Source of the DNA: an uncultured Gammaproteobacteria bacterium
Lineage (GTDB): Bacteria > Pseudomonadota > Gammaproteobacteria > CAWCPV01
Length of the DNA: 64,000 nucleotides
Assembly (NCBI GenBank): GCA_963797555.1
Contig: CAWCPV010000007.1
Coordinates: 224,001 to 288,000 of the forward strand
Direction of reading: 5' to 3'
This document shows, in pieces, positions 1 to 64,000 of this stretch. The notes beneath the pieces were generated by a model. It searched no databases. It was not told where the DNA came from and saw only the letters and a list, made by a program, of their open reading frames with translations. The translations under genes and the position numbers were made by a program. Positions within the stretch are counted from its first letter, which is position 1; each line of letters opens with the position of its first letter.

Positions 1-2
1 CT

Positions 3-917
3 GGCGACTGCGGTCACAGGCCATCGCCGGCAGGTCGGCCCCGCGGGAACGGCATCGATGTCGATGCCTGCTACCGCTATATCCTGGGCCGTCAGACCAT
101 CGACGGCGGATTTTGCTTCTATGTTTACCACGACTGGGGGGTGGAGGAACCGAACGCGCCCGACACCTGTGCCGCCGTCGCGAGCCTCGGCCTGCTCGAC
201 CGGCCGGTGCCGAGACGGGCGTCCGTGGCGGACTGGCTCAAGGCCCAGCAGGACTCCCGCGGCGGCTATCCGACCCTCACCATTGCCCATGCGACGCTTA
301 CGGCATTGCGCCTCCTGGGGGAAGCGCCGCCGCAAGACCCGAGCCGTTTCTTGGAGAAAATGGGCGGGATCTACGGACTCACGGATGCCGCCGGGCGGGA
401 GGCATCCGGTTGGCTCCACAACGCACTGCGCTGCGTCGAGCTATGGCGGGACTATGACCTGTCCCTGAGCGATCGAGTGCGCACGCAGGTGGGCACCGGA
501 CTCAGCCGCCTGCGGCAGGACGACGGCGGTTACGGCGCGCCTGGGGCGAGCCTGCCCGATACCGCCGCCGCTGTGGCGCTCGCTGCCGCGCTCGACCTGC
601 CCGTCGACCCCGCGGCGCTCGCTTACGTACGGCGATGCGAGGCGTTTCCCTACGGCTTCAATATCACCCCGTCGGCCTCGTCCAGCGGCCTGGAAAGCCA
701 CCATGCGGGCATGCGGGTGCTGCGTCACTTCGGCGCCGGCCCGCGCCAACCCGTGGTGGTGCAGGACTATGTCGCGAGCTGCCAGACTCGGCGCGGCGGC
801 TTTGGGCGCGTGCCGGGCGCGGTGCCCCGGCTCGACGACAGTCTGCGTGCGCTGGAAGTTCTGTCCATGCTGGCGCAGGCGCGATCCGCGAGCCCAGAGG
901 CCTCCGGGGACCCTTGA
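3..917 (+). CDS. Prenyltransferase/squalene oxidase repeat-containing protein (5' partial)
   Basis: Frame is open from the window start; repeated QxxDGG[FY] motifs (RQTIDGGF, QQDSRGGY, RQDDGGYG, CQTRRGGFG). Confidence 0.7.
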   Translation, partial: GDCGHRPSPAGRPRGNGIDVDACYRYILGRQTIDGGFCFYVYHDWGVEEPNAPDTCAAVASLGLLDRPVPRRASVADWLKAQQDSRGGYPTLTIAHATLTALRLLGEAPPQDPSRFLEKMGGIYGLTDAAGREASGWLHNALRCVELWRDYDLSLSDRVRTQVGTGLSRLRQDDGGYGAPGASLPDTAAAVALAAALDLPVDPAALAYVRRCEAFPYGFNITPSASSSGLESHHAGMRVLRHFGAGPRQPVVVQDYVASCQTRRGGFGRVPGAVPRLDDSLRALEVLSMLAQARSASPEASGDP

Positions 918-991
918 TAGGTGCCCAAGCTACCGGCACAGGCGTCGGTCCGGCGAGCGGATCGAGACCGACCGGGCATGGGGGTAAAAAG

Positions 992-1462
992 ATGCTGGAG
1001 ATCGCCATTCCGGGGTTCGGTGGGCTGGGTCTCGAACACCTGGTGACGGACTATACGGGTACGCTGTCCGCGGACGGCGCACTTCTGCCGGGCGTCAGGG
1101 AACTGCTGAACGCCGTCGCTGCAGACCTCCAAGTGCACGTCGTGACGGCCGACACCTTCGGCATGGCGCGGTCCGAGCTCGAAGGGGTCCACTGCGTGGT
1201 ACGCATCCTGGACGGAGGAGCCGAGGACGCCCAGAAGGAGGATTACGTCCGCGCGCTCGGCGCCGAACGGGTGGCGGCGCTCGGAAACGGCAACAACGAC
1301 CGGCGCATGCTGCGGGCTGCACGCCTCGGCATCGCCGTATGTCAAATCGAGGGATGCTCCATCGACGCTCTGACGGCAGCGGACATCGTCGTGACATCTC
1401 CCGTCCATGCCCTCGAGTTGCTGCTGCACCCAGGCCGCCTCAAGGCGACCCTGCGATTCTGA
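992..1462 (+). CDS. HAD-superfamily hydrolase (soluble P-type ATPase-like)
   Basis: DYTGT motif I, TADTFG, GNGNND motif III/IV, C-terminal KATLR. Confidence 0.8.
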   Translation: MLEIAIPGFGGLGLEHLVTDYTGTLSADGALLPGVRELLNAVAADLQVHVVTADTFGMARSELEGVHCVVRILDGGAEDAQKEDYVRALGAERVAALGNGNNDRRMLRAARLGIAVCQIEGCSIDALTAADIVVTSPVHALELLLHPGRLKATLRF

Positions 1463-2234
1463 GCCGCAGCATGCGAAGCACCCAGTACGCACCGAGCGCA
1501 GCCAGGAGATGCTTGACCGTATGCCCGCTCAGCTCCCCGGTCAGGCTGTACAAGGCGGCGTCGAAGTGCTCTGCCGGCTTCGACAGGGCGTAGAACAGCA
1601 GCACAACGAACAGGTCGGAGCTGCGTGTGAACCGGCCGGGGTAAGCCACGAGCACAACGGGTATCAGGATGGCGGGGAGGAACTGGACCAATGCGTACGG
1701 CCTGAGGTCGCCGGCGCCGAAATGCTCGGAAACATCCCAGTAGAGAACGCTGCCCAAGCCCAGCGCGAGCAGCCAAGGAAGCGCTCGCCGGGCGCGGGGG
1801 TCGAGGTGCTCCGTGAGGATGGCCGAAAACAGCCCCATGAAGGCGACGGTCATGGGCAAACGGTCCCAGACCAGGGTGTCGTTCGTGGGGTGCAGGTGAT
1901 ACCAGGCCGATCCGATGCCTGTGAGTGCAACGCCGACAAAGAACGCGATATAAGCCGCGAGAGCCGGTGTGCGCAGTCCCTCCCACTTGCGGCGAACGAC
2001 GGCAACCAGACCCGCAAGCCCGACCAGCAGAAACGGGACGTTCGATACCACGTTCCAAAAATTCGGGATGCCCCACAGCCTCCGCTGATCGATGAATTGG
2101 TGATAAGCGGCATCCTGGGGGACGGGCGCCACGAAGAGCAGGGTGGAGAGGCCGGCGAGGCAAAGCGCCGTCAATATCCATGGCCTCGCCGTCCGGAGCC
2201 ACGGCGGTGGCCAGGGGCGGGCGGTGGCGCTCAA
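1440..2234 (-). CDS. Alkaline ceramidase-like (CREST) membrane protein
   Basis: NVVSNVPF, GSAWYH, WDRLPMT, SGHTVKH motifs; multiple TM helices; start uncertain. Confidence 0.8.
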   Translation of the reverse strand: MSATARPWPPPWLRTARPWILTALCLAGLSTLLFVAPVPQDAAYHQFIDQRRLWGIPNFWNVVSNVPFLLVGLAGLVAVVRRKWEGLRTPALAAYIAFFVGVALTGIGSAWYHLHPTNDTLVWDRLPMTVAFMGLFSAILTEHLDPRARRALPWLLALGLGSVLYWDVSEHFGAGDLRPYALVQFLPAILIPVVLVAYPGRFTRSSDLFVVLLFYALSKPAEHFDAALYSLTGELSGHTVKHLLAALGAYWVLRMLRLRIAGSP

Positions 2235-2301
2235 GGATTCCGGCCTACCACGCGCGTGTCGGCGATGCGGCCCGGCGCTGCTGTCCGGCCGTGCGGCCCT
2301 C

Positions 2302-2404
2302 GCCCAACAACACTTTCTCGGACATGGTGTTCGACGGCGGACATGAGAACAGCCGGGCGCTGACCGGCTTCAGCGAAGGCCCGTCGCTTGCGCACTGGCT
2401 TTGC
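2302..2404 (-). repeat. Degenerate attC-like site
   Basis: Minus strand GCAAAGCCAGT after the gene stop (mirrors the cassette start GTTGGGCTTTGC) ... ends in GTTGGGC. Confidence 0.35.
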
Positions 2405-2419
2405 CTCCCCAAACCTCCT

Positions 2420-2809
2420 CTACGACCAGAAGCGGTCATCTGTCTGCTCGTCCCCTTGGAATTCGCGGAACTCAGTGGCCTTCCCGTTCACAAGCCGCCA
2501 AACATGCACCTCTGGGAAAGCCGCAGATTGACCGTTGCGCTCCGCCTTGACGGTCACGAGCACGACCACCACATCGTCTTCGGCAAGGACATGATGCACC
2601 TCAATACCCAAGACGCCGCCGGAAAGTTCCATGGTGTGTCTGAAAAATCCGACGACCTCGTTGTGGCCTTTGTAATCGCCCGATAACGGGCTGTGACCCG
2701 GCACGTGCCGGGTGATCGATGCGTCGAATGCCTCAAGGACCGCGGGGATGTCGCCCTTGGCGAAGTCCTCATATGCCTTGCGGATGACGGTAGCGTTCAT
2801 GAGATTCAC
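2420..2809 (-). CDS. NTF2/SnoaL-like (ketosteroid isomerase-like) protein
   Basis: YEDFAKGDI..., VPGHSPLSGDYKGH, VWRLVNGKATEFRE; RBS AGGAG upstream. Confidence 0.85.
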   Translation of the reverse strand: MNLMNATVIRKAYEDFAKGDIPAVLEAFDASITRHVPGHSPLSGDYKGHNEVVGFFRHTMELSGGVLGIEVHHVLAEDDVVVVLVTVKAERNGQSAAFPEVHVWRLVNGKATEFREFQGDEQTDDRFWS

Positions 2810-2871
2810 AGTTTCTCCTTACTGTAATTCGGAATCGTGATTCGTGGCGCAAACAACCTGCACGTAGCAAA

Positions 2872-2970
2872 GCCCAACGCCGCAGTTATGCGGCACCGTT
2901 CGACCGAGCGCTGTCCTTGCCATTGCCTCGACCCGACGCTCGTCGCCTGCTAGCGGTTTGACTGTTGTAC
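2872..2970 (-). repeat. Degenerate attC-like site
   Basis: Minus strand GTACAAC...CCGCATAACTGCGGCGTTGGGC (TAACT box then GTTRRRY core). Confidence 0.45.
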
Positions 2971-3015
2971 GTTGACCCTTGACGCACACCCTGTCATCAT
3001 CAAGCCTCACGAAAT

Positions 3016-4098
3016 TTACGTCAGGGCTGCCTGGGCCACGCGGCGGGCGAGTATCTCGCGGTCGACCAGTCCTTCGAGGCGACCGTCGCGGACCAGTGCT
3101 GCGAAGCGCGTTTGCCGTCCGAGAACTTCCTGTTGTAGAAACCGCTGGCCCTTCTCTCTGACATCCACGACCTGTGCATCCCGAGCAATACCCAATTCGT
3201 ATTCGAGGTCGCGCGCTGACAAGGAATGTTTTGTAATTTGCTCGTCCGCCCCGAACGCTTCGCCGACAAACAACGGGTACCGCCAGAGTTCTTGTTCCAG
3301 CTTCTCCAGAGTTGGGGCTTCGCGACGAAAGTTCCCGTAAGCCTGTTCGAGGGCCGGCCAGCGCAATTCCAGCCGATGACAGAACTCGGACGGCGTTGCC
3401 ATCAACAGGAACTTCCCTCCGGCGTCGATGAACACGAAGCCGCGAGTTTGACCGAACTCGCGTGCCAGAGCCGACACCAGATACAGGCGCGTGTTCCACC
3501 ACGGTGTGGGTCCTATGTGCAACTCGATGAACTGTACTTTGCCCAGAAGTCCTAGCTTGTCCTTAATATTCATCATGTACGACGGGCCAAGCTCCTGAGC
3601 CTTAAGCATCACGTCGATTGCTTCCAGTTGCCGCGTTAAGCGCGTGCTTTCGTGCATACGCAGCGCAGCCAGTACTTCTACAGCGAGTTCCTCAGCGCTA
3701 GCAAAGTACCCGCTGCACTGCTTCTTCAGCCGCTCACGAAGATTACTGATCCTAGCGAGGTCTGCATCCTTCCGTGCCTTGGGCCAACGTGCCTTCTCAT
3801 TTAGCAAGAATGTGAGTCGCGTCATCGGCTTGTCGGTAGCGGCTGCATATTCCATTTCGGTCACTGAGAGGCGTTGGGGATTGTTGTCGATGGGGATGTG
3901 TCCGTAGCGCCAAGCGAAAACGCCAATATAGACATCGCACGCTACCACGTCGCCCTGACAGGCAAATTCGACCCGCTGGTCGCGTGCGACATACTCCTCC
4001 ATCATCACGACATCGTAGCCGGCCTTGCGCAAGGCACGGCCAAGGATTGCCCGGTGGCGCTTTAGGTCAGTGAACGTCGATGACAGATAGACTTTCAT
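3016..4098 (-). CDS. DUF4062 (TIR/SLOG-like) domain protein with an uncharacterised C-terminal domain
   Basis: N-terminal KVYLSSTFTDLK...CDVYIGVFAWRYG...SVTEMEY; visibly lower GC than the flanks. Confidence 0.8.
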   Translation of the reverse strand: MKVYLSSTFTDLKRHRAILGRALRKAGYDVVMMEEYVARDQRVEFACQGDVVACDVYIGVFAWRYGHIPIDNNPQRLSVTEMEYAAATDKPMTRLTFLLNEKARWPKARKDADLARISNLRERLKKQCSGYFASAEELAVEVLAALRMHESTRLTRQLEAIDVMLKAQELGPSYMMNIKDKLGLLGKVQFIELHIGPTPWWNTRLYLVSALAREFGQTRGFVFIDAGGKFLLMATPSEFCHRLELRWPALEQAYGNFRREAPTLEKLEQELWRYPLFVGEAFGADEQITKHSLSARDLEYELGIARDAQVVDVREKGQRFLQQEVLGRQTRFAALVRDGRLEGLVDREILARRVAQAALT

Positions 4099-4143
4099 CC
4101 GAGCGACTGGTCAGGACATTACGTCAGGTCTAACCATACTGAG

Positions 4144-4309
4144 TCAGGGTGACCACGGTCCGATCATCGTCCTGCCGACATTTGCGGGCGCGTTGGGGAG
4201 CATTTGCACCCCGTCGTCTGTGAACTGTGCGACCCACGCCTCGGCATCGCCAGCATCGAGCCCAGCTACGTGCGCGTCTCGCACCCTAATGTGTTCATAC
4301 TTGGCCATG
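4144..4309 (-). pseudogene. Truncated SnoaL/DUF4440-like fragment
   Basis: GDAEAWVAQFTDDGVQMLPNAPANVGR breaks off early. Confidence 0.55.
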
Positions 4310-4339
4310 CGATCCTCCGTAACGGTTGTTGCCCATGCC

Positions 4340-4405
4340 ATCTAAGGCTGAAGCTCAGCCGCGGGCCGGCGCGGCCGGCTCGTCCGCGGGAGCGCCTCGT
4401 TGGGG
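4340..4405 (-). repeat. Degenerate attC-like site
   Basis: CCCCAACGAGGCGCTCCCGCGGAC...CGCGGCTGAGCTTCAGCCTTAGAT overlapping the cupin 3' end. Confidence 0.55.
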
Positions 4406-4852
4406 GGCTCCCTGTGGGGCCGGAACCAGTCCGTATTTGGACATAACGTCAAGAAGTTTCGCACGGTCAGGAGGCCCGCCCGCATTGACGATGGAACCTA
4501 CATCCCGAAAATACTGGGCACCGATGTCCGGGCTCAAAACGATGAGCGCCCGGGCCGTGTAATTGTGCGGATTGCTGAATTGATGGACCGACCCCCGCGG
4601 CGTGAACATCCATTCTCCCGGACACAAGTCGCGCTCTGCGCCATCCACGGAGTATCGAAGCGTGCCCTCCAACACATAGACGCACTCTTCGTTGCGCGTG
4701 TGGCTATGGGGCGCGGGAACGTTTGAATTCGGCGGTACGCTCAATTCGAAGACGCCCATACCGCCGGTGGTAGCGCCGTCAATGAGATACCGAATGCTCA
4801 TTCGGCCGACCATGATCGAGTCTTGGGTTGATTCCTGGACCCCGTCAGTCAT
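4355..4852 (-). CDS. Cupin domain protein
   Basis: PHSHTRNEECVYVLEG and PRGSVHQF cupin motifs. Confidence 0.85.
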   Translation of the reverse strand: MTDGVQESTQDSIMVGRMSIRYLIDGATTGGMGVFELSVPPNSNVPAPHSHTRNEECVYVLEGTLRYSVDGAERDLCPGEWMFTPRGSVHQFSNPHNYTARALIVLSPDIGAQYFRDVGSIVNAGGPPDRAKLLDVMSKYGLVPAPQGAPQRGAPADEPAAPARG

Positions 4853-4894
4853 TCTAATCTCCTCGTTCGAATTGCCCGAAGCATTTCTACTGCG

Positions 4895-4969
4895 GCCCTA
4901 TGACCGCGCTAACCGGCTGCGGAAGGAGCCCAGCGACTGACGCAGTCCGAGCTACGCACCTTGTTCGGC
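4895..4969 (-). repeat. Degenerate attC-like site
   Basis: GCCGAACAAGGTGCGTAGCTCGGACTGCG...CGCAGCCGGTTAGCGCGGTCATAGGGC; internal dyad symmetry. Confidence 0.55.
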
Positions 4970-5218
4970 ATTACCTTCATGCGCTGCGGGCTTCAATCCA
5001 GATACCAGCGTTTCCGGCGCGATATCTTGTTCATGGGGCCATGTCACTGCACCAAAGACTGTGTCGACTTGCGAGAAGTAACTCTTATCTCGAAGCTCCC
5101 TGAATACGCCGTGATTCAGATACGGCTTGAGGTCAAAGACGCCCTTCCGACCATCTACCAACTCAACGAAAATCTCATAGTCGTCTAATGGGCGAACTGT
5201 CTTCACGTCCCAATACAT
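4952..5218 (-). CDS. DUF2442 domain protein (putative antitoxin)
   Basis: VRPLDDYEIFVELVDGRKGVFDLKPYL...VTWPHEQDIAPETL; directly downstream of a DUF4160 gene. Confidence 0.85.
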   Translation of the reverse strand: MYWDVKTVRPLDDYEIFVELVDGRKGVFDLKPYLNHGVFRELRDKSYFSQVDTVFGAVTWPHEQDIAPETLVSGLKPAAHEGNAEQGA

Positions 5219-5346
5219 AGCAACCTCACAATGGATCAATTTTGTACGGGTTTTCACCCGCCACAGCCAGGTCCCAATCGGCCATGAGTTCATCTCGACA
5301 CAATTCAATCCATGCTTGCACCAAACGTAGCTGCTTACGCGGTAAC

Positions 5347-5969
5347 TCCCCGAGGTAAGCCCCCGGCTTTGCCGGGGACTCACCGAGGTTTGACCTATAC
5401 GACGGTCGTCGTGAATCTCCAATCTCCGCCAAGAGAAGGAGACGCACGATGAAAGAGTACCAGAGTCTGATCCACACGAAGTGGGACTGTAAGTACCATG
5501 TGATATTCATCCCGAAAGCGCAGGAAGAAGCGGATCTTCGGGGCGCTGCGCCGCCACCTGGGACAGATCTTCCACGAGTTGGCGGGCCACAAGGACTCGA
5601 AGGTGGTTGAAGGCCACCTGATGTCCGATCACGTGCACATGTGCCTGAGCATACCGCCGAAGTATGCGGTGTCCAACGTCGTGGGGTATATCAAAGGCAA
5701 GAGCGCCATCCAGATCGCCCGGAGGTTCGCAGGCCGGCAGCGGAACTTCACCGGAGAGAACTTTTGGGCGCGCGGGTACTTTGTGTCCACGGTCGGCTTA
5801 GATGAGGCGATGGTCAGGGCCTACATCCGGAACCAAGAGCAAGAGGACGAGCGCTACGATCAGCTAACGCTGGGGACATAGGTCCAGCCGCCTTGGGCGG
5901 CTCCCGGTGTTATGGCGCCTTTGAGGCGCTCACCCAATAAGCCCCCGGCTTTGCCGGGGGTGAGTTAAC
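5347..5969 (+). mobile_element. IS200-group element, copy 1
   Basis: Subterminal hairpins CCCCGGCTTTGCCGGGG at both ends; inserted 3' of TAAC; near-identical to 39025-39648. Confidence 0.9.
5449..5881 (+). pseudogene. tnpA: IS200 Y1 (HUH) transposase, frameshifted near 5515
   Basis: WDCKYHVIFIPK / DHVHM HUH motif / FWARGYFVSTVG...YIRNQ. Confidence 0.85.
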
Positions 5970-6181
5970 TCTCCGGCTAAAACTTCACCATCATCAATCC
6001 GAATCGATGCCTCGAATCCTGAGTACCGCGCATGAACGTGCGGCGCAGCGTGATGCTGGTTATCCAGAAAGTACCGCCGGATGATGATCCCGTAGAACAT
6101 TGAAATTGAATGCCTTCAACCGTCTGTTTCCTCGCCACCCATCCTTTGACACGCTGCTATTTTCGTTCAGTCCCGCAGTTA

Positions 6182-7283
6182 CTAAGTCCATTTTAAGTAA
6201 AGCCATATGTTGGTACAATGGGGGCATGAAATGCAAGCGCGAATCGGACGGGCGCAAGCTCGATCATAGGAGCCTGCAGGTGCTGCGCCAGCAAGCCGTG
6301 AAAGCGGTGCGTCACGGACAGACGGTACAGAGCGTAGCGCAGGCCTTCGGGTTGAACATTCGCACCGTGTTTCGCTGGCTCTCGGCATTTGCCTCGGGGG
6401 GACAGAACGCGCTGTTGGCCAAGCCGATCCCGGGCCGCCCGCCGCTGCTTGGCGCCGAGGAGATGCGCTGGCTGGCGGGGGCGGTGCGCGAGCACACGCC
6501 GCAGCAGTTCCGATTCGAGTTTGCGCTGTGGACCCTGCCGCTCATCGGCAGGTTGATCGAGCGGCGGTTCAACAAGCGCCTTTCGGACTCCGCCGTCAGG
6601 CGGGTGATGCGGGTGCTGGGATTCACTGCCCAGAAGCCGCTCTACCGTGCCTGGCAGCGCGATCCGGTGCTGGTCGAGCGCTGGCAGAAAGAGCAATTTC
6701 CCGCCATCCAGGCCGAGGCCAAGCGCGTGGGGGCGACCATCTACTTTGGGGATGAGTCGGGGATGCGCTCCGACTACCACGCCGGCACCACTTGGGCGCC
6801 GATGGGCAAGACCCCGGTGGTCGCGGTGACCGGGGCGCGGTTCTCGCTCGCCATGCTCTCGGCGGTGAGCGCCCGCGGGGGCTTGCGCTTCATGGTGCAC
6901 GAGGGGACGGTGACCGCCGCGGTGTTCAAGGAATTCCTCAAGCGCCTGCTGGTGGGCGCCACCCGGCCGGTCTTCCTCATCGTCGATGGCCATCCCATCC
7001 ACAAGGCACGATTGATCCAGGACTTCATCGGCGAACAGAACGGGCGCCTTAAGCTGTTCTTCCTCCCCCCGTACTCGCCCCAACTCAATCCCGACGAACA
7101 GGTTTGGGGGCATGTGAAAGCCCGCGTCGCCAAGCGCCGGGTGGAAAGCAAAGAGGATCTCAAGAGCAAACTCCTCGGTGCTTTGCGCCGGCTCCAGAAG
7201 CTGCCAGAAATCGTCAAAGGCTTTTTCATGCATCCGCATTGCTGCTACGCTGTCTGATATGGCCTTACTTAAGAAAGGATTAG
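6182..7283 (+). mobile_element. IS630 family element
   Basis: Imperfect ~27-bp IRs (CTAAGTCCATTTTAAGTAAAGCCATAT / CTAATCCTTTCTTAAGTAAGGCCATAT); TA duplication at 6180-6181 and 7284-7285. Confidence 0.9.
6226..7257 (+). CDS. IS630 family DDE transposase
   Basis: N-terminal HTH; FGDES, IVDGHPIH, LPPYSPQLNPDE. Confidence 0.92.
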   Translation: MKCKRESDGRKLDHRSLQVLRQQAVKAVRHGQTVQSVAQAFGLNIRTVFRWLSAFASGGQNALLAKPIPGRPPLLGAEEMRWLAGAVREHTPQQFRFEFALWTLPLIGRLIERRFNKRLSDSAVRRVMRVLGFTAQKPLYRAWQRDPVLVERWQKEQFPAIQAEAKRVGATIYFGDESGMRSDYHAGTTWAPMGKTPVVAVTGARFSLAMLSAVSARGGLRFMVHEGTVTAAVFKEFLKRLLVGATRPVFLIVDGHPIHKARLIQDFIGEQNGRLKLFFLPPYSPQLNPDEQVWGHVKARVAKRRVESKEDLKSKLLGALRRLQKLPEIVKGFFMHPHCCYAV

Positions 7284-7636
7284 TAAGCACGGTACCTTGC
7301 AGTCTATCCCAAACCGCGACGGCCTTGCCAGATACTGCTGCGGGCCTGGAGTTCCGTCCCGACCGCGGTAGGCCCCTGTACCGCAGGGCCTAGCAGTGGC
7401 AGTGCCGCGTGTGCGTGGAGCCCGCCGAGGTGGCGATCCGGGGCCTGGCCTGACGCTGGGGGGGCTCCTTCGGCATGCGCGGTAAGCTTTTGGCACCGCA
7501 GGTGTTCCCTCGGCCTGGGTCGCATGTGGCGTCGGCTTGCTCCGATGCCTTTTCTCGGCGCCGCGCGAGCTTGGACGGTATCCGGCGGACGATGTCCCGC
7601 CGCGACGTGACGCACCGAACTGCCGCTCCTCTGCGC

Positions 7637-8513
7637 TCAAGGCGAGCCCAGCAGAGGGAGCGACTGAGCGTCCAACCGCTTCGCAAGCTTCTTGTATCCG
7701 TCAATGCTCGGATGGATCTCGTTCATCCAGTCTCCGTCTTCACCGAGGCTTCCCAGCTTCGCACGCTTGAGCGTCCCCCGCGTATCGACGACATGGAATT
7801 TCGTAAGGCATGCGGTCCCGTGGCGAGGGCGAGGATCGCCTCGGCAAGCTCGTCGACCAGATAGTCCGAGACGCCGATCCAGTCGGTCTGCGGCACCTGA
7901 GCATCGGTAAGTGCCCTGAACAGCCAGGGGCCGAGAACCGGCACGAGAATAAATCGCGCCTGTGCATTCCGGGGCGTGGGGTAATCATACGTGTGGGTCA
8001 GAATCGGTTTGCCGATCGCGGTGCTATCTGGGGCGTCTCGCAGGGCCACGATGCTCCGGTAGCCAGTCTGAACGTCATCCTTCAGCCGCTGCAGCCTGGC
8101 CTGGTCGCAGTAGTCGGCCGGTCCAGCGGTAGTTGCAGACCGCGCGGCCGGCGGCAGCAGAATATCGTCCGCATCGTCGATCAGGTCGTTGCCGCCCCCG
8201 CTCAGAAGAATCAGATCCCACTGCACTAGCTGCCAAACTTGGGACTTAGCGCGTCCCGGAGCGCCCGGTCCCTGGTGAGCGTGCTCATCCGGCGGATGGT
8301 ATCCCCCGGGAAAGCACAGTTGATGATCACTGTGTTTCCGTCGAAACGCATCGAGAACAGCAGGTTAAACGTTGGGATTCCGCCCAGAGTGAACCAGGAA
8401 TCGCCCTCCGCCAGTATGCGCAAGTCGAAGCTCGAAGAGTCGGGATTGTGCTCAGGGTCAGTCCGGTCCGCCTGGGACCAGCTTATGACCTCGGGGCGCC
8501 ACTTCTTTGCCAT
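7637..8513 (-). pseudogene. SGNH/GDSL-type hydrolase, two frameshifts (~8225, ~7800)
   Basis: AEGDSWF, SGGGND, HTYDY, WMNEIHP blocks spread over three frames. Confidence 0.7.
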
Positions 8514-8711
8514 GTCTTGCTCCTTGCGCGCCGGACGGGCGAACTGTGCCCGCGGTTCCCCCGGACCAGCCAGATGCTGCTCCTCGCCTGACGGCCACCG
8601 TCACGTCGACACCCATCGGTATCAAGCCTCGCCCGGCGGCAACGTTACCGCACGGGGTGCCACGGCCACGCGGCCTTGCGTGCGCGTACGTTGGGGTTTA
8701 TCCACCCATGA

Positions 8712-8938
8712 GAGTAAGCATCCTCCGGCAAAGCCGGAGGCTTCCCCGTCGCTGGCCCCTCAAAGGGGCCTTTCCGCGACGGACAGAAGAACGGCTCCCG
8801 TTCGTGACTCATCGACACATGAAGTGATGCACCAGTCCCTGAGCGGAACCACAAGTCGCCTCAAACAGCCCGACTCCCTGCACTGTCAAACTTTGGATGT
8901 CGCCCCGGCAGAGCCGGGGGTTTTCCCGCCATAATAAC
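8712..8938. mobile_element. Non-autonomous IS200/IS605-type derivative (PATE-like)
   Basis: Two end-type hairpins CCTCCGGCAAAGCCGGAGG (8722-8740) and CCCCGGCAGAGCCGGGG (8903-8919), no transposase between them. Confidence 0.6.
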
Positions 8939-8947
8939 AGAGGCTCC

Positions 8948-9280
8948 TCATCGGGGACGCCGTCGAGTCGCAGAGCATACAACCGAAGGCCCATGTCGTC
9001 TCCGCCTATTGTCAGCATTCATCGGAAGCGAGCCGCTTACGATGACCTTGCCCGAGAAGTCCCCCGCCGGATTCAACACGTCGTCGATTCCGAACCAGTG
9101 CACAGCCAACAAGAGGGGATCCGCTTCCTGCGCGGCCTCACTCGAGCGGGCGTCCCGCGCGAGCTTCTTCAGTTTCTCCTTGCTGCGCGCATAGCTGAAT
9201 ACCACCTGATGCCCCGCACGCGCGAAGAGCGTCCCGAGTTTGCCACCCATCAATCCCGAACCTAGAATGCCAACTCGCAT
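8948..9280 (-). pseudogene. NADP oxidoreductase (F420-dependent family), 3' truncated
   Basis: MRVGILGSGLMGGKLG Rossmann start, LLAVHW, GKVIV; sequence degenerates after ~90 aa. Confidence 0.7.
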
Positions 9281-9312
9281 ACTGCTCTCCCTCGCCTTTT
9301 GCTGCCAGCATC

Positions 9313-10444
9313 GGCGTTGTCGACAAAATGCCCGTCGCCTCTTGACAAGGGGGTGCTGAGCGCTTGGAGAGAAGTTGCTGTAGGGCGTATCATCGCGGCC
9401 AACGCGAGCGTTGGGGAGGGAGTGCGATGAGCAGCGGAGCCCAGTAGCAGGAGCGGCGCATTACCAACTGGTCGGAGTACAACAGGGCGCTGACCAACCG
9501 AGGGTCGCTGACCTTTTGGCTGGGTGAGGACCTCTTGGAGTTGTGGTTCAACCGCACGCCCAAGGCTGCGGGCAGCCGAGGGCTGCACCGCACCTTCAGC
9601 GACCACGCCATCCAGAGGTGTCTGACGTTCAAGGCCGTGTTCCACCTCGCCTACCGGCAGACCGAAGGGTTTGTGAACTGCGTGTTTGCTCTGGGTGGAA
9701 TTGGGCTCAAGGCCCCGGACTATACCGCGCTCGCCAAGCGGGCGAAGCATCTTGAAGTGGCCATCCCGGTGCTTGCGCGGGACGAACCGGTGCACGTGGT
9801 GGTGGACTCCACAGGGCTCAAAGTCTACGGAGAAGGTGAGTGGAAGGTGCGCCAACACGGCATCGGCAAGCGGCGCACCTGGCGCAAGCTCCACCTTGCA
9901 GTAGACGCCGAGCGCCACGAGATCCTGGGCGTCGAGCTCACCCGCTTGGAGAGCGCCGACTGCGAGGTGCTCCCCACCCTGCTTCAGCAAAACGCCGACC
10001 AGCCCCTAGCCAGCGTGAGTGGCGACGGCGCCTACGATACTCGTGAGACTTATCGGGAGGCCGAAGCCCGCGGGGCCCGCCGCGGTGGTGCCCCCGCGCC
10101 GCGGGGCGGCGCTCTGGGAGCCCCTGGGCACCCGCGCAACGCCGCGCTCGAGGCTTGCCGCACCCAAGGCCGTTCGGCCTGGAAACGCACCGTCGGCTAT
10201 CACTGGCGCAGTAACGCCGAGACCGCCATGTTTCGCTACAAACAGATCCTCGGCCCCTGCCTCAGCGCCCGTCTGCCACACACCCAGATCACCGAGGCCT
10301 ACGTGGGTGTCTCCGTGCTCAACCGCATGAACAGGCTCGGTCTGCCCAAACGCGCCAAATAGGGGGAAAACCGGGGAAACCCCTCCTGGGGCCAGGCCCA
10401 TAGTACATTTAATGCGCCCATAAATTTATTTGATCGACAACGCC
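9313..10444 (+). mobile_element. IS5 family (IS903 group) element
   Basis: IRs GGCGTTGTCGACAAAAT / GGCGTTGTCGATCAAAT; 9-bp TSD GCCAGCATC (9304-9312, 10445-10453). Confidence 0.92.
9427..10362 (+). pseudogene. IS903-like transposase (early TAG and local frameshifts)
   Basis: TNWSEYNRALTNRGSLTFW, VVDSTGLKVYGEGEW, WRKLHLAVD, GDGAYD, AETAMFRYK. Confidence 0.85.
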
Positions 10445-10519
10445 GCCAGCATCTGCCTCGCACGTGTTGCCTTGTTCAGTGAGCTACGGAATGCAACCAG
10501 AGAACACGGTCTTTGCCGC

Positions 10520-11779
10520 TTAGGTGCCTATGCAAAATAACTTGAACATCTCAAGGGCGCGAGTGGGGTTGGGAGACAAGCTGTAGTTCCATTCGCCGTG
10601 AAAGTCACAGCGCGTGATAGCCAGGGTTTTCATGTCTTGGTCCGTGACTTTTCTGCCGGTCTCGTAGCTGCCCTTATCGAGTTCGGCCCGAATGGCAAGC
10701 CCTTGGCGGGTCCGAGTGTGGCTGATCAAGGAGACGATGGCCATTTGGCTGGTCAAGGGACGGCCACGCCAGTTCTCGGTGATGTGACAGAACATGCGGT
10801 GCTCGATCTTGTTCCACTTGCTCGTTCCAGGCGGAAAGTGTCTGATGTGGATAGCGATGCCTAGCTCGTCGGCAAGCTGTTGCAGCATCAGCTTCCACAA
10901 CCGGACTCGGGCGCCATTGCTGCCACCACCGTCGGCGGTGATCAGCATCTCCGAGGCCCGGGGATAGACTTGGCTGCCCATGCGGTACCACCAACGCCGC
11001 AGGGTCTCGACGGAGAATTCCGCCGTGTCGTGGGTAATGCCGCGACTTCCCCAGCCTTCGTTGCGAGCGATGTCGTAGACCCCGTAGGGGATGGCCTTGC
11101 CGAGTTCTTGGTCGACAAAGTCATGCAGGTTGACTTGCTCGGGCTCACCCTTGCGCTGCCATTCTCGGCCACTGTTCTTGAACCGCCCGATGAGATCCTT
11201 CTTTTGGGTATCGACCGAGACCACGGGCAGACCCCGCTGCAGAAAATCACTCACGCTCGCACCGATGAACTCGAACTGCGCGTTGCGATCGGGATGGTCC
11301 GAGCCTTCCCGAGTCTTGCGATTGGACTGCATGCTGTAGCCGAGCTCATCGAGCAGTCTCCACACCGTCGCTTGCGACACCCGATGCCCCCTGTCCCGAA
11401 GCTCTGCCGCCAGCTTGGTCGTGCTCTTGCAAGTCCAGCGCAACGGCGACATCGGATCGCCTCGGGTTACCGGATCGAGCAGTCGATCCAGATCCGAGAG
11501 CAGCGTCTCGTCCTGCTCCTGTTGTCGCTTACGCCCACCGCCGGGTCTTCGAATCCTCCGGCGCTCCTCCACCCGCGCCGCTTCCCGACCAGCTCTCCTC
11601 AGCTCCTGCATCCCCGCGTGTACGGTGGTGCGAGATACACCGGCTGCCTTGGCTACACGGCTCACGCCTCCATACCCCAAAGCCGTCGCCTCGGCTGCCA
11701 GACAGACTCGCAACGAGCGCTCGTCCAATAGCGGTGTGAGTATCCGGTACTTCACCCGCAGGGCATCCTCTGCCACCAT
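10520..11779 (-). CDS. ISAzo13 family transposase
   Basis: TRGDPMSPLRWTCKS, SVDTQKK, ITADGGGSNG, HFPPGTSKWNKIEHR, FHGEWNY. Confidence 0.92.
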   Translation of the reverse strand: MVAEDALRVKYRILTPLLDERSLRVCLAAEATALGYGGVSRVAKAAGVSRTTVHAGMQELRRAGREAARVEERRRIRRPGGGRKRQQEQDETLLSDLDRLLDPVTRGDPMSPLRWTCKSTTKLAAELRDRGHRVSQATVWRLLDELGYSMQSNRKTREGSDHPDRNAQFEFIGASVSDFLQRGLPVVSVDTQKKDLIGRFKNSGREWQRKGEPEQVNLHDFVDQELGKAIPYGVYDIARNEGWGSRGITHDTAEFSVETLRRWWYRMGSQVYPRASEMLITADGGGSNGARVRLWKLMLQQLADELGIAIHIRHFPPGTSKWNKIEHRMFCHITENWRGRPLTSQMAIVSLISHTRTRQGLAIRAELDKGSYETGRKVTDQDMKTLAITRCDFHGEWNYSLSPNPTRALEMFKLFCIGT

Positions 11780-11835
11780 GGACCCAGAGCATAGCCAAAA
11801 GCCGGCAACTGTTCAAGTTATTATGCATAGGCGCC
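10523..11835 (-). mobile_element. ISAzo13 family element
   Basis: IRs GGTGCCTATGCAAAATAACTTGAACA / GGCGCCTATGCATAATAACTTGAACA; 3-bp TTA duplication. Confidence 0.9.
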
Positions 11836-12136
11836 TTAGCGACCGGTCATTTGCTCCAGGTTTTCTGGGTACCGAGCCCCTTGCACCGTGATCTTTGAGG
11901 AGGCGCTGTCGATCTCACGGAGATCGGCGGGGGTAAGTTAGACAGCGGTGGCTCCAATATTTTCCTCCAGGCGCTCCAGCTTGCGGGTGCCTGGGATTGG
12001 AACAATGATGTGGCTCCGATTCTCTGAACAGAGGAATCGATTTTGTAGATGGTGAACCGCGGGTGCAGAGTTATCCACGGGGCCGCCGCCCGCCCTTCTC
12101 AGGCGGGAGGCGAGCGGCCCGGTGGGTAACTCGCGT

Positions 12137-12966
12137 TCAGGCTGCGAGCTTTTCGTCTTGCTGCCCATAATACACGGCGTCCGGTGTCTGGTCTCCTAGC
12201 CCTTGATGCCGGCGTCGTTGATTGTAGAAAGTGAAGTACCGGCCGAGTTGGCGCTTGGCGTCCAGGATCGACTCGTACGCCTTCAGATACACTTCTTCGT
12301 ACTTCACGCTGCGCCACAGCCTCTCGACAAAAACGTTATCTATCCAGCGCCCGCGTCCGTCCATACTGATGCGGATGTCATGAGCCAGGAGCGCGCTCGT
12401 GAAATCCTTGTCGGTGAACTGGCTGCCCTGGTCGGTATTGAAGATCTCGGGGCGTCCGTGGAGCATGAGCGCCTCTTCCAGCGCCTCCATACAGAAGGAG
12501 GTGTCCATGCAGTTGGAAAGCCGCCAGGCCAGCACCCGGCGCGAGCACCAATCGATGATCGCCACCAGATAGGCAAAGCCCTTGGCCAGGGGAATGTACG
12601 TGATGTCCGTAGCCCAGACCTGGTTGGGTCGGGTGACCACTACATCACGCTAGCCAAGTAGGGCCATACCTTGTGGCCGGGGTGCGCATCCGAGAGCCGC
12701 GGCTTGCGGTACAACGCCTCGATTCCCATCTTGTCCCTCAATGTCTGGACGTGGCGCCGGCCGACCTCGAAGCCCTCGTCGCGCAACGCCCCGCGCATGC
12801 GCCGGCTGCCATAGAACGGGTGCTTTAGGTGCAGCTCGTCGATTGCCCGCATCAGCGCCAGATCCCGCGCCGACACCGCCACCGCCCGGTAGTACTGGGA
12901 TGAGCGCGAGAGCCCCAGGAGCTGGCACTGCCGCGTCAGCGGCAATTCGGCCACCTTGTCGATCAT
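12137..12966 (-). pseudogene. IS3 OrfB integrase-like transposase (frameshift near 12645)
   Basis: PFYGSRRM, NQVWATDITYI, NTDQGSQF, DNVFVERLWRSVKYE. Confidence 0.85.
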
Positions 12967-13259
12967 CGCTTTGTCGCATCGCCGATGCGACCGAGCGCGA
13001 CGGACAAAAAATCGTTCTCCAGCGTCAGCTGCCCGATCTTCGCCTGCATGTCCTTCACCGACGGCCCCGATTCGGACTTGCGTTCCCGCTCGAACACCTC
13101 GTCAGCGCGGCTCTGCAACTGCTGCTTCCACGCCAGGATCTGACTCTGATGAACCTGAAACTGCGCCGATAACTCCGCCAAGGTCTTGTCGCCCTTGATC
13201 GCCGCCAGTGCCACCCTTGCCTTGAATCCCGCTCCATGATTGCGCCTCTTGCCACTCAT
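12963..13259 (-). CDS. IS3 OrfA (HTH)
   Basis: RRNHGAGFKARVALAAIKGDKTLAEL...KIGQLTLENDFL. Confidence 0.88.
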   Translation of the reverse strand: MSGKRRNHGAGFKARVALAAIKGDKTLAELSAQFQVHQSQILAWKQQLQSRADEVFERERKSESGPSVKDMQAKIGQLTLENDFLSVALGRIGDATKR

Positions 13260-13409
13260 TTGCCGCTCCTCTCAATAGCATCGCCATGATAAAGCGGTTC
13301 ATCCCCTACCACTTATCCCGCCGTACAGATTTCCGGAGCCAGCTCTCAATCCACGGCTTCTGGGCAAGCAGCCAAGCGAGCGCTATCTGAGCAGGTGTCG
13401 CCTTCTTTC

Positions 13410-14057
13410 GGCTCTTTCGGCAATTGTGTGGGTGGTGGTAGTCAAGTAGCATCTGTTCTGACCGGTCGCTTATCACAGCATCTTGTGGTTGGGGTGGTGG
13501 GCGAGAGGCCCTCGCGTGGGGCCGCTCCGCAGGACTCGTCCATAAATCCACAGGCCGTCATCCAAGGGGGGGAGCACCGTGCAGCCCACGCATCTGTTTA
13601 GCACGGCACTGGGCCTGACGGCGCCTTGGGAAGTCACCGAGGTGCGGTTCGACCCCGAGGCTGGGCGCATCGACCTCGATGTGGCGTTTGCCAAGGGCAG
13701 CCGCTTTGCCTGCCCGGCCTGCGGAGTGCAAGGCCAGGCGGTGCACGACACCCGGGAGCGCAGTTGGCAGCACCTGAGCTTCTTTAAGTCACGGGCATAC
13801 CTGCACGCGCATCTGCCGCGAGTGCGCTGCGAGGCCTGCGGCAAGACGACCCAGGTGGAACCGCCGTGGGCGCGCGCCCACAGTGGCTTCACGGCGCTGA
13901 TGGAGGCGCTGGTGGTCACGCTGTGCCAGGCCATGCCGGTGGCGACCGTGGCTCGGCACCTGGGTGTGGGCGATGAGCGCCTGTGGGGGGTGCTCGATCG
14001 CTAGCTCAGAACGGATGCTACTCGACCACCACGATCCACACAATTACCGAAAGAGCC
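13410..14057 (+). mobile_element. Internally deleted ISL3 family element
   Basis: ~50-bp IRs starting GGCTCTTTCGGYAATTGTGTGG; contains only the N-terminal transposase part; no TSD. Confidence 0.85.
13579..14004 (+). pseudogene. ISL3 transposase N-terminal zinc-finger fragment
   Basis: ALGLTAPWEV, CPACG, WQHLSFF, PRVRCEACG, PWARAHSGFT. Confidence 0.85.
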
Positions 14058-14162
14058 TAATTATCTTGTTTGCGATCGGTGGGTTTCTCCTGACAATGCT
14101 GGATGCCGGTGTTCGCGAACCCACATCGCAGTGAAATGCCAAACGACGGTTAGACTGGCGCC

Positions 14163-14642
14163 ATGGCAAGGTCCCGGCTCGTGAACCGAGGCGCCGTGCG
14201 GCGCGAAGGCTATTGGCTGCTTCTCTTGCCGTGCCTGCTGTCGGCCTGTGCATCCACGTCCACCGACGACCTCTGGCTGTATCCCGCCGCGGGTGCGCCC
14301 CAACAGGACGTCCTCAAGGCCCGGCTCACGCGATCGTGCCGCGTCGGAAACTGCCCCGTCCAGCACGCGACCTTGGCGATGCCGGACGGTGAAGTGCTGG
14401 AAGGAGAGATCAGAATGCTTTCCGCTGGCACCGACGTGGAAGTCGTTTCCCGCGCCCCCAGCGGACCGTTGGGTCCTCCCGGCCCGACACCGGGCCGCTC
14501 GGCTGGGCTCCGAGCGACCATGACGGTCCACGACAGGCGCAACACCGAAATGCGTTGCGAGATGACCCTGGCGCGCGCCGGCCGGCACGGTGTGGGCTTC
14601 TGCTGGAACTCTCGCGGTTCCGTCTTTCGGGCTGAGTTCTAG
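14163..14642 (+). CDS. Hypothetical lipoprotein
   Basis: Hydrophobic signal followed by LSAC lipobox. Confidence 0.5.
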   Translation: MARSRLVNRGAVRREGYWLLLLPCLLSACASTSTDDLWLYPAAGAPQQDVLKARLTRSCRVGNCPVQHATLAMPDGEVLEGEIRMLSAGTDVEVVSRAPSGPLGPPGPTPGRSAGLRATMTVHDRRNTEMRCEMTLARAGRHGVGFCWNSRGSVFRAEF

Positions 14643-14651
14643 TACCTTATT

Positions 14652-15270
14652 TCACCTCGATTTTTGGTATAAACGCTGGAGTCTGATGCGAACAACGTCG
14701 GCCCTGAGTATGGCCGCTTGCTTGAGACCCTCCGCCTCCAGGATGTTGGCGCGCTTCTCCCGCTCGGCCTTCATCTGCCGCGCCGTGGCGGCTACGAGGT
14801 CTGCCGGGGGTGCGATCTCCATGATCTCGATGCGCGTGACCTTCACGCCCCAAGGAGTGGTCGCCTCATCCACCACCGTCAGCAGCTTCGCATTGATCTC
14901 GTCACGTTTTGACAGCAACTCGTCGAGATCCATCGAGCCCATGACCGTGCGGATGTTGGTCATGGTGAGGTTGGTGATGGCGAGCTGCAATTGGTTCACC
15001 TCGTAGGCGGCCTTGGCGGCGTCCAGCACTTGGAAAAACACCACGCCGTCCACCTCGACTATGGCGTTGTCGCGGGTGATGACGTCCTGGGACGGCACGT
15101 TCAGTACCTGCTCCATCATGTTCATCTTGCGTCCGACGCGGTCGATGAGCGGGACGATCAGGTGCAGGCCCGGCGGCAAGGTGTTCGTGTAGCGCCCAAA
15201 CCGCTCGACCGTATACTCCATGCCTTGTGGCACGGACTTGATCCCTTGGAACACAAGTACCAGGGCCAGT
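14652..15270 (-). pseudogene. SPFH/band-7 (QmcA-like) protein, truncated at both ends
   Basis: [42 protein letters not shown]; no proper start and C-terminus lost after AAILRA. Confidence 0.75.
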
Positions 15271-15357
15271 GCCGGTGTCCTTCTCCCATGACAGTTGCAG
15301 TCCTGCTCGACCACTGCGCCGGTTGCAGGCCGCATCGGGCGCAAGCATAACGGTTCG

Positions 15358-15390
15358 CGGGGCCGCTCGCGACGATCTCTTCACAGGCTC
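15358..15390 (+). repeat. MITE-family right-end remnant
   Basis: GGCCGCTCGCGACGATCTCTTCACAGGCTC matches the right end of 37090-37230. Confidence 0.55.
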
Positions 15391-15394
15391 CGAT

Positions 15395-16822
15395 TCAGGG
15401 GATCTCCAGAGCGACGAAGTGCAGTTGCCCGTTACGCTCGATCTGCAAGGCCACCGCGTCGCCCGCCTTCATGCTGCTCAGCAGCTCGCGCAGGCGTGCT
15501 GTGCTTGAGACCCGCTCGCGGTTCACGCGGTAGATGATGTCGCCGGCCTTCAGGTCTTCCTCGAATGCCGGTCCCTCCTCCAGGGTGGCGGCCACCAGCA
15601 CGCCCCCGGTCCCGCGCGTTTGGTTGAGCTGTTCGCCCAATCGATGGTCTACGTCCATGACGAAGATTCCGAGCTGAGGAACGAGGTTCCGCTCGTCGAT
15701 GGCCGCCGCGACTGTGGCGGACTCGGACGCTCGCTTGCGCGCTTCGACGGCAAACGGAAGTTTACGTCCGTCGCGCAGGATGTTTAGCTGCAGCGTCGAC
15801 CCGATGGGGGCGCCGTAGAGACTGAGGTTGAGCTGCGGGAGATTCACCACAGGCTTCCCCTCGATGGAGTCGATGACGTTGCCGGGCTGTATGCCGGCCT
15901 TCTGCGCCGCGCTATCTGGCTCCACATCCCGCACCATCACGCCGGCGGTCGTCGGTAGTGCCCAGGCGGCTGCGAGCGTCGGGGTGACCGTGCGCGCCTC
16001 GATACCGATGTCGCTGCGGACGACGCGCCCGCTCCGCCGCAGTTGCCGCACCACGGCGGAGACCAGGTTGCTCGGGACTGCGAATCCGAGCCCTTCATTT
16101 CCGCCGGATTGCGAGAGAATGAGTGTATTGATCCCCACCACTCGTCCCGCCGAATCCACGAGTGGCCCGCCGCTGCTCCCCGGATTGATGGGCGCGTCCG
16201 TCTGAATGTAAGCGATCGGATCCTCTGGATTGAACTGTCTGGCGGTCGAGCTGACGACGCCGAAGCTCACGGAGTCTTGCAAGCCCATCGGACTTCCGAA
16301 TGCCAGCACCACCTGTCCCTGCTGGACCTGGTCAGAATCCCCCAGCGGGAGGTAGGGGAGCCCTGCCTGCGCCACCTCGAGGAGTGCGACGTTGGCATCG
16401 GAGTCCAGGCCCACGACTCGCGCGGGCAAGACCTTTCCTCCGCCCGGGCTCCAATGGCCCAGCGCCGATGCAAGGGCCGTGGAGGGGAGGGTCACCTGCG
16501 CGTGATCGGAGCCGGCCACGACGTGGGCGTTGGTGACGATGTATCCGGCCGGGTCGATGATAACTCCCGAGCCGGAGATCTGCTCTCGGCTCACCACTCC
16601 CTGCTCCGCATTGTCCTCATCCGGCTCGCGGAAGCCCATGGTCACCACCTTAACCACGCAAGGATGGACCCTTCGGGCGAGCTCTTGGACGGACTGGCTC
16701 AGCGCTTGCAGCGATGCCCGCTCAGGCACGGGCGAGTCCAATGGTTCCCCGCAAGTGACGCCCGCAATGAGGAGGGCCAGGAGGGGCAGGCCAATCGCCG
16801 TGGGTCTCATTGCGGTCTTCAC
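15395..16822 (-). CDS. HtrA/DegP-like trypsin protease with two PDZ domains
   Basis: Signal peptide; GSGVII, TNAHVV, IQTDAPINPGSSGGPL; two PDZ domains. Confidence 0.88.
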   Translation of the reverse strand: MKTAMRPTAIGLPLLALLIAGVTCGEPLDSPVPERASLQALSQSVQELARRVHPCVVKVVTMGFREPDEDNAEQGVVSREQISGSGVIIDPAGYIVTNAHVVAGSDHAQVTLPSTALASALGHWSPGGGKVLPARVVGLDSDANVALLEVAQAGLPYLPLGDSDQVQQGQVVLAFGSPMGLQDSVSFGVVSSTARQFNPEDPIAYIQTDAPINPGSSGGPLVDSAGRVVGINTLILSQSGGNEGLGFAVPSNLVSAVVRQLRRSGRVVRSDIGIEARTVTPTLAAAWALPTTAGVMVRDVEPDSAAQKAGIQPGNVIDSIEGKPVVNLPQLNLSLYGAPIGSTLQLNILRDGRKLPFAVEARKRASESATVAAAIDERNLVPQLGIFVMDVDHRLGEQLNQTRGTGGVLVAATLEEGPAFEEDLKAGDIIYRVNRERVSSTARLRELLSSMKAGDAVALQIERNGQLHFVALEIP

Positions 16823-17403
16823 GAGGCGTGGAGCATCGGCCAGGGAGCGGATCCCACCAGGATGGTGCTGGGACCTCGCTGGCTCGTTGCGCTCATGTCA
16901 GGGCGCGGCGCCATCTCGTGGCAGCCCCTCCAATGCGCCGTGCAGGCCCCCTCCTGCGGCCGACAAGCGGCGAGAGGCACGGCAGCGTTTGGGATCACGG
17001 GGCGAAATCCCGACGGCGAAGCCCCGCGCCTCGTTGCGCGGAGCAATGGCGCGGTTCGACGGCGCGGCTTCGGCCTCGCCGAAGAGGCGTCTGTACGGAA
17101 TAAATGGTCCAGGGTTGGCACGGCGGTCTGGCCTCGCGGCTTTGCACTTTGGCGGAGTTCGTGGGTGGAGGGTATTTTCCTCTCAACACCTGTCTCCTGC
17201 CAGGGCTGTCGGCACGGAGATAGCCAGTGCAGCGGCGCACCGGACCGATGGCTCGGCGGGATACATCGCCGCCAGTGGCCGATGGAGGCTGTCCAGCAGC
17301 TTCTGGCAGGCCGCAGGCCGTTGTATCCACGACCAGCTGACCGAGGTCAAAGAGCCACAGGGGAATGCAACTGCTTCGTGCCCGGCCGGACCACCTCGAC
17401 CGA

Positions 17404-17568
17404 GATCGCGTGAATAGGTTGTACGCCACCCCTTGGGGCATCCCGCGGACGTGCCGAATGGTGGTCCTGCCATTCGGTCGCTCCTCGGCTATTCTACGGG
17501 GTGCTCCTTGCCGCCGCGCTCCGTGCGCCACGCTCTCGCGCCCCTCGCGGCGATTTCAACACAAGCTC
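17404..17568 (+). repeat. MITE-family copy with one inner hairpin module
   Basis: GTGAATA...TGTACGCCACCCCTTGGGG...CCGAATGG..CCATTCGGTCGCTCCTCG...ACAAGCTC followed by TGA. Confidence 0.7.
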
Positions 17569-18547
17569 TGAGGCCGTCGTCGGCCCGCGGATGCTCCGCT
17601 CGGGAAGCCGCAATTGACTGCGCCGGCGCGCCGCTTTGCAAGCATCCGCATCGACGCCTGCCGCACGCTAGCGGAAATGATAGGCGAGCGCCAAATTGAC
17701 GCTTACATCCTCGATGGGAAATTCTGTTTTGCCTTGGCATGTTCGTGGGACCCCGCAGGCTGTAGGAAGACAAGAAGTTGTTGTACCGCGCCAAAATGCT
17801 CATAGACCAGCGGTCCCCGAACCGCCACCCCGCTCCGGCCTCGACCTCCACGCCGACGGCGACGTTGCTCGACCAGCCGAGATTCCGTTGATTGCCGAGG
17901 GAAGTGAACTCGGGCACTCCATTGACAAGCCTGACGTTGTCGAAGCGTACGATGGCTTTCTGGGAGGCAAAATTGACCGACGGTCCCACGCCCACCTCCA
18001 GCTTCCCATCCGGCGCCTCACCGTCGGCAAGCCATCCATGGCGGATTTTGAGCAGGATGCCGACGGAATCGAGCGACCCGATGCTGTGCAAGGTGCTGTC
18101 GCCCGAAAGATTGGTGTCCCGTTGTCCCGGACTGGAGAGAACCTCCGAGTAGCTTCCGGGACTCGACCCGAGGCCGAGGTCCTGGTGACTGTAGTCGAAG
18201 GACACGCCGAGATTCTTCGCCCAAGCACCGAGGAAGCTGAACCACGTTCCTAGAGTCGCCCCATACGCCACAGCGGCGTCCGGTGTTGCGCGGCTGCCGG
18301 GGTCCGCGGTGGTGGTCAGGGGGGATGCGGAAACGGCGGCGACTTCGCCGGGCGTGACCTTCGCGGTCGAAGCGGGCCCCACGCCCCCGACGCCGATGCG
18401 CACCTCTGCGAAGACCCTATCGAGGTCCGTCAAGACTGCCGGCGTGCCCGTCGAGACGTCCCCGGTTCTCTGGGCCAAGACCGCAGGCGCCCCGCCCAGG
18501 GGAAGGGCGGATAGGAGAGCCATGGCACCACGGATCGGGGCTTTCAT
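17489..18547 (-). CDS. Putative outer-membrane beta-barrel protein (3' end uncertain)
   Basis: Signal peptide; alternating beta-strand pattern (LGVSFDYS, LEVGVGPS, VEAGAGWRFGDRWSMSILARY). Confidence 0.5.
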   Translation of the reverse strand: MKAPIRGAMALLSALPLGGAPAVLAQRTGDVSTGTPAVLTDLDRVFAEVRIGVGGVGPASTAKVTPGEVAAVSASPLTTTADPGSRATPDAAVAYGATLGTWFSFLGAWAKNLGVSFDYSHQDLGLGSSPGSYSEVLSSPGQRDTNLSGDSTLHSIGSLDSVGILLKIRHGWLADGEAPDGKLEVGVGPSVNFASQKAIVRFDNVRLVNGVPEFTSLGNQRNLGWSSNVAVGVEVEAGAGWRFGDRWSMSILARYNNFLSSYSLRGPTNMPRQNRISHRGCKRQFGARLSFPLACGRRRCGCLQSGAPAQSIAASRAEHPRADDGLRACVEIAARGARAWRTERGGKEHPVE

Positions 18548-19066
18548 GGTTTTCCTCAGTGCTCAGGCGAGTGGTCCACCGCCTCCGGAGTCGCTCCTGG
18601 GGAATCACAGGACAGCCTGCGGGTCGCGCCTGCCGGAGACGCCAGGGTAGCAATTGCCGCTGCGGCTCGCTGCGCGCGGACGGAGCACCTCGCTGGCGCC
18701 GGGTTTGCGGCGCTCGTATGGTTGGAGAGGAAAGAGAGCCAGCGTGCACTCTAGCGAGTCGTTCCGTTCGAGTGCTATCGGGGAGATCCCTGGGCGAGTC
18801 GAGGGTTAACCCTTTGCACGGGCGGCGTGTGGGAGCCCGAAGTGGGGGCGCTCGTGGCGCGCCGAACGAAGCTGTAGGCTGTGCAGCGGCGCGGGAAACG
18901 GCATTGGGCTTGGCTTGGCGTGACGGCAGCGGCGAGTGGCCGCCGCGGCGGGGGCCGTCAGGAGCCCGACAAGGGCTCACCCATGCCGTCGCCTGGCTAG
19001 TGGTCCGGGTCGACGCGACCGTGTGGAGTGGCTATTCTGTTCCGCAATAGGCTTGCGCGCTGCAAA

Positions 19067-19657
19067 ATGCCCACGCACGGAGATACCGGTTCGGCTGGCG
19101 ACGGAGGGTTCTCCACTTCCGCCCCCCCCGAACCTAGCGAGACCAACGGGTTTCTGACGGAGCACGTCAGGCTGCTTCGCGACAGCCTGATCCGCTGGGG
19201 CGGTCGGGATCTCATTGCACCCGGGGTGCCGGAGGGCGAGGCGGCCTCGTGGCTCTACCACGCGCCCTTCGCCGTGGTTTCCCACAACGCCGATGAGGAT
19301 CCGACGTTCACCTACGGCAATCGCACCGCCCTCGATCTGTTCGAGCTGTCTTGGCAGCAACTCACGTCTCTGCGGTCCAGGCTCTGCGCCGATCCCGTCG
19401 CGCAGCAGGAGCGCGACAGGCTGCTCCATGAGGTAGCGACCAAGGGAGTCATCCAGAGCTACTCGGGGGTGCGTATCTCCCGCACCGGTCGACGCTTCCT
19501 CATCCGCCAGGCAACGGTGTGGAACCTCGTCGACGCCGAGGGCAGATACCGCGGCCAGGCCGCAATGTTCGCCGACTGGGAGGCTCTGCCGGGAGACAGC
19601 GAGTCGGGCGCCGAGCCTGCACCACCCGGCGGCACTCGACATCCGCTTGGCCGATGA
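19067..19657 (+). CDS. MEKHLA (PAS-like) domain protein
   Basis: APFAVVSH, DPTFTYGNRTALDLFE, YSGVRISRTGRRF, VWNLVD..G..RGQAAMF. Confidence 0.88.
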   Translation: MPTHGDTGSAGDGGFSTSAPPEPSETNGFLTEHVRLLRDSLIRWGGRDLIAPGVPEGEAASWLYHAPFAVVSHNADEDPTFTYGNRTALDLFELSWQQLTSLRSRLCADPVAQQERDRLLHEVATKGVIQSYSGVRISRTGRRFLIRQATVWNLVDAEGRYRGQAAMFADWEALPGDSESGAEPAPPGGTRHPLGR

Positions 19658-19749
19658 GGATCGGACCGGCGACCGCGGGTGCGGTTGCGGGACCACCATC
19701 GCGACGCGCAGGAGATCTATTCACCAGCGCTCAGAGCTGATGAAAATAC

Positions 19750-20652
19750 CTAGGCCGGAAGCCCGTGAGTAGTGGCGGGCAGCCCGGCGGCTTCTCTTTG
19801 GTCCAGGGCAATCGCCGCCCAGTCCAGCTCTGCCCGCCCGTTGGCCAGGCATCGCAGAAAGCGGTCTTCCAGCAGGGCGGCGAAGGGCATCGGCACCTGT
19901 TCGGCACGGGCCGTATCGCGTACCAGTCGCAGGTCCTTCGCGCCGAGCGCCAGCGAGAACCCGGCAGGCGAGAATCGGCCTTCGGCGATGACCTGCCCGT
20001 AGTTCTGGTAAATCGGACAGGCGAACAGGGTCTGGGCGAGCAGCTCATACATGGCCTTCGGCTCCACTCCGCCCTTTTCCGCGAGTGATAGCGCCTCGGC
20101 CATGGCCTCGATAGCGGCCGCAATCAAAAAGTTCCCGGCGAGCTTGACCACGTTCGCTGCGCTGGGCGCGGTCCCGAAGTCGAAAACTCCCTGACCCATG
20201 ACCTTCAGCAAGGGCTCGACCCGCCCCTTGGCAGCGCTGTCACCGGCGATGCACAGCCACAGCTTCCCGGCGGCCGCCGCATCGGGACGTCCGAACACCG
20301 GGCAGGCCAGGTACTGCACCCCGTGGCCCGCATGCGTGCTGGCAACCTCACGGGCGGTCTCGGGACTGACGGTGCTCATGGACACGTGCACGCCGTCGGG
20401 GCCTAGACGGGACAACACAGAATCGGTGACCACGGCACGCAGCGCTCGGTCGTCGGCGAGCATGGTGACGAGGATACCGCCGGGGCGGACCGCCTGCTCG
20501 GGGCTGGAGGTGCGCACGGCGCCCCTCGCTTCCAGAGGGGCTGCCTTCTCCGGCGTTCGGTTGTAGACCTTGAGGCTGTGGCCCGCGCCTAGCAGGCGCA
20601 ATGCCAAGCCAGTGCCCATGCGGCCGAGGCCAAAGAATGCGACTTCAGTCAT
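19750..20652 (-). CDS. NAD(P)-dependent oxidoreductase (3-hydroxyisobutyrate dehydrogenase family)
   Basis: GLGRMG, YNRTPEK, SMSTVSP, PVFGRP, VKLAGNF, LGAKDLRL. Confidence 0.9.
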   Translation of the reverse strand: MTEVAFFGLGRMGTGLALRLLGAGHSLKVYNRTPEKAAPLEARGAVRTSSPEQAVRPGGILVTMLADDRALRAVVTDSVLSRLGPDGVHVSMSTVSPETAREVASTHAGHGVQYLACPVFGRPDAAAAGKLWLCIAGDSAAKGRVEPLLKVMGQGVFDFGTAPSAANVVKLAGNFLIAAAIEAMAEALSLAEKGGVEPKAMYELLAQTLFACPIYQNYGQVIAEGRFSPAGFSLALGAKDLRLVRDTARAEQVPMPFAALLEDRFLRCLANGRAELDWAAIALDQREAAGLPATTHGLPA

Positions 20653-20979
20653 GCTCGTCTCCGGTTGGGGGTGGTACCCCTTGTTTGACCGCGGACCGGC
20701 GCTCGGTTTCGGCTTGGTCCAGCTCTTGTTCGCTGGCTTTCTGTTCAATCGCTGGCCCGCCGACCTGATGGCGCTGGTGTTGGCGATACTGCCGGACGAT
20801 CGGCAGGTTTCCCGCTAGTGTGCTCGACAGGGCCAACACGGTACCCGCCCGCCGCAAGGCTTGACGCCATCCTCGGTTACGGCGACGATTCCATCCATCA
20901 ACGCGTCGAATATCGAATATCCAGCCCAGCACGAAAACCTTGCTCAAGAATAAGGGGCGATTCGTAAAGGGAGAGACTC

Positions 20980-23900
20980 GTGTCCGAACTGCTGCCCGGG
21001 CAGCACGCACAGATCCTCGCCGACAAGCTCTATGACGGGCAGCTTGCGCTCTTTGTCGGCGCCGGGATCTCGCATCTGGCGAATGGCCCGGACGGACGGC
21101 GACTGCCTCTATGGAAGGGTCTTGCGGAACAAGTCGCTGCGGCCTGTCATGAGGACCTGGACTCCTATCGCCACATCCTGGATCTGTTCGATGCCATCGT
21201 CTATGGCCAGAGCCGCATGACGCTGGAGGAGGCGGTGCGGCAGGCGCTGGACGACCGCGGCTTCGAGCTTTCCGACGCCCACCTGGCCCTCAAAGACCTC
21301 CCCTGGGCGGCGGTGCTCAGCACCAACTACGATGGCCTGCTCGCGCGGCTGCTCGGCGAAGACCCTGTCTACGAGGAACAGGACTACGACCGGCTCCAGC
21401 TTGCCCCCGACCGTCAGCCGCACCTGTTCCAGATCCACGGCACCCTCGCCCGGCAGCACACGCTCACCCGCGAGGACTACCGCCTGTGGTCCGAAAAGCA
21501 CCCGTGGGCCTTCCGCCATCTGGAGGGCATCGTCCTCAACAAGACCGTGCTGTTCGTCGGCTATTCCCTGTCCGATCCGCATCTCGATAGCGTGCTGGCG
21601 ACAGTACGGGGAATCACGAAGGGGCGGAAGAAGCGCCTTTACGCCCTGGATGTGGAAGATGAAGGATGGACAGAAGGCGCTCCTCGACCGCCGCGACAAG
21701 ATCGAGGCGGTCCCCATCGAGAAAGAGGAAGACTGGGTACACGCCTTCCGGCAGGTCGCCGCGTGTTTGGAAAAGCGGCGGCGCGGCGCCCCCGCGCCCC
21801 CGGCGGCGGTGGCCGCGGATGCCTTCGCTTACGCCCGCGCCCAATATCTGGCGGGTCTCGAAGCCCATTACGGCGTCGCCAACCTTCAGGGGCTATATCA
21901 GTGGGGCGCGGGGTATGCTCGGGACGACGTGCTGCTGGACGAGGTCTTCGTCGAGCCGGACCTCGAACGCGCGGAGCGCGGCGCCCGAGCAGGTGAGGGA
22001 GCCGTCGCCGAGACGGAAGCGCTGGAGCGGGCAGGGCTGTCGTTTGCCATGCGCGCACGCCGGCGCGGAGAGCAGGCGCCGACTGCGAGCCGGACTCCGG
22101 CTTTCCAGGTGCTGGCCCAGGAACAGCGCGTGCTCATCGTCGGTGCGCCGGGACAGGGCAAGTCCACGCTGCTGGGCGCTTGGCTGCTCTCGGTCGCCGC
22201 TCGATGGCGCGAGCAGCCGGCCCTGCACCCGCTGCCGGTGCTGGTACGGCTCGCGGAATGGGAGAGCGACCCGCAGCGCGGCGAGGGGTGGCTCCGAGAG
22301 CACGTGAGCAGCAAACTGCCTCGGCTCGCCGAGGTGGGCTCGGCGGCGGTCGAGGCGTGGCTCCGGGGCCCGGTGCTGTGGCTGCTGGATGGCATCGACG
22401 AGGTGCGCGACCCCCACGAGCGCGGTCGGCTGCTAGCCGAGGTCCGGGCGACAGCGGCGATGCGCCCGCAGGATCGCTGGGCGGTCACGACCCGCCCGGC
22501 CGGGGAGCCGGCCGGCGGCATCGGCAGCGGCTGGCTGCGCTGCGAGCTGCCCAGCCTGTCCGACCCGCAGGTCGAGCAGGTGCTGGCGAAATGGGCGGGG
22601 GTGTTGCAGCGCAAGGAGCAGTTGGTGCTGGACCACCGGCAGATGGCTAGCGCCCTGAAAGCGGACCCTGGGCTGCGGCTGATGCGCGGCAATGGTCTGC
22701 TGCTGACCATGGCGGTGCTGTTCTACAAGTCGCGCAAGCGGCTCCCGCACCACCGCTGGGAGTTCTATGATGGCTCCGAGCAGGCGCTGCGCGATGGCTG
22801 GGTGCGCCATCGCCTGCAACAGGCGCAGCGCTACCTGCCCGGCGATTACCTGCCCGAACTCTTGGAAGTGCTCGCTCTCGATGGCATGGTCGAGGGCAGC
22901 GTGCTGTTCGCTGAAGAGGATGTCAAACAGGAGGCGGACAGCCTGCTGCGGGCACGGGGTTACAGCGGGGGTGAGCGGGACCAGGAGGTTGCGCGCCTGC
23001 TGGAGGCCGCCCGCGACCTGATTGGCGTCCTCGTGGAGCAGGGTCCCAGCCGATTCGGCTTCCTGCACGTCACCTTTCAGGAGTTCTATGCCGCCCGCGC
23101 GCTGGTCCACCGCAGCCAGAACGCCGCCGGGTACATCAAGGGCTACTGGGACCACCCGGACTGGCGCGAGGTCTGGCCGCTGTACCGGCTGGGCGTTCAG
23201 GCCGACCCGGCGCGGACGGCCGAGCTGTTCCAGACCATCCTGGCCGATGCTCACCCGCTGGATGAGTACCTGTTCCGCCCGCAGCTCGCCTGCCTGCGCC
23301 TGCTCGGGACAGGATCGGCCCCCGTTAGCCCCCCGGAGACAGGAGTGCTGGACTGGGCCCGCTCCATCATCGAGCGGACCACCCGCCCCTTCCAGGAAGT
23401 ATGCACCATCGTGCAGCGCTGGGAGCGGCCACTAGGTACCGAGTTGCGGGAAGCCCTGCTCGGGCGGCTCGCCGACCAGGACTGGAACGTGCGGTGGGCG
23501 GTGGCGCGGGCGCTCGCGGCGGCGGTGAGTGAGCCCGCGGTGCGGGAAGCTCTACTCGGGCGGCTCGCCGACGAGGACTGGAACGTGCGGTGGGCGGCGG
23601 CGCAGGCGCTCGCGGCGGCGGTGAGTGAGCCCGCGGTGCGGGAAGCCCTGCTCGGGCGGCTCGCCGACCAGGACTGGAACGTGCGGGGGGCGGCGGCGCA
23701 GGCGCTCGGGGCGGCGGTGAGTGAGCCCGCGGTGCGGGAAGCTCTACTCGGGCGGCTCGCCGACGAGGACTGGAACGTGCGGTGGGCGGCGGCGCAGGCG
23801 CTCGGGGCGGCGGTGAGTGAGCCCGCGGTGCGGGAAGCTCTACTCGGGCGGCTCGCCGACGAGGACTGGAACGTGCGGTGGGCGGCGGCGCAGGCGCTCG

Positions 23901-24448
23901 CGGCGGCGGTGAGTGAGCCCGCGGTGCGGGAAGCTCTACTCGGGCGGCTCGCCGACGAGGACTGGATCGTGCGGTGGGCGGCGGCGCAGGCGCTCGGGGC
24001 GGCGGTGAGTGAGCCCGCGGTGCGGGAAGCCCTGCTCGGGCGGCTCGCCGACCAGGACTGGAACGTGCGGGGGGCGGCGGCGCAGGCGCTCGGGGCGGCG
24101 GTGAGTGAGCCCGCGGTGCGCGAGGCCCTGCTCGGGCGGCTCGCCGACCAGGACTGGAACGTGCGGTGGGCGGCGGCGCAGGCGCTCGGGGCGGCGGTGA
24201 GTGAGCCCGCGGTGCGCGAGGCCCTGCTCGGGCGGCTCGCCGACCAGGACTGGAACGTGTGGCGGGCGGCGGCGCAGGCGCTCGGGGCGGCGGTGAGTGA
24301 GCCCGCGGTGCGGGAAGCTCTACTCGGGCGGCTCGCCGACCAGGACTGGAACGTGCGGTGGGCGGTGGCGCGGGCGCTCGCGGCGGCAGTCGCCTCCGAG
24401 AAGTTTGGGATACCGGCTCGCGATCTAGGCGACGTGATGCCCTGGTAG
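20980..24448 (+). CDS. NLR-like SIR2-NACHT-HEAT repeat protein (apparent +1 frameshift in CCC at 21644-21646)
   Basis: SIR2-like: FVGAGIS, STNYD, IHG, FVGYSLSDP; NACHT: GAPGQGKST, WLLDGIDE, FLHVTFQEFYAA; ten 32-aa HEAT repeats. Confidence 0.85.
23435..24394 (+). repeat. Ten tandem 96-bp coding repeats (HEAT/PBS-lyase-like, EPAVREALLGRLAD[QE]DWNVRWAAAQAL[AG]AAVS)
   Basis: GAGCCCGCGGTGCG recurs every 96 bp (23531, 23627, ...); units nearly identical at DNA level. Confidence 0.95.
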
Positions 24449-24532
24449 CTGGCGTCAACACGAAGGGAATGCAGTGAGACGCGGGAGGGCCGGCTAGCCG
24501 ATGCGCTTCTCCAAACCGCGCAACCGGTGACA

Positions 24533-25042
24533 ATGGCCGAGCCTCGAGCAATTCGCATCGTCCGCCGGATCAGCCTGATTTCCACAGGCGTCACGCTCGG
24601 CGCGACCGTGGCCCACGTGCTGGAGCTTCCCAACAAGCTCGCACTCGACGGGCCGCTCTGGCTCGCCGTCCAGCAGCACCTTTACCGCGGGTGGGGACCG
24701 TTCATCGGGCCGTTCGAGGTCACGGCCATCGTTTCGACGTGGCTGCTGCTCTTGCTAGTCCGTAAACGGCCGCCAACCTTCCGGTTGACGCTCCTCGCGG
24801 CGCTCTGTCTCAGCGCTGCACTGGCGATCTTCTTCGCTTTGAACGCGCCGGTGAACGCTGCGTTCGCGGCCTGGACCGCTGAAACGCTGCCGCCGAACTG
24901 GCCGACGTACCGTTTGCGCTGGGAGGTCGGCCACGCCGCGAGCTTCGTGCTGGCTTTCTTGGCGTTCGTCGCGCTGCTGCGTGGTCTGGTCGCCGATGCG
25001 GTCGCCAAGGCGTCCCAACCAGGAGGAACGCAGTCAATCTAG
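24533..25042 (+). CDS. DUF1772/anthrone oxygenase-like membrane protein, copy A
   Basis: AHVLELPNK, QQHLYRGWG, NAPVNA...W...RWEVGH; four TM segments. Confidence 0.7.
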   Translation: MAEPRAIRIVRRISLISTGVTLGATVAHVLELPNKLALDGPLWLAVQQHLYRGWGPFIGPFEVTAIVSTWLLLLLVRKRPPTFRLTLLAALCLSAALAIFFALNAPVNAAFAAWTAETLPPNWPTYRLRWEVGHAASFVLAFLAFVALLRGLVADAVAKASQPGGTQSI

Positions 25043-25151
25043 GGAAATGGGTCCGCGCAGTCGGAGTGACCTGATCATCATTTGGCGAGCCCCTCGGCCG
25101 GGCGGTTAAAGTTCGGTTTGGAAGGTGAATTGATCTCTTGGAGAAGGCGTC

Positions 25152-25223
25152 CATAGGATGCGCTGAGCTACGAAGCGCATCGGTCGCGAGCGATGCGGTT
25201 CCCTTCGTTCACCGCATCCTACG
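25152..25223. repeat. GTAG-type REP doublet (REPIN-like)
   Basis: CATAGGATGCGCTGAGC...GCGCATCG...CGATGCGGT...ACCGCATCCTACG inverted pair. Confidence 0.65.
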
Positions 25224-25377
25224 CGGGCTGGTAGCTGGCGGCCGCCCAGATGGAATGCAGTGGAGTCCGGGAAGGCCGGCCAGCCGATGCGCTCCTCCAA
25301 GCCGCGCAACGGCTATCCCGGCGCGGCGATGTTTGCCCGAGGCTCGGCCAATTCTGACCTGAAGGGAGGGGCATCTG

Positions 25378-25872
25378 ATGCTGCTTCGCATCGTCCGCTG
25401 GATCAGCCTGGTCTGCACAGGCGTCACGCTCGGCGTGACCGCGGCCCACGTGCTAGAGCTTCCCAACAAGCTCGCGCTCGGCGGTCCGCTCTGGCTCGCC
25501 GTTCAGCAGCACCTTTACCGCGGGTGGGGACCGTTCATCGGGCCGTTCGAAGTCGCGGCCATCGTTTCGACGTGGCTGCTGCTCTTGCGGGTCCGCAAAC
25601 GGCGGCCGGCCTTCCGGTGGACGCTCCTCGCGGCGCTCTGTCTCAGCGCTGCACTCGCGGTGTTCTTCGCCTTGAACGCACCGGTGAACGCTGCGTTCGC
25701 GACCTGGACCGCTGAAACGCTGCCGCCGGACTGGCCGACGTACCGCTTGCGTTGGGAGGTCGGCCACGCTGCGAGCTTCGTGCTGGTGCTGGTGGCGTTC
25801 ATCGCGCTGCTGCGCGGTCTGTTCGCCGATGCGGTCGACGAGGCGTCGCAGAGTAGGGGAACGGGGTCATGA
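25378..25872 (+). CDS. DUF1772/anthrone oxygenase-like membrane protein, copy B
   Basis: Highly similar tandem paralog of 24533-25042. Confidence 0.7.
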   Translation: MLLRIVRWISLVCTGVTLGVTAAHVLELPNKLALGGPLWLAVQQHLYRGWGPFIGPFEVAAIVSTWLLLLRVRKRRPAFRWTLLAALCLSAALAVFFALNAPVNAAFATWTAETLPPDWPTYRLRWEVGHAASFVLVLVAFIALLRGLFADAVDEASQSRGTGS

Positions 25873-25961
25873 ATTCCTTGAAAGCCCGTCACGCGCTCGG
25901 CGCGGCGGGTCTGTCGTCGAAAGATGTGCGGGGCGCCCGAGCGGAGCGCCCCGCAGTCGAC

Positions 25962-27194
25962 TTACTGTGGGCTACCGGGCGCGCTCGCCGGGGCTGTCCC
26001 GGGGGGCGGCGCGGTGGCGGCTGCAGTATGGCTCGGCGGGACCTGGGGAGCGGAAGCCGCAGGAGGCGGCGGAGCGGATCCGCCCGCAGGTGCAGCGCCC
26101 ATTGTGGGTACGGGTGGTGCCGGTGGGGGAGGGGGCCCATTCGCGGTCTGGGTAGCAGCGGGCGCCGCGGCACGGTTGGCGGGCGCCGTTCCGCCTGGAG
26201 TTTCTGCCTTTGCGGCTGCCGGAGCCGGCGCGGCGGCGGGCTTCCCGGCCGGAGCCTGTGCGACGGCGGGCGGCTTCGCCGGGGCCTTGACCAGCTTTTC
26301 GCGCTTGGCCTCGATCAACGGTTTGACCGTGAAGTCGGCGACCTTGAAGTAGTAGGGTGCATTCGAAGTCTTGAGCACGTATTCCGCGCCCTTGTCCGGC
26401 TTCGAGAAGACGTAGCTGCGCGGCTTGGTGCCCTTGGCAGTGACCGAAATCGAAAGCACCGGGGCGTCCTGCTTGTATTCGGGCTTCGCCTCCTTCCCCA
26501 GCACCGACACGAACCTCAGCTCGGCGAGCTGGCGGGCGATGGATTGGGCCTCCGAGGCATTGGTCTGCTCGCCCGCCGCCAGGCCGTCCACCTGCCACTT
26601 GCCGTCTTTGCGCTGTAGATGCAGCCCCGGCAGCGTGACCTCGGTGATGTCGTCCTCCTTCAGATCGAGATAGGACTTGTCCGTCCACCCGTCCGCGTCC
26701 GTGCTCGCCTCGTGGGCGGGAAGCTCCAGGTCATAGATCGCATCGTCACCGTCTGCGCGGCCGTAGACCCTCCGGAAGTTCGGCGAGTCTCCCAGCCACA
26801 GGGTGGCCAGAGACTTGTCCCCGGCGGCTAGGACGACTTTGTGCTCGAAGGCATCCGGGCTGACCTTGAAGCGCTTGGCAGCGGCCGCGCTGGTGGCGAC
26901 AGGGACGCGCTCGCGCAGCCCTTCGAGCTTCACGAGAAAATCCTCCACCTTGAGCTTGGCGGCGGGAAAGCCGCCCAGCGCCGGAAGCTGCCAGCTTCCG
27001 TCCTTGCGCTCCAGCACCAGGGCTTCCTTGCCCGGCTGTCCGACCGAGACTCGGGTGACCGCCTTGGCGTCGAAGTGCAGCAGTGGGTCGCCGCTTGGGA
27101 TCGCGCCTGATCCGCTGCCCGCGATGTCGAGGACCACGGCAAGCAGCACCTGCAGTCCGAGCACGACACCGAGTACGTTGATGAGTCGCTTCAT
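25962..27194 (-). CDS. DUF4340 domain protein with Pro/Ala-rich tail
   Basis: N-terminal TM helix; two repeated periplasmic units; usual position after GldG-like genes. Confidence 0.75.
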   Translation of the reverse strand: MKRLINVLGVVLGLQVLLAVVLDIAGSGSGAIPSGDPLLHFDAKAVTRVSVGQPGKEALVLERKDGSWQLPALGGFPAAKLKVEDFLVKLEGLRERVPVATSAAAAKRFKVSPDAFEHKVVLAAGDKSLATLWLGDSPNFRRVYGRADGDDAIYDLELPAHEASTDADGWTDKSYLDLKEDDITEVTLPGLHLQRKDGKWQVDGLAAGEQTNASEAQSIARQLAELRFVSVLGKEAKPEYKQDAPVLSISVTAKGTKPRSYVFSKPDKGAEYVLKTSNAPYYFKVADFTVKPLIEAKREKLVKAPAKPPAVAQAPAGKPAAAPAPAAAKAETPGGTAPANRAAAPAATQTANGPPPPPAPPVPTMGAAPAGGSAPPPPAASAPQVPPSHTAAATAPPPGTAPASAPGSPQ

Positions 27195-27196
27195 GC

Positions 27197-29510
27197 TCAG
27201 GCCCTCCCCAGGTTCAGCACGTCCCGATAGTGGCGCAGCCGACGGCTGCGGCTGCGACGCTGCAGGCCGTAGATGAGCGCCAGGCCGGCCAGTGCCAGGC
27301 CGTAGTTGAGATACTCCCAAAACATCTCGGCGTTCCGGCCCATGGGCTCGAGCATGCGCGAGAATTGCCCGCGGCCACGCAGGGCCAGCAGGCCGCGGTC
27401 CTCCAGCGACCAGTCCACCACATTCTCGATGAGTTGCACCGGCTTCAGATAGCGCGTCCCGGTCGCCCCCGCGGCCAGCCCCAGGGCCTCGTCGCTGAGG
27501 AAGCTGCTGGAGCCGATGAGCACCAGCCGCGCGGAGGAGGGTGAGCTGTCGATGACCCCGGAGACCACCGGCTTCTGCTCGGCCGTCTCCTTGGCCGATT
27601 TTTCGGTCGCGGTGGGCTTTTGATCGCTCTTCAGCAAGGGCGAGGGCTTGCCCTTGAAGTTGCTCGTGAAGCGGCCCTCGATCACCGCCCCCAGCAGCTT
27701 GGAGCCGCGGTCACCGCCTGGGGCGAAGCCGAGCTCGCCATGCGCCGAAAAGTTCGGCTCGATATCGGTGGACGGCGAAGTCCATGACTGCGCGGAGCTG
27801 CGCAGCAGCTCGACGACTCGGCGGTCCTTGTTCTTGGTGGAATCGATGCTGATCGGCGAAGCCCAGTTCAGCGTCAGTGTCGAGCGGCTCCGGTAGCGGG
27901 ATAGGCACGGTCTGGCCGTCGGACTCCAGCAGCATGTAAAAGTAGAAAGTGGTCGGGTCCAGCAGGCTCAACGCCAGAGGCTGAAAGCCGTACTTCTCCG
28001 CGATCTCTTTGGCCAGCGATCCATCGCCGGCGTCGGGGTCACGGATGTCCACCGTGAGCTTGCCGCCGGACTGCTGCTTCAGCTCCGCGAGCACCGCGTC
28101 CAGGTCCTTGCGCAGCGCAGGCAGCGGCTTGGGGAGCCGCTTGTCCGGGGAGATGAAGCCGCGGAACGTCACCGGCTTGCGCAGGGACTGGAACAGGTCG
28201 CCGCCGGCCTGGTAGCCGTACAAGACCTTCTTGATAGCGCGCGTGATGTCGTACTCGGGATTGCGCAAACGCACGTCCAGGTCGGTCTCGCCGCGCCGCT
28301 TCACCTCGATCAGGTCGCGGAAGCCGAGCTTCTCGAACTGGTCGCCGTACTGGACCAGGATGTCGAAATAGGAGTTGACCACCGAGGTCTGGTACTTGCT
28401 GGCGCTCTGGAAGGCCACCGGGCGGATGCCGTATTTCTCGCCCGCCTCGCGCTCGATCTCGGGGTTTTCCTGCGGGTCTACGAACTCCACGCGCACCTTG
28501 CCGCGTCCGGCCACCTCGTACTCCTTGAGCAGGTCGCGGATTTGCGGCACCAGCGGACTGAGCAGGGGGTGCGTCTTGGCGCTGAAGTAGCCGCGGATGA
28601 GCAGAGGCTCCCGCAACTGCGCCAGATAATGCCGGGTGGCGTCCGAGATCGAATACACGTGTCCCTCGGTGATGTCGGCGCGCGCCCAGCCGATCTGCTG
28701 CAGCCACAGGTTGCCGGCCAGAAAGTTGGCGGCGAACAACGCGGTCGCCAGCCCCCAGCGCCGGTGGACCTCGGGCCTCTTGCTGTCCGCGGCCCAGCGC
28801 AGGTGCTCCAGAGTGTAGACGTTGAGGGTGAGGAACACCCCCACGATGCTGAGGTAGTAATAGAGATCCCGCAGGTCGATGACGCCGCGGGTGATGGACT
28901 CGAAGCGCGATCCGGTTCCGAGAAGCTGGAGCAGCTCGCCCCCGCGGTGCCCCAGCAGATGGGTCAAGGCATCCGAGCCGATGAGATAGAAGACGCCGCA
29001 CACCAGAGCCGTGCCGATGAGGCTGACGATGGCGTTGTCGGTGCGCGCCGAGATGAACAGGCCGATGGAGATGTAGGCGGCGGCCAGCAGCAGGGCGGCG
29101 ATGTAGCCTCCGACCACCGGGCCCCAGTCCAGCGGTCCGAGGAGACTGACGGTCACCGGCAGAGGCAGGGTCAGCAGCAGGGCCACGGCCACCAGCGCCA
29201 GACTGGCCAGGAATTTGCCGAGCACGAGCTGCAGCGTGGACACCGGCAGAGTCATGAGGGTCTCTAGGGTGCCCGCCCTGCGCTCCTCGCTCCACAGCCG
29301 CATGGTCAAGGCGGCGACCAGGAAGATGAGCAGCAGCGGCATCCACTCGAACAGGGGGCGCACGTCGGCGATGTTGCGGGCGAAGAAGGTCTCCACCCAG
29401 AAGAAGACGAACAGGGAAACGGCCAGGAAGGCGCCCAGGAAGATGTAGGCCACGGGCGAGGAGAAGAAGGCCCACAGCTCCTTGCGGGCCACACGAATCA
29501 GGTCAGGCAT
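27197..29510 (-). pseudogene. ABC-2 permease-GldG fusion with internal deletion and frameshift near 27885
   Basis: RKELWAFFSSPVAY, WSEERRAGTLE, DITEGHVYSIS, EYDITRAIKK; junction PEPLD|LTLNWASPI changes frame. Confidence 0.75.
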
Positions 29511-30444
29511 GAGCGGCCTCCTCGCTGTGCTGGCTGTTGATCTCGCCGAACACCGTCTCCAGGTCGCGGCGCTCGGGCTCCAGGCCGTACAGGCGCAAGC
29601 CTCCGTCCATCACCGCACGGGCCACCTGCGGCGCGGCCGCATTGGGGTCGGCCGTGTCCAGGGCATAGCGGTGGACGCCGTCGACGGCCTCCAGGTGGCG
29701 CACCGCGCTCACCCCCGCAACCCCGCCCAACACGGGCTGCACCTGCTCCGGCGCGCCGTCCGCGGTGACCAGCAGGCGATGGGTGACGTTGAGGTCGGCG
29801 AGGCGGGAATCCAGAGCCAGCCGGCCGCTGTGGATGATGAGCACCCGGCCGCACACCGCCTCCACTTCCTGCAGGATGTGGGTGGACAGCAGCACCGTGG
29901 CGTTCTCCGCCAGCTCGTGGATGAGCGAGCGCATGTGCTGAATCTGGGTCGGGTCCAGGCCGTTGGTCGGCTCGTCGAGGACGAGGATGTCCGGCTCGTG
30001 CAGGATGGCTTGGGCGACCCCCACCCGCTGCCGGTAGCCCCGTGACAGCGTTCCGATGACGTCGGCCGCCTTGGGCCCTAGCTCGGTGCGAGCGATGGCG
30101 CTGCGCACCGCCGCGAGCCGCTTGTGATCGGGGATGCCGTGCAGTCCTGCGTGGTATTCCAGGAAATCGATGACGGTCATCTCCGGATAGAGCGGACAGT
30201 TTTCGGCCAGATAGCCGATGCGGCGCTGCGCCGCCTGCCGATGTTCCGCCAAGTCCTCCCCGTCCAGGGTGATGCGCCCGGCGGAAGGCTCCAGAGAGCC
30301 GGTCAGCATCTTCATGATGGTGGTCTTCCCGGCCCCGTTGTGGCCGAGCAGTCCGACGACCTCGCCGCGCTGGATCTCGAACGAGACCCCGTCCACCGCC
30401 ATCAAGTCGCCGTAGCTTCGCGACAACTGTTCTGCCTCGATCAT
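29503..30444 (-). CDS. ABC transporter ATP-binding protein (GldA-like)
   Basis: GHNGAGKTT, LSRGYRQR, LDEPTNGLDP, STH. Confidence 0.92.
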   Translation of the reverse strand: MIEAEQLSRSYGDLMAVDGVSFEIQRGEVVGLLGHNGAGKTTIMKMLTGSLEPSAGRITLDGEDLAEHRQAAQRRIGYLAENCPLYPEMTVIDFLEYHAGLHGIPDHKRLAAVRSAIARTELGPKAADVIGTLSRGYRQRVGVAQAILHEPDILVLDEPTNGLDPTQIQHMRSLIHELAENATVLLSTHILQEVEAVCGRVLIIHSGRLALDSRLADLNVTHRLLVTADGAPEQVQPVLGGVAGVSAVRHLEAVDGVHRYALDTADPNAAAPQVARAVMDGGLRLYGLEPERRDLETVFGEINSQHSEEAAHA

Positions 30445-30809
30445 GCGAAACCCCTTGCTCCGTGTACCATATCGAGAGACGGGCGAGCGCCCGCCGGCTG
30501 ACTTAAACGTCTGGTACGACCGGGCAGCCGGGAGGAAGTTCACGGCGGGTAGGGCAGTCAGGGCCGGGCAGCCATGCCCGGTGCAGATCTCACCGCGTCG
30601 AGAGGATCTGCTGTCGATGAGCATAGCTCTGCAGGTGTCCGGCCGCGCATGGGATTGGAGGCATGGACCGTGCCCGGTCCGCCCAATGGCGAGACCTTGC
30701 GGCGCACTGGCGCCAGCCAGCCCCCTTGAACCAACCGGTACATGGCTGATCCAACGATAAGGTTCCCCGTGACGATCTCAGACAATACATCCGCCGAGCA
30801 ACGAGCCCA

Positions 30810-31229
30810 ATGTCAAACTTGAGCCGATGGTTGTGCGTTCTCGCCGTGTTTGGGCTCATGCTCACTGCTGTGGTCCACGGCCAGACTGCGACTCTGCGCC
30901 CCCAGGTCGAAAAGCAGGATGAGGCGGAGAGGCTGAAGCTGGAGACGGATCAAAAGACCTATACGGAGTCGCTCAAGCCCTTGGCGCCACAGCAGCGGCA
31001 AGAGCTTCAGCAGCGCCTGCAGCAGCAAAAGCTCCAGCAGCGCCAGCTCCAGCAGCAGCAACTTGGGGACGAACTCTTGCTGGAACAGCGCATGAAGGCA
31101 TTGCCGGGCGCCAACGTCCGTGGGGCGGAAAGTCTCCAGATTCAGCAGTTCGAGAGGCAACAGCGCGGGCTTCAGCTCCAGCAAGAAATGCAGAGGGAGA
31201 CCTGGCCGTATCCAAGACGGTGGCAGTGA
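30810..31229 (+). CDS. Hypothetical secreted Gln-rich protein
   Basis: Signal peptide; coiled-coil-like poly-Q segments. Confidence 0.55.
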   Translation: MSNLSRWLCVLAVFGLMLTAVVHGQTATLRPQVEKQDEAERLKLETDQKTYTESLKPLAPQQRQELQQRLQQQKLQQRQLQQQQLGDELLLEQRMKALPGANVRGAESLQIQQFERQQRGLQLQQEMQRETWPYPRRWQ

Positions 31230-31462
31230 AGAAAAACCGGCCCATCGGCTCGCAGCGGCCCGGATCACAACACCTCGGCGAGCGCAGGTGGCTTGGGAGG
31301 CAACGGGAGTCACCTGACCCGCCGGGCAAAGGCTGGGGCTTGCAGGCGAGCAGCGCCTCGCGAGGGCGCGATGAAACCGTGATTCGCCCGAGGAGGCGGC
31401 GCGCCTGTTGCCTATTCGAAGGTTACCGGCTGCCAGGGTAGGCGGGTGCGCGGGCCTCTGAC

Positions 31463-31476
31463 TTGATCTCAATCAA
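31463..31476 (+). promoter_or_regulatory. FNR/DNR/NnrR box
   Basis: Perfect TTGAT-CTCA-ATCAA upstream of the nor cluster. Confidence 0.85.
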
Positions 31477-31549
31477 GGACTGACGGGGCGGCTTGCATTC
31501 TACTGAGCGCCACACGCGCTGGGCTGCGTGCTCGCGGAGGACAAGGTCC

Positions 31550-31861
31550 ATGGAGCCGGTCGCGCTGCAGGACTTCTTCGTAGCCGTCGTTTCAGCGGCC
31601 GCGGTCATTATCGCCGGCGCGGCCTATGCGCTGCTGTTCGCGGCGGGGCGGGTTTACGGCCGTCCCGGGCTCGTGCCCTTCGCCTATCTAGCCTACGTCA
31701 TGCTGGCCGTGGCGGTACTGACGCTGTCGCGCGCACTGCACTTCAGTGGGTCATGGCGGGTGCTGACTTATCTCCTGCTCTTCGGCTACCTCCTGGCACC
31801 GCACGGTATCTGGCATCTGAGCGTGGCCACCCACGGGGCGGAGACGGACGAGGCGGAATGA
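31550..31861 (+). CDS. Small three-TM membrane protein of the nor cluster
   Basis: Three hydrophobic helices; first gene after the FNR box. Confidence 0.7.
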   Translation: MEPVALQDFFVAVVSAAAVIIAGAAYALLFAAGRVYGRPGLVPFAYLAYVMLAVAVLTLSRALHFSGSWRVLTYLLLFGYLLAPHGIWHLSVATHGAETDEAE

Positions 31862-31916
31862 AGCAGGCAGCGCGCTCGGACCACGAACAATGACACCCGG
31901 TAAGGAGGATGCACGC

Positions 31917-32513
31917 ATGGGTGAGACCCCTTGGTGGGCGAGTATTCCCTTTTGGAGACACGTGGCCATCTGGACCACGGTGGTCATGACGGTGGTGCTC
32001 ATATTCCTCAGCGTGAACACGCTCGAGTACAGCCGCGCCGGAAACCACCACGTGCAAGCGTACAGCGTCATCAACCAGCGTATCGACTATGTGTACGACG
32101 GGAACCGCAGGCGCATGATTCCTGTGATAGGCGACAAGGAGCCGCTGTTCGGCAAGGAGCTGACCGAGCAGGAGGCGAAGGCCCTGGTCACTCACGGGAA
32201 GAAGACCATCCAGGGCAGGAATTGCATGAACTGCCATACCCTGCTGGGAAATGGGGCGTACTTCGCTCCGGACCTGACCCGGGCGTGGCTGGATCCGGCC
32301 TGGGGCTCGGAGGCCTCGCGCGAGACCCTGATGCTCCTGTTCCTGAAGGATCCCGCCAACAATGCCCGGACCTACGGGACTGGACGCAGGATGCCGAACC
32401 TGCACCTCACCGACGAGGAGGCCAAGGCGGTCATCGCCTTCCTCAAGTGGATGTCGGCCATCGACACCAACGGCTTCCCGGCCAACTTCAAGCCCATACG
32501 ACAAGGAGGATGA
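31917..32513 (+). CDS. norC: Nitric oxide reductase cytochrome c subunit
   Basis: TM anchor; CMNCHTLLGNGAYFAPDLT, RRMPNL, IDTNGFP; RBS AAGGAGG. Confidence 0.9.
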   Translation: MGETPWWASIPFWRHVAIWTTVVMTVVLIFLSVNTLEYSRAGNHHVQAYSVINQRIDYVYDGNRRRMIPVIGDKEPLFGKELTEQEAKALVTHGKKTIQGRNCMNCHTLLGNGAYFAPDLTRAWLDPAWGSEASRETLMLLFLKDPANNARTYGTGRRMPNLHLTDEEAKAVIAFLKWMSAIDTNGFPANFKPIRQGG

Positions 32514-32519
32514 CGCCCC

Positions 32520-33995
32520 ATGGCCATCGGAGCGCTTGATACCGCCAACCTGACCGATGCCCAGCGCCTCGCGGTCAAGTATTTCGCGGTCGCCATCGTG
32601 CTGTTCGGCGCGCAGCTCGTCTTCGGCATCCTGGCGGCCATGCAGTTCCTTCATCCCCAACTGCTGTACGGTGTGCTGGACTTCAGCGTGAACCGCATGG
32701 TCCACACCAACGCGATGATCGTGTGGCTGCTGTTCGGTTTCGTGGGGTCCGTCTACTGGCTGCTGGAGGATGAGAGTGGGGCGAAGCCGGTGGGCCTCGC
32801 GCTCGGCAATCTGGCGTTCTGGGTGGTGACGGCGGCGGTGGCCGTGGTCGTTGTGGTGTATCTGTTCGTGCAGACCGGACCCGGGACCGATTTCACCCGC
32901 TGGTTCATCAACGAAGGGCGCGAGTACATCGAGGCGCCGCGCTGGGCTGACATCGGCATCGTCGCGTGGGCTGCGGTGTTTTTCTACAACGTGCTGGCCA
33001 CGTTCCTGAGAGGGCGCTTCACCGGGGTGGGCGGGGTGCTGGTGCTCGACCTGGTGGCGCTACTGGGGCTTTACCTCGCCGGCATGTTCTACATGACCAA
33101 CATCAGCCACGACCAATTCTGGTGGTGGTGGGTGGTGCACCTGTGGGTCGAGGCGACCTGGGAGGTGCTGGTCGGTGTCGTCATGGCGTGGGCGCTGATG
33201 TACATGCTCGGCGCCCGCCGCAAGATCGTGACCGGTTGGCTGTACGTGGAGGTGGCCCTGATGCTGGGCTCGGGCATTTTGGGCCTCGGGCACCACTATT
33301 TCTGGATCGGAACGCCGGATTACTGGTTCGAGGTCGGTGGCTTCTTCTCGGCGCTGGAGCCCATCCCGTTGGTGGCGATGGTGGTGCACGCGATCTACGA
33401 CACCGGCCATCACCGCATGAAGAACCGCAACCACCCGGCGATGGCATGGATCATCGCCCACACCTTCGGGAACTTCATCGGGGCGGGAGTGTGGGGGTTC
33501 ATGCAGACCCTGCCCCAGATCAACCTCTATACCCATGGCACCCAGTGGACTGCCTCCCACGGCCACTTGGCATTCTTTGGCGCCTACGTCACGATGAACG
33601 TCGCCATGATGTACCTCGCCGTCCAGAAGTGGCGCGGCGACGTGTGGATGGGCGCCGGGATCGGCGCCAGATGGAAGTGGTCGCTGGGAACGCTGACGGT
33701 GGGAGTCGTCGGGATGTCGATCGCGTTGCTCGTCGCCGGCTACGAGCAGTCGTTCATCGAGCGGGCCGTGGACGGCTCGAGCTGGAGCGGCTACTTCGAC
33801 GCGCAGAACAACCCCTGGTTCACTCAGGCCATGTGGTGGCGCATGGTCTTCGGGTGGGTCACGTTGCTCGGCTACGCTTTGCTGGTGTGGGATCTAGTGA
33901 GCGTCGGCAGCGGCGCGACCCGCAAGGCGGAAGATATCGCGCGCGAGGAGGAATACGGCCCTGAAGGCGTAAGCCCGGCGCCGACTGCGGCGTGA
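32520..33995 (+). CDS. norB: Nitric oxide reductase large subunit (cNOR)
   Basis: RMVHTN, EGREYIE, VVHLWVEATWE, GHHYFWIG, SALEP, SHGHLAFFGAY. Confidence 0.93.
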   Translation: MAIGALDTANLTDAQRLAVKYFAVAIVLFGAQLVFGILAAMQFLHPQLLYGVLDFSVNRMVHTNAMIVWLLFGFVGSVYWLLEDESGAKPVGLALGNLAFWVVTAAVAVVVVVYLFVQTGPGTDFTRWFINEGREYIEAPRWADIGIVAWAAVFFYNVLATFLRGRFTGVGGVLVLDLVALLGLYLAGMFYMTNISHDQFWWWWVVHLWVEATWEVLVGVVMAWALMYMLGARRKIVTGWLYVEVALMLGSGILGLGHHYFWIGTPDYWFEVGGFFSALEPIPLVAMVVHAIYDTGHHRMKNRNHPAMAWIIAHTFGNFIGAGVWGFMQTLPQINLYTHGTQWTASHGHLAFFGAYVTMNVAMMYLAVQKWRGDVWMGAGIGARWKWSLGTLTVGVVGMSIALLVAGYEQSFIERAVDGSSWSGYFDAQNNPWFTQAMWWRMVFGWVTLLGYALLVWDLVSVGSGATRKAEDIAREEEYGPEGVSPAPTAA

Positions 33996-34030
33996 GGGCT
34001 GGCGGCCGCCGGGGGCCGGCCGGTTGCCGA

Positions 34031-35062
34031 TCAGACGCTTCTAGGCGCCGCCTCCGCGACTTCTAGCGAACCGTCCGTCTCGGGACTGCCTCGCTCGGGG
34101 GCTTGGGGACGCATCCCCAGGCGCCTGAGCAGTGCCCGGTCGCGGTCCACCGTGGGGTTTCCGGTGGTGAGCAGCTTCTCGCCGTAAAAGATCGAGTTGG
34201 CTCCGGCGAACAGGCACAGCGCCTGCAACTCGTCGGTCATGGCCTCCCGACCCGCGGACAGCCGCACGTAGGAGCGTGGCATCGACAGGCGCGCGACGGC
34301 GATGGTGCGTACCAGCTCGAAGGGATCCGGCTGCGGCACGTCGGCGAGGGGCGTGCCCTTGACCCGGACCAGCAGATTGATGGGCACGCTCTCCGGGTGG
34401 GCCGGCAGGTTGGCCAGGGTCATCAGCAGGCCGGCGCGGTCCCGCCGGGTCTCTCCCATGCCGACGATGCCGCCGGCGCACACCCGGATACCCGCTATGC
34501 GGACCTGGGCGAGGGTCTTCAGGCGCTCATCGTAGGTGCGCGTGCCGACGATTTGCGGATAGAATTCCCGCGAGCTGTCCAGGTTGTGGTTGTAATAATC
34601 CAGTCCCGCCTCCCTGAGGCGCTCTGCCTGCTCCGCGGTGAGCATCCCCAGGGTGGCGCAGGTCTCCAGCCCGATGGCCTTGACTGCGGCCACCATCTCC
34701 AGCACGCGCGCAAAATCTCGCTCCCGCGGGCTGCGCCAGGCCGCCCCCATGCAGAAGCGGGTGGCCCCGCGTTCCCTGGCGCGCTCGGCGGCCGCCACCA
34801 CTTCGTCCAGCGGCAGCAGGGGCTGCGATCGGACGCCGGAGTCGTGGCGCGCGCTCTGCGGACAATACGCGCAGTCCTCGGGGCAAGCACCGGTCTTGAT
34901 GCTGAGCAGCGTGCTGACCTGAACCGTGTTGGGGTCGAAATGGGTGCGGTGTATGCCATGGGCGCGATACAGCAGGTCGCTGAACGGCAGCTCGAACAGC
35001 GCCGTCAGCTCGTGCAGCGACCAGTCGTGACGTGGTAGAGCGCGCTCTTGCAGGGTATCCAT
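34031..35062 (-). CDS. bioB: Biotin synthase
   Basis: [16 protein letters not shown] radical SAM motif, [28 protein letters not shown]. Confidence 0.97.
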
Positions 35063-35410
35063 AGGCCGTTCCGTTTCAGGATGGGTGCGGGGGCCCGCCA
35101 CCCACAGGGCCGCACGGTGCGGCCCGACGCGCCATTGTACGCGCGGCGTCGCGCCTCCGCGAGGCGGACGGCGAGAGTCTGCCGCGTCCGCCCGGGATCC
35201 TCGCGTGCCCGCCGTGTATCGCAAGACGCTGCCCCCGAGACGCCTTCGGAAGCTCCGCTGTTACGGGCATCGAGCCTTGCGCCAACTGTCCGGAAACTCA
35301 TGTCCGCGGGCCATGGTCATAGTAGGCGACGCCGGGTGATCGAGCGTCCCCTCGACCGACGATGTACGTCCGCAGGCCGGCACAGGGTTTTCGACTCGGC
35401 GGTAAGCTCG

Positions 35411-35454
35411 GAGCTTGCGAAGAAATCGCGCGCAGCAGATTGATTCACAGGCTC
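35411..35454 (-). repeat. Minimal 44-bp MITE-family copy (ends only)
   Basis: Reverse complement GAGCCTGTGAATCAATCTGCTGCGCGCGATTTCTTCGCAAGCTC is the two ends of 37090-37230 joined. Confidence 0.7.
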
Positions 35455-35504
35455 TCCGGGGTTTGGAGTGAAGGAACTACATGGAAGATCGAGGAGGATC
35501 TCGT

Positions 35505-36885
35505 ATGCCGCGCATCGCTTCGTTGAGTCTCGCTGCGACCCTGGGGTTCGTCGGGGGCCTGGCACTGCTGAACCCGCACGCGGGGCCTGCCGCGATTCCT
35601 ATCCTCGGGGGGGAGAGGAGCGCGCACACGTTGGCGCCCATGCTCAAGGAGGTGATGCCGGCGGTGGTGAACATCGCGAGCCGGGCGCGGGTGCGGGTGG
35701 AGAGTCCGCTGCTGGACGACCCATTCTTCCGGCGATTCTTTGGGCAGCTTGAGCAGCCGCAGGAGCGCCAGACCCAGAGCCTGGGGTCGGGGGTGGTAGT
35801 AGACGGGCGGGGAGGCTACATCCTCACCAACCGTCATGTGGTGGAGGGAGCGGACCAGATCACCGTGACCTTGCAGGACGGGCGTACCTTCAACGCGAAG
35901 GTGGCGGGGACGGATCCGGATTCGGACATCGCAGTGATTCACATCGATGCCGACCGACTCAAGGCGATCAGGCTGGGCAACTCGGACAAGCTGGAGGTGG
36001 GTGACTTCGTGGTGGCCATCGGCAATCCGTTCGGACTCGGGCAGACGGTCACCTCAGGTATCGTGAGCGCCCTCGGTCGCTCCGGCCTCGGCATCGAGGG
36101 CTACGAGGACTTCATCCAGACCGATGCCTCCATCAACCCCGGGAACTCCGGTGGGGCGTTGGTGAACCTGGACGGCGAGCTGGTCGGTATCAACACGGCC
36201 ATCGTGGCACCCAGCGGCGGCAACGTCGGCATCGGATTCGCCATTCCGGTGAACATGGCGCGCGACATCATGACCCAGCTCATCCAGTACGGCCAAGTCC
36301 GGCGCGGCCAGCTTGGGGTGCATGCGCAGGATCTGACCCCGGAGCTGGCGCACGCCTTCGACATCCAGGCCACCGAGGGAGCGGTCGTGGCCCGTGTGGT
36401 GCCCCATTCGCCGGCGGCCCAGGCGGGGCTGCAGGTGGGAGACGTGATCGTGGCGGTGGATGGCAAACCGGTCCACGACGCGGCTGAACTGCGCAACGCG
36501 GTGGGCCTGCTGCACGTGGGCCAGTCGGTGACGGTGGATCTGCTGAGGCGCGCCCACCCGTTGGCTGTTCAGGCCAAGATCGGCGAGGTCCAGGTTTCGC
36601 ACCTGGACGGCAGGCGCTTGAGCCGGTACTTGGCCGGGGCCGTGTTGGCCGAGGTGCAGGGGGAACGGGTGTTCGGCAGCGACCCCGGGGTCCAGGTGCT
36701 CGACATCCAGCGCGGCAGTTCCGCGTGGAGTCTCCGGGCTGCGCAAGGGAGACGTGATCCTGGCCGTCAACCACGAGTCCATCGCGAGCCTGGAGGACTT
36801 GAGGCGTGCAGCGCAGCACTCCGCGCAGGGGTTGTTGCTCAATATCCGCCGCGGAGACGGGGCGCTGTTCATCCTTATTCGTTAG
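35505..36885 (+). CDS. degQ: DegQ/DegP serine endoprotease (frameshift near 36730)
   Basis: DDPFFRRFF, TNRHVV, DSDIAV, INPGNSGGAL, two PDZ domains; tail continues in another frame to ...LFILIR*. Confidence 0.85.
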
Positions 36886-36903
36886 CAGGCTCGGGAGACG
36901 AAA

Positions 36904-37089
36904 TTGGACGATGCGACAGTAACGTGCCCGTACTGCGGCGAGATCATCGTCCTTCAGGTGGACGTGTCGTCGGGAAGCCAGCAGTATATCGAGGATTGTC
37001 CGGTGTGCTGCCGGCCTATCGAGTTCGATGCGAGGGTGGACCAAGCGGGGCGCCTCGACCGACTGGAGGCACGCCGTGAGGATGAGTGA
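36904..37089 (+). CDS. CPXCG motif cysteine-rich protein
   Basis: CPYCGE...QQYIEDCPVCCRPI. Confidence 0.85.
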   Translation: MDDATVTCPYCGEIIVLQVDVSSGSQQYIEDCPVCCRPIEFDARVDQAGRLDRLEARREDE

Positions 37090-37230
37090 GAGCTTGTGAA
37101 TAAATCTGCTGCGCGTCCCGATAGCCGCGTTGCGCGGTGCTCGCTCCTCGCCTATCTACTTGATATGTCAAGTCACTGCGCTCCGTGCGCCTTGCTCTCG
37201 GGCCGCTCGCGACGATTTCTTCGCAAGCTC
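37090..37230 (+). mobile_element. MITE-like element (reference copy, no inner module)
   Basis: Terminal IRs GAGCTTGTGAA / TTCGCAAGCTC; flanked by TGA...TGA (left TGA is a stop codon). Confidence 0.75.
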
Positions 37231-37673
37231 TGAGATCTCACCCCACCGGCTCAGCGCGCGCTCCACCAGGCAGGCGTCCGGCCAGGGAATAAGCCGTACC
37301 GATCGGCGAGTCCGGTCGGTCGAGGTGGCCAGCACTTGGACCGGGGCGCTTCGCGGCCGACGATAGGGCGCCAATTCGCTGCGCAGTGCCGTCTCTCGGC
37401 TGGGGCGGCGCTCGGCCTGGCGTCGGTCCGACTGCTTTGCGCGCCGCGCGGCGGCACGGTAAGCTACGGGCGCACTCCCTGTCCCGCCTCGCAAAGGTGG
37501 CACCCCCTTGCGAGGCCATTCCCGTGGGCCGCCCTGCGCCGCAGCGGGCGCGAGAACGAGAGGAGTCGACGTGTCTGCGGCTGGTCGCGCCGAGCGTAAT
37601 GGTTGTCGCACTCGGTGCCTGGACATTGCAGGCGCCCCAGAGCATCGCCTATCAAGACGCTAAGGAGGCAGCC

Positions 37674-38150
37674 ATGAGCTTGACGATCATTTCCCCGGCA
37701 TTCGGCCAGAATGACGCAATCCCGGCACTCTATACCTGCGACGGCAAGGATATCTCCCCGGCGCTGACATGGTCCGGCGTGCCTGAGGGGACGAAGAGCC
37801 TGGCCCTCATCGTCGATGACCCGGATGCCCCGGACCCGGCCGCGCCCAAGATGACTTGGGTGCACTGGGTGCTGTACAACCTGCCCCCCGGCACCACTGA
37901 CCTGCCTGAGGAGGTGCCCCCGAGCGGCCTCCCGCGAGGTACCCTGCAGGGCTTGAACGATTGGAAACGCACGGGATATGGCGGCCCGTGCCCTCCCATC
38001 GGTCGCCATCGCTATTTCCACAAGCTGTATGCCCTGGACGTCGCGTTGCCGGATTTGGGGACCCCCAGCAAGGCCGCATTGGAGAAGGCAATGAAGGGGC
38101 ACGTCCTGGCCGAAGCACGGCTCGTCGGTACCTACCAGCGCGGGCGTTGA
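37674..38150 (+). CDS. YbhB/YbcL (PEBP/Raf kinase inhibitor-like) protein
   Basis: YTCDGKDISP, DDPDAP, WVHWVLYN, GYGGPCPP.G.HRY. Confidence 0.92.
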   Translation: MSLTIISPAFGQNDAIPALYTCDGKDISPALTWSGVPEGTKSLALIVDDPDAPDPAAPKMTWVHWVLYNLPPGTTDLPEEVPPSGLPRGTLQGLNDWKRTGYGGPCPPIGRHRYFHKLYALDVALPDLGTPSKAALEKAMKGHVLAEARLVGTYQRGR

Positions 38151-38169
38151 GCCGCGCTGGCTGAGACGA

Positions 38170-38930
38170 CGTGGTTGCGGGAGGGCGGCTGGCCCTCGTC
38201 GTTCATGGCGGTGCCGGACGCATTGCGGACGGCCTGATCCAGGAGCGACTGCAGGGCTGCAAGTCAGCGGCGTGAGCTGCGTGGCGCATCCTGGAGCAAG
38301 GCGGAGTTGCCCTGGACGCCGTTCAGTGCGCGGTCGAGATCTTGGAGGACAGCCCGCTGTTCAACGCGGGCCTGGGGTCGGTGCTGAACGCGGGCCGGTG
38401 AGGCTCAGCTCGACGCCTCCATCATGGACGGGGCGACGCTGCGCGCCGGAGCCGCCGGGGCCGCGAGGGGAATACCCCATCCGGTGCAGGTCGCACGGCG
38501 CCTGCTGGAAGAAGGACCCCACGTGCTGCTGGTCGGGGAGGGGGCGCGGCGCTTTGCCGAGGAGCACGGCATCGAGACCTGCCAGCCCCAGGACCTCATC
38601 GTTTCGGGCCAGCGCAGGCGCTGGGAGGAGAGCCACGGGACGGTGGGTTGCGTGGCGGTGGATCGGGTCGGCAGGAGTGCTGCGGCCACCTCTACCGGCG
38701 GCCTGTTCGACGCCCTGTCGGGCCGCGTCGGCGATTCCGCCTTGATCGGATGCGGTACCTACGCCACCCGGGACGGCGCAGTGTCCTGTTGCGGATCTTC
38801 GCGCCGGGACGGGGAGCGAGGCGGGGCTGATCGTGGTCGACTTCCGGGGGGCGTCGGATATGCCAAGAACACCGTGCACATGTTGGTGTGTGCGGTGGCG
38901 CAGGGCATGGAGCCGATGACGAGCCTGTGA
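38170..38930 (+). pseudogene. Isoaspartyl peptidase/L-asparaginase (Ntn hydrolase), multiply frameshifted and truncated
   Basis: LVVHGGAG, LEDSPLFNAG, LDASIMDG, HGTVGCVA, ATSTGG, GRVGDSALIGCGTYA. Confidence 0.8.
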
Positions 38931-39024
38931 CCGCCGGCCAATCGCTGAGGGTGGCTCTTGACTCTCGTCGGATCCGTGGGCGACGGCAAAGCATAATTCC
39001 CCTGGACGATGACAGCCCGATGAC

Positions 39025-39648
39025 TCCCCGAGGTAAGCCCCCGGCTTTGCCGGGGGACTCACCGAGGTTTGACCTATACGACGGTCGTCGTGAATCTCCA
39101 ATCTCCGCCAAGAGAAGGAGACGCACGATGAAAGAGTACCAGAGTCTGATCCACACGAAGTGGGACTGTAAGTACCATGTGATATTCATCCCGAAAGCGC
39201 AGGAAGAAGCGGATCTTCGGGGCGCTGCGCCGCCACCTGGGACAGATCTTCCACGAGTTGGCGGGCCACAAGGACTCGAAGGTGGTTGAAGGCCACCTGA
39301 TGTCCGATCACGTGCACATGTGCCTGAGCATACCGCCGAAGTATGCGGTGTCCAACGTCGTGGGGTATATCAAAGGCAAGAGCGCCATCCAGATCGCCCG
39401 GAGGTTCGCAGGCCGGCAGCGGAACTTCACCGGAGAGAACTTTTGGGCGCGCGGGTACTTTGTGTCCACGGTCGGCTTAGATGAGGCGATGGTCAGGGCC
39501 TACATCCGGAACCAAGAGCAAGAGGACGAGCGCTACGATCAGCTAACGCTGGGGACATAGGTCCAGCCGCCTTGGGCGGCTCCCGGTGTTATGGCGCCTT
39601 TGAGGCGCTCACCCAATAAGCCCCCGGCTTTGCCGGGGGTGAGTTAAC
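39025..39648 (+). mobile_element. IS200-group element, copy 2
   Basis: Near-identical to 5347-5969; inserted 3' of TGAC. Confidence 0.9.
39128..39560 (+). pseudogene. tnpA: IS200 Y1 transposase with the same frameshift as copy 1
   Basis: Same CCGAAAGCGC junction; DHVHM motif. Confidence 0.85.
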
Positions 39649-40157
39649 TTCACAAGTGCTCGGGCTATAGCCGATTTCCCGAATCCTACCCGCTGTGCGA
39701 GATTGCCGCGGCCGCTGTCTGGCCGCTGTTGAGCCTCTCCTCTACCCGACCGGCGGTGGGCGCCAGCGGCGCCATCCGCAGGTCTGGGTGGCTGCAACTT
39801 GGGCTATCTCCATGTCCGGGGGCGCGTAGGCATCCCCATCGGGTTCTATGTCCACACGGCTGGCTTGGCGGCCCTCGCGGTCTTGGGGCTGTGGATTCCA
39901 TCACAAGCGCGAGCTCGCTGCTCAGGCAATCCAAAGGAGAGGGGAGCAGCGTTCATCGCGCACCACGGCGGGCTCTTTGGTCCGTCGCGATAAGATCCCC
40001 GCTGGGATTGGCGGCGAGAATCGTCGGTGGTCGGTCTAACGCGATGATCGAGTGTTTGTGAATGCGCGGCCTACGGCTCGGCGCCATAGTCAGCCCGCCC
40101 GCGCCGCGTTTGCCCTTACAATGGGAGCCGGTGTCCAACGGGGTCGTACCTGTCGCC

Positions 40158-41336
40158 ATGGTCGTCGTGACCGCCGCCGAGAAGACTGTTCCGACCATTC
40201 GCACCGCTACGCTGCTCGACAGGGACGCGCTCGTGCGCATGGAGAACCGTTGCTTCAGCACAGACCGAATCACGCGGCGCAGCTTTCGCTATCTTCTGAC
40301 CCGCGCGCAGGCGACCACTCTTGTGGAAGAGCTTGAGGGGGGCATCCGCGGCTATGCGATGCTGCTTTTCAACGCCGGCACGTCGCTCGCTCGGCTCTAT
40401 TCGTTCGCGGTGGACCCCGAATATCGGCGTCAGGGGACCGGACTGCGTCTACTCCAGGGCATAGACGACGTGGCCCAGGAACGGGAGTCGGTCGCCATTC
40501 GCCTGGAGGTCCGTCGCGACAACAGCAGCGCGATCGCCCTGTTCCAGAAAGCGGGCTACCGGCAGTTCGGCAGTTATCAGGACTACTACGAGGACCACAT
40601 GGACGCGCTGCGGCTGGAGAAGTCGCTGGCTCCGCACCTGAGGCGCGACCTCGCCGGGGTCCCCTATTACTGCCAGACTACTGATTTCACGTGTGGCTCG
40701 GCCACCCTAATGATGGCCATGAAGGCCCTCGACCCGTCCCTGCAGATGGATCGGAAGCTGGAGCTGCGCATCTGGCGGGAGGCCACCACCGTCTTCATGA
40801 CCTCCGGCCACGGCGGCTGCGGACCTTACGGGTTAGCGCTAGCGGCTTACCACCGGGGGTTCGACGTGGAGATCCACGTCAACGAGATCGGGTCGCTGTT
40901 CGTGGATTCGGTGCGCAACCGGGAGAAGAAAGAGGTCATACGATTGGTGCACGAGGATTTCGTGGAGGAGATCGGACGTCACCAGATCCAGCTCACCCAT
41001 GGCGCGCTCAACGTCCAGCAGTTGCAGGAGAAGTTCGAAGAGGGGGGCATCGCGATCGTGCTCATCAGCTCGTACCGGATCTACCACGAGAAATTCCCCC
41101 ATTGGGTGGTGGTGACCGGCTTCGACGAGCGCTTCATCTACGTGCACGACCCCTATATCGACTCGGAGGAGGGCAAGACCCTCACCGATTGCGTGAACAT
41201 GCCGATCCTGAAGAAGGATTTCGAGCGCATGGCGCGCTATGGGAAGGCGGGCCAAAAGGCCGTAGTCATCCTGAGGAGACACAAACGGCGCTACACCGCT
41301 GCGGTACAGGAGGGCTCTTTGACCGATGTCCACTGA
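40158..41336 (+). CDS. GNAT acetyltransferase-peptidase C39-like (DUF3335) fusion
   Basis: RimI-like GNAT (YSFAVDPEYRRQG, LEVRRDN, YYED); QTTDFTCG, PHWVVVTG, VHDP catalytic triad. Confidence 0.85.
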   Translation: MVVVTAAEKTVPTIRTATLLDRDALVRMENRCFSTDRITRRSFRYLLTRAQATTLVEELEGGIRGYAMLLFNAGTSLARLYSFAVDPEYRRQGTGLRLLQGIDDVAQERESVAIRLEVRRDNSSAIALFQKAGYRQFGSYQDYYEDHMDALRLEKSLAPHLRRDLAGVPYYCQTTDFTCGSATLMMAMKALDPSLQMDRKLELRIWREATTVFMTSGHGGCGPYGLALAAYHRGFDVEIHVNEIGSLFVDSVRNREKKEVIRLVHEDFVEEIGRHQIQLTHGALNVQQLQEKFEEGGIAIVLISSYRIYHEKFPHWVVVTGFDERFIYVHDPYIDSEEGKTLTDCVNMPILKKDFERMARYGKAGQKAVVILRRHKRRYTAAVQEGSLTDVH

Positions 41337-42885
41337 CATCATCGTGGTCGACCGACGAAGTGACTGGCAGGTGGACTCCCCCGAGGGAGTGGTCATCACC
41401 GCGCGAGAGTACGTTACCCAGAGCGAGCTGCTGAAGTCCCGCAACGTGCGGATCATCAACCTGTGCCGCAGCTATGAGTACCTCAGTACCGGGTACTACT
41501 GCTCCCTTCTCGCCGAGGCGCGAAAACACAAGGTCATTCCGAGTGTCAAGACCATCTCCGACCTCAGCCGCAAGTCGATATACAGCCTAGAGATCGATGA
41601 CCTGGACCAAGTGGTCCAGCGCGTGTTCGGGCGCCGGGTGGAAGACAGCAGCCACGCTTTCGAGACCAGCATATTTTTCGGGGAATGCCACAACCAGGAT
41701 CTGGGCGACATCGGCAGACAGATCTTCGAGCTGTTTCCGTGCCCCATGCTGCGGGTGGAATTCCGCAAACAGCCCCGCTGGGAGATTGCCACCATTCGGC
41801 CGGGCAGCCTGCACCGTATGCCGCAGGAACAGAAGGCGTGCTTCTCGCGGGCCCTGCACGCGTATGTGGCGAAGCGCTGGGCAGGTCCCAGGGTGCGGGA
41901 CATCTACAAGTACGACCTGGCGATTCTGCGCAACCCCGCCGAGAGGTTCCCACCGTCGAACAAGAAGGCCCTGCAGCAGTTCGCGAGGGTGGGCAAATCG
42001 CTAGGGGTGGACGTGGAGCTCATCCAGAGGAAGGACTACGGTCGGCTCGCCGAGTTCGATGCGCTCTTCATCCGCGAGACCACCAGCATCGACGATCACA
42101 CTTACCGCTTCTCGAAGAAGGCGGAGAGCGAGGGGATGGTAGTCATCGACGACCCGGACTCGATTCTTAGGTGCACGAACAAGGTGTACCTGGCGGAGCT
42201 GTTAAAGACCCACAAGGTACCGACGCCCAACAGCATCATCCTGCAGCGTGGGACGCGGGTGAATCTCGAGTCCAAGCTGCCGTATCCGGTCATCCTCAAG
42301 ATCCCGGACGGTTCCTTCTCCAGGGGTACCTACAAGGCGAACAATGCGCGGGACGTGGAAGAGATTACCAAACGCCTGTTCAAGGAATCGGACCTGATAC
42401 TGGCGCAGGAATTTGTCTATACCGAGTTCGACTGGCGGGTGGGCATCCTCAACCGCGCGCCCATCTTCGCGTGCCAGTACTTCATGTCGCGCAAGCACTG
42501 GCAGGTGGTGCGGCACAGCGAGAATGGCCGTCCCGTCTGGGGGGAATCCAAGACCTTTCTCATCGAAGACGCCCCCAGGGAAGTGGTAGGGGCGGCCTTA
42601 CGCGCGGCGAATCTTATCGGGGACGGCCTGTACGGGGTGGATCTGAAGCAGAACCAGGAAGGGCTCTACATCATCGAGATCAACGATAACCCGAATATCG
42701 ACGCGGGCGTCGAAGACCTCTGCCTGAAGGATCGCCTCTACCGGGCCGTGCTGGAGGAGTTTGTGCGCCGGCTGGATAGGCGCCGGTCGCTGGCGAGCGC
42801 GGCCGAGGGAAGGGAGGTGCCGGCTCGCAGGACCGACGGTGAAGAGCGTGCCCGCCCACGACCGGGGCGGGGGGTCGCTCTCTAG
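41326..42885 (+). CDS. RimK-like ATP-grasp ligase with N-terminal RLAN domain
   Basis: INLCRSYEYLSTGYYCSLLAEAR, DALFIRETT, LKIPDGSFSRG, LYGVDLK, EINDNPNID. Confidence 0.88.
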   Translation: MSTDIIVVDRRSDWQVDSPEGVVITAREYVTQSELLKSRNVRIINLCRSYEYLSTGYYCSLLAEARKHKVIPSVKTISDLSRKSIYSLEIDDLDQVVQRVFGRRVEDSSHAFETSIFFGECHNQDLGDIGRQIFELFPCPMLRVEFRKQPRWEIATIRPGSLHRMPQEQKACFSRALHAYVAKRWAGPRVRDIYKYDLAILRNPAERFPPSNKKALQQFARVGKSLGVDVELIQRKDYGRLAEFDALFIRETTSIDDHTYRFSKKAESEGMVVIDDPDSILRCTNKVYLAELLKTHKVPTPNSIILQRGTRVNLESKLPYPVILKIPDGSFSRGTYKANNARDVEEITKRLFKESDLILAQEFVYTEFDWRVGILNRAPIFACQYFMSRKHWQVVRHSENGRPVWGESKTFLIEDAPREVVGAALRAANLIGDGLYGVDLKQNQEGLYIIEINDNPNIDAGVEDLCLKDRLYRAVLEEFVRRLDRRRSLASAAEGREVPARRTDGEERARPRPGRGVAL

Positions 42886-42901
42886 CTAGGTGCAAACGTT
42901 C

Positions 42902-43615
42902 TCAGCTCGGGCTAGCGACTGCGCCACCGCCGTTGCCGAACGGGGACTCTCCCTCAGGCCCTTGCCCGGAGACTACGCCCGGGATTCCGGACTCGCACTG
43001 GCACTGGGCGTCCACGTGCAGCAGTCCCGTCTTCGCATCCAGAGTCAACGTGACGCCTTGTCCGACAGGCACGTCCCAGACCAGCTTGTCCCCGATTCGC
43101 AGGATCACTGCATCTTGCAGGACGCATAGGTGGAATGTGGAGTGCTCCGCGTCGTAATGGACTTCGCCCTCTGTGCCCCTTATCCCGATAGTGGCGACGG
43201 GTGTCTGATAGGCCACCTTCTCGGGGTTGCGCTTGCCTATGAAGCCGGTCAGGAACCGAAAGGCGCCACGGAAGAGATAGAGGCTGCTGTCGTCCTCCGC
43301 CGGCGCAGACTCCTGATACCTGAAGGCACTGATCTTCAGGCGGGTATTCTCGATGACGGTATACCTGGACTGGTCCGCCATAGCGATGCGCAGCATTGCC
43401 CCCTGCGCGGTCTCGATGGTATCCCCGCTGTATAGGGCGCTGCCCGCCTGGAGTTGGCGCGTCGTGCCGTCCGGGGCGGTGGCCGTCGCGGCTCCGGTGA
43501 TGTCCGAGACGACGCCCGCCTTAACGCCCGCTGCGGCCGTCTGCGCATGGACCTGAGCTACGAGAAGCATAGACAACAGGAACGAGCCCAGGAGTCGAAC
43601 CAAGTGCTTTGTCAT
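42902..43615 (-). CDS. FecR-domain secreted protein
   Basis: Signal peptide; LYSGDTIET, GAFRFLTG.IGK, TPVATIGIRGT. Confidence 0.8.
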   Translation of the reverse strand: MTKHLVRLLGSFLLSMLLVAQVHAQTAAAGVKAGVVSDITGAATATAPDGTTRQLQAGSALYSGDTIETAQGAMLRIAMADQSRYTVIENTRLKISAFRYQESAPAEDDSSLYLFRGAFRFLTGFIGKRNPEKVAYQTPVATIGIRGTEGEVHYDAEHSTFHLCVLQDAVILRIGDKLVWDVPVGQGVTLTLDAKTGLLHVDAQCQCESGIPGVVSGQGPEGESPFGNGGGAVASPS

Positions 43616-43638
43616 GATCGCTAGTCCTCGAGGAAACG

Positions 43639-44127
43639 TTACTCGGCTGCAGCGGGGTTTCCGCTGTAAGAAAGCTCACCCTCGGTGCCTCTTATGCCGA
43701 TGGTGGCGAGTGGCGTCTGGTAGGAAACCTTGTCGGGATTGCGTTTTCCGATGAGGCCGGTCAAAAACCGGAAGGCGCCTCGGAACAGATAGAAGCTACT
43801 GCTGTCCTCCGCCGGTGCAGACTCCTGATACCTGAAATCACTGATCTTGAGGCGGGTGTTCTCCGTGACGGTATACCTGGAATGGTCCACCATGGCGATG
43901 CGCAGCATTGCCCCCTTGGCGGTCTGGAGCGTGTCCCCGCTGTACAGAGGACCCCCGAAGGTGAGTTCGCGGACCGTGCCATCCGGAGCGGTCGCCGTCG
44001 CGGTTCCGCTGATGTCCGAGATCCTCCCTGCCTTCTCCCGCGGTGCGGGCGTCTGCGCCGGTGTCTGCCCCGCGAGCAGCAAGAGTAGCAGAGGCGGGGC
44101 CAAGAAAGTCATGGAGTGCCTTGTCAT
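43639..44127 (-). CDS. FecR-domain secreted protein (shorter paralog)
   Basis: Closely similar to 42902-43615; ends soon after TIGIRGTEG. Confidence 0.75.
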   Translation of the reverse strand: MTRHSMTFLAPPLLLLLLAGQTPAQTPAPREKAGRISDISGTATATAPDGTVRELTFGGPLYSGDTLQTAKGAMLRIAMVDHSRYTVTENTRLKISDFRYQESAPAEDSSSFYLFRGAFRFLTGLIGKRNPDKVSYQTPLATIGIRGTEGELSYSGNPAAAE

Positions 44128-44193
44128 GATCGGTGTCCTCCCCAAGGATGGCCGGGTCGCATGCCGGGACGATCCGCGCTCTGCGCGGTGGCT

Positions 44194-46428
44194 CTACTTG
44201 CTGGTGAACACAAAGGTTCCGTCCCAATCAGCTGCCGGCGGGTTCGCGTGGAAGTATGCTACCCGGTCCAGGTACATCCGGTAAAGGCGGCACTCGGGGG
44301 TCTGCTCGTGCAAGGTGCGGAAGGCCTGGCTGGCGCTGTCCCAGTCGCGCGCCCTGTAACGCTGCAGCGCCTCCTCGTAGAGTGTCAGCTCCTCCTGCCT
44401 GGCTGCGTCGACGGCGTTCTCGGGTCCTATCGGCTCGAAGACCCGGGTAGGTTTGTCGCGGCCCTTGACCCGGACTTGGTCCACCTCTCGGAACACAAAA
44501 CCGGCAACTTGGCTGCGCGTGCTCTCGGTCAGCATCACGTCGACGCCGTATTGCCGGGTCAACCCTTCGATCCGCGAGCCCAGGTTGACGGCATCCCCCA
44601 GCACCGTATAGGCCATGCGGAACTTCGAGCCCATGTTGCCCACGCTCATGACGCCGGTGTTGATACCGACGCCCATCCGTAAGGCCGGCCAACCTCGTTC
44701 CCGAAACATGGGCTGCAGGTTTCGAATCTCTGTTTCGAGGTCCAGTGCGGCCTCCAGAGCGTGCTGCGCGTGGTCCGAGTCGGCCAACGGAGCCCCCCAG
44801 AAGGCCATGATCGCGTCACCCATGTACTTATCGATGGTGCCGCGGTGGCGATGAATCACCCTCGTCAGCGGCGTGAGCATGTCGTTCATGAGACGCGACA
44901 ACTCGTGCGGCTCCAGCGTCTCCGACATGGTGGTGAAGCCCCAGACGTCGGTGAACAGCACGGTCATCTGCCGGCTGTCGCCCGCCATGCCGAACTGCTT
45001 CGGAGACCTGCTCATCTCCTCCACTAATTCTGGCGGCACATATTGGCCGAAAAGGCGCGACATGACCCGTTTGGCGCGGGACTCCGCGAAATAGCCGTAG
45101 GACATGTTGAGCAGGAACAGAGAGAGCACGAGCATCAGCGGTGCGGCGACCGGCAGAGCGACGTTGGCTGCTTGCCAGAGAGCCAGATTGGATGCGGCAA
45201 TGCCCGCCAGCAGGGCGAGGCTGAACACAGCGGCAGCAATGGCCTTCAGGAAAGGCAGCAGCAGCGTGGCGAGCAGGCCGACGGCCGTCAGGATCGCGAT
45301 CTGCGCCCCCACCAGATAGGCGGGCCGCTCCTTCAGCCGTCCGTCCAGGATGGCGCTGATCATGTTGGCATGGATCTCGACTCCGGGATACACGCTCTGC
45401 ACCGGTGTCGAGCGCAGATCCATCAGGCCGGGCGCGGAGGTTCCGAACAGCACGATGGCGCCCTCCAGCAAGCTGCGATCCGCCGCCCCGGTCAGCACGT
45501 CGACGGCGGAGACGTAAGGAAAGCTACCTTGTGGGCCGCGGTAGGGGATAAGGGTGGCCGCCTGATCATCCACCGGGATGCGACGGTTACCCACCCTCAA
45601 GGCCTCCAGGCCGGAGTAGCCTTGATCGGCCCCGAGTCCTCGCGCGAGGACCGGCACCACCGCCTCTCCCCCCAAGAGCAGCCGGGCCACCGCCAGGGAA
45701 AGGGATTGATACAGGCCGCCCTTGTACTCCACCAACATGGGTATGCGCCGCACTACGCCATCTCCGTCCACCAGCGGGATGAAGTGGCCCGCCGAGAGCG
45801 CGTTGCTCTGCAGTTCGGGCAGATTGGCGCCGTAGCCGTCTGCGCGGATGAATGGAATCGGCAAGCCGGCAAAGTCGGTGAGGCTGAGGGTTGGAGGCGG
45901 CAGCTCGCCGACGGTGTGCCCTTCGGGGCCAGCGCCGGGCTCGCGCAGATCGAAGTAATACCCCAGTGCAACCGCCCTCCCCCTGAGGCAGGCCGCGAAG
46001 ATCCGGTCCCGGTCCAGGGTCGGCTGCAGGGACTTGAACACTCGCTGAAATGCGTCATCTCCACGCAATTGGTCGCGAGCCAACTGGTCGAAGACCTTGA
46101 TGCCCGAGCTCTCGTCGCGCTCCGCGAACACCACGTCCATTCCCAGCACGGCGATCTTGTAGTCGTCGAACAGCCGGTCCACGAGCCGTGCCAGACGGTC
46201 CCGCGGCCATGGCCAGTGTCCTTCGATGGCGAGGCTCTTCTCGTCGACATCGACGATCACGATGCGGCGGTCCTGTCCGCCCGGCATGGTGAGACGCAGC
46301 CGGATGTCGTAGGCAATATCGTCCAGGCGCCGCAGGACATCCCAGCGCACGTAGCCGGCTGCGTACATGAGGAATGAGGTCACGACCAGCAGCCCGAGCA
46401 GGATGCGGATGACCTGATGTTTCCACAC
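44194..46428 (-). CDS. CHASE2-domain class III adenylate/guanylate cyclase
   Basis: IVIVDVDE..WPWPR, DGDGVVRR, PGVEIHA; TM helices; LFTDVWGFT, DKYMGDAIMAFWGAP, GDAVNLGSRIEG; start uncertain. Confidence 0.92.
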   Translation of the reverse strand: MWKHQVIRILLGLLVVTSFLMYAAGYVRWDVLRRLDDIAYDIRLRLTMPGGQDRRIVIVDVDEKSLAIEGHWPWPRDRLARLVDRLFDDYKIAVLGMDVVFAERDESSGIKVFDQLARDQLRGDDAFQRVFKSLQPTLDRDRIFAACLRGRAVALGYYFDLREPGAGPEGHTVGELPPPTLSLTDFAGLPIPFIRADGYGANLPELQSNALSAGHFIPLVDGDGVVRRIPMLVEYKGGLYQSLSLAVARLLLGGEAVVPVLARGLGADQGYSGLEALRVGNRRIPVDDQAATLIPYRGPQGSFPYVSAVDVLTGAADRSLLEGAIVLFGTSAPGLMDLRSTPVQSVYPGVEIHANMISAILDGRLKERPAYLVGAQIAILTAVGLLATLLLPFLKAIAAAVFSLALLAGIAASNLALWQAANVALPVAAPLMLVLSLFLLNMSYGYFAESRAKRVMSRLFGQYVPPELVEEMSRSPKQFGMAGDSRQMTVLFTDVWGFTTMSETLEPHELSRLMNDMLTPLTRVIHRHRGTIDKYMGDAIMAFWGAPLADSDHAQHALEAALDLETEIRNLQPMFRERGWPALRMGVGINTGVMSVGNMGSKFRMAYTVLGDAVNLGSRIEGLTRQYGVDVMLTESTRSQVAGFVFREVDQVRVKGRDKPTRVFEPIGPENAVDAARQEELTLYEEALQRYRARDWDSASQAFRTLHEQTPECRLYRMYLDRVAYFHANPPAADWDGTFVFTSK

Positions 46429-46443
46429 GTGCGAGGTCCCTGA

Positions 46444-46730
46444 GAGCTTGTGAATAAAGTCGGTGATGCGCCCCGAGAGCTGCGTTGCGCGGCGTTCATG
46501 GCGTACCTCCCTGTACGCCACCTTTTTGGGGCGTCCTGCGGACGTGCCGCATGGCTATCCTGCCATTCGGTCATGGTCTACTCCCTGTACGCCACCCTTT
46601 GGGGCGTCCTGCGGACGTGGCGAATGGCTATCCGACCATTCGGTCGCTCCTCGCCTGGCCACTCGGTAGGCATCGTTCGTTGCGCGCAGCCTTGCTCTCG
46701 CGCCGCTAGCGACGATGTCTACAGTAGCGC
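46444..46730 (+). repeat. MITE-family copy with two tandem ~75-bp inner modules (46497-46645)
   Basis: TGA-GAGCTTGTGAATAAA left end; CTCCCTGTACGCCACC...GGGGCGTCCTGCGGACGTG...CCATTCGGTC twice; right end degenerate. Confidence 0.75.
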
Positions 46731-47174
46731 CGACTGTTGCCGGCGGCGCGACCGCGAGATGACGTATCCGCGGGCCGGTGCCGTCCGGGCGCTCGACGCC
46801 ACCCCGCTGTACGGCGCCGTCGCCTACCCTTAGGCCGCGCACCGTCCACCCTGGTTTAGCGCATCGACAAGCTGCGAATGATAGCACGCATTGGGCCGTG
46901 GTCCGCCAAGCTGGCGAACACGCGCAGCCTCAGTTCGCGCCCCAACTCCCCTGCAGGCGCGGCTGCTGCGCATGCCTTCTTCCGCGACGGGTTGCTCCTG
47001 AGCAGGCGTTACGCAGCAGTTGGTGCGTGCACCAACACACTCGGCGTGCCGCGCTTGCCGCACACCGACTACCTCGTTGACAACGGTCCGCCCGACGAGG
47101 GCGAGTCGACGGCGGCGCCGCCCGGTTGGCTTCTGAGCTGCCCTGCTGCACCATGCGGGGGTAGAGACTTGCAG

Positions 47175-48641
47175 TCAGCGCCGGCCCCCGAGGAGCGATC
47201 CCAGGACCCCGCGGATAATCTGCCGACCGATCTGGGAGCCGATTGCCCGCGCCGTGCTCTTGGCAAATGCCTCCAGCATGGACTCGCGGCCACGCCCTGC
47301 GCTGCGCCCGGCCGCCTCGCGGCTCGGGGGCCCCGCAGGCTCGGGCGGGGGGGTGGTCGCCTGGGCTGCTCGGGTCTTGAGAATCTCGTAGGCGGATTCC
47401 CGATCGACCTCCTTCTCGTAAGTGCCGTAAACCACTGACTCTCGTATCAACTGGACGCGCTGCTGCGCCGTGATGGGTCCGATCTGGCCGCGCGGCGGGC
47501 AAATCAGTACCCGCTCGACCATGCCAGGGTGTCCAGCCTCGTCCAGAGTGGAAGCGAGGGCCTCCCCGACCCCCAGTTGGGTGATGACCGTTGCGGTGTC
47601 CAGCTTGGGGTTGGGGCGAAAGGTCTGCGCGGCGGTTCGAACCGCTTTTTGGTCGCGAGGTGTGTAGGCGCGTAGGGCGTGCTGTATCCGGTTTCCCAGT
47701 TGGCCCAACACGGGATCGGGGATGTCCAGTGGGCTCTGGCTTACGAAGTAGACGCCCACCCCCTTGGAGCGGATGAGACGCACCACCTGCTCGATCTTGT
47801 CCATCAGCGCCCCGGAGGCGTCGTCGAAGAGCAGATGAGCCTCATCGAAGAACAAGACCAGCTTGGGCTGGTCCCGATCGCCCACTTCCGGCAGACGCTC
47901 GAACAGCTCTGCCAGCAGCCATAGGAGAAATGTGGAGTACAGCTTCGGAGCACGGAACAGCTTGTCCGCGGCCAGGATGTTGACCACGCCGCGACCCCCT
48001 TGAGCCGTCTGCAGCAGGTCATCGAGCGACAACGCCGGCTCCCCGAACAGCCGCGTGCCTCCTTGCTCCTCCAGCTCCAGGAGTCCACGCTGGATGGACC
48101 CTACGCTCGCCGACGAGATGTTGCCGTATGTGGTCTGGAGGGTGCTCCGGTTCTCCGCCACGAACTGCAGCATGGCCCGCAGGTCCTTCATGTCGAGGAG
48201 CAGCCAGCCGTGGTCGTCGGCCACCCGAAAGGTCAGAGTCAGGACGCCCTGCTGGGTGTCGTTGATGCCGAGCAGCCGACCCAGTAGCAATGGACCCATG
48301 TCGGATATCGTCGTGCGCACCGGGTGCCCTTGGTCTCCGAAGACGTCCCAGAAGGTAACGGGAGTGCCTTCGAAGCGGAAATCTCCCAGGCCCAAACGCT
48401 CCACCCGTTCGGCTATCTTCGGGTGCTCTGCGCCCGGCTGGCTGATGCCGGACAGATCGCCCTTGACGTCCGCCATGAAAACTGGCACCCCGATGCGTGA
48501 GAAGCCTTCCGCCAAGACTTGGAGAGAGACGGTCTTGCCGGTTCCTGTGGCGCCAGCGATGAGACCGTGGCGATTGGCCATACGCGGCAGCAGGAAGACT
48601 GGAGACTCTCCCACGCCAACGAGAATGGGCTCAGTAGTCAT
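47175..48641 (-). CDS. HerA-like ATPase DUF853 (YjgR family)
   Basis: [52 protein letters not shown]. Confidence 0.92.
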
Positions 48642-48786
48642 GCAGCGGTGTCTCCTGTGCTGGTGGGGTCGGGCTGAAGTATGAATGATCTACGCCACTT
48701 GGTGAGAATGCCAAGTGGGGACACAACGGTCGCGGCGCCTTGACTATACTGTGCGCGTTGATAGCCGTCGAGGAGGTGAAAGGGCC

Positions 48787-49242
48787 GTGTCAGCGCTCCT
48801 GTGCAGGCTGAGTAAAACACTGTGGTGGGTGCCCTTCGGGCGCGTTCCCGAGATCAAGGCTGCGGAACTGCACGCTCGGCTGAATGGGCCGTCGCCGCCT
48901 CAGCTCCTGGATGTGCGCACGACTCTGGAGTGGAGGAAGAGCCGCATTGCCGGAGCGGTCCATGTCCCCATCACCAAGCTGCGCCGTCGGCTCGACGGCC
49001 TTGGCCTCGACCCCAAGCGCCCCATCGTTGCCATTTGTCTCACGGGGCACCGGAGCGTTCCGGCAGTGCGCCTGCTGCACAGCCAGGGCTTCGCCGAAGC
49101 GGTGCACCTTGCAGGTGGCATGACGGCGTGGTGGAGGGACGAGCTTCCCAGTGACGGGGGCGATCCGGGGTCAGGCCCTGAGCCGGCCCATAGGGTGCGA
49201 GGCCAGCTCCCAGCAGACCGTCATGACCATGGATCCTCATGA
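48787..49242 (+). CDS. Rhodanese-like domain protein
   Basis: LLDVRT..EW...RIAGA, CLTGHRS, LAGGMTAW. Confidence 0.85.
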   Translation: MSALLCRLSKTLWWVPFGRVPEIKAAELHARLNGPSPPQLLDVRTTLEWRKSRIAGAVHVPITKLRRRLDGLGLDPKRPIVAICLTGHRSVPAVRLLHSQGFAEAVHLAGGMTAWWRDELPSDGGDPGSGPEPAHRVRGQLPADRHDHGSS

Positions 49243-50077
49243 CCCATCCGTTCAGAGCACGCTGTTTCCGTTCGCATTCTCCCTGGCCTCGACGGGTGCA
49301 ATCCGGCTGGTAGGCGGCCGCCGGCAGGGACGCCAGCTCGCCAATGCGGCCGTGAGCATCGCCTTTCTCGGGGTGGTACCGATCGTCCTCGGGCTGCCCG
49401 CGTTCCCGCCAAGCGCCTCGTTGGACAAGCTGCCGTATATCGTCGGGATGGGCCTGTTCCTCGGCACGCTCCTGGACCTGCGCCCGCCCCCGAGGTGGGC
49501 GAGCGTCCTGCTCATCGCGCTGTGGCCGGCGCTCGCCCTGGCATGGGTGACGGCACCGGAGTGGCGAGTCCCCGACGAGACCGTCCTCTGCGAGGTGGGA
49601 CTGCTGTACCTCGGTGCCGTGGCGATCCTGTTCCGCGTTTACCGCCAGAGGGATGGGCTGGCGCCCTCGCTGATGGTATTCAGTGCCGGGCTGGGTTTGG
49701 GAGGTGTGGCCTGGTTGGCGGCAGCGGTCTCGTTGGCACAGCTGGCCTTCGCCCTGGCGGCGGCTGCGGCCGGCTTCATTCTGTGGAACTGGCCTGTCGT
49801 CCGCTACCCGTTCGGGAATAGCGCTCTACTCGCCGGCGCCGGCTCACTGCCGCTGTTGGGCGCGGAGACGCTTCTGCATACCCGCGCGAGTCCAGTGGCG
49901 CTCGCGGTGATCTTGCTGGTCTTCTTTGCGGACGTGTTGGCCCGCCCGATGGCTGTCCGCGGCGGGCGTGGGCGTGCGAGGGGACCCCTGTACCTGACGA
50001 TGCTCTGTTTGGTGCCTGCTGTGCTGGCCATTGGCCTCGCTTACGCCGAACGCCGGGGAGTCCGGGTCCTGCGATAG
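49229..50077 (+). CDS. Hypothetical multi-pass membrane protein
   Basis: Roughly 9-10 hydrophobic segments. Confidence 0.65.
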   Translation: MDPHDPSVQSTLFPFAFSLASTGAIRLVGGRRQGRQLANAAVSIAFLGVVPIVLGLPAFPPSASLDKLPYIVGMGLFLGTLLDLRPPPRWASVLLIALWPALALAWVTAPEWRVPDETVLCEVGLLYLGAVAILFRVYRQRDGLAPSLMVFSAGLGLGGVAWLAAAVSLAQLAFALAAAAAGFILWNWPVVRYPFGNSALLAGAGSLPLLGAETLLHTRASPVALAVILLVFFADVLARPMAVRGGRGRARGPLYLTMLCLVPAVLAIGLAYAERRGVRVLR

Positions 50078-50380
50078 TGCTAGCCGACGGGCAGGGAAGC
50101 GGCCCGCGTGGCCGGCCGCCGCTGGAGTGTGGGCCGCGGCCTCCGGGAACCCCCGGGTGCGGGGTCTGCACCCGTCCGCCGAAGGCGCTGTCAGAGAATC
50201 GCCTCACGAGCTTCACGATCTGGTCATGCCCGGGCGGCACGGCAGCGTGTGCCGGGACACGGAAGGACCGGGACTCCCCCTGTTTGACGAGCGGGTGAGG
50301 ATGGCCTTACGCTGTTGCCGCCGGTTCCCGACGGGGCCGGCGGGCAAGCTACTGGTGGTCAATATTCAGGGGAGGCAACT

Positions 50381-50632
50381 ATGGCCCGAAGCACCAAGAA
50401 GGTATCCCGTGAGATCCCTGCCGTCGCCCCCACACGGCGGGACAAGGCCCCGAGTCCCATAATGGCGCCGAGCGCGGTCAGCGCAGTGCTCACGGACGAC
50501 CAGCGTCGTCGCATGATTGCGGAGGCGGCCTATTATCGGGCCGAGCGCCGTGGTTTCATCGGCGGCAGCCCGGAACAGGATTGGATTGAAGCGGAGGCCG
50601 AGATCGATCGGGTGCTGCAGCCCATCCCTTGA
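50381..50632 (+). CDS. DUF2934 domain protein
   Basis: MIAEAAYYRAERRGF..G..EQDWIEAEAEI. Confidence 0.85.
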   Translation: MARSTKKVSREIPAVAPTRRDKAPSPIMAPSAVSAVLTDDQRRRMIAEAAYYRAERRGFIGGSPEQDWIEAEAEIDRVLQPIP

Positions 50633-50863
50633 TCCCATCGGGACGGGCAGGCCGCTCGGCTCCCTGACCGGCGGACGGGACGCGGCGAGGTCGGCCCACC
50701 GGCTTGCGAGCGGGTGCGCACCCCATCGGCCGAGGGCCGTGAGCGCCGGTGCCGGCGCTAGAAATGTATCCCGGCCGCAGGTAGGAGCCAGGCTATTCGG
50801 ACCTTCCAGCCACGGAAGCACAGTCCCGGAGCCGGCTGGCGCCGCATGCGCGGCGGACGGAGA

Positions 50864-53314
50864 TCAATCCGCGGAGGCGCGCAAGGCGTCCGGAAGACCT
50901 TCCGTCGCGTCCTCGAACGCGGCGGCCACGGCATGGTCCACGTTCTCCAGCCAGACGAAGCGGAGCTTTTCTCTCGCTGCCTGCGGAATGTCCTCGAAGT
51001 CCTTGCGGTTGCGGGCCGGAAGCAGGACGGTTCCGATGCCCGCACGCGCTGCTGCGACCATCTTCTCCTTGATGCCGCCCACCGGCAGGACGAGCCCGCG
51101 CAGGCTGATCTCCCCGGTCATGGCGGCATCCGTGTTGACAGTCTTGCCCGTCAACAAGGAGACCAGCGCGATGAACATCGCGACCCCTGCGCTGGGACCG
51201 TCCTTCGGGATGGCGCCGGCGGGTACGTGGATGTGGATGTCGCTCTTCTCGAAGATGTCTTCGGCCAGCCCGAGGCTGCCCGCCCGTGACTTGATCAGGC
51301 TCAAGGCGGCCTGTGCGCTCTCCTTCATGACATCGCCTAGCTGCCCGGTGAGGATCAGCTTGCCGCTGCCGGGTACGCGGCTCGCCTCGACGAACAGGAT
51401 GTCGCCGCCCGCGGGCGTCCAGGCTAGCCCGGTGGCCACCCCGGGGACGCTGGTGCGCATCGCCACCTCGCTCTCGAACTTCTTGGACCCGAGAATGGCG
51501 TGAAGGTCGTCGGCGTCGACACGGATGGTCTCCACGCCACCCTCGGCAATGCGCATGGCGACGTGGCGGAACACGTTGCCGATCTCCCGCTCCAAATTGC
51601 GCACACCCGCCTCGCGCGTATAGTCGCGCACGATGACCCGCAAAGCCTCGTCGCTCAGCTCGCATAGCTCGGACTTCAAGCCGTTGGCCTCTAGCTGCCG
51701 GTGTACCAGATAGCGGCGCGCGATCTGGACCTTTTCGTCCTCGGTATAGCCGGGCAGGTCGATGACCTCCATACGGTCGCGCAGAGCACCCGGAATAGTG
51801 TCCAGCACGTTGGCCGTGCCGATGAACATCACCTTGCTGAGATCGAAGGCAACCGCGAGATAGTTGTCGCGGAAGGTGGCGTTCTGCTCGGGATCCAGGA
51901 CCTCCAACAGGGCGGACGAGGGGTCGCCGTGGAAGCCCACGCCCAGCTTGTCCATTTCGTCCAGCATGAACACCGGGTTGCGCGTCGCCGCCTTACGGAT
52001 CGCCTGGATGATGTTGCCCGGCAAGGCCCCCACATAGGTGCGCCGATGCCCGCGGATCTCCGCCTCGTCATGCACGCCCCCGAGGCTGGCCCGCACGAAC
52101 TTCCGGCCCATCGCTCTGGCGATGCTCTGACCCAGTGAGGTCTTGCCGACGCCAGGGGGACCGACGAAACACAGGATGGGGCTGCGGCCTCCCGGGTTGA
52201 GCTTGCGCACCGCCAGGTACTCCAAGATACGCCGCTTGACCTTGTCCAGCCCGTAATGGTCTTCTTCCAGGATGCGGCGAGCCTCTGCGATGTCGATGCG
52301 GTCCTCGGTGTTCACGGACCACGGCAGCGCGGTCAACCAGTCAAGATAAGTACGTACCATCGAGTACTCGGCCGCCCCCTCGGGCATCCGCTCCAGTCGC
52401 GCGAGCTCTTTCGTCGCCTGCTCCTCGGCCTCCGCCGGCATCTTCGCGTCGGCGATGGCCTGCTTGATCTCGTCGATCTCCAGCGTCTTGCTGTCGGCCT
52501 CCCCCAGCTCCTTCTGGATGGTTCGTAGCTGCTCTCGGAGCAAGTACTCGCGCTGCCGCTCGTCCACGGCCTTCTTGGTCTGTTTGCTGATCTCCTCCTG
52601 CAGACGCAGCACCGCCAGTCGGTGAGCCAAGCGCTCCAGAACCCTGTCGAGACGCTCCTGCACATCGAAGGTTTCGAGGACCTCCTGTTTCTCCGGCGCC
52701 CTCAGGTCCATGAAGCTCGCCACCAAGTCGGCCAGCGCTGACGGCGAATCCGTCGCCTCGATGGCCTGAGCAAGCTCCGGGGGCGCCTGGGGCAACAGTT
52801 CCAGAGACTCCTGGGCCTCCCGCTTGAGCTGCCGCATGCGCGCCTCGACCGCCTCGGTATACACCTCGGCACGGGGAATGCGCTCCACGCGTGCGACTAG
52901 AAACGGGTACCCGTCCAAGAACTCCTGTACGCGAAATCGTTGCTGGCCTTGGCAGATGAGATGGTGCTCCCCGTCGGCACCGGTAACGTAGCGTAGGATG
53001 TTGGCCTCCGTTCCTACCGAGTAGAGGTCCTCGGGCGTGGGACCCTCCACCGCTGAGTCTCGCTGCAGAAGCACGCCGATGGACTGCTCGCGTCTGGCGG
53101 CCTCCTGGGCTGCGGCAATGGAGCGTTTGCGTCCCAAGGTGAGCGGCACCACCATGCCGGGGAACAGCACGACGCCGCGCACCGGCACGATGATGAGGCC
53201 ATCCTCGGGCAGGGGCGGAAGAAGGCTAGCTTCCTGCGGAACGTCCCCGCCGCTGCCTTGGGGGCGCTCGGCCTCGGCACGCAGTTCTTGCCTCGTCCAT
53301 TGGTCCACGGCCAT
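50864..53314 (-). CDS. lon: ATP-dependent endopeptidase La
   Basis: LON N-domain, GPPGVGKTS, LDEMDK, PKDGPSAG, GGIKEK. Confidence 0.96.
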   Translation of the reverse strand: MAVDQWTRQELRAEAERPQGSGGDVPQEASLLPPLPEDGLIIVPVRGVVLFPGMVVPLTLGRKRSIAAAQEAARREQSIGVLLQRDSAVEGPTPEDLYSVGTEANILRYVTGADGEHHLICQGQQRFRVQEFLDGYPFLVARVERIPRAEVYTEAVEARMRQLKREAQESLELLPQAPPELAQAIEATDSPSALADLVASFMDLRAPEKQEVLETFDVQERLDRVLERLAHRLAVLRLQEEISKQTKKAVDERQREYLLREQLRTIQKELGEADSKTLEIDEIKQAIADAKMPAEAEEQATKELARLERMPEGAAEYSMVRTYLDWLTALPWSVNTEDRIDIAEARRILEEDHYGLDKVKRRILEYLAVRKLNPGGRSPILCFVGPPGVGKTSLGQSIARAMGRKFVRASLGGVHDEAEIRGHRRTYVGALPGNIIQAIRKAATRNPVFMLDEMDKLGVGFHGDPSSALLEVLDPEQNATFRDNYLAVAFDLSKVMFIGTANVLDTIPGALRDRMEVIDLPGYTEDEKVQIARRYLVHRQLEANGLKSELCELSDEALRVIVRDYTREAGVRNLEREIGNVFRHVAMRIAEGGVETIRVDADDLHAILGSKKFESEVAMRTSVPGVATGLAWTPAGGDILFVEASRVPGSGKLILTGQLGDVMKESAQAALSLIKSRAGSLGLAEDIFEKSDIHIHVPAGAIPKDGPSAGVAMFIALVSLLTGKTVNTDAAMTGEISLRGLVLPVGGIKEKMVAAARAGIGTVLLPARNRKDFEDIPQAAREKLRFVWLENVDHAVAAAFEDATEGLPDALRASAD

Positions 53315-53326
53315 GGGCAATTTTTC

Positions 53327-53734
53327 CTAGGCTAGACGCAGGAGTCTGAGGAGCAGGCACCCATCCGCGACCTCCTGGCGATCGAACTCAAACCTTCCCG
53401 GCGGCAACTCGATGCGGCGTTCGAATCGGCCATACGGGATCTCGAGACGATGGATGGTGCCGGATCGGGCCTCCAGTGACATGGGGCGCTCGCCCGCCAC
53501 GATCAAGGTGCCATTTTCGATGCCGATGTAGATATGAGGGGGGGTTACGCCGGGCAGCGCCACGATCACCGATAGCCCGCGCGCGCTCTCGAAGATGTCC
53601 ACGGGCGGTTCCCAGGTCGGTCCACGTGCGGCCGAGACGCCCAGTTGGAAGAAGCGGCGGTGGAGCCGCTCCGCGCGCTCCACCAGATCGCAAGCCTCGA
53701 GCCACATCCAAGTGACGGGATCGCGTGTCGTCAT
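53327..53734 (-). CDS. Hsp20/alpha-crystallin small heat-shock protein
   Basis: WEPPVDIFE, VALPGV, LEIPYGRFERRIELP, DGCL. Confidence 0.9.
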   Translation of the reverse strand: MTTRDPVTWMWLEACDLVERAERLHRRFFQLGVSAARGPTWEPPVDIFESARGLSVIVALPGVTPPHIYIGIENGTLIVAGERPMSLEARSGTIHRLEIPYGRFERRIELPPGRFEFDRQEVADGCLLLRLLRLA

Positions 53735-53914
53735 CGGGTCCTCTTAGGCGCTGAGTCGCTATTCAGAGCAGATGTATAGGGTATGCGCGCCCGCCCGCAG
53801 GGGCAAGCTGCGCGCGTCTCACGCGCTTCTGGCCCAGGCTCGCCGGAGATCCGCTTGGGGTGTCGCTCTCCCTGCGGTGTCGGCGGACGACCCGAGCCAG
53901 CGGCCCAGGCCTCA

Positions 53915-54132
53915 GGGTTTCCGAAGAAATCGCCCCGAGCGGCCCCAGAGCAAGCGCCCGGAGCGCTGCGACGAGACATATCGAGAGTCGATAGGCGAGA
54001 AGCGACCGAATGGCAGGACAGCCATTCGGCACATCCGCAGGACGCCCCAAGGGGGTGGCGGTACAGGGAGGTACGCCATGGCCGAATGGCAAGACAGCCA
54101 TTCGGCACGTCCGCGGACATGTGCACAAGCTC
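53915..54132 (-). repeat. MITE-family copy with ~1.5 inner modules, inserted at the hisC stop codon
   Basis: TCA flanks both ends (53912-53914, 54133-54135); CACAAGCTC end; CCGAATGGC..GCCATTCGG hairpin twice. Confidence 0.75.
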
Positions 54133-55236
54133 TCAGGGGTCTCGGAGCGCCCGCGCGAGACCAGCCAGGAATGCCTCGTTCTCTTCGGGTGTCCCGATGG
54201 TCACGCGAAGGCAGTCGGCCAGCAGGCCATGTGTTCCGGAGACATCCTTCACGAGGATGCCGAAGCGGCGCAGGGATTCGAACAAGCGGCGGGCCTGGCC
54301 TCGGGGCGCCCGGAACAGCAGGAAGTTCGCTCGGCTCGGATAGACGGTGATACCGGACAACTCCGCTATGGCCCGGTGCATCCGCTGACGTTCCGCACGG
54401 ATTGCGCGCGCTTGGGCTTCCAGCAGCTCGCCGTGTTGCAGGGCGAACGTCGCGCTGAGCTGCGTCAGAGTGCTGATGTTGTACGGCAGCCGCACCTTGT
54501 CCAGCTCTGCGATCCACGGTCGTGGACCCACCAGCATCCCCAGGCGCAGCCCGGCCAGCCCCAACTTCGAGACGGTGCGCAGCACCAACAGGTTGGGGTA
54601 CCTTTCCAGCGCCCCCATCAGCGTCTCCTCGGCAAAGGCATGATATGCCTCGTCGATGACGACCAGGCCCCGGCTGGCCTGGATCAAGACATGAAGGGCG
54701 CCGACGTCGAACAGGTTCCCGGTCGGATTGTTGGGATAGGACAGGAATACGACCGCGGGAGGACAGCGCTCGATGCCCTCCAGCAGGAGGTCGAGGTCCA
54801 GGGAGAAATCGATGCGCAGCGGCACCTCCCGGTATTCGAGCCCGGCAAAAGTGGCGATCAGCCGGTACATGGCGAAGGTGGGTGCGGGCGCGAGGACGGA
54901 TCGCTCAGGCCCTCCGACCGCCAGCAGGATGATCTGCAGCAGCTCGTCCGACCCGTTGCCCAGTAGGATATCCATCGAATCCGGCACGGCCATGGCCCGT
55001 CGCAGGGCAGCCTTGAGGGTCTGCGCTGCGGCGTCGGGGTAACGGTTGAGGTTAGCGCCCCGCAGGGCGGACAGCCAGGCTTCCAGCAGTTGGCCCGGCC
55101 ACGGATAGGGATTCTCCATGGCATCCAGCTTGATGAGGCCGGTGGCGTCGGGGACGTGGTACGCGCACAACTGCTGGATTTCGGGTCGAATCCACGCGGC
55201 TGCGAGCGAGCGCGTCGGGTCGACTTCGGCTCTCAT
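54133..55236 (-). CDS. hisC: Histidinol-phosphate aminotransferase
   Basis: [38 protein letters not shown]. Confidence 0.95.
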
Positions 55237-56564
55237 TGAGTTTCCCGGCCCGCGCGTGCCCTACCCGTTCTGACGCGGTACTCCGCGGAACGAGCGTGGG
55301 CGGTGAGCCCTTCCCCTTGCGCCAGCACAGAAGCCAGGCGCCCCAGGACGGGCGCTCCCTCCGCGCTGCACGCGATGAGGCTCGATCTCTTCTGGAAGTC
55401 ATAGACCCCGAGGGGCGAGGAGAAACGTGCGGTGCGCGAGGTGGGGAGCACGTGATTCGGCCCGGCGCAGTAGTCTCCCATGGCCTCAGCGGTATGGCGC
55501 CCCAGAAATATGGCTCCGGCATGCCGGACCCTGGTCGCGGCCGCCTGGGGATCCGCAACGGATAGCTCCAGATGCTCGGGGGCGACGAAGTTGACGACCT
55601 GCAGAGCCTCGTCCAGATCGCGGGCCACGATGAATGCGCCGCGCGAGTCCAGTGCCTGCCGGATGATGTCGGCCCGCGGCATCTCGGGCAGCAATCGCGC
55701 CATGCTTTGCGCGACCTGCTCCAGGTAGGCGGGCAGAGGGCACACCAGGATGGCCTGGGCGTCCTCGTCGTGTTCGGCCTGGGAGAACAGGTCCATGGCG
55801 ATCCAGTCCGGGTCCGTCTTGCCGTCGCAGACCACCAGGATCTCGCTCGGCCCGGCGATCATGTCGATGCCCACCGTGCCGTACACCAGACGTTTGGCAG
55901 TGGCCACGTAGATGTTCCCGGGACCGACGATCTTGTCGACGCGAGGGATGGTCTCGGTGCCGTAGGCGAGGGCCGCGACCGCCTGGGCGCCCCCGATCGT
56001 GAATGCGCGGTCCACGCCTGCTAGGGCCGCGGCGGCAAACACCATGTCGTTCGCTTCGCCGCCCGGTGTGGGTACCACCATGACCACCTCGGGCACGCCG
56101 GCGACTTTCGCCGGGATGACGTTCATGAGCACGGTCGAGGGGTAAGCGGCCTTGCCCCCCGGGACATAGACCCCCACCCGGTCGAGGGCGGTGACCTGTT
56201 GTCCGAGAAGATTGCCGAGATCATCGCGATAGGACCACGAGCCCTGCTTCTGGTGCTCGTGATAGGAGCGGATGCGTGCCGCGGCTTCCGCCAGGGCTTG
56301 GTGCTGCTCTTGCGGCAAACCCGCGACGGCTTGGTCCAGACGTTCCCGGGGGATCTCCAGGCGCGCGGCCTCGTCAACGCTCAGGCGATCGAGGCTCCTC
56401 GTATAAGCCAGGAGCGCCCGGTCTCCTTGCCCACGGACTCGCTGCAGAATCTCGCGGACCGTCTCCTGCACTTGGTCGGCGACCTTGTCTTCCCAGGCAA
56501 GCAGCTGTTCTAGCTGGTGCCAGAACCCGGGGTCACTCGTGCTTAGGCGTCTGATGTGGAGCAT
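55233..56564 (-). CDS. hisD: Histidinol dehydrogenase
   Basis: [47 protein letters not shown]. Confidence 0.97.
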
Positions 56565-56696
56565 CGCGTACCAGGGCCGGCTTCCTCAACCCGTCACGAG
56601 CATATCAGTCCTGGTCCGCTGCCGGCAAAGAGCCGCCCACCCGCCCGACCGCGCGGGGACGTGGCCGCTCACTGGATGCGATGATCAGCCGGTCAT

Positions 56697-58582
<1,886 letters not shown>

Positions 58583-58599
<17 letters not shown>

Positions 58600-59200
58600 G
58601 GTTGCGCGAGGCGATGGTCGTGATCAGGTGATCCAAGCCGCTCTTCTGGATCTCGGTGGCGAACGAGCTGCGATAGTTGGTCACCAGGCTTACGCCGCTC
58701 ACCGTGACGTCATAGACCTTCCATTCGCCGCCCTCGAGAGTCATGCGGTAGTCGATGGGTACCGGCAAGGCGCCAGGTGGCTCGACCTCGCTGTGTACCA
58801 TGACGTCGGTAGCTCCTGGTGCGGCGCGCAAAGGTCCCACGGTGATCTTTTGATCGGTGTAGTCGAGCAGGGCGACGGCGTACGTGCGGACCAGTAGGGC
58901 GCGAAACGCCTCGGCGAATCGCTGGCGCTGCTCCGCGGTCGCGGTCCGCCAATACCGGCCGAGCACGAGGCGTGACATGCGCGCGAAGTCGAAGTGCGGC
59001 AGGACAATGGACTCCACCAACGCGTAAAGGCGTTCCGGGTGTTGCTTGAGCGAGTCATGGTCGGCTCTGAGCACCCCCATCATGCGCTGCGTCGTGTCCT
59101 CGACCAGCTTCACGGGGGAGGGCGTGGGGTCGGCGCCAGAGATCTGCGGCCCGAGGAGCAGCACAAGGGGCAATAGTGCGTTGAGGACAGGGCGTTCCAC
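58583..59200 (-). CDS. mlaC: Phospholipid-binding protein MlaC
   Basis: PHFDFARMSRLVLG, WKVYDV...GVSLVTNYRSSF. Confidence 0.92.
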
Positions 59201-59277
59201 GGTCTGGCTCCTCTCTTAGGTTGATGGCGTCGGGCCGAGTTTAATGCCCGGAAGGTTCCTCCGACGGACGGCGATTC

Positions 59278-59772
59278 TCAGCGCCGCGGCGGGGAGTCTC
59301 TCCCCAAGCTGTCCTGCGCCTTGCTGGAAAGAAACTGCCCGATCATGCGTTCCAGGACCAGCGCGGACTGTGTCAGCGTAATCTGGCCCCCGGGTTTCAG
59401 GACAGTCTCGTCGCCGCCGGGCTCCAGGGCAATGTAGTTCTCCCCCAACAGGCCCGTAGTGTAGATGCTGGCGCTCGTATCCTGGGGAAGGCGCAAATTG
59501 CGGCCGTCGATGGTCATGGTGACGACGGCCTCGTAAGTGGTGGGGTCGAGGCCGATCTTCGTCACCCGTCCGATGGCGACCCCCGCGACGGTTACGGGCG
59601 CCCGTATTTTGAGCCCCCCGATATCCTGGAATTTGGCGTGCAACGGATACCCCTCGCCCGTGGAGATGACGGTGAGGTTGCTCACTTTCATGGCGAGCAT
59701 GAACAGCGCAGCTAAGCCAAGCGCCACAAATGTCCCGACCATGATCTCTACGGTGCGGCTCTGCATTTTCAT
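59278..59772 (-). CDS. mlaD: MCE protein MlaD
   Basis: F.DIGGLK.RAPVTVAGV.IGRV, TTGLLGENYI. Confidence 0.93.
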   Translation of the reverse strand: MKMQSRTVEIMVGTFVALGLAALFMLAMKVSNLTVISTGEGYPLHAKFQDIGGLKIRAPVTVAGVAIGRVTKIGLDPTTYEAVVTMTIDGRNLRLPQDTSASIYTTGLLGENYIALEPGGDETVLKPGGQITLTQSALVLERMIGQFLSSKAQDSLGRDSPPRR

Positions 59773-59828
59773 GTCAGGTGCCCGAATCGCTCCAATCTGC
59801 AGACGGCTGCCGAACCCGTGGACCCGGC

Positions 59829-60611
59829 TTACGGTTGCCCGAACATGAGGGCGGTCAACAGAAAATCCAGCCCCAGGACCGCGAGGGCCGTGTTCACGAC
59901 GGTGCGGGTCGTAGCCCGACTGACCCCTTCGGCCGTCGGGATGCAGTCATAACCCTGGAACACCGCGATCCAGCTCGCTACGAAGCCGAACACGACGCTC
60001 TTGATGGTGCCGTTGATCACATCCTGGTAGAAGTCTACGCGAGCCTGCATCTGGGACCAGAAGGCTCCTGCGTTGATGCCCAGCAGGTCTACCGCCACGA
60101 GGTAGCCGCCGATGACGCCCACTGCGCTGAACAGCGCGGCGAGCAGGGGCATCGCGAGCACGCCGCCAAGGAAACGCGGCGCCGCAATGCGTGCCAGAGG
60201 GTCCACGGCCATCATCTCCATGGCCGAGAGCTGCTCCGTGGCCTTCATCAGGCCGATCTCGGCGGTCAGAGCGGTGCCCGCGCGCCCGGCGAACAGCAGC
60301 GCCGAGACGACCGGCCCCAGCTCACGGACCAGAGACAGAGCGACCACCACCCCGATGGACTCCTCGGCGCTGAACCGCACCAGCGTGTTGTAGCCCTGCA
60401 AGCCGAGGACCATGCCCACGAATAACCCCGAGACCAGTACGATGACCGCGGACAAGACCCCGGCAGCGTAAACTTGCTGGATCACCAGCCGCGGCCTTGG
60501 AAGCACCTCCGGCATCCCCATGAACATCTGGACCAGAAGGAGGCTCGCGCGTCCCAGACCCTGGACCGTGCCGAGCGAGAAGCGTCCCAGGTCCTGCAGT
60601 AAGCCGATCAA
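59829..60611 (-). CDS. mlaE: Permease MlaE
   Basis: RELGPVV.ALLFAGRAG.ALTAEIGLMKATEQL. Confidence 0.95.
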   Translation of the reverse strand: MIGLLQDLGRFSLGTVQGLGRASLLLVQMFMGMPEVLPRPRLVIQQVYAAGVLSAVIVLVSGLFVGMVLGLQGYNTLVRFSAEESIGVVVALSLVRELGPVVSALLFAGRAGTALTAEIGLMKATEQLSAMEMMAVDPLARIAAPRFLGGVLAMPLLAALFSAVGVIGGYLVAVDLLGINAGAFWSQMQARVDFYQDVINGTIKSVVFGFVASWIAVFQGYDCIPTAEGVSRATTRTVVNTALAVLGLDFLLTALMFGQP

Positions 60612-61426
60612 CGCAGCAGATCCTGGGCGTAATCAGGTGCCGGATAGTGGAAGGGTACGGGTCCGTCCGGCAGGCCCTTCAGGAACTGGTTCACCCACTC
60701 GGACCGGGAGTCCTCGAGCTGGTCGGGGCTACCCTGCGCGACCACCCTGCCGTCGCTCACGACGTAAACCCAGTCGGCTATGGATGCGGTCTCGCGCACG
60801 TCGTGCGATACCACAATGCTGGTCAGGCCGAGTGCATCGTTGAGCCGGCGGATGAGTTTGAGCAGGACACCCATGGAAATTGGGTCCTGTCCCGTGAACG
60901 GCTCGTCGTACATGACCATCATCGGATCCAGAGCAATGGCGCGGGCGAGAGCCACGCGGTGCGCCATGCCGCCCGAAAGCTCGCTCGGCATCAGGTGCGC
61001 CGCGCCGCGCAGCCCGACCGCCTGCAGCTTGATCAGCACCAAGTTCCGAATCATGCGCTCCGGGAGGCGGATATGCTCGCGCAGCGGGAAGGCGACGTTC
61101 TCGAACACGTCCAGATCGGTCAGCAGCGCCCCGCTCTGGAACAGCATGCCCATGCGTTTGCGCAGCCGGTACAGGCGTTCCCCCGTCAGCTCGTTGACCA
61201 GCTCGCCGTCCACGTGAATGGTGCCCCGCGATGGCCGCAGTTGGCCACCGATCAGACGTAGCAGGGTCGTCTTGCCGGTGCCGCTGGGCCCCATGATAGC
61301 GGTGATCTGTCCCCGCTGGACGGTGATGTCGACCTCGTCGAAGATCACCCGAGGGCCGCGGGTGAAGCGCATTCCCCGGATCTGGACCAGCGGCTCGGCC
61401 TGCGAGTTCGCTGCAGTTGAACTCAT
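60608..61426 (-). CDS. mlaF: ATPase MlaF
   Basis: GPSGTGKTT, MLFQSGAL, LSGGM, YDEPFTGQDPISMG. Confidence 0.95.
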   Translation of the reverse strand: MSSTAANSQAEPLVQIRGMRFTRGPRVIFDEVDITVQRGQITAIMGPSGTGKTTLLRLIGGQLRPSRGTIHVDGELVNELTGERLYRLRKRMGMLFQSGALLTDLDVFENVAFPLREHIRLPERMIRNLVLIKLQAVGLRGAAHLMPSELSGGMAHRVALARAIALDPMMVMYDEPFTGQDPISMGVLLKLIRRLNDALGLTSIVVSHDVRETASIADWVYVVSDGRVVAQGSPDQLEDSRSEWVNQFLKGLPDGPVPFHYPAPDYAQDLLR

Positions 61427-61913
61427 CGGAACTGTGGACCGACCGGCATGGGGGTGTTCGCGGCGGTTGGGCGGAGAGGTTGCGGGTTGTGGGCGCGATG
61501 TACGTTGGCGTGACGACGAGAACGGCAACGAGACGCCTGTCAGCGGAAACTCCCCGGTTAGAGGGCGACTCACGCGCGGCTATTCTATCGCATCCACGGG
61601 CCTGGGTGGCACCGGGAGCTGGATCGGGGAGCGGAGTGTCCAGTCCTCCGGCAAATTCTCCGCCAAAACCTGTCGCGTCGGGCGGCGTGCATCCACCGGC
61701 GTGCGCCGACGAGGATCTCGGTCATCAGGCGTCTCCGCCGCACGACCGTTGGCGCGCAGTGTCCGGCGGCTGCGGTGCGCCCAGGAGGAAGCCGACAATC
61801 CTGACGCTGGCGGACCCGATGTGTTCGTGCACCTGCGTTTGCATCAATGTGTGCAGTGAAGTACTATCTTCCCCTTTTTGGGGTTGACCCGCGCGGGATT
61901 GCGCATCACCCGA

Positions 61914-61966
61914 CGACTCCTTGCCTTCGTGCTAGGCGAAGGCTGCTCAAACCGTAAGGAGAGCCC
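61914..61966 (+). promoter_or_regulatory. S6:S18-binding ribosomal leader (probable)
   Basis: CTCCTT pairs with the SD AAGGAG around an internal hairpin (GCCTTCG...CGAAGGC) and an unpaired CCG; directly upstream of rpsF. Confidence 0.65.
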
Positions 61967-62365
61967 ATGCACCATTACGAAATCGTCTTGCTGGTCCACC
62001 CCGACCAGAGTGAGCAGGTGCCGGCTATGATCGAACGCTACCGTAATGCCATCACGACGGCTGGCGGCGTGGTCCACAGGCTGGAGGATTGGGGCAGGCG
62101 GCAACTCGCCTACTCCATCGGAAAGGTACACAAGGCGCACTACATACTGATGAATGTCGAGTGCCCGGTGGAAACGGTAAACGAGCTGACGTCGGGTTTC
62201 CGTTTCAACGACGCTATCCTGCGGCATTTGGTCATTCACCGCGAAGAGGCCGTGTCCGAGCCGTCCCCGCTGGTCAAGACCAGGGATGAGCGCCACGAGG
62301 CCAGTGCCGCTCCGTCGGAAGCTCGCACAGAGGGCGCGCAGGACGCCGCGGTGGCCCCTGAATAA
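61967..62365 (+). CDS. rpsF: 30S ribosomal protein S6
   Basis: [31 protein letters not shown]. Confidence 0.97.
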
Positions 62366-62687
62366 CAGCACCGCCGCAGCCAACCAGTTGGTAATCACGG
62401 GCACGGTACGCGGTGAGCCGCAGACCCGTTGCAGCCCGGCGGGCATACCGATCTCCCGTTTTGTCGTGGACCACCAGTCACAGCAAGAGGAGGCAGGCAT
62501 GCCCCGGACCGCCGCGTGCAGCGTTGTCGTGTTCGCCGCTGGCGCGGCCCTTCAGCCCATCGTAGGGCGCCTCGGGCCAGGCCGCCGCGTGTGCATCAGC
62601 GGGTTCCTCAACCTGCGACGTGACCGCCGTGGCGTGAGGCATCTGGTGTTGCATGCACAGTCCATCGAGGATCGGGATCACAACTAG
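62358..62687 (+). CDS. priB: Primosomal replication protein N (non-ATG start, position uncertain)
   Basis: NQLVITG, SPAGIPI..F...H.S.Q.EAG, LVLHA; position between rpsF and rpsR. Confidence 0.85.
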
Positions 62688-62708
62688 CTCTAGGCGAAGG
62701 AGAGTCGC

Positions 62709-62939
62709 ATGTCACGCTACTTTCGGCGCAGGAAATATTGCCGGTTTACGGCGGAAGGGGTCAAGGAGATCGATTACAAGGATATCGCGACCCTGAAGGA
62801 GTTCATTACCGAGACCGGCAAGATCGTGCCCAGCCGCATCACCGGTACCAAGGCCCGCTACCAGCGGCAACTGGCCACCGCCATCAAGCGGGCACGGTTT
62901 CTGGGGCTGATTCCCTATACCGATCGGCACCACCACTGA
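62709..62939 (+). CDS. rpsR: 30S ribosomal protein S18
   Basis: [31 protein letters not shown]. Confidence 0.98.
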
Positions 62940-63032
62940 ACATCCCTCGGGCGGCGAGGCCGGTGCCGTGCGCGACGGATGATCGGGGTTTTCGCGGACG
63001 AGGCGTAGGAGCGGGCCGGCTGAGGCTACTCG

Positions 63033-63956
63033 GTGCGCGCACTGGCGGAGTACATTCTCAAGGGGCCAATGCAGGCGTCCCTGGTGGGCACGACCTGTGC
63101 GCTGCTCGCGTTGCTGAGCCCGTTCACGGCCTGGCTCAGTTACCTCAGCGGCTCCGCCGTGGCGCTGGTGACGCTGCGGCAGGGTGCACAACGCGGCCTC
63201 CTGGCGATCGCCGCCACCACCGTCGCAACCGCGGTCCTCGGCGAGCTGGTACTGGGGAGCTATGCTCCCGCAGTGGTGTTCACGTTGGCCCTGTGGATGC
63301 CGTTGTGGCTGCTCGCGGCGGTGCTGTATTACACGCGCTCCTTGGCGCTGGCGGTGCAGGTGGGGGGCCTGCTTGGGGGAGTCTGGGTGGTCGCGAGTTA
63401 CGCCTGGCTCGGCAACCCGGTGCACTGGTGGCGGGAGCTGCTGGAGCAGATCCGTCCGGTGCTGGTGGAGGCCGAGCAGCACGCCGGCATGACGCCCAAC
63501 GTGGGTGCGCTGTTGGACACCATGGCGGGCTACATGACCGGGGCGCTGGCTGCCGTGCTCGCGGCGAGCGCCGTACTCAACCTGATGTTGACGCGCGGGT
63601 GGCAGGCCGCCCTGTTCAACCCCGGCGGGTTCGCCCTGGAGTTCCGGGGCCTGCGCCTGGGGCGCTATGCGGCCGCAGCCGTGATAGGGCTCGTGGTGAT
63701 GGCGACGGTCGGCGGTTCCGGTCTGGGCGCCATGGCGCGGGACATGCTGTGGGTGGGCGCTGCGATCTATCTGGTGGCCGGCCTGGGCCTGGTCCACGGC
63801 CTGGTGGCCCGTACCAGGGCTCATAAGGGTTGGCTGGTCGGAATTTACGTGGTCCTGACGATCGCCCCGGTTTACGGTACGTTGCTTCTGGCCCTGGCCG
63901 GTCTTGCGGATAGCTTGCTGGACGTGCGGCGGTTGGTTCCGGAAGCCGGTAACTGA
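63033..63956 (+). CDS. DUF2232-like membrane protein
   Basis: Multi-TM protein; RGWQAALFNPGGF..EF..LRL; usual position between rpsR and rplI. Confidence 0.75.
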   Translation: MRALAEYILKGPMQASLVGTTCALLALLSPFTAWLSYLSGSAVALVTLRQGAQRGLLAIAATTVATAVLGELVLGSYAPAVVFTLALWMPLWLLAAVLYYTRSLALAVQVGGLLGGVWVVASYAWLGNPVHWWRELLEQIRPVLVEAEQHAGMTPNVGALLDTMAGYMTGALAAVLAASAVLNLMLTRGWQAALFNPGGFALEFRGLRLGRYAAAAVIGLVVMATVGGSGLGAMARDMLWVGAAIYLVAGLGLVHGLVARTRAHKGWLVGIYVVLTIAPVYGTLLLALAGLADSLLDVRRLVPEAGN

Positions 63957-64000
63957 TTGACGCGCGGACAGGCTGTCATGGAGTCGTGCGAGGCGCTTGG

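What the first reader, a model, noticed from the sequence alone, without database searches (positions are those of the whole stretch)
20980..24448. Bacterial NLR-like receptor: SIR2 effector, NACHT switch and a near-clonal HEAT-repeat sensor
Seen: SIR2-like motifs (GAGIS, TNYD, IHG, GYSLSDP), NACHT Walker A/B and the FxHxxFQE motif, then ten 32-aa HEAT repeats. The two ORFs join into one ~1155-aa protein if a single C is removed from the CCC at 21644-21646. Known: SIR2 NADase effectors fused to STAND/NACHT NTPases act as antiphage abortive-infection receptors (Avs and bacterial NACHT families). Inference: this is a stand-alone immune receptor whose sensor resembles the highly conserved internal repeats of fungal NLRs (HET-E-like), an architecture I do not recognise as a characterised bacterial system.
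Basis: partly seen in the sequence, partly recalled or inferred. Interest (0 to 1): 0.82.

Follow-up and report, generated by a model that had tools for sequence, protein, structure and literature searches.

The report
SIR2–NACHT–HEAT bacterial NLR-like gene
This is one gene for a bacterial NLR-like protein with an NAD-destroying SIR2 head, a NACHT switch and ten almost identical HEAT repeats; it belongs to an untested family, and the one-base break in it is probably an assembly error.

Summary
Frame 1 (20980-21645) encodes a SIR2_2 domain. Frame 2 (21647-24448) encodes the last part of that domain, a NACHT NTPase and ten 32-residue HEAT units (23447-24406; 96-nt period, 95% matches, no indels).

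In 28 of 34 homologues SIR2 and NACHT sit in one polypeptide, and the sequence across the junction matches the window only if one C of 21644-21646 is ignored. The nearest relative (86% and 79% identical on the two sides) is unbroken there.

A frame-switch scan of the source genome found 175 candidates. Of the 10 I checked, 8 are clearly split genes, including mfd and acrB. The break is therefore more likely a consensus indel than a dead gene. No reads were available to settle this.

The family is found in MAGs of many phyla, has no conserved neighbour, and has 67 clusters at E<=1e-30. Catalytic and nucleotide-binding residues are intact. Other members also carry homogenised 96-nt arrays. Changes within arrays concentrate at the positions that vary in alphaRep binders.

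The most likely function is a single-chain, NAD-depleting NLR-like immune receptor, comparable to Avs5 and DSR2 but a member of neither. This is inferred, not shown. Novelty: new member of a known kind. Interest is moderate.

The parts
20967..20975 (+). Shine-Dalgarno-like AAGGGAGAG; its GGGAG core ends 6 nt before the GTG start
   Evidence: Read directly from the sequence. The promoter scan found nothing above shuffled controls.
20980..21645 (+). Frame-1 part of the gene: SIR2 domain, residues 1-222 (P0001). Catalytic N116 is at 21325-21327 and H153 at 21436-21438.
   Evidence: Pfam SIR2_2 1.4e-19. PADLOC ThsA SIR2 5.6e-24 and Dsr2 8.2e-20. The alignment to ThsA 6lhx puts N116 and H153 opposite ThsA N112 and H152. 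That those ThsA residues are catalytic is recalled; entry 8bto carries A at position 112.
21644..21646 (+). CCC run holding one base more than the homologues' reading frame allows; this is the site of the +1 frame break
   Evidence: Translations compared with unbroken homologues. P0162 spans the site in one frame. The Pfam SIR2_2 match runs across this point in unbroken homologues.
21647..22126 (+). Frame-2 continuation: the last strand/helix elements of the SIR2 domain, then a helical linker with the conserved YxWGAGYARDDV...VFVEPDL block
   Evidence: SIR2_2 profile positions beyond about 118 lie past the junction in P0004, P0098 and P0162. Secondary structure; nearly invariant columns.
22127..22594 (+). 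NACHT nucleotide-binding domain: Walker A 22142-22168 (K172), Walker B 22376-22405, TTR sensor arginine 22487-22498
   Evidence: Pfam NACHT, residues 161-316 of P0002. G171, K172, D248, G249, D251, E252, R283 and P284 are invariant in 33 sequences. Motif coordinates.
22595..23446 (+). Helical and winged-helix domains of the NOD, including the FLHVTFQEF histidine motif (23060-23086), and the N-terminal cap of the solenoid
   Evidence: AF2 model with pLDDT 87.9. Foldseek matches to NLRC4, NOD2 and NLRP3. F472, H474, Q478 and E479 are nearly invariant.
23447..24406 (+). Ten tandem 96-nt / 32-residue HEAT units. Units 2=5 and 3=7 are identical; the first and last units share WAVARALAAAV.
   Evidence: HEAT_2 9e-78. 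alphaRep matches up to 3.3e-57. Each unit is modelled as two helices.
24407..24448 (+). C-terminal tail ...GIPARDLGDVMPW and the stop codon (24446-24448)
   Evidence: The tail is shared with the nearest relative P0047.

Best explanation
The two ORFs are one gene for a protein of about 1155 residues, a STAND/NLR-like protein of an uncharacterised SIR2-NACHT-HEAT family. The extra C at 21644-21646 is most likely a consensus indel of an error-prone assembly (my estimate about 0.65-0.7), so the gene is probably intact in the organism.

Proposed mechanism, all of it inferred:
1. The HEAT solenoid binds a trigger, most likely a phage protein.
2. This releases the ADP-locked NACHT module.
3. Nucleotide-dependent oligomerisation brings the N-terminal SIR2 domains together and switches on NAD+ hydrolysis.
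4. NAD+ depletion stops the infected cell.

The sensor array was recently amplified and homogenised from within. Arrays in this family evolve in concert, and replacements concentrate on one face of the second helix.

Shown: the domains, intact catalytic and nucleotide-binding residues, fused homologues, and the repeat structure. Inferred: binding, oligomerisation, NADase activity and defence.
For: Architecture:
- Pfam SIR2_2, NACHT and HEAT_2.
- AF2 model with pLDDT 87.9 and pTM 0.83, with NOD plus solenoid.
- Foldseek matches to NLRC4, NOD2, NLRP3, PP2A-A and alphaRep.

One gene:
- 28 of 34 homologues carry PF13289 and PF05729 in one protein.
- 14 of 16 strong genomic loci have the SIR2 motif and Walker A in one open frame.
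- The junction peptide is conserved.
- The nearest relative P0162 is continuous across it.
- The break lies inside the SIR2_2 domain.

Assembly error:
- The frame-switch scan found 175 candidates in 5.35 Mb and recovered this site to within 11 nt.
- Of 10 candidates checked by Pfam, 8 are clearly split single genes: an E3-type Pyr_redox_2, DUF6079, ISL3, IS630, AcrB, Mfd, a transglutaminase, and DUF4062-NACHT|FGE-sulfatase. Two are ambiguous.
- Four genes carry three consecutive switches.

Active-looking sites:
- N116 and H153 align with ThsA N112 and H152.
- K172, D248, D251, E252, R283 and H474 are invariant or nearly invariant.

Selection still visible in the array:
- Scaffold codons have pN/pS 0.33.
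- All 36 pairwise differences at the six alphaRep-type positions are non-synonymous.

Mechanistic analogy:
- EfAvs5 (SIR2-NOD-sensor) defence needs SIR2 N141 and the Walker A and B motifs, and it depletes NAD+ (passages and abstract).
- DSR2 pairs SIR2 with an alpha-solenoid C-terminal domain that binds the phage tail tube (abstracts in the listing).
Against: - No member of this family has been tested. Three literature searches for the domain combination listed no paper on it (two returned nothing).
- There is no defence-island context. Neighbours within about 6 kb are DegP, SPFH, MEKHLA, a dehydrogenase and ABC-transport genes. At 5 homologous loci, 1 of 10 neighbours (HicB) is conflict-related.
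- PADLOC has no model that matches the NACHT-HEAT part; there were only two marginal P-loop hits.
- The frameshift could not be checked in reads.
- The frame-switch sites show no homopolymer enrichment, so the kind of error is not identified. A genome with many real pseudogenes is not excluded.
Confidence: 0.6

Rival explanations
1. The frameshift is real. This copy is a recently inactivated pseudogene of the SIR2-NACHT-HEAT family, and the repeat expansion may have happened in a gene that was already dead.
For: - The sequence as given is broken inside the SIR2 domain.
- Defence genes and transposases are often lost, and several other frame-split genes in this genome are of those kinds: IS630, ISL3, HsdR, DUF6079 and the second NACHT gene.
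- No read evidence contradicts it.
Against: - There is only one lesion in 3.5 kb, and no stop in either frame part.
- Scaffold codons of the array still show pN/pS 0.33.
- The codon score of the frame-2 part is the second highest of the 64 calls in the window (300.8 against 320.8).
- Housekeeping-type genes (mfd, an E3-type oxidoreductase, acrB) are broken in the same way, and four genes carry three consecutive switches. That pattern fits consensus errors better than decay.
- The nearest relative is in frame.
Confidence: 0.27
2. The split is functional. A truncated SIR2 protein and a separate NACHT-HEAT protein, starting at ATG 21650 or 21659, would work as a two-gene system, or the ribosome would shift frame at the site.
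For: - In-frame ATG codons follow the break.
- The database's gene call for this window is a 929-residue NACHT-HEAT protein (P0003).
- Six of 34 homologues lack a SIR2 hit in the same protein.
Against: - The ATG at 21650 encodes the conserved WMW motif of the fused proteins.
- The break removes the last part of the SIR2_2 domain and adds a 117-residue out-of-frame tail.
- I see no slippery heptamer at CTT TAC GCC CTG.
- The nearest relative has no shift.
- Of the SIR2-less homologues I could place, one is a gene call at a contig end and one locus is at a contig end plus broken (L024 and L021).
Confidence: 0.03
3. The protein is an intact NLR-like switch, but its role is not phage defence. It could instead act in kin or self/non-self discrimination, programmed cell death, or sensing of a host metabolite or protein.
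For: - Neither this locus nor the 5 loci examined lies in a defence island.
- Repeats of high internal conservation are best known from fungal allorecognition NLRs.
- No relative was found in phage records, and no close relative in plasmid records.
Against: - The SIR2 domain is closest to the antiphage NADases ThsA and DSR2.
- The patchy spread over many phyla with different neighbours at every locus fits a horizontally moving single-gene defence system.
- Bacterial NACHT proteins from several clades that were tested do protect against phage (passages).
Confidence: 0.1

Closest known systems
Avs5 / SIR2-STAND (EfAvs5)
   Same: [quoted passage not shown] SIR2 Asn, Walker A Lys and the TTR arginine are needed in EfAvs5 (passages), and the corresponding residues are present here.
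   Different: Avs5 has an unusually short C-terminal sensor; here the sensor is a ten-unit HEAT solenoid. No sequence link was found. No Avs model of PADLOC matched. No PDB chain matched the NOD at E<=0.1. No chain named Avs5 appeared at E<=10 with a full-length homologue. I did not verify that either library holds Avs5.
DSR2 (defence-associated sirtuin 2)
   Same: A SIR2 NADase head joined to an alpha-solenoid, HEAT-like sensor. The SIR2 parts are homologous: PADLOC Dsr2 8.2e-20, NCBIfam Dsr2 2.1e-19, PDB DSR2 2e-14 with the family profile.
   Different: DSR2 has no STAND NTPase between head and sensor. The match covers only Dsr2 profile positions 11-207 of 1215 and scores 69 bits against a cutoff of 1400.
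Bacterial NACHT (bNACHT, NLR-related) proteins of Kibby et al.
   Same: N-terminal effector, central NACHT and C-terminal repeat sensor. SIR2 and HEAT are both listed among the domains found on bacterial NACHT proteins.
   Different: The domains named in the legend for the tested proteins (LRR, HEAT, REase, TIR, TM, NNH1, NCH1) do not include SIR2. Which clade this family falls in could not be checked, because the supplementary tables are closed.
Fungal NLRs with repeats of high internal conservation (HET-E / HET-D type)
   Same: NACHT plus a C-terminal array of near-identical repeats. Arrays are homogenised within a gene and differ between genes. Changes concentrate at surface positions.
   Different: The repeats here are HEAT, not WD40, ANK or TPR. 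The effector is SIR2. Variation in repeat number between strains, and unit shuffling, were not observable here.
Thoeris ThsA
   Same: Best-matching SIR2 domain: PADLOC 5.6e-24; 6lhx 1.1e-13 alone and 2e-30 with the family profile.
   Different: Only ThsA residues of about 14-220 are matched. There is no SLOG/STALD domain and no TIR (ThsB) gene among the neighbours.
alphaRep / PBS-type HEAT-like repeats
   Same: The repeat units are closely similar: 3.3e-57 for the window's array, 3.4e-66 for the profile, and 33-37% identity in Foldseek. The family's most variable positions (14, 17, 13, 21) are positions that differ between units of alphaRep binders.
   Different: alphaReps are designed 31-residue units without an NTPase or effector.

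Membership tests
Bacterial NACHT / NLR-related proteins | NACHT module above Pfam's gathering score, with Walker A lysine and Walker B acidic residues | tested here: met
   PF05729 scores 38.1 bits against a cutoff of 26.7. K172, D248, D251 and E252 are invariant in 33 sequences. Fold matches to NLRC4, NOD2 and NLRP3.
Bacterial NACHT / NLR-related proteins | Tripartite layout of N-terminal effector, NACHT and C-terminal sensor in one protein | tested here: met
   Met in 28 of 34 homologues and 14 of 16 loci. In the window it is met only if one base at 21644-21646 is ignored.
Bacterial NACHT / NLR-related proteins | Protects against phage | not testable with these tools
   Needs expression and phage challenge.
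Avs5 (SIR2-STAND) | N-terminal SIR2 with the catalytic Asn, followed by a STAND NOD | tested here: met
Avs5 (SIR2-STAND) | Short C-terminal sensor, and sequence relationship to Avs5 | tested here: not met
   The sensor is a solenoid of about 330 residues. No PADLOC Avs hit. No PDB chain at E<=0.1 for the NOD. None named Avs5 at E<=10. Whether the libraries contain Avs5 was not verified.
DSR2 | Full-length match to the Dsr2 equivalog (SIR2 + MID + CTD) | tested here: not met
   69.1 bits against a cutoff of 1400; only profile positions 11-207 of 1215 are matched.
Thoeris (ThsA/ThsB) | SIR2 fused to SLOG/STALD, and an adjacent TIR-domain ThsB gene | tested here: not met
   The ThsA model is matched only at positions 14-220 of 478. 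None of the 10 neighbours carries a TIR domain.
NLRs with repeats of high internal conservation (fungal HET-E/D type) | Repeat units about 80-90% identical within one protein | tested here: met
   Mean pairwise unit identity is 0.88 in protein and 0.954 in DNA over units 1-9. TRF gives 95%.
NLRs with repeats of high internal conservation (fungal HET-E/D type) | Positive selection at ligand-contact positions and unit reshuffling between alleles | tested here: inconclusive
   pN/pS at the six alphaRep-type positions exceeds that of the rest in all 8 arrays with at least 5 units. The values are 0.82-2.62, or undefined in the window where there are 0 synonymous differences. The permutation test of the window's variable positions gives p=0.12. 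No alleles were available.
HEAT_2 / PBS-type HEAT-like repeats | Helix-turn-helix units matching PF13646 | tested here: met
   9e-78. Two helices per unit in the model.

The most novel reading that the evidence does not exclude
The HEAT arrays of this SIR2-NACHT family are a bacterial counterpart of the fungal HET-type sensor. Units would be repeatedly amplified, homogenised and reshuffled within a lineage, with replacements focused on one face of the second helix (positions 13, 14, 17, 21, 25). New binding specificities would then arise by repeat turnover rather than by slow point mutation. On this reading the window's ten-unit, 95%-identical array catches that process just after an expansion from the roughly three units seen in its nearest relative.
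Probability: 0.35. Interest if true: 0.6.

Novelty: new member of a known kind. Interest (0 to 1): 0.4.

Why it matters
If the family works as proposed, it adds a further effector-sensor pairing (SIR2 with a HEAT solenoid) to bacterial NLR-like immunity. It would link the Avs5 logic (SIR2 switched on by a STAND NTPase) with the DSR2 logic (SIR2 controlled by an alpha-solenoid sensor).

The homogenised arrays are the more interesting part. They suggest that some bacterial NLR sensors diversify by repeat turnover, as fungal allorecognition NLRs do. The units are close to alphaRep scaffolds, whose binding surface is well understood, so specificity could be read and re-engineered.

There is also a practical lesson. 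This genome carries many frame-split genes, so broken genes in it should not be read as pseudogenes without read support.

Tried and rejected
**Reads.** The look-up of sequencing runs listed 3 runs, each holding 0.06 of the sampled words and none holding the window. Laying them at 80% likeness gave short contig pieces of relatives. Run X1's eight listed pieces carry roughly 8-14% other letters. None of the 22 listed pieces bridges 21640-21650, and 88 further pieces were not shown. No indel row appears at the site, which the tool says proves nothing. No verdict on the frameshift, on habitat or on expression.

**Kind of error.**
- The longest homopolymer within 25 nt of the 175 switch points is no different from random positions in the same ORFs (mean 3.46 against 3.40; share with runs of 5 or more 0.103 against 0.101).
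- The 135:40 excess of +1 over +2 switches is not interpretable. The scan needs the old frame to stay open for 90 nt, and that favours one direction in a GC3-rich genome.

**Variable positions.**
- The window's seven variable positions (11, 14, 16, 17, 19, 21, 24) do not have significantly higher family entropy than random sets (p=0.12).
- That 4 of the 7 fall in the family's top 5 is a post-hoc cut.

**Context.**
- No ORF cluster other than the gene itself, its shadow ORFs and one generic four-locus cluster (not identified) is shared among the window and 16 loci.
- No tRNA in 10000-32000.
- Promoter and terminator scans are at or below shuffled expectation.
- GC rises to 0.77 in the array, but the flanks are ordinary.

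**Mobile carriers.**
- tblastn of the NOD region found only distant NACHT genes (all under 60%, listed rows 24.6-27.5%) in 46 plasmid records. None covered 80% of the query.
- Nothing was found in phage records.

**Relatives.**
- The 40 genomes searched are related at class level only and hold no orthologue. 7 of 41 have any match, counting the window's genome, and the best is 31% identity over the NACHT module.
- That best match and the tally include G039, an unpublished genome. The statement that no orthologue was found in relatives rests partly on it.

**Other checks.**
- Programmed frameshifting was considered and rejected (see rivals).
- The 2.2-kb stretch 16822-19028 has no confident gene call, and its four longest ORFs have no Pfam hit.
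- Supplementary tables of Kibby et al. and of the 2026 STAND survey are closed. They may already list this family's clade or sensor cluster.
Full report
**What is in the sequence.**
- One search lists a frame-1 ORF at 20980..21996 and a frame-2 open frame that ends at 24448.
- Frame 1 translated up to 21645 gives 222 residues (P0001). Frame 2 from 21647 gives 933 residues (P0002).
- Pfam finds SIR2_2 in P0001 (1.4e-19). In P0002 it finds NACHT (1.7e-9, 38.1 bits against a cutoff of 26.7, residues 161-316) and HEAT_2 (9e-78).
- PADLOC and NCBIfam match P0001 only to the SIR2 heads of ThsA (5.6e-24) and Dsr2 (8.2e-20, 69 bits against a cutoff of 1400). PADLOC matches P0002 only by two marginal P-loop hits.
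- TRF reports one array at 23445-24387 with period 96, 9.8 copies, 95% matches and no indels.
- In register there are ten 32-residue units from 23447 to 24406. Units 2 and 5 are identical in DNA, as are units 3 and 7.
- The first and last units share WAVARALAAAV, while the eight inner ones share WAAAQAL. This suggests the array grew from within.

**The frame break.**
- A word-indexed search with the non-repeat part of P0002 returned 34 homologues at E<=1e-116, apart from the window's own gene call. They are 39-57% identical, and 28 of them carry both PF13289 and PF05729 in one protein of roughly 620-1570 residues.
- Across the junction they read ...GREKRLYAWMW...LLDRRDKIEA.... The window reads ...GRKKRLYA in frame 1 and WMWKMKDGQKALLDRRDKIEA... 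in frame 2.
- The exhaustive phmmer search produced a closer relative. P0162 is a 177-residue fragment that is 86.5% identical to P0001 residues 112-222 and 78.7% identical to P0002 residues 1-47, in a single frame.
- In unbroken homologues the SIR2_2 match runs past the junction, to profile positions 124-140 of 141. The break therefore cuts the SIR2 domain itself.

**Is the break real?**
- No public run holds the window, and the contigs of three weak holders did not resolve the site.
- I therefore examined the assembly as a whole. It has 5.35 Mb in 20 contigs, is 84.6% complete and has 64.6% GC.
- A codon-score scan looked for places where coding signal passes from one frame to another at least 90 nt before the first frame's stop. 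It recovered this site at C7:245656, against a true position of 245645, and found 175 candidates in all.
- I checked ten by Pfam: five drawn at random and five taken from the twelve with the largest combined ORF length (picked by me, not the top five).
- Eight are single genes cut in two:
  - an E3-type oxidoreductase (Pyr_redox_2 positions 119|145)
  - DUF6079 (593|593)
  - an ISL3 transposase (125|142)
  - an IS630 transposase (HTH|DDE)
  - AcrB (137|149)
  - Mfd
  - a transglutaminase/DUF2126 protein
  - a second NACHT protein
- Two are ambiguous: dCache|GGDEF and HsdR|Schlafen.
- Four genes carry three consecutive switches.
- This pattern, in genes that otherwise keep full coding signal, fits consensus indels better than decay.
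- It is not proof. The sites show no homopolymer enrichment, and the direction bias is a property of the scan.
- I put the artefact reading at about 0.65-0.7.

**The family.**
- Against 1.84 billion cluster representatives, the NOD region has 67 hits at E<=1e-30, 3279 at 1e-10 and 10366 at 0.001.
- A scan of one genome per species found 36 loci, 16 of them strong. All 16 are MAGs. Their labels include Rhodospirillales, Acetobacteraceae, Thermoanaerobaculia, Hydrogenedentales, Trueperaceae, Nitrospiria, Oxalobacteraceae, Planctomycetota, Salinisphaerales and Verrucomicrobiaceae.
- In 14 of the 16, a SIR2 motif and Walker A lie in one open frame. One of the other two is at a contig end. The other, in a 2.9-Mb contig, is broken into several frames.
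- No flanking ORF family is shared among the window and these loci.
- The window's neighbours are DegP, SPFH, MEKHLA, a dehydrogenase, two Anthrone_oxy-like paralogues and ABC-transport genes.
- Ten neighbours at five other loci are a mixed set with one HicB antitoxin.
- The gene thus behaves as a stand-alone unit dropped into unrelated contexts, but it is not visibly in defence islands.
- No orthologue was found in 40 class-level relatives (this includes the unpublished G039), in plasmid records (distant NACHT only) or in phage records.

**Functional sites and fold.**
- P0001 aligns with ThsA (6lhx) over residues 20-221. N116 and H153 lie opposite ThsA N112 and H152. That those residues are catalytic is recalled; the N112A entry 8bto is consistent with it.
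- In the 33-sequence alignment A1, several residues are invariant or nearly invariant:
  - the Walker A residues G171 and K172
  - the Walker B residues D248, G249, D251 and E252
  - R283 and P284 of the TTR motif
  - F472, H474, Q478 and E479 of the winged-helix histidine motif
- The AlphaFold2 model of P0002 built with A1 has mean pLDDT 87.9 and pTM 0.83. It shows a three-layer NBD, helical and winged-helix domains, and a regular two-helix-per-unit solenoid.
- Foldseek against the PDB returns PP2A PR65 and alphaRep proteins for the solenoid, and NLRC4, NOD2, NLRP3 and NAIP/NLRC4 for the NOD.
- By sequence, the NOD has no PDB relative at E<=0.1.
- The family profile hits alphaRep (3.4e-66), ThsA (2e-30) and DSR2 (2e-14).

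**The repeats.**
- Mean pairwise unit identity is 0.88 in the window. It is 0.66 in the nearest relative's three units, 0.58-0.65 in other high-identity members that printed, and 0.20-0.42 in the printed low-identity members (some columns of the table were cut off).
- Identity between units of different proteins is 0.22-0.53, and 0.73 to the nearest relative. Arrays are therefore homogenised within lineages.
- I ran TRF on 4 of the 16 strong loci, chosen for high protein-level periodicity:

| Locus | Period | Copies | Matches | Note |
|---|---|---|---|---|
| L030 | 96 nt | 2.8 | 96% | contig ends inside the array |
| L025 | 96 nt | 7.2 | 85% | contig ends inside the array |
| L033 | 96 nt | 4.9 | 84% | |
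| L032 | 96 nt | 15.1 | 72% | |

- The nearest relative's C-terminal fragment (P0047, 82% identical over 438 residues) has only three units before the same ...EKFGIP...MPW tail. Either the window's lineage expanded the array or that assembly collapsed it.
- Within 22 homologues that have at least 8 in-register units, the most variable unit positions are 14, 17, 13, 21 and 11.
- Positions 13-26 form the second helix of each unit in the model.
- From the alignments to alphaRep binders printed, the positions that differ between alphaRep units correspond to positions 13, 14, 17, 18, 21 and 25 here. That these form the alphaRep binding surface is recalled.
- With that independently defined set, pN/pS is higher at these six positions than at the other 26 in all 8 arrays with at least 5 units (0.82-2.62 against 0.33-0.82).
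- In the window, all 36 pairwise differences at these positions are non-synonymous, while the scaffold codons give 0.33.
- Caveats: few underlying mutations, non-independent pairs and no multiple-hit correction. Values near 1 may mean relaxed constraint rather than positive selection.

**Comparison with what is known.**
- Kibby et al. (2022 preprint, passages read) describe bacterial NACHT proteins with N-terminal effectors, including sirtuins, and C-terminal repeat sensors, including HEAT. They show phage defence for several. The legend for the tested set does not name SIR2.
- EfAvs5 is a SIR2-NOD protein with a short sensor. It depletes NAD+ after filament formation and needs its SIR2 Asn and Walker motifs (abstract and passages).
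- DSR2 joins SIR2 to an alpha-solenoid that binds tail tube protein (abstracts in the listing).
- Dyrka et al. (2020 preprint, passage read) note 80-90% internal identity in WD and TPR repeats of bacterial NLRs and link it to the fungal diversification mechanism.
- A 2026 preprint surveys 589 STAND clades and 684 sensor clusters (passages). Its tables, which may include this family, are closed.
- Searches for NACHT + SIR2 + HEAT repeat + phage and NACHT + sirtuin + HEAT repeats + bacterial found no paper. bNACHT + SIR2 found four, none on this architecture by title or abstract.

**Verdict.** The domain reading and the one-base repair are confirmed by homology. The gene belongs to a widespread but untested SIR2-NACHT-HEAT family and is best read as a single-chain, NAD-depleting NLR-like receptor. 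It is a new member of a known kind. The near-clonal HEAT sensor is real in this assembly and is the extreme case of a family-wide tendency. That tendency is the part worth following up.

Noticed in passing
whole genome G000 (window = C7:224001-288000): A codon-score scan finds 175 places where coding signal changes frame well before a stop. Of 10 checked, 8 are clearly split genes (including mfd, acrB and an E3-type oxidoreductase). Four genes carry three consecutive switches. Broken genes in this assembly need read support before they are called pseudogenes.
   Followed up: partly
G000:C4:520675-524078 (- strand; L020, L002): A second NLR-like gene: DUF4062 - NACHT in one frame and an FGE-sulfatase domain in the next. 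This is a sensor type described for bacterial NACHT proteins. It is also frame-split.
   Followed up: partly
window 24527-25042 and 25378-25872 (+): Two tandem paralogues of a small membrane protein with weak Anthrone_oxy matches (3.6e-4 and 4.7e-5, below the cutoff) lie directly downstream of the NLR-like gene. The ORF list shows closely similar protein ends and similar antisense ORFs beside both copies.
   Followed up: no
window 16822-19028: A 2.2-kb stretch with no confident gene call in my codon-score pass. Its four longest ORFs have no Pfam hit.
   Followed up: partly
G000:C3:465400-470000 (L013): A DUF6079 gene with three successive frame switches within about 800 nt, at roughly 467274, 467587 and 468041.
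   Followed up: partly
G000:C6:78290-82130 (L018): A type I restriction R subunit (HSDR_N, ResIII, SWI2_SNF2) is followed in another frame by a Schlafen AlbA_2 domain. This is either a fusion broken by a frame switch or two overlapping genes.
   Followed up: no
L034 (MAG contig of 2.9 Mb), 7320-10815: A homologue of the SIR2-NACHT-HEAT gene is broken into at least four frame pieces in another highly contiguous MAG. The same kind of problem appears to affect a second assembly.
   Followed up: no
L025 7144-7838 and L030 9912-10183: In two short-contig MAGs the contig ends inside the 96-nt HEAT array. Homogenised arrays in this family appear to break or truncate assemblies, so unit counts in database proteins may be too low.
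   Followed up: partly
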